Shown one piece after another: positions 1 to 18,559 of a stretch of DNA of 18,559 nucleotides; the first letter of the stretch is position 1, and each line of letters begins with the position of its first letter. This DNA is from Promethearchaeota archaeon (GTDB taxonomy: Archaea; Asgardarchaeota; Lokiarchaeia; Sigyniarchaeales; SOKP01). A model generated the notes under the pieces. The model had not been told where the DNA came from. It was given only the letters and a program-made list of their open reading frames with translations, and did not search any database. The stretch covers positions 1-18,559 of the forward strand of contig JBHLLU010000066.1 of assembly GCA_048938895.1 (NCBI GenBank). Direction: 5' to 3'. Position numbers and translations under genes: made by a program.

Positions 1-218
1 GCAATACACCTTTTTAATTAATTTTAGAAATTTGATGTTTAATATAATAATATATTCTTCAATCTTTAAAACTATTATAATCATATGAATTTATAAAATT
101 ATCTTTTTAAGATGCTTCATTGGAAACCTAAGAAAAACAATTTATAAGGATAATTCTTTAAAACTACATATAAATTTCTAATATTATTTGATATGGAATT
201 AATAACTAAATTAAATTA

Positions 219-437
219 TTGTTTAATTTGGATTTAATGAACGCAGACTTTAAAACAACAAAAAATTTGAATCAAGATATAGAAAAGAGATTACATCGAG
301 TGAAGATCAATTTAAGTGGTAATACAACAAACTGTCCTAACTCAAAAGATTGTAATACTTCAGAAATTTGTTCTAGATGTAATGTTTTCTACGAAAAGTG
401 TTCTAAGTATGAGGAGCTTCGTATTAAGTCTTTGTAA
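219..437 (+). CDS. Small Cys-rich hypothetical protein, possible metal binding (start TTG 219 or ATG 237)
   Basis: 66-72 aa ORF with C-x5-C-x5-CxxC-x6-C (CPNSKDCNTSEICSRCNVFYEKC); ends 26 nt before the co-oriented SDR gene. Confidence 0.6.
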   Translation: MFNLDLMNADFKTTKNLNQDIEKRLHRVKINLSGNTTNCPNSKDCNTSEICSRCNVFYEKCSKYEELRIKSL

Positions 438-463
438 TATCTTTAAAAATAAAGTGATTAATA

Positions 464-1267
464 ATGGATTTGAATTTAAAAAACAAGGTGGCTTTGGTCT
501 TAGCATCAAGTAAAGGCTTAGGTCTTGCATGTGCTAAAGGACTTTATGAAGAAGGAGCAAATGTAATTATTTGTAGCCGCTCTAAAGAAAATTTGACAAA
601 AGCAAAGGAAGAAATTGAATTTTTAGAATCTAAAAATAAGAATGCAAGAATTAAGCCGATCGTTGCGGATTTAATGGATGAGAATCACATAAACATTTTA
701 ATAAATAAAACTCTTGATGAATTTGGAAGAATAGATATCTTAGTCCATAATGCAGGTGGACCTCCATCAGGACCATTAGAAACAATATCTAAAAAAGATT
801 GGGAAAATTCAATCCATTTGAACCTTCTTTCATTCATCAAAGTCACTAATTTAATCATTCCAAGCATGAAAAAGCAAAATTATGGAAGAATTATCGCTAT
901 AACATCAGTTTCAGTAAAACAGCCTCTAGATAATTTAGTTCTTTCAAACACGACCAGATTAGGAGTTGTTGGATTCGCTAAAACAATTTCTAACTTGTAT
1001 GCTAAAGATAATATTTTAGTTAATGTTGTTTGCCCAGGACCAACTCTAACAGATAGAATGAAGAATTTAATAAAGAAAACTGCTCAAGATATAGGAGGAT
1101 CTTTTGAAGATGCGCAAAAAGTTTGGATTGATTCAATACCATTAGGACGTTTAGGAAAACCTGAGGAATTAGCCAATGTAGTTGTTTTTCTTGCTTCTGA
1201 TAAAGCTAGTTATATTACTGGGACGGTGATACAAGTTGATGGGGGATTTATAAAGAGCTCATTTTAA
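464..1267 (+). CDS. Short-chain dehydrogenase/reductase (FabG/BKR-like SDR subgroup)
   Basis: ALVLASSKGLG Rossmann motif, GRIDILVHNAGGP, IPLGRLGKPEE, SYITGTVIQVDGG; the YxxxK position reads SNTTR. Confidence 0.95.
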   Translation: MDLNLKNKVALVLASSKGLGLACAKGLYEEGANVIICSRSKENLTKAKEEIEFLESKNKNARIKPIVADLMDENHINILINKTLDEFGRIDILVHNAGGPPSGPLETISKKDWENSIHLNLLSFIKVTNLIIPSMKKQNYGRIIAITSVSVKQPLDNLVLSNTTRLGVVGFAKTISNLYAKDNILVNVVCPGPTLTDRMKNLIKKTAQDIGGSFEDAQKVWIDSIPLGRLGKPEELANVVVFLASDKASYITGTVIQVDGGFIKSSF

Positions 1268-1475
1268 AAAAAAAGTTATAACATGTATCACTTAAATATT
1301 TATGAAGTTTATTAATCCAAAATTTAAATACCCAACAAAAAACAAAAAAAGATTTTTATACGCTATATTTCTATTATGATCCTAACTTTGTTTTACATTA
1401 CTTTGGGATATAATTTTAATTATATGCAATAAAGAAAAATCCCTAGATTAATTGTTTTGAGATGATTATGAAAAA

Positions 1476-3725
1476 ATGATAAAAAATAAGACGCTCCCTG
1501 GTTGTTTAATATTGTTATGTTTTATTTTGTCTAGCTTTTTAGGATTTTTGTTCTTAAATCAAGAATATAATTATAAAGAATTAAATAATTTAGAACAAAT
1601 TAATACTTCAGCTCAAGAATCCTATTTCAAACAATGGATTGAAAATCCAGATTTTACATCTACGGAGAATTGGACATCAATTAATGGGTTATTGGGAGAT
1701 CCAGATGATCTCAATGCCTATATTGATACTTCTGCTGAAGAAGCTAATTTTGAAGTGATCGGTGAAGTTAGAACAAAAACAATAGATGATCCAATAAATA
1801 TAGCTAATAGTGGTAATTGGGTTAAATTTAATAAAACTGAACCAGCAATTAATCCAGATACTTGTACTATTGATAATAATGGATTTTATGTGAGTCATTC
1901 ATGGCATGATGCCACAGCAGACCAATTTGCTAGTGTGTATTGGAGATTTAATGTTAGTATGGATGTGGACATGTCTGAATATGAAATAACATCTGCATTT
2001 CTTAATGCAATTATGTATGCTAATGTTGATCCTAATATTGATACAAAATACGATACTTATGCTAGATTTAGCCCTGATTATCCTATAAATCAACCTGGAA
2101 TTTTTGACCATGCTTTCTTTATCGTTGAGATTGCAGATTTAGACATGAAAAGTACTTATAGAATAGCATACAATCAAACAAACGACTTAGGAAAAGACAC
2201 AGTCCCAACAATTTATACTGTCGGACCGAAATCAATTGAACCTGAGGGTGATCAATTAGATTTAATTTATTATTTGAATAGAGTCTTTGAAAACGATCCA
2301 GGTCATGATAATTTTACAATAATAGTTGGAATAGAAATAAGTTGTGAAGATGATTATACTTCAACTGATTTTGATGATTGGGATGAATTAAGAATTCAAT
2401 CTCTCAATTTGACTTTTACATATGAAAAGAAAATTGATAAATTGTCTTCCATCTCTTGGAATCAACAAGGAGTTAAACCTAGTGATCTTAGTAATGATAC
2501 AGTTGTTGTTAATAGTGCATTACTTGGATTTAAATATAAGATAAACGAGACTTGGCCATCGATTTCTCCAAATTCTGAAATCAGAATAAATGTCAATGAT
2601 ATTAAACATTCAGAATCAATTAAACTAAGCTCTGCTACATCAAATTTCCAACCAGCAAAAGTAGGGGGATTTGATATTGCTTATTTAATAGATGAAGATA
2701 AAAACATAAATGTTTCAATTGAAGTATATATTGCTGACGACTTTAAATTAAATCGGAGTATCAAAATTTCTATTGATGAGGTTTATCTTAATATCTCTTA
2801 TACAATAATCTTTGATGATTATCAAACTAATTTGCAATTGTTTTTAAATGGCGAAAACAAAACCCTCTCTCCTTCTATAACTCTTCCGATTGATAGAAAT
2901 CTAACAATAACTATTAAATATACAAATCAAACAGGAGGACATATATCAGGAGCTACGCTTCTATTAACGGGAGGAGGAATTTTTAAAAGTTTAGATGAAC
3001 ATACAGATAATTATTCAATCACATTAAATGTAACTGAAGACTTGAGTTATGATATTAATAATTTAAATATTGAAGCTACGAAAACAAATTATGAGACCAG
3101 GATCATTAATCCGACTGTTATAGTGAGAAAAATAAATACAGAATTCTTAACAGTATCTGGAGAAACCACTATTAATATTAATGAGGGGGAAGATGCTCAT
3201 TTCGCTATAATGTTGAATGATACGGATAATAATGAATTAATAAAAGGAGCGATAGTTACCTACACTTGGGATTTAGATCCAATCCAAAAAGTCTTAACTG
3301 AAGATGATGGAGTCTATGAAGGAGTAATAGTAGATCCTCCGCAAAAACTCGGTTATATAATAAGGATTTATGTATTTGCTGGAGGAGATTATGAATTTCA
3401 GGACTACTATGAATTAACTTTAAATGTAGGTACAATTGTGCCTAAAACTCAACCGGACTTAAGCTGGGTAATATATACGTTAATAGGCGCAATAGCAGGT
3501 TTAGTTGTTGTCTTTACTCTTTATCAAACACATTTTAAATATCCTCCAATGATACGAAAAATAAGAAAATTGAGAAAGAAAATAGGAAAAGGCAAGAAAA
3601 CAAAACCCATTATGCTAAGCGAAAGAAATGAAATAGTTCAAAAGAAATTCCAATCTCATAAACATATTATTGGTTTTGAGCAAAAAACACCTGAAAAACC
3701 TACTGAGGAGTATAAAAAAAAGTAA
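1476..3725 (+). CDS. Large membrane-anchored cell-surface glycoprotein with basic cytoplasmic tail
   Basis: N-terminal hydrophobic signal/anchor; acidic beta-rich ectodomain with about 18 N-x-S/T sequons (hand count); C-terminal TM WVIYTLIGAIAGLVVVFTLY followed by HFKYPPMIRKIRKLRKK. Confidence 0.85.
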   Translation: MIKNKTLPGCLILLCFILSSFLGFLFLNQEYNYKELNNLEQINTSAQESYFKQWIENPDFTSTENWTSINGLLGDPDDLNAYIDTSAEEANFEVIGEVRTKTIDDPINIANSGNWVKFNKTEPAINPDTCTIDNNGFYVSHSWHDATADQFASVYWRFNVSMDVDMSEYEITSAFLNAIMYANVDPNIDTKYDTYARFSPDYPINQPGIFDHAFFIVEIADLDMKSTYRIAYNQTNDLGKDTVPTIYTVGPKSIEPEGDQLDLIYYLNRVFENDPGHDNFTIIVGIEISCEDDYTSTDFDDWDELRIQSLNLTFTYEKKIDKLSSISWNQQGVKPSDLSNDTVVVNSALLGFKYKINETWPSISPNSEIRINVNDIKHSESIKLSSATSNFQPAKVGGFDIAYLIDEDKNINVSIEVYIADDFKLNRSIKISIDEVYLNISYTIIFDDYQTNLQLFLNGENKTLSPSITLPIDRNLTITIKYTNQTGGHISGATLLLTGGGIFKSLDEHTDNYSITLNVTEDLSYDINNLNIEATKTNYETRIINPTVIVRKINTEFLTVSGETTININEGEDAHFAIMLNDTDNNELIKGAIVTYTWDLDPIQKVLTEDDGVYEGVIVDPPQKLGYIIRIYVFAGGDYEFQDYYELTLNVGTIVPKTQPDLSWVIYTLIGAIAGLVVVFTLYQTHFKYPPMIRKIRKLRKKIGKGKKTKPIMLSERNEIVQKKFQSHKHIIGFEQKTPEKPTEEYKKK

Positions 3726-3767
3726 TAAATCTAAAGTTAAAATATTGGAAAAAAGAGTTGAAAAAAA

Positions 3768-4895
3768 ATGGCCAAGGGATTTGTAATAACAGAATGGACA
3801 GAAGATCAAGGATTAGTAGTAACTTTTAGTCATCCTGAATCTTTGAATATTGATTTAGATGATATGATGCGTATATTTTATGCTCATATTACTGGCGCTG
3901 GAGAAGCTGGTAATGTTTTAGTAAGATTAGAGAAAGCACGTTCAAATGTCTATAGTTATTTCACAGGAATGGAATCGTCAAAACCACTTATGATAAATTT
4001 AATGTTAGAATTAGGAGAAGATCCAGAAATGTTTGGTGAAACAGTATTACATGAGATTAATCAAACTATTTTGAACTACTTAATTCAAATGGGAACTAAT
4101 GTCTCTCAAAAATATGAAATTACAAAGGAATTAACAAAATATATAAAAAGTACTCTAATTCTCCTAGAACGGTTAAAAAACCTTACAAAAGAACAAAGAT
4201 TAGCACGAATATATGGTAGTGAGAAAGGAAGAACAATTCTTGAGATATTGCAAGATAAAGCATTGTCAAAAAAAGAATTACAAGGAATTTTAGAACAAAA
4301 ATTGAATAAAATTATCTCTAATATTGATATCACACTAGATCCATTTATTAAAACTGGTTTGATAAAACAAGACTGGGTCGGGGAAGAAACAGATGTTACT
4401 CTATTTCTTCTTTCAGATTTTAGTTTATTTCGAACACCAGTTACCAAATTAGTAGAAGATTCTAAAAAAAATCTGCCAACACCAACTCTAGCGACAAAAT
4501 ATTTCGATGAAGTTTCCAAATTTTTTAAGGATTATGGTCCCAATTTGGAAGATGGTTTAATTATTGCTCGAAACATGACGAATCCAGATAAATATGACTA
4601 TATTACTCTATTACGGGAGAGATCATACCCTTTAAATAAGCTTCCAAGAGGCCCGGGAGAAAGTATTGAACAACTTGGGGGATTTTTAAGATCAATGGAG
4701 CAAGATAATATAATAAAGATACTAACGGATGAAAAAGATACTCAATGGGTATTTTTACTTACGGATATCACTACAGATACATTTTATCCTGAATATATGA
4801 TTGAAAAAATCCGTAACCATAGAGTAGAAGGAAATTTAAATAAGGATGTTGCAATTAAACATTTAGAATTTCTTGAGGAAGTATATAAAAAATAA
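3768..4895 (+). CDS. Longin/uDENN-like N-terminal domain plus two winged-helix domains
   Basis: Residues ~1-135 fit the longin pattern beta-beta-alpha-beta-beta-beta-alpha-alpha with the W-x3-G...P opening (GFVITEWTEDQGLVVTFSHP); two wHTH-like units end in TLFLLSD and WVFLLTD. The ORF is clear; the domain call is by eye. Confidence 0.7.
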   Translation: MAKGFVITEWTEDQGLVVTFSHPESLNIDLDDMMRIFYAHITGAGEAGNVLVRLEKARSNVYSYFTGMESSKPLMINLMLELGEDPEMFGETVLHEINQTILNYLIQMGTNVSQKYEITKELTKYIKSTLILLERLKNLTKEQRLARIYGSEKGRTILEILQDKALSKKELQGILEQKLNKIISNIDITLDPFIKTGLIKQDWVGEETDVTLFLLSDFSLFRTPVTKLVEDSKKNLPTPTLATKYFDEVSKFFKDYGPNLEDGLIIARNMTNPDKYDYITLLRERSYPLNKLPRGPGESIEQLGGFLRSMEQDNIIKILTDEKDTQWVFLLTDITTDTFYPEYMIEKIRNHRVEGNLNKDVAIKHLEFLEEVYKK

Positions 4896-4896
4896 T

Positions 4897-4902
4897 AGGT
4901 GA
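4897..4902 (+). promoter_or_regulatory. Shine-Dalgarno site for the TTG start at 4913
   Basis: AGGTGA 10 nt upstream of TTG, right after the stop of the previous gene. Confidence 0.65.
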
Positions 4903-4912
4903 ATACTTCAAA

Positions 4913-6868
4913 TTGTCAAATAAAGAAGATTCAGCAACTATGCAGGTATTGGAACTAATTGGACTTGCTCACGATGAAGTTGAGACCTATTTTAAAATTA
5001 CAGGAAGAGGTCCTGTAATGATAGGAGAAATCGCTCTTTTGGCAGACGTTTCAGAGGAAAGAGCCACAGAAATCGCTAGTAATTTATTTCAAAAAGGACT
5101 TCTTAAACAAATACCCGGTAAAGCACCAATATATGAAGCATTACCACCATATGCCGCTCTTTTAGGCCAAATTCACCAATTTAAAGAAACAATAAAAACT
5201 TTTCAACAAGTCACTCCCCAAAATATACAGGAACGATTTAATTCATTAGAGACTCATTCAGCTAAGCTTAAAAAATTGGATGATTATCGTAATTATCTTC
5301 AAGTCATGAAGACAAAATTACCGGAACAAATAAAGACTCAATTTGATAGGTTTGAAAATGAGATTGAACAGGTAAATAAATTTCGAGATGTCCGACGATT
5401 TATTCTCAACTTGAAAGAGATTGTTCCAGCAGAAATTACAAAGGAATTTGGTGCTATGGAAACTCAACTAGATTCGATGAAAACCGAGATATCTAGTAGA
5501 TTTGAGAAACAATTCAGAATTGGTGCTTTGAAAAGTATGGCTGAAAAAATTGTTTCTCGAGTAATTTCGGAACAATTCAAAGAAATAACCGAGGTTTTTA
5601 GAGAAAAATTTGTGGGTACAACCCAAAATATGCTTGATCAAGTGATAGGACAGTTAGGATCCATTACTGATACAGCTGGTGAGATAAGCAGTGATTTGGG
5701 AACGGTTTTTACAGATATAGAAAGTGGATTGAAAACTACCTTAAGTGATTTAGAAAATAGAGTCTCAGGAGTATATGATGATATCATTTCAGGAATTAAT
5801 GAGTTAAAAGAGTTATTTAGAACTGAAATTTTTGAAACTATCCAAAATGATATAATAAGTAATATCATTAATCAGTTAGATAGTGCGGAGTTAACAATGA
5901 ATGAATTTTGGCAACGTTCAAAAGAAGCTTCATTGTTAAGTTTCAAAGATGTATGGTTTGTCAGAAGTGTTGAAGGTATAAAAGCTCAAATTAATGAATC
6001 ACTCACCCGTGTGAAAATGAGGGTTCATATTGTAGCCCCCAAGTTAGAAGATATAGATTTAGTGGCACTTACAAGACTAAAAAGCCATATAAATATACGA
6101 ATTTCTACAAATTTTGATCTGAATGATCCAGAAGACCAAACCAGATTTCAACAAATATCGGAATATCCAAATTTTACATTAAGGCATTATGGTCGAGAAA
6201 ATTTATGGTCTATAAATAAAGATTTTGAAGAAGTTGTCGTTTGTGTTATTTCACATACAGAAGAAAATGAAGTTCAGATTGCTGGTATGGGTTCTGTGCT
6301 TGAAGAACATGTAAAGCTCTTCGCTGCTGTTTTGGAAGATGTTTGGATTCAAAGTAAAAAGATAGATCAAGTAGAAGTATTACACACAATAAAAAGAGAA
6401 GTTAAACCAAGTTATCCTGAAGAACACCCTAGACCATCTGTAATGACTCCATCTTTAAAACAAGAACCAGAACCAATTACGTCCCCACCTCAAGAAATCC
6501 CACCGATTATTAAACAAGAACCAGTTAAAATTGAACCTACCGTGAAGATCGAAACTCCAATAGAACCTTCTTCAATTACACCTGAACCTGCAATGTCAAC
6601 AGCAGCAATTGGATCAACAGATGCTTATCTTTCGGCTCAAATTGATAAATTGATAAACAATATCCCTAATATGACAGGGCATGATATCGCAACGGAGCTA
6701 CAAAATATTCAAGATGATATTCTTGAAAGAAAAGGGTTTAGTGGAGTACTTAGGCAAATGCAAAAGGGAATAGCTCCCTTAAAATCTAATCCAAATGTAC
6801 TTAATCCCTCTGAAAGACAAGAATTAATAAATAAAATTAATTTTTGGAGAGGGAAATTAAAAATTTAG
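4913..6868 (+). CDS. Extended TrmB-like transcriptional regulator (HTH, helical repeat insert, PLD-like effector domain, Pro-rich linker, C-terminal helical domain)
   Basis: TrmB-type HTH (LIGLAHDEVETYFKITGRGP..EIA..L..KGLL..GKAPIYEALPP); DVWFVRSVEGIKAQI...VHIVAP resembles the start of the TrmB effector domain. Confidence 0.75.
   Translation: MSNKEDSATMQVLELIGLAHDEVETYFKITGRGPVMIGEIALLADVSEERATEIASNLFQKGLLKQIPGKAPIYEALPPYAALLGQIHQFKETIKTFQQVTPQNIQERFNSLETHSAKLKKLDDYRNYLQVMKTKLPEQIKTQFDRFENEIEQVNKFRDVRRFILNLKEIVPAEITKEFGAMETQLDSMKTEISSRFEKQFRIGALKSMAEKIVSRVISEQFKEITEVFREKFVGTTQNMLDQVIGQLGSITDTAGEISSDLGTVFTDIESGLKTTLSDLENRVSGVYDDIISGINELKELFRTEIFETIQNDIISNIINQLDSAELTMNEFWQRSKEASLLSFKDVWFVRSVEGIKAQINESLTRVKMRVHIVAPKLEDIDLVALTRLKSHINIRISTNFDLNDPEDQTRFQQISEYPNFTLRHYGRENLWSINKDFEEVVVCVISHTEENEVQIAGMGSVLEEHVKLFAAVLEDVWIQSKKIDQVEVLHTIKREVKPSYPEEHPRPSVMTPSLKQEPEPITSPPQEIPPIIKQEPVKIEPTVKIETPIEPSSITPEPAMSTAAIGSTDAYLSAQIDKLINNIPNMTGHDIATELQNIQDDILERKGFSGVLRQMQKGIAPLKSNPNVLNPSERQELINKINFWRGKLKI
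5174..5488 (+). repeat. Three tandem 35-aa protein repeats inside the TrmB-like gene
   Basis: Residues 88-192 align without gaps, with P15, I18, F22 and E26 in all three units. Confidence 0.7.
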
Positions 6869-6892
6869 TTTTTTTTCCTATTTTATTTCTTT
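6869..6892 (+). terminator. Oligo-T archaeal terminator of the 1476-6868 cluster
   Basis: T8 run and T-rich tract immediately after TAG, between convergent genes. Confidence 0.5.
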
Positions 6893-7956
6893 CAAAACAA
6901 GAAAGGATTATCTATTTCTAAAAAATTCTTAATTGTAGTTAATATTTCTTCTTTAGAGCCAATATAAGCGAAAAGTTGATGTTGAGCTTTGCCATGAGAA
7001 GCATTATCAATTGTTTTAAAGGAATTTAGTTGTAATTCTATCTCCCCAAAATTCAGTTGTGGTTTATCTGGTGATTCTGAATTATAAGATTGAATCACGC
7101 CTATTTCTGAGTTTGGATGATCTCTGGCAACATCGAAACAATTATCTTGGGTTCTCGGAATTTCATTGGATAATTTTACTATAAATCCATATTCCTCAGA
7201 ATCAGGCATTTTTAATATATAACTTATTTTTGCTAAAATATCGAAATTAATATCTTCTGGACGAATGGCAAGTTTGTAAACATCATTAACATCAATCTTA
7301 AATGCTACATAATTCTTTCCAATCATTAATCGATCTTCAGGAATTGATCTAAAATAAGAAAGAGGTTTAGGATTTTCTTTTGTTGGAATTAAAACCGTAC
7401 CTGGAAATTCTTTACCACCACTAATAACTGTTGCTAAACTCCAACCATTAATTTGTAAATTTGGTCGATAGAAGACGCAATCATCAAGAATTTCAATTCC
7501 ACAATAACTTAATCCCGTAGCAAAAGGTTCTTCTACGAGTCTTATTTGACGTGTTATTTCTCCTTGGTATCCCTGTTTTGTTCTTTGGTTAGTTAGGAAT
7601 ATTCCACTTGACAATGTACAAGATTGTTTTGACTGTGCTAAAATTTCATAATTGGCTGGATCAAGTCCATTCGGACAAAACCACTCTAAAAATGTCTCTG
7701 GATGTTTATAAAAGAAATCTCTTTCAGGGCTAACCCAATACCGATCCCCTCCAATTTCATGACTTCTATTTTGAATGGAATTTTTAATATTAGGATTTAT
7801 CCATAAAAGACTGTAACAATTTGCTTTAGGGAATACGCCCAGAGGTCTTCCTCCATATTCAGAAAGCACAACTGATCCTTCTTGAGATTCTAATTCTACA
7901 ATTGTTGTAATATCTTTAAGAGTGGATACCAGAGTTTCTTTTGTGAAATAATTCAT
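6892..7956 (-). CDS. DUF6786/DUF4380-like protein, probable galactose-mutarotase-like beta-sandwich
   Basis: 354-aa ORF with YGGR..G, LLWIN, IGGDRYWVSPE and GEIELQ motifs; family recalled, not searched. Confidence 0.55.
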   Translation of the reverse strand: MNYFTKETLVSTLKDITTIVELESQEGSVVLSEYGGRPLGVFPKANCYSLLWINPNIKNSIQNRSHEIGGDRYWVSPERDFFYKHPETFLEWFCPNGLDPANYEILAQSKQSCTLSSGIFLTNQRTKQGYQGEITRQIRLVEEPFATGLSYCGIEILDDCVFYRPNLQINGWSLATVISGGKEFPGTVLIPTKENPKPLSYFRSIPEDRLMIGKNYVAFKIDVNDVYKLAIRPEDINFDILAKISYILKMPDSEEYGFIVKLSNEIPRTQDNCFDVARDHPNSEIGVIQSYNSESPDKPQLNFGEIELQLNSFKTIDNASHGKAQHQLFAYIGSKEEILTTIKNFLEIDNPFLF

Positions 7957-8061
7957 AATTTAAAGGGAGTATTTGGGGATTTTAAGCTTTTTTTGTTTTT
8001 CAGACAAAATCTATTTATTATTGGTGACAAGACAGTTTTGTCATTGCTCTTTACTAGAACA

Positions 8062-8069
8062 TTTATATA
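8062..8069 (+). promoter_or_regulatory. Candidate TATA box for the PHP gene (near-leaderless mRNA)
   Basis: TTTATATA ending 27 nt before ATG 8097. Confidence 0.45.
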
Positions 8070-8096
8070 TAAGTAATATCTAAGGTAATTGAACTT

Positions 8097-8864
8097 ATGG
8101 TAAGTATATATTCTGATACTGATTGGAAAGACATCATTCCGCACGTTCCACCTGGTTTTGACAAAACCAAGTATAATACAATTTTTGACCAACATTCCCA
8201 TACAATTTTTAGCGACGGTAAATTAACTGTCAAACAGAATGTTGAATGGCATATAGCAATGGGATATAATGCTTTAGCAATTACTGATCATAATAATATG
8301 CGACATTTAGAAGTTATTGAAAAAGTAAGAAAAGAATATTCTGATCAAAAAATCGTTATACTTAGTGGAATAGAATGGACTACAAGCAGAATCCATTTAA
8401 ATTTTATTGGAGTTAACAAATGGCATTCCAAAATACCGATGAGACCTAAAGATCAAAATATCATCGATGCAATTAATGAAGCTCATGATCAAGGAGCTAT
8501 CGTGGTATGTGATCATATTCCATGGAGTATTAATGAATTTAATATGAAGACTCACCCTAGTTGTGAAGCATTATTGGAATGGGGTGTAGATTTTTTTGAA
8601 ATTGTCAATGATGACTCGCTTCCTGAAAATGTCTACGATGAGGAAACGTTTGATTTTTGTCAACTGCATAAAGGAGAGGTTGGTATACTCACAGGTACAG
8701 ATATGCACAAACCAGATGGTTTAGTAAGCGGAGGAGTACACGGTTGGACTATTATGAATATACCAGAATTCACTGAAGAAGCTTTAATGTATGAATTAAA
8801 AAAGAAAAATATAGAAATTATTTACTCAGAAACACCTTATTTAGATCCTGGATTTCATCATTAA
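8097..8864 (+). CDS. PHP-family metal-dependent phosphoesterase
   Basis: DQHSHTIFSDG, AITDHN, GIEW, IHL, DHIP and GTDMH metal-binding motifs. Confidence 0.9.
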   Translation: MVSIYSDTDWKDIIPHVPPGFDKTKYNTIFDQHSHTIFSDGKLTVKQNVEWHIAMGYNALAITDHNNMRHLEVIEKVRKEYSDQKIVILSGIEWTTSRIHLNFIGVNKWHSKIPMRPKDQNIIDAINEAHDQGAIVVCDHIPWSINEFNMKTHPSCEALLEWGVDFFEIVNDDSLPENVYDEETFDFCQLHKGEVGILTGTDMHKPDGLVSGGVHGWTIMNIPEFTEEALMYELKKKNIEIIYSETPYLDPGFHH

Positions 8865-8874
8865 ATGAAAAGCA

Positions 8875-10020
8875 TTAGGATTTATCAGGAATTACCCAAT
8901 TACCTTCCTCATAAATAACTTCACCATTCGCTAGGATTTTTGAACCCGATACTCTCATATCCTTTAACATATCCCAGTGTATTGCGCTTTCATTTTTTGA
9001 ACCGGCCTTTTTAAAGCCACGACCCAGAGCACAATGTATTGTGCCTCCTATTTTCTCATCAAACATCATATCTTTAGTGAATTGAGTTATCCCATAATTA
9101 GTACCAATGGCAAATTCTCCCATAATATTAGCATTCTCAACTTTAAGTATTTCATTTAAAAGGTCTTCACCTTTTTGAGCTGTTGCTGTAGAAACTTTTC
9201 CATCTTTAAACTCTAAGTAGATATTTTCAATTTCATTCCCCAATCGGATCCCCGGATAAGTAAACCTTATCCTTCCATTAACAGAATCCTCTACGGGTGA
9301 TGTATAGATTTCTCCGTCTGGTAAATTATAATGTCCGCAGGCATTAAGCCACTTTCTTCCCTTCACAGAAAACTTTAAATCTGTATCTTCCCCTAATACT
9401 TGAATTTTCTCAAATTTATTTATGTAATCAACAAACTTTTGTGTATTTTCTTCCAAATTTTTCCATTCTTGAATAGGATTTTCTTTATCAAGAAATATAG
9501 CCTTACTTACAAAATCGACATAAGAATATAGGTCCATATTTGCTTCCTGAGCAAAAGGATTGCAAGGAAACGGTATGTAACCACAAATCCTGAATTCACC
9601 CTTTGATTCTCTTTCCCAAACTATTTTTTGCTGCTCTTTTCGTTTCTCTGAACCTTGACGCTTCGCAATTTTGATAGGATCTATTAAGCTAAAACGTTTT
9701 GTATTATATTCTGCTTTTATTAAAATAAAACAATCAAATTCTTTATAAATATATGTGTGGACATCATCATGATATAATAGTTGCTCTTCAGAAGCATATT
9801 TATATAATAATTCATTGGTTCCTTCAATCCCTATATCTAAATATGGATGGGCTCCAGCTTTCAAAACTTCAACATAAATTGCACGTATCAGCTCTTCAGC
9901 CATCGCAGGACTAAGAATAAAAACTCTCTCTCCTTTTTTAACATTTAATGAATAATTTACCACTAACTGGGCATATTTTTCATACATTGGATTAATCATG
10001 GTTTGAACATAAGTAAACAT
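8875..10020 (-). CDS. Aminopeptidase, peptidase family M29 (AmpT/PepS-like); true start may be 9999 or 9987
   Basis: NLPDGEIYTSP, GEFAIG, FDEKIGGTIHCALG, SAIHWDM. Confidence 0.93.
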   Translation of the reverse strand: MFTYVQTMINPMYEKYAQLVVNYSLNVKKGERVFILSPAMAEELIRAIYVEVLKAGAHPYLDIGIEGTNELLYKYASEEQLLYHDDVHTYIYKEFDCFILIKAEYNTKRFSLIDPIKIAKRQGSEKRKEQQKIVWERESKGEFRICGYIPFPCNPFAQEANMDLYSYVDFVSKAIFLDKENPIQEWKNLEENTQKFVDYINKFEKIQVLGEDTDLKFSVKGRKWLNACGHYNLPDGEIYTSPVEDSVNGRIRFTYPGIRLGNEIENIYLEFKDGKVSTATAQKGEDLLNEILKVENANIMGEFAIGTNYGITQFTKDMMFDEKIGGTIHCALGRGFKKAGSKNESAIHWDMLKDMRVSGSKILANGEVIYEEGNWVIPDKS

Positions 10021-10127
10021 CTAATAAATATAATTTTCTTTTAGAGTTTTCGGAGATCTTCATGAAAGCACACTTTCGCGACTTTTTATATATTCTGTGA
10101 TGTTTCTTTAGTAATATCTTGATAACA

Positions 10128-10145
10128 TTTCTCAAGTATGAGAAA
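10128..10145. promoter_or_regulatory. Palindromic operator candidate TTTCTCA-N4-TGAGAAA
   Basis: Perfect 7-bp inverted repeat in the divergent aminopeptidase/VOC intergenic region. Confidence 0.4.
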
Positions 10146-10227
10146 GTTTAAAATTTATTATAGAGAGTATTGTTTTATATACAAGACCAATCAATTAGTA
10201 ACATAATTCAATAATTTTTATTAAAGA

Positions 10228-10235
10228 GAGGTGAT
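10228..10235 (+). promoter_or_regulatory. Shine-Dalgarno site for the TTG start at 10241
   Basis: GAGGTGAT 5 nt before TTG. Confidence 0.7.
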
Positions 10236-10240
10236 ATTAA

Positions 10241-10606
10241 TTGCCAAAAATAGCTCATTTTGAAATAAATGCCGATGATGTTGAAAGAGCAAAAAAGTTT
10301 TATGAAAAGACTTTTGAGTGGGAAATTGAAAAATGGGAAGGTGGGGAGTATTGGGTGATTAAAGCAGGAGATGATGATGAGGATGGTATAAATGGGGGTT
10401 TACAAAAAAGAGAAGATCCAGAGGATCAAGTTCATAATTATATTACTGTTAAATCTGTAGAGGAATCAAAAACCAAAATCGAAGAGAATGGAGGGGTAAT
10501 AGTTTCTCCTAAAATTACAGTCCCAGGAGTTGGGTATTTTTATATGTTTAAAGATTCTGAAGGAAATAAACTTGGAATTATGCAAGAAGATGAAAAAGCA
10601 AAATAA
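10241..10606 (+). CDS. VOC (glyoxalase/bleomycin-resistance) family protein
   Basis: IAHFEINADDVERAKKFYEKTFEW, GINGGL, VPGVGYFYMFKDSEGN. Confidence 0.93.
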   Translation: MPKIAHFEINADDVERAKKFYEKTFEWEIEKWEGGEYWVIKAGDDDEDGINGGLQKREDPEDQVHNYITVKSVEESKTKIEENGGVIVSPKITVPGVGYFYMFKDSEGNKLGIMQEDEKAK

Positions 10607-10669
10607 ACTATAGTCATAATTATCTATTTTTTTAAATAATAATCAAAATAATAAAACAAATTAGATTAA

Positions 10670-11989
10670 TTATTCTATTACTTCAGCTATTTGAGCAGGT
10701 TCTATGATTTCTTCAACTTCGGTAATTTCTTCAGTTTCCTTCATTTTTACTCTATCAATTACTTCAAGTTGTTTTATTTGTGTAAAAGACCATATAGTAA
10801 ACGGCATTATTATCCCAATTATCGCAAAAATGAGAAATAGAGGAATTATACCCCAAATCTCTGATAATGGACCTGCAAGTAGTGCTCCTATAGGGGCAAT
10901 TGCCATAGAAATCATGTGATCTATCGACATAATTCTTCCGATTTTGTCCTTAGATACAACAGTTTGCAAAATAGCCAGATACAATGATACTGTAATTGGA
11001 AAAATCATCCATGCCGGGAATAATGTTATAATCATTAATAGAAAGTTTCCCTTGGGTGCGAGAATAGCAGGTATCTGACATATAAAAAACAATGAACCCC
11101 CGATTATATTTATTTTAATTTTATGCTTCCATGATTTCTTAATTGACATGATTACAGAACCAACTATATTTCCAACTTGAGCAGATGTCATAAGTAGGGC
11201 AAGATTTAGCGCCGTTCCTTCATGGGTATATCTTACAAAGTATGGCATTAACACAGCCCAAGGTCTATTGATAAAGTTCCAAAGCATAGCAAAGGCAATC
11301 ATCGCAAATAGCCCTGGAATCATCTTGATCGTATGCAATCCTGTTTTAAAGTCCCTAATGAATGATTTTTCAGTAGCTTCTTCAGTGACCGTTTTATGAC
11401 TAGATGGTATTTTTATAAGCACTAATGGAACAAGAGCAATCAAAAATGTAATTATATCAATAAAGAAAATTTGCTCTACACTATCTTCAAAGAATTCTAA
11501 TAATGTTGCAGCTATTACAGGCCCTATAGTAAATATTAATCCCGAAAATAAGAAGTTAAATCCATTTACTCGACTTAGATTTTCTTTAGGAACCATAATT
11601 GGTATTAAAGAGTTAACTGCGGGGTATTGAAATGCAAATAATGCAGCACGAAAGAAATTTATCCCTAAAACTAACCATACATTTTTAATATCAAATAGAA
11701 AAAATACAAATAGTAAAAAAGTAGATGCTGCTTGTAAGGAATCTGAAATAGCGATGATTGCTTTCTTACTCCATCTATCAGATAATACGCCGGAAAATGG
11801 AGTCACTATGATTTGTGGAATAAACATCAAGAACACAGATATCGATAATATCACGGCGCTACCTGTCTCTACTGTTAGCCACCATGTGATAGTAAAGCCA
11901 ACTATCAAGGAACCTAACATAGAGAAGTTTTGACCGCCCAAAAAGTAAAGATAATGATTTTTGGTCTTTTTAGTCGGTGTTTGTTCCAT
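10670..11989 (-). CDS. MFS transporter, MefA/DHA3-like efflux family
   Basis: About 12 hydrophobic segments, GQNFSMLGS, motif A SGVLSDRWSKK, LQTVVSKDKIGRI. Confidence 0.9.
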   Translation of the reverse strand: MEQTPTKKTKNHYLYFLGGQNFSMLGSLIVGFTITWWLTVETGSAVILSISVFLMFIPQIIVTPFSGVLSDRWSKKAIIAISDSLQAASTFLLFVFFLFDIKNVWLVLGINFFRAALFAFQYPAVNSLIPIMVPKENLSRVNGFNFLFSGLIFTIGPVIAATLLEFFEDSVEQIFFIDIITFLIALVPLVLIKIPSSHKTVTEEATEKSFIRDFKTGLHTIKMIPGLFAMIAFAMLWNFINRPWAVLMPYFVRYTHEGTALNLALLMTSAQVGNIVGSVIMSIKKSWKHKIKINIIGGSLFFICQIPAILAPKGNFLLMIITLFPAWMIFPITVSLYLAILQTVVSKDKIGRIMSIDHMISMAIAPIGALLAGPLSEIWGIIPLFLIFAIIGIIMPFTIWSFTQIKQLEVIDRVKMKETEEITEVEEIIEPAQIAEVIE

Positions 11990-12060
11990 TTTCTTAAATC
12001 TAAATTTAATTTTTTTGTTATGTTAATTCTACTAATCATCGATTAAATAGATTTAATTGC

Positions 12061-12105
12061 TGAACTTTAAACCCTTGTTGAACTATATATGAACTTTAAA
12101 TCCCT
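12061..12105. repeat. Three direct repeats TGAACTWTAWA in a divergent promoter region
   Basis: Copies at 12061-12071, 12079-12089 and 12090-12100; the first and third are followed by (T)CCCT. Confidence 0.5.
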
Positions 12106-12194
12106 AATGATGCTTTGTGTTTTTAACCACTAAGAAAAATATATTCTAGATTTCATATAGAAATAGATTAATTACAGGGAGTATTTTTTATCAT

Positions 12195-12914
12195 ATGATC
12201 CAAGCAATTACATTTGACTTATGGAATACTTTGATTATTAATAAATCCTATTCTAAGCAAAGATTAGAAAAATTTTTTCAGTTTTTACAAGAGAGAGAGA
12301 TTTTCTTATCTTTTGAGGATCTGAGAAAATCTTATGACAATAAGTTTCATTTCACTGAAGTTACGTTTGAAGAGATCGGATTTCATCACATTTATACGGA
12401 AGAAAGAGTTATAAACGTACTTAGAGAGTTAAATTTAGAGATTCCACGAGAAGATTTAGAAATTTTAATAAATAATTTTGAAGTAATGATGCTACAAGAT
12501 CCCCCATTGCTTAAAACAGGTGTTAAAAAAACTTTGGAGGAACTCGCACCAACGTATCAAATAGGATTAATTTCTAATACAGGAATTACTCCAGGTCGAA
12601 TTTTAAGCAAGATGTTGGATGGGCATAATATACTTGATTTGTTTGACATAACAATTTTTTCTGATGAGACTGGTTATTTCAAACCCCACATGAAAATGTT
12701 TGAAATACCTTTGAAAAAATTAAACTGTAAACGTGAAAATGCAATCCATATTGGTGATATGCTAGAAACAGATGTTAAAGGTGCTAATGAATATCAAATT
12801 TTGTCGGTATGGCTCAACGAGACAAACAAAGAGAGTTCACTTGAGATTAAACCGGATTATGAGATTAAAGAGATACCTGAAATTATCCAGATAATTAATG
12901 AAATATCAAACTAG
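12195..12914 (+). CDS. HAD-superfamily hydrolase
   Basis: Motif I FDLWNTL, motif II LISNT, motif III KP, motif IV HIGDMLETDVKGA. Confidence 0.92.
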   Translation: MIQAITFDLWNTLIINKSYSKQRLEKFFQFLQEREIFLSFEDLRKSYDNKFHFTEVTFEEIGFHHIYTEERVINVLRELNLEIPREDLEILINNFEVMMLQDPPLLKTGVKKTLEELAPTYQIGLISNTGITPGRILSKMLDGHNILDLFDITIFSDETGYFKPHMKMFEIPLKKLNCKRENAIHIGDMLETDVKGANEYQILSVWLNETNKESSLEIKPDYEIKEIPEIIQIINEISN

Positions 12915-13010
12915 TGAAGGATTATACCAGAGGATAAAAACAACAACTAAGAATATTAATAATAAAAATTGAGAAAATAAAAGAAATATCTGGAAATTAT
13001 CTAAAAACAT
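12906..13010 (-). CDS. Candidate 34-aa single-TM small protein (not in ORF track)
   Basis: MFLDNFQIFLLFSQFLLLIFLVVVFILWYNPSLV*; TATA-like TATAATATA about 17-25 nt upstream. Confidence 0.25.
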   Translation of the reverse strand: MFLDNFQIFLLFSQFLLLIFLVVVFILWYNPSLV

Positions 13011-13088
13011 TAGGAAGAATTTAATGCTATATTATATCTTATTAACATTATCTATTTTACTTTTAATTCCTATTTTTCAATTGTATTT

Positions 13089-13661
13089 ATGAAAGTTACT
13101 GATACTAATATTGATGTTCATAGAAAGAATAAAGTACTTTTATGGGAAGTTGTTGGCATATTCTTTGTGAGTATTTTAGGGGCAATGTTTCATTTTGTTT
13201 TTGAATGGTTAGGACATTGGGAACCAATAGGAGGTTTCTTTCCTGTAAATGAAAGTGTTTGGGAACATTTGAAATTACCATTCTGGCCATTGTTAATATT
13301 TGGTTTAATTGAATACAATTTCATTAAAGAAGAATCAGAAAATCTTTTGATTGGAAAAGCTGTAGCCGCATTAATAAGTATAGCAACAATTCTAATTGTT
13401 TTTTATTCATATACAACCATATTTGGAATAGAACTTCTAGTTGTTGATATACTTAGTTTTATTGCTGGAGTTGTTATTGGTCAATTGGTGAGTTACAAAA
13501 TTCTGATAAAGAGTAAGATGCCTAAAATATTTTCATATATCTCATGGATTTTTATTGTTACTCTTGGATTAATTTTCTTCTTGTTCACTTATATCCCACC
13601 ACAAATACCGATTTTTCAAGATTCTGAAACAGGTCTTTATGGTATTTTAAATAATATTTAA
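13089..13661 (+). CDS. DUF6512-like integral membrane protein
   Basis: LGAMFHFVFEW and PVNESVWEHLKL signature, about 5 TM segments, C-terminal PIFQD..TG.YG. Confidence 0.8.
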   Translation: MKVTDTNIDVHRKNKVLLWEVVGIFFVSILGAMFHFVFEWLGHWEPIGGFFPVNESVWEHLKLPFWPLLIFGLIEYNFIKEESENLLIGKAVAALISIATILIVFYSYTTIFGIELLVVDILSFIAGVVIGQLVSYKILIKSKMPKIFSYISWIFIVTLGLIFFLFTYIPPQIPIFQDSETGLYGILNNI

Positions 13662-13746
13662 TAAGCATCATCACATTTTTTTATTCATTTGTTTTATTTT
13701 TTAATATATAATATTTTAATTTCATGATAAACTAATTTGTATCAAA

Positions 13747-15372
13747 GTGCAGTCTTACGATTTTGATTCTGAAGCCCAAAAGCATTTTAATAAAGCTTTT
13801 TCGGAAATTAAGCCAACAAATTGGCGACAGTGGTTAGATTTAGCTACTAAAGAGGAATATGAAGACTTAGCTTTAAAAAATTCTGGATTGGATTCAGTAG
13901 ATAATATATTTGAACAAATAGTAAAGATAAAGTCAAGTTCTAAAGATCTCTCTATAGATCTTAAAAGATTCATATCTGAGAATCAAAAATCTACCCCTTT
14001 AATCATATGTCATAGTTCAGGTACAACGAACAGCAATCTCAATGCTCTTAAATGGTTTTTTATGTCAAAAGAAGTCGTACAGAGACAATGGGCTCCTGGG
14101 ATGCAAGCAATATTTGAATCAAGCGGTTTAGACTCGAAATCTTCTGCTGTTATCTTTGTACCTTCAAGAATGAAATTTGACGGTATTCAATTTATCGATG
14201 AAATTAAATACATCTCTTTATACTCCTCTGAATTTTCACAAAGAGTTATGCTTTCGATATTAAATCCAAAAACCTACCTCTTTAATGAGTACAAGAACTC
14301 AAAAAGCTTAGAAATTATCTCCCAAATCTTATCTTTAGAAGATATATCAGTAGTATCTGCTCCTGCAGCAACAATACTAAGTTGGGCAGATCTCGAGAAA
14401 TTAAAGGAAGGAATAAGAAGATATTTAAAGCAAGACAACCATAAACCAGATAATTTAAAGAAAATTTTTGAAAGGGAAAATCTTACTTCAGCATGTAAAA
14501 TTATCCAACAGAAGCTTTCAGAAAAGCTTTCAAAAACCACATTAATATTTAGTATTAGCTCACTCTCAGAATCGGATTGGTACTTGATAAGAAAGTTCAT
14601 GAAATGGGAAAAGGGTCAGGAAAAATTTACAAATTTATATGTTATTTCTGAGATTGGTCCATTTGCTGCAAGTATTACTAAAGCAGATTTCACTGTATCA
14701 CGTGCAAATAGAATGTATGTGTTTCCATTGACATTGCCTGTTATAGAACATGATAATAAAAAGGAACTAATCACTAGAACAAAGAAGAGTGTTGGTAGAC
14801 TTCTAGTTTCTAGACTACACAACTCGAAAGCTATGATCAATATGGATCTCGGTGATGTAATTTCTTTAGTAGATCAAGAAAAATTACCCCTCATTGAAGG
14901 AAATATTCGAAGATCATGTTTTAAGCTAAAATATCCATTAAAAATTGCTGAGAATATTCCTATTCCAACGAATTATTCAATTTTTGCAGGTGATTATTTT
15001 CCTCTTAAAGATTTTAGAATTATTGATCCTCGGAAAACTATTAATTGTGTGAGTAAACAATTTGATTTAAAGAACGATTCGATATTGCTAATTTATAGAA
15101 ATACTAATAAATGGATTTTATACATTGCTCTAGCAAATATTAACAGAAATGCTATTCAAGATGAAATTATTAATGACATATTAAAATGTTCTGAGGAAGT
15201 CGGTTTCAAAGAAGTAATCGAGAATGGATATTTAGAAATTGAAATAATTGATGAAGCTCCAGTTGATTTTTTTGCCTCTAGGTCTGAAATTTTATCAAAA
15301 GTGAGAAATGGAAAACTGCCAAAAGGAATTCTGAAGAGATGGCCTTTATATTTGTTAAGAACAGAGATTTAA
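13747..15372 (-). other. No minus-strand gene here; the short antisense ORFs are shadows of the plus-strand CDS
   Basis: The 72, 108 and 74 aa antisense ORFs lie wholly inside a motif-bearing CDS. Confidence 0.3.
13747..15372 (+). CDS. Divergent adenylate-forming (ANL superfamily) enzyme, PaaK/LuxE/GH3-like; GTG start
   Basis: P-loop HSSGTT..K, LYVISEIG (YxxSE), and GRLLVSRL...MINMDLGDVI matching the PaaK G(E)LxxT.L...RYxxGD region. Confidence 0.7.
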   Translation: MQSYDFDSEAQKHFNKAFSEIKPTNWRQWLDLATKEEYEDLALKNSGLDSVDNIFEQIVKIKSSSKDLSIDLKRFISENQKSTPLIICHSSGTTNSNLNALKWFFMSKEVVQRQWAPGMQAIFESSGLDSKSSAVIFVPSRMKFDGIQFIDEIKYISLYSSEFSQRVMLSILNPKTYLFNEYKNSKSLEIISQILSLEDISVVSAPAATILSWADLEKLKEGIRRYLKQDNHKPDNLKKIFERENLTSACKIIQQKLSEKLSKTTLIFSISSLSESDWYLIRKFMKWEKGQEKFTNLYVISEIGPFAASITKADFTVSRANRMYVFPLTLPVIEHDNKKELITRTKKSVGRLLVSRLHNSKAMINMDLGDVISLVDQEKLPLIEGNIRRSCFKLKYPLKIAENIPIPTNYSIFAGDYFPLKDFRIIDPRKTINCVSKQFDLKNDSILLIYRNTNKWILYIALANINRNAIQDEIINDILKCSEEVGFKEVIENGYLEIEIIDEAPVDFFASRSEILSKVRNGKLPKGILKRWPLYLLRTEI

Positions 15373-15391
15373 TGGTTTTAAATATGAAAGG

Positions 15392-15422
15392 AAAAAAAAA
15401 GATTATGCAGTATGATCCTGCA
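15392..15422 (-). terminator. Hairpin plus U9 terminator-like element on the minus strand
   Basis: TGCAG-N7-CTGCA at 15406-15422; A9 at 15392-15400 reads as T9 downstream of the hairpin on the minus strand. Confidence 0.4.
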
Positions 15423-15434
15423 ACCTTTAAATGG

Positions 15435-15507
15435 TCGAGAACTTATTATTAAGAAGGCGGGAGTACCTTTCAGAGTAGAAAATTTTTAAGACGATATAAG
15501 TTCTCGA
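15435..15507. repeat. Perfect 12-bp inverted repeat with 49-nt spacer (candidate structured RNA)
   Basis: TCGAGAACTTAT 15435-15446 and ATAAGTTCTCGA 15496-15507, with inner hairpin AAGG-N8-CCTT. Confidence 0.6.
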
Positions 15508-15591
15508 ATATAGTTTTAGGAATGTTTTTTATATTATTCATTCGATTTATATTTATTATCCTTATAGAAAGTGAGATAAAATAGTGATTAT

Positions 15592-16209
15592 ATGAACAAT
15601 CCACATGATATATGTATATGGAAAGAAACTGCAGAATGTGAGGATTGCTCTGTCAAATGTAAGTTAATTTGCCATTTTCAAAGTAAATATTTATTAAGTT
15701 TCCTGGGATTTTTTATTGTTTTTGTTATTACAATGTTTTTTGGTGTTATATTATCTGGTTATGGATGGTTTTTATTAGGCTGGGTCGGTTTTTGGTTGTT
15801 TTTCTTTGAATTTTGGGAGATTAGAATTTTATGTAGTCATTGTCCTTTCTATGCTGAAGAGGGAAAAACGATTCATTGTATAGCAAATTATGGCAGTATG
15901 AAATTATGGAAGTATCATCCCGAACCGATAAAATTGTCTGAAAAAGTCCAATTGATAATTGGATTTATTATTCTCATGGGGTATCCGCTTGTTTTTTTAA
16001 TTTTAGGTAAGCAAATCATTCTTTTAATAATTGGACTTCTACAAATAATTGCCTTCTTTACTTTTTTAGAAGTAAAAAGATGTGGTGTATGCCTTAATTT
16101 TTCCTGCCCTTTAAATCATGTAAAAAAAGAAGTGGTTGATGAATTTCTTAAAAAGAATCCGGTGATGAGAAAGGCATGGGAAGAAGCAGGATACGAGATT
16201 ACAAATTAG
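15592..16209 (+). CDS. Cys-rich four-TM membrane protein, probable metal or Fe-S binding
   Basis: 11 Cys in three clusters (N-terminal, CSHCPFY..HC, CGVCLNFSCPLN) around two hydrophobic hairpins. Confidence 0.8.
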   Translation: MNNPHDICIWKETAECEDCSVKCKLICHFQSKYLLSFLGFFIVFVITMFFGVILSGYGWFLLGWVGFWLFFFEFWEIRILCSHCPFYAEEGKTIHCIANYGSMKLWKYHPEPIKLSEKVQLIIGFIILMGYPLVFLILGKQIILLIIGLLQIIAFFTFLEVKRCGVCLNFSCPLNHVKKEVVDEFLKKNPVMRKAWEEAGYEITN

Positions 16210-16258
16210 AACTTTATTCCCATAATTCTGTAATATATTAATTATCTTAATTTAATCC

Positions 16259-16864
16259 TCAAATATCTATATTGAATTTCCTTAATTCGCTTGGTAAATC
16301 AGTATAAGGTAGATAATGAATTGTTTTTATATTTAATCTTTTTGCTTGCTCAATAAATTGCTCTATATCATCAATAAATATGGAATCTTCTGGAATCAGA
16401 TTATACTCTCGCAATAAGTAATGAAATATTTCAATTTCTGGTTTAATTAATTTAATTTCACAGGAAAGCACTAAACCATCAAAAAATGAGAAGAAATTAT
16501 ATTTTTCTTTTACGAATTCATAAGCTTCTTGAATAAAGTTAGATAAAACATATAATTTGTATCCTTTATATTTCAATTTGCTTAATAACTCTACATTGTC
16601 CTGAATTGGGGTTAACATTTCCTTCCAATATGTAAAAAATATGTGTAATAATTCTATTTCTTCAGGGTACATTTGGATAAATTTCTTTTCAGCATATTTT
16701 AGTGAAAATGACCCTCTATCTAAATCTGCCCATATATCACTTTTAATTATGTTTCTTATGAATGTATCAATCTGAATTTTATCTTTTGTATAGTTTGCTA
16801 AAAAAAGTTCAGGTTTAAAGCTCAATAAAACATTACCTAAATCGAAAATAATATTTTTTATCAA
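16259..16864 (-). CDS. HAD-family phosphatase (YihX-like); TTG start
   Basis: IIFDLGNVL, LYVLSN, KPEIEIF, FIDD. Confidence 0.92.
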   Translation of the reverse strand: MIKNIIFDLGNVLLSFKPELFLANYTKDKIQIDTFIRNIIKSDIWADLDRGSFSLKYAEKKFIQMYPEEIELLHIFFTYWKEMLTPIQDNVELLSKLKYKGYKLYVLSNFIQEAYEFVKEKYNFFSFFDGLVLSCEIKLIKPEIEIFHYLLREYNLIPEDSIFIDDIEQFIEQAKRLNIKTIHYLPYTDLPSELRKFNIDI

Positions 16865-16963
16865 GAGTGTTTTTGAATTTATTTTATTTAATTAATTAGG
16901 AGAATATTTTAAGGTTTTACGTCAGTTCCAAAGTAATAAATTTATCTGTATTTTAGAAAACTT

Positions 16964-17311
16964 ATGAAAGGGAAATATTGTAAAGTTATAAAAGAATATA
17001 AAACACCATTTCCTGATCCACTGAAGATAGAAAAGGATGAATATGTCCAGATTGAAGAGAGAGAAAGCGAGTGGCCTGGGTGGATTTGGTGTATTACTAA
17101 GATTGGGAAGGAAGGATGGGTTCCAAAGAGTTATCTTGAAATCCAAGAGATTAATGCTAAATTGCTTCAGAATTATGACGCGACCGAATTATCAGTTATG
17201 GTAGGGGAAGAGTTTATGATTGAAGATGAGGAAAGCGGTTGGTTTTGGGTAACTAACGAGCAAGGAAAAAAAGGTTGGATTCCAATTGAGAATGTAAAGA
17301 TTATAAAATAA
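16964..17311 (+). CDS. Tandem SH3-domain protein
   Basis: Two units with the SH3 signature: EY..P..DPL....GWIWC...GKEGWVPKSYL and NYDATELSV..GE....SGWFW...GKKGWIPIENV. Confidence 0.88.
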   Translation: MKGKYCKVIKEYKTPFPDPLKIEKDEYVQIEERESEWPGWIWCITKIGKEGWVPKSYLEIQEINAKLLQNYDATELSVMVGEEFMIEDEESGWFWVTNEQGKKGWIPIENVKIIK

Positions 17312-17320
17312 CAATCAATA

Positions 17321-17467
17321 TTAACTGTTAGTGGGATTTATTTTAGTGAATTTATTGTGATTCTTTAATTCTTCGCATATTTCAAGCAGATGATCGTACA
17401 AAAGATTTCTTGTCCATTTTGGAAGCTGAATATCAACCTTACCCAATTTTTCTGCTAATTTTTTCAT
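17321..17467 (-). CDS. Candidate 48-aa small protein or gene remnant (not in ORF track)
   Basis: MKKLAEKLGKVDIQLPKWTRNLLYDHLLEICEELKNHNKFTKINPTNS*; fills the gap between the SH3 and patB genes. Confidence 0.4.
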   Translation of the reverse strand: MKKLAEKLGKVDIQLPKWTRNLLYDHLLEICEELKNHNKFTKINPTNS

Positions 17468-17575
17468 CAAATAAATAATTAATTACTTCAAATAAAGCTT
17501 AATTTTAAAGTAGTTTGTGAGTATTAATGCAAAGAAAAACAATTTTATGATTATACTTATAAAGAGAAAATTAAA

Positions 17576-18559
17576 TTAACTCGATGCAAATACTTTAAGA
17601 GCGTGATGAATTCTTTTTAGAGCATCTTGTAGAACAGAGCGAGGACATGCAATATTTATCCGTTGGAATCCTTCGCCTCCTTTACCAAACTTGGCGCCAT
17701 CATCCAATGCCACTTTGGCTTTTTCAAGCAAAAATTTTTCCAGTTGTTCATGATGTATCCCTAGATTACTAAAATCAAGCCATACGAGAAATGTTCCTTC
17801 GGGTTTAATAACTTTTATTTGAGGAATATTATCTCTAAGGAACTCTTCGAGAAATTGTAAATTCTGTTTTAAATATTGAATTAAAGAGATTAACCACTCA
17901 TCACAATTTCTGTAAGCTGCTGTAAAGGCTACTAGTGATAGTGTATTAGGGAGATACCCAAATTCTTCAGGGATGAAAAGACTCTCAACGGAATTTCTAA
18001 AACTATCACGTAGTTTTTTATTTGGTATTATAATGTTTGAAAGCTGTAACCCAGCAAGATTGAATGTTTTACTCAATGAAGTACATGTTATAGAATTCAG
18101 AGCGAATTCTTCTCTAATTTTAGCAAAATTGCAATGTTTATATCCGGGATAGATTAAGTCGCAATGAATTTCATCAGAAAGGATAATAATTTCATTTTCG
18201 ATACAAAGTTCACCAAGTTGAATTAACTCATCTCTACTCCAAACTCTTCCGATTGGATTATGAGGATTACAAAGTATTAACATTTTAACTCGTGGATCTT
18301 TTACTTTTTGTTTTAAATCGTCATAATCCATTATATAACGTCCATTTAATAGTTTTAATTGATTAAATAGAATTTTTCGTCCACTATTTTCAATAGCACC
18401 ATAAAATGGATAGTAAACAGGATTTTGAACAACTATTTTATCTCCTGGATTAGTATAAGTTCGAAGAGATACATTTATTGCTGGAATTACTCCTGGTGTA
18501 AAAGATAGCCATTCTTTTTTTATCTCCCAACTATAATGGCGTTTAAACCATCCTAAAAC
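17576..18559 (-). CDS. patB: MalY/PatB-family PLP-dependent cystathionine beta-lyase/aminotransferase, 5'-truncated by the window edge
   Basis: LCNPHNPIGRVW, SDEIHCD, SLSKTFNLAGL, PEGTFLVWLD, RINIACPR; the frame stays open from 18331 to 18559 (VLGWFKRHYSW..FTPGVIPA..PGDKIVVQNPVYYPF). Confidence 0.93.
   Translation of the reverse strand, partial: VLGWFKRHYSWEIKKEWLSFTPGVIPAINVSLRTYTNPGDKIVVQNPVYYPFYGAIENSGRKILFNQLKLLNGRYIMDYDDLKQKVKDPRVKMLILCNPHNPIGRVWSRDELIQLGELCIENEIIILSDEIHCDLIYPGYKHCNFAKIREEFALNSITCTSLSKTFNLAGLQLSNIIIPNKKLRDSFRNSVESLFIPEEFGYLPNTLSLVAFTAAYRNCDEWLISLIQYLKQNLQFLEEFLRDNIPQIKVIKPEGTFLVWLDFSNLGIHHEQLEKFLLEKAKVALDDGAKFGKGGEGFQRINIACPRSVLQDALKRIHHALKVFASS

Follow-up and report, generated by a model that had tools for sequence, protein, structure and literature searches.

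Three open reading frames lie in line on the plus strand of the window, by which we mean the whole stretch of DNA analysed (18,559 nucleotides, or 18.5 kb) (Table 1). Their coordinates agree with the co-orientation and the gaps of 42 and 17 nt (the latter at 4896-4912) given in an earlier sequence-only reading of this DNA, which had also correctly picked out the Shine-Dalgarno site ahead of gene 3 and the oligo-T tract directly past its stop. Archaeal transcription is terminated by oligo-T tracts, and neither internal spacer holds a run of four or more T. Genes 1 and 2 directly touch or overlap (gap ≤0 between stop and start) in 17 of 38 related loci; the gene 2-gene 3 spacer measures 17-23 nt in most loci and carries a Shine-Dalgarno-like word in 29 of 34.

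Table 1 Features of the three-gene locus (positions in the window)
Feature	Position	Strand	Remarks
Gene 1, 749-aa type-I surface protein	1476..3725	+	ORF; acidic ectodomain, one TM helix, basic tail
Gene-1 membrane-spanning helix, residues 664-682	3465..3521	+	Hydropathy score 2.3 over 19 residues
Gene-1 cytoplasmic tail, residues 683-749	3522..3722	+	67 aa, net charge +15
Juxtamembrane tail motif KYPPMIRKI, residues 688-696	3537..3563	+	Regular expression; inside predicted interface
Gene 1-gene 2 spacer	3726..3767	+	42 nt, without T-run
Gene 2, 375-aa cytoplasmic longin + winged helix + winged helix, putative adaptor	3768..4895	+	AlphaFold2 fold
Gene-2 longin domain, residues 1-139	3768..4184	+	
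Gene-2 winged helix 1, residues 141-224	4188..4439	+	
Gene-2 winged helix 2 and C-terminal helices, residues 260-375	4545..4892	+	Predicted tail-binding groove
Shine-Dalgarno-like AGGTGA, 5' of gene 3	4897..4902	+	10 nt ahead of TTG start
Gene 3, 651-aa TrmBL2-like protein	4913..6868	+	TTG start
Gene-3 TrmB-type winged HTH, residues 8-80	4934..5152	+	
Gene-3 long antiparallel helical hairpin, residues 81-338	5153..5926	+	
Gene-3 PLD-like domain, residues 342-480	5936..6352	+	
Gene-3 proline-rich disordered linker, residues 481-567	6353..6613	+	pLDDT <50; length varies (alignment A2)
Gene-3 C-terminal 4-helix module, residues 568-651	6614..6865	+	pLDDT 81-90; without named family
T8 tract, archaeal-terminator-like	6869..6876	+	Immediately 3' of gene-3 TAG stop

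We surveyed 52 related loci with 52 gene-2 copies, 49 of which had room for a gene downstream and 47 upstream. Gene 3 immediately follows gene 2 in 44 of the 49, and a gene-1-type tail immediately precedes it in 44 of the 47, so that the arrangement is not due to chance and the conservation of neighbourhood proposed as a check on the sequence-only reading was found. Unrelated neighbours show synteny as well, among them genes for an SDR (33 of the 52 loci), a DUF6786 protein (21/52), and a glyoxalase (20/52), and adjacency alone is therefore weak evidence. None of the three proteins matched any family in the PADLOC defence models.

Gene 1 contains hydrophobic segments at residues 9-27 and 664-682, consistent with the membrane-anchored ectodomain and basic cytoplasmic tail expected from the earlier reading, which had put the tail at ~60 residues. 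The ectodomain is acidic (pI 4.2) with 18 N-x-S/T sequons, and no match to the protein was obtained in Pfam or NCBIfam. Atlas structure neighbours of residues 35-449 come from Promethearchaeota only, those beyond residue 449 include Ig-like leads, and paralogues are present on contigs C53 and C114. In an alignment of 28 tails (alignment A3), positions P8, R12, R15, and R35 are invariant, and the tail is retained although the length of the upstream protein ranges from 509 to 1683 aa. A regular expression for the juxtamembrane motif found 12 matches in the 6672 ORFs of the genome, against 0-2 across five shuffles. Ten of these 12 fall in 9 proteins, all adjoining or fused to a gene-2-family domain, and the motif recurs in tails from families f5, f15, and f9.

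The AlphaFold2 model of gene 2 (mean pLDDT 88.8, pTM 0.78) has the topology ββ-α-βββ-α followed by two winged helices, in agreement with the longin-like, tandem winged-helix protein suggested earlier. As modelled, the first domain shows the features of the longin superfamily, namely a five-stranded, helix-sandwiched sheet in β-β-α-β-β-β-α order. Comparison with Pfam, NCBIfam, and PADLOC gave nothing above noise for this protein. A search at E ≤ 1e-3 recovered 399 homologues, of which the top 120 are all 68-100% identical and 360-378 aa in length; the representative library contributed 508 clusters.

Gene 3 has 289 homologues at the same threshold (E ≤ 1e-3), and its orthologues begin with methionine at the alignment column of the TTG start in the window. 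Its structure model (pLDDT 68.1) and profile matches uphold its description as an extended, multi-domain TrmB/HTH protein: Pfam TrmB (PF01978) scores 28.1 bits over residues 14-79 against a cut-off of 25.6, a PLD-like effector-domain core follows a dimerising helix as in the TrmB family, and the domain order matches TrmB/TrmBL2 (PDB 3qph, 2f5t, 5bpd). Gene 3 departs from these proteins by a helical hairpin of ~250 aa inserted between the HTH and the PLD-like domain, by a disordered linker of 87 aa, by a new end module of 84 aa, and by its acidic HTH, and it matches no sugar-binding-domain family in Pfam. The end-module profile detects 5 proteins in the genome, one of them with 5 copies. The label of nutrient-responsive transcription factor, also given earlier, is at most putative: the HTH has a net charge of -4, its recognition helix (SEERATEIASNLFQKG) being acidic at sites that are basic in TrmB, structural comparison ranks the chromatin protein TrmBL2 first (E 4.1e-7), and the NCBIfam equivalog NF040851 gives 20.3 bits, far short of its cut-off of 600, on which identity with TrmB sensu stricto was rejected. 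R32, K61, and the wing lysines are conserved in the HTH, and gene 3 may bind DNA.

The link between genes 1 and 2 is supported by fusions, by distant pairing, by the near-exclusive tail motif, and by a complex model that passed its controls. It is at least as strong as the link between genes 2 and 3, which reverses the ranking in the sequence-only reading. Three large proteins (2670 aa, 2644 aa, and, cut by the contig end, at least 1267 aa) end in a gene-2 domain, which in each is preceded by a TM helix and the same tail motif; this domain is likewise C-terminal in 8 long library proteins (588-2548 aa). Split gene 1/gene 2-type pairs on C33 have the stop abutting the start, and in three of five distant genomes (G001/f5, G012/f15, G075/f9) a gene-2-like gene adjoins a type-I protein of 862-2199 aa. 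The model of the tail with gene 2, a check suggested earlier, reached an ipSAE of 0.76 (runs 0.76, 0.75, and 0.79; best of 3 controls 0.00), with contact agreement of at least 95% between runs and partner pLDDT of at least 69; among solved complexes 116 of 157 attain the corresponding mark, as do 2 of 215 mismatched pairs, counts that apply only roughly here because custom alignments were used. The predicted interface is enriched in conserved columns (p = 0.0036), and gene 2 is predicted to dock onto the gene-1 tail through its winged helix and C-terminal helices, not through the longin domain. Since fused forms retain the tail motif, the motif may serve otherwise, for example by lying on the membrane.

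The gene 2-gene 3 link is also supported. A paralogous pair (417 aa, then 730-747 aa) is adjacent on C53 and in 4 of 4 further genomes, and single ORFs combining a gene-2-type longin with a TrmB HTH and a PLD-like domain occur in G001 and G013 (f5) and G053 (f23); in G297, a longin-longin gene is divergent from a gene-3-like gene. Gene 3 is present at only 2 of the 8 gene-2-family loci of the genome, and in families with gene 2 it was found at E ≤ 1e-30 in 0/76 (f9) and 0/19 (f14). The gene-2 and gene-3 proteins may be in physical contact.

Tentatively, we favour a membrane-anchored assembly of the three products, encoded by one operon-like cassette of a Loki-type Asgard archaeon and signalling by sequestration, as the best explanation of the observed gene order, conservation, fusions, and folds and of the predicted tail-adaptor interface. 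As a surface glycoprotein, gene 1 would have an ectodomain that evolves fast and, next to the membrane, a basic helix that hardly varies (KYPPMIRKIRK...R), this helix being clamped in a gene-2 groove that winged helix 2 makes together with the C-terminal helices. This clamping would leave the longin domain free as a docking platform, whose partner at this locus would be gene 3, with its HTH, long coiled-coil hairpin, inactive PLD-like domain, and an end module added through a flexible linker. Depending on ligand, cell contact, or clustering at the ectodomain, gene 3 would then either be retained at the membrane or released for DNA, the contact with the adaptor, the signal-dependent release, and the DNA binding all being inferred, and the outcome would be kinase-less signalling by sequestration. 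In paralogous cassettes, the same adaptor may be paired with small GTPases instead. Of the receptor-adaptor-factor chain proposed in the sequence-only reading, the physical succession of genes 1, 2, and 3 is plausible, and the transcription-factor output stays putative.

A different reading, which we consider unlikely although several observations point to it, centres on GTPases: gene 2, tethered to the membrane, would provide a longin platform like those of folliculin, NPRL, and C9orf72 on which a small GTPase from another locus is docked or regulated, and gene 3 would be a GTPase effector or co-regulator, perhaps via its end module, and not a direct partner of gene 2. A small GTPase gene lies within 1.2 kb of 4 of the 4 gene-2 paralogue loci without gene 3 in the genome (background, ~100 GTPase matches in 4.65 Mb), a hint from paralogous neighbourhoods that the longin domain may serve for dimerisation or GTPase docking. 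In G038 and G011, gene-2-like genes directly border GTPase genes. In two other families, Rag-like GTPase genes are adjacent to gene-3 relatives or at most 1.6 kb away; in G240 a Gtr1/RagA-like gene immediately precedes a gene-3-like gene, in G297 one lies near such a gene, and a 187-aa protein with the gene-3 end module sits between two GTPase genes. In addition, W10 and G15 are nearly invariant in the gene-2 family at the spacing of the human C9orf72 motif W33-D34...G38-P39, in which, as described in PMC12290439, WD belongs to C9orf72 and GP marks the start of strand 2 in longin subunits of the FLCN, NPRL2, SMCR8, and C9orf72 type. Against this, no GTPase gene was found in the 18.5-kb window, and gene-2 residues 1-139 contain no invariant or nearly invariant arginine among 23 sequences that could act as the arginine finger of longin GAP subunits such as FLCN, NPRL2, and SMCR8. 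The orthologue group of the window also reads WTEDQG (D11 replaced by T) where most paralogues read WD[DE][RK]xG. A proline follows G15 in a few members only (the C88 paralogue and a G012 longin). Given the GTPase genes beside gene-2 paralogues and gene-3 relatives, the wider gene-2 system is probably wired to GTPases; the description of the pathway as kinase-free may hold, but "GTPase-free" is doubtful because each gene-2 paralogue locus without gene 3 has a small GTPase gene.

Regulators are often located beside their own targets, and gene 3 could be an ordinary TrmB-type regulator of the adjoining surface-protein genes, co-inherited with gene 2 without touching it. The above-cut-off TrmB match, the TrmB/TrmBL2 domain order, and the synteny of flanking genes agree with such a role, which is nevertheless improbable in view of the longin-TrmB-PLD fusions in two other families, the duplication of the gene 2-gene 3 pair as a unit, the 17-23-nt spacer with its Shine-Dalgarno-like word, the acidic HTH, and a 250-aa hairpin and end module atypical of a simple repressor. 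We give slightly less weight still to a purely structural tether, in which the surface glycoprotein is moored by genes 2 and 3 to the nucleoid or to a scaffold inside the cell, signalling plays no part, and gene 3 is an architectural chromatin-type or membrane-lining protein. The TrmBL2 fold match, the Smc-arm-like hairpin, the apolipoprotein-like profile matches in the helical region, and strong orthologue conservation (54-88% identity for gene 2, 50-85% for gene 3) would suit this role, as would the complex surface proteins and lack of an ordered S-layer described for cultured Loki cells (PMC9834061). Least probable is a cargo adaptor that, like the AP sigma/mu longin subunits, sorts its clients by a tail signal, here the motif, and so governs how surface proteins are delivered, clustered, or shed: the predicted contact bypasses the longin domain, the many covalent adaptor-cargo fusions speak for a permanent complex more than for transient sorting, and coat genes are absent nearby.

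The nearest eukaryotic likeness of gene 2 is to the longin subunits of folliculin-FNIP (Lst7-Lst4), GATOR1 (NPRL2-NPRL3), and C9orf72-SMCR8, the assignment of PDB chains to subunits being putative. When gene 2 was compared for the NPRL-specific domain that lies C-terminal to the longin in NPRL2/NPRL3, full-length Foldseek alignment gave E 6e-4 with a TM-score of only 0.25, and rigid alignment (VIA) was restricted to residues 1-138. Unlike those longins, the gene-2 family shows no conserved arginine in the longin domain, has the proline after G15 in a minority of members, and continues into a pair of winged helices in which a receptor tail is predicted to lodge. Closer to home, a Lokiarchaeota Roadblock-Longin protein (PDB 8yqg) is 11% identical to gene 2 and combines a longin with a roadblock domain, without winged helices. 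Asgard-wide "NPRL2-like longin domain" families were defined among the asCOGs (Liu et al., bioRxiv 10.1101/2020.10.19.343400) and are reported as enriched in Loki genomes (PMC9834061). Compared by description only, the asCOG longins include fusions to two-component domains, whereas a surface-protein pairing, a tail motif, and a TrmB partner do not figure in the description given there (10.1101/2020.10.19.343400).

The mechanism that we favour would have functional analogues outside archaea. In E. coli, the glucose transporter PtsG retains the transcription factor Mlc at the membrane, a likewise kinase-free arrangement in which a regulator is either kept there or set free; the proteins are unrelated to the cassette, in which an adaptor is interposed and regulation and DNA binding are only proposed. 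Animal integrins, adhesion receptors with the cytoplasmic tail adaptors talin and kindlin, are similarly surface proteins with a single membrane pass and a short conserved tail motif that an adaptor reads, again without homology, any cytoskeletal link of the cassette being hypothetical.

Asgard genomes encode many eukaryote-type longin, roadblock, and small-GTPase proteins, almost none of which has a known partner or input, and this conserved set may be a link between surface and interior of the cell in the archaea most closely related to eukaryotes. It can be tested at the bench, with a 9-residue tail motif marking clients, an adaptor with a predicted groove, and two alternative outputs (a TrmBL2-like protein or GTPases), and would offer a cytoplasmic handle on the "complex surface proteins" of cultured Loki cells (PMC9834061). 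If the chain is real, the coupling of longin platforms to surface receptors predates eukaryotes. A broader generalization is doubtful: an Asgard family of outside-in devices, with dozens of variable receptors sharing one tail motif and an adaptor that passes the signal to small GTPases or, at this locus, to a TrmBL2-like protein of chromatin or transcription. Should it hold, the adaptor would be related to the folliculin/NPRL/C9orf72 longins, and the family would be a prokaryotic forerunner of longin-based surface or nutrient signalling, wired directly to DNA. Separately, P0298, a distant fused relative, is the only one with SIR2 and TPR.

Of the links within the cassette, that between gene 1 (a type-I surface protein) and gene 2 (a longin domain with two winged helices) came out strongest, on the combined basis of gene fusions, recurrent pairing, a shared tail motif and a complex model; the sequence-only reading had instead ranked the link between gene 2 and gene 3, a TrmBL2-like protein, as the better supported. 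The gene-2 domain was found at eight places in the window's genome, a 4.65 Mb MAG (98.7% complete, 7.5% contamination) that includes the window as contig C132 and belongs, going by the sources of close homologues, with the Loki-type Asgard archaea (Promethearchaeota). Three of these places are the C-termini of giant surface proteins (2670 aa, 2644 aa and, on a contig-cut ORF, at least 1267 aa), in which the gene-2 domain begins about 100 residues past the TM helix, and eight further proteins of the representative library (588-2548 aa) end in the same domain. On contig C33, two surface-protein genes (products of 1293 and 1495 aa) run directly into gene-2-like genes of their own, the stop of each abutting the start of its neighbour. 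On contig C53, three gene-1 paralogues are divergent from a diverged paralogous pair, gene 2'-gene 3'. A gene-2-like gene also directly adjoins the gene of a type-I protein (862-2199 aa) in three of the five distant genomes examined (families f5, f15 and f9), with the gene order going either way.

Gene 1 itself matched no Pfam or NCBIfam family, and PADLOC likewise returned nothing above noise. It has two hydrophobic segments (residues 9-27 and 664-682), an acidic ectodomain (pI 4.2, 18 N-x-S/T sequons) and a 67-aa tail with a net charge of +15. In an Atlas model, the structural neighbours of residues 35-449 were restricted to Promethearchaeota, with Ig-like leads beyond. Across related loci, the product of the gene just before gene 2 is anywhere between 509 and 1683 aa long, yet its tail is nearly constant: P8, R12, R15 and R35 are invariant among 28 aligned tails (tail residue 8 being gene-1 residue 690), and a juxtamembrane motif is common to all tails of gene-2-linked surface proteins compared (C33, C53, fused forms, and f5, f15 and f9). 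The corresponding pattern, [KRQ][YIF]P..[IV][KR][KQR][IVAM], had 12 matches in the 6672 ORFs of the genome vs. 0-2 in five shuffles, and the nine proteins holding 10 of these 12 matches are exactly those encoded beside, or fused with, a gene-2 domain. Matches in a multi-pass PHP protein (C28) and in a protein without a TM helix (C75) were judged to be chance. One of the C53 gene-1 paralogues, 1150 aa long, looks like two gene-1-type units head to tail; it has four hydrophobic segments and carries the tail motif twice (ORF positions 501 and 1053).

A multimer model of the tail with the longin protein, one of the checks suggested earlier, yielded an ipSAE of 0.76 (runs 0.76, 0.75, 0.79) vs. 0.00 for the best of three controls, with at least 95% contact agreement between runs and a partner pLDDT of at least 69. 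Among solved complexes, 116 of 157 attain that mark, as do 2 of 215 mismatched pairs; these counts are rough here given the use of our own alignments. In the predicted interface, tail residues 8-50 would lie against winged helix 2 and the C-terminal helices of gene 2, and also against the wing of its first winged helix. Of the 36 predicted gene-2 interface residues, 11 occupy conserved columns of the family, which number 50 (Fisher p = 0.0036). The complex model supports a predicted binding of the tail by gene 2.

Nothing above noise was obtained for gene 2 in Pfam, NCBIfam or PADLOC, its profile reached only E >= 0.049 against PDB sequences, and the phage collection held no match. In the AlphaFold2 model (pLDDT 88.8, pTM 0.78; alignment of 23 sequences), residues 1-139 are predicted to form a longin domain, residues 141-224 winged helix 1 and residues 260-342 winged helix 2, with a pair of helices at the C-terminus. 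Foldseek aligned gene 2 over its full length with a 368-aa GATOR1 chain (E 6e-4), yet with a TM of 0.25, which makes any likeness outside the longin domain tentative. The tandem winged helices of ESCRT-II were absent from the best 50 matches of either VIA list, where residues 141-256 were barely covered. Homologues numbered 399 in a word-indexed search, and in the representative library the domain accounts for 508 clusters (50% identity). Of 301 genomes sampled from the phylum, 216 had matches, including all those sampled from families f1, f2, f5, f9, f10, f14, f15, f21 and f23; matches were nearly missing from f7, f16, f18, f24 and f29. A gene-2 fragment (40% identity) on a contig with a bacterial label, Candidatus Deferrimicrobium (locus L073), and single, very strong matches (E 3.2e-175 to 5.3e-120) in three genomes of families otherwise without gene 2 (G280, G205, G295) probably reflect mis-binned contigs; G280 also has a gene-3 match (E 6.0e-268) in a family otherwise without it.

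The layout described from the sequence was borne out, with three co-oriented genes, spacings of 42 nt (gene 1-gene 2) and 17 nt (gene 2-gene 3), an SD-like AGGTGA 10 nt ahead of the gene-3 TTG start, and a T8 tract abutting the gene-3 stop; the TTG start aligns with the M start of orthologues. The proposed neighbourhood comparison, made across 52 related loci from public genomes, likewise found the gene 2-gene 3 adjacency kept: where there is room downstream of gene 2 (49 copies), gene 3 comes next in 44, gaps are mostly 19-23 nt, an SD-like word is present in 29 of 34 spacers, and the loci without gene 3 next are mostly second gene 1-gene 2 copies. Adjacency alone is weak evidence, since unrelated flanking genes are syntenic too, including the SDR gene upstream of the trio (position kept in 33/52 loci), the DUF6786 gene downstream (21/52) and a glyoxalase gene (20/52); the whole block around the trio is syntenic, beyond the three genes alone. 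Three other facts carry more weight. Gene 3' (730-747 aa) comes next after gene 2' (417 aa) both on C53 and in each of the four other genomes examined, a single ORF of ~461 aa in f5 and f23 combines a gene-2-type longin, a TrmB HTH and a PLD-like domain (3/3 genomes checked), and in genome G297 a longin-longin gene is divergent from a gene-3-like gene.

Coordinates of the cassette, of the predicted gene-3 regions and of additional features
Feature	Location	Positions	Strand	Basis
Gene 1 ORF	window	1476-3725	+	ORF call
Gene 2 ORF	window	3768-4895	+	ORF call
Gene 3 ORF	window	4913-6868	+	ORF call
wHTH	gene 3	residues 8-76		model
Two very long helices	gene 3	residues 79-338		model
Alpha/beta (PLD-like) domain	gene 3	residues 347-480		model
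Proline-rich disordered stretch	gene 3	residues 481-567		model
4-helix end module, confident	gene 3	residues 569-648		model
SDR gene	window	464-1267	+	
DUF6786 gene	window	6892-7956	-	
541-aa ORF	window	13747-15372	+	
205-aa ORF	window	15592-16209	+	
115-aa SH3 protein	window	16964-17311	+	
999-aa gene-3 relative	G000:C85	19346-22345	-	
187-aa end-module protein	G000:C53	56823-57386	-	
1150-aa gene-1 paralogue	G000:C53	87635-91087	-	
282-aa GTPase-domain protein (G038)	L079	7563-8411	-	
289-aa GTPase-domain protein (G011)	L083	6028-6897	+	

No direct gene 2-gene 3 fusion was seen among 12 long gene-2 relatives inspected out of 150 listed, nor did the gene-3 end-module profile match in the long relatives inspected; the extensions of these 12 are either SIR2 plus TPR or K/E/P-rich linkers plus helices. 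In P0298 and P0327, the gene-2 domain is N-terminal to a SIR2-like domain and TPR repeats, with P0298 over the cut-off (SIR2_2 E 1.2e-11, alongside weak PADLOC SIR2 matches) and P0327 below it (22.0 bits, cut-off 24.5). P0297, P0285, P0288, P0302, P0277 and P0318 are 550-700-aa relatives with K/E/P-rich low-complexity linkers and helical ends; no Pfam family was found in P0297 and P0285, the two scanned. At E <= 1e-30, gene 3 was detected in 83 of 301 genomes, i.e., in the window's own class, f5, f23 and as single matches elsewhere, and not in f9 (0/76) or f14 (0/19), both of which have gene 2. This absence of gene 3 where gene 2 is present argues that the surface-protein/adaptor pair is the older unit, with gene 3 added later.

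Gene 3 matched PF01978 (TrmB HTH) above cut-off, and its model has a mean pLDDT of 68.1. No H-x-K motif was seen in its PLD-like part. The HTH has a net charge of -4 with an acidic recognition helix, whereas that of TrmB is basic, and gene 3 falls far under the threshold of the NCBIfam TrmB equivalog; given these two features, DNA binding is considered a putative role. The end module is present in five proteins of this genome. The 999-aa gene-3 relative has a TrmB-like start and five end-module copies (E 0.039 to 3.6e-11), 2.4 kb from a GTPase-like gene. The 187-aa protein, a coiled coil plus end module (E 7.9e-8), has on one side a Ras-type GTPase gene and on the other a 296-aa gene in which Pfam identifies a GTPase domain of the Arf/Ras type.

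Taken as a whole, we tentatively favor a reading in which the cassette builds a membrane-anchored chain: the surface-protein tail would be clamped by the gene-2 adaptor, which would link on to the TrmBL2-like gene 3, and the state of the ectodomain would decide whether gene 3 stays at the membrane or is released. A GTPase-centred module is a less likely but serious alternative. All four gene-2 loci of this genome without gene 3 (C33, C88, C106, C113) have a small GTPase gene no farther than 1.2 kb away. With some 100 Ras/Arf-type matches spread over 4.65 Mb, or about one every 46 kb, rough arithmetic makes this unlikely to arise by chance, and the two gene-2 loci with gene 3 have none within that distance. 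In G038 and G011, too, a GTPase gene lies directly beside a gene-2-like gene, and in G240 a Gtr1/RagA-like gene lies ahead of a gene-3-like gene. Between strands 1 and 2, most gene-2 family members carry WD[DE][RK]xG, whose W and G have the same spacing as those of W33-D34...G38-P39 in human C9orf72 (PMC12290439). Orthologues of the window's gene 2 have WTEDQG, which would fit a GTPase-facing loop changed in the gene-3-coupled branch, although only as a lead. The G038 and G011 proteins (282 and 289 aa) each comprise a ~125-aa N-terminal domain and an Arf/Roc-type GTPase domain.

That gene 3 is an independent local regulator, as synteny beyond the trio might allow, appears improbable beside the duplicated gene 2'-gene 3' pair and the longin-TrmB-PLD ORF. 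A structural tether is regarded as similarly improbable, and cargo sorting as very improbable. The parts of the cassette belong to known folds, and Asgard "NPRL2-like longin" families are already published (bioRxiv 10.1101/2020.10.19.343400). Within the literature covered, which for bioRxiv means article text, no description was found of a pairing between surface proteins and longin-wH proteins, of the tail motif or of a link to TrmB. The window contributes a tail motif with its predicted groove, a duplicated adaptor-TrmBL2 pair, and a pattern in which GTPase and TrmBL2 are alternatives.

Farther downstream, the 541-aa and 205-aa ORFs matched no Pfam or NCBIfam family above noise, and neither was found again among the 52 related loci. 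The nearby 115-aa protein is built from a pair of SH3 domains, an adaptor domain of eukaryote type found here in an archaeon; Pfam SH3_2 matches it in two stretches (E 4.2e-18).
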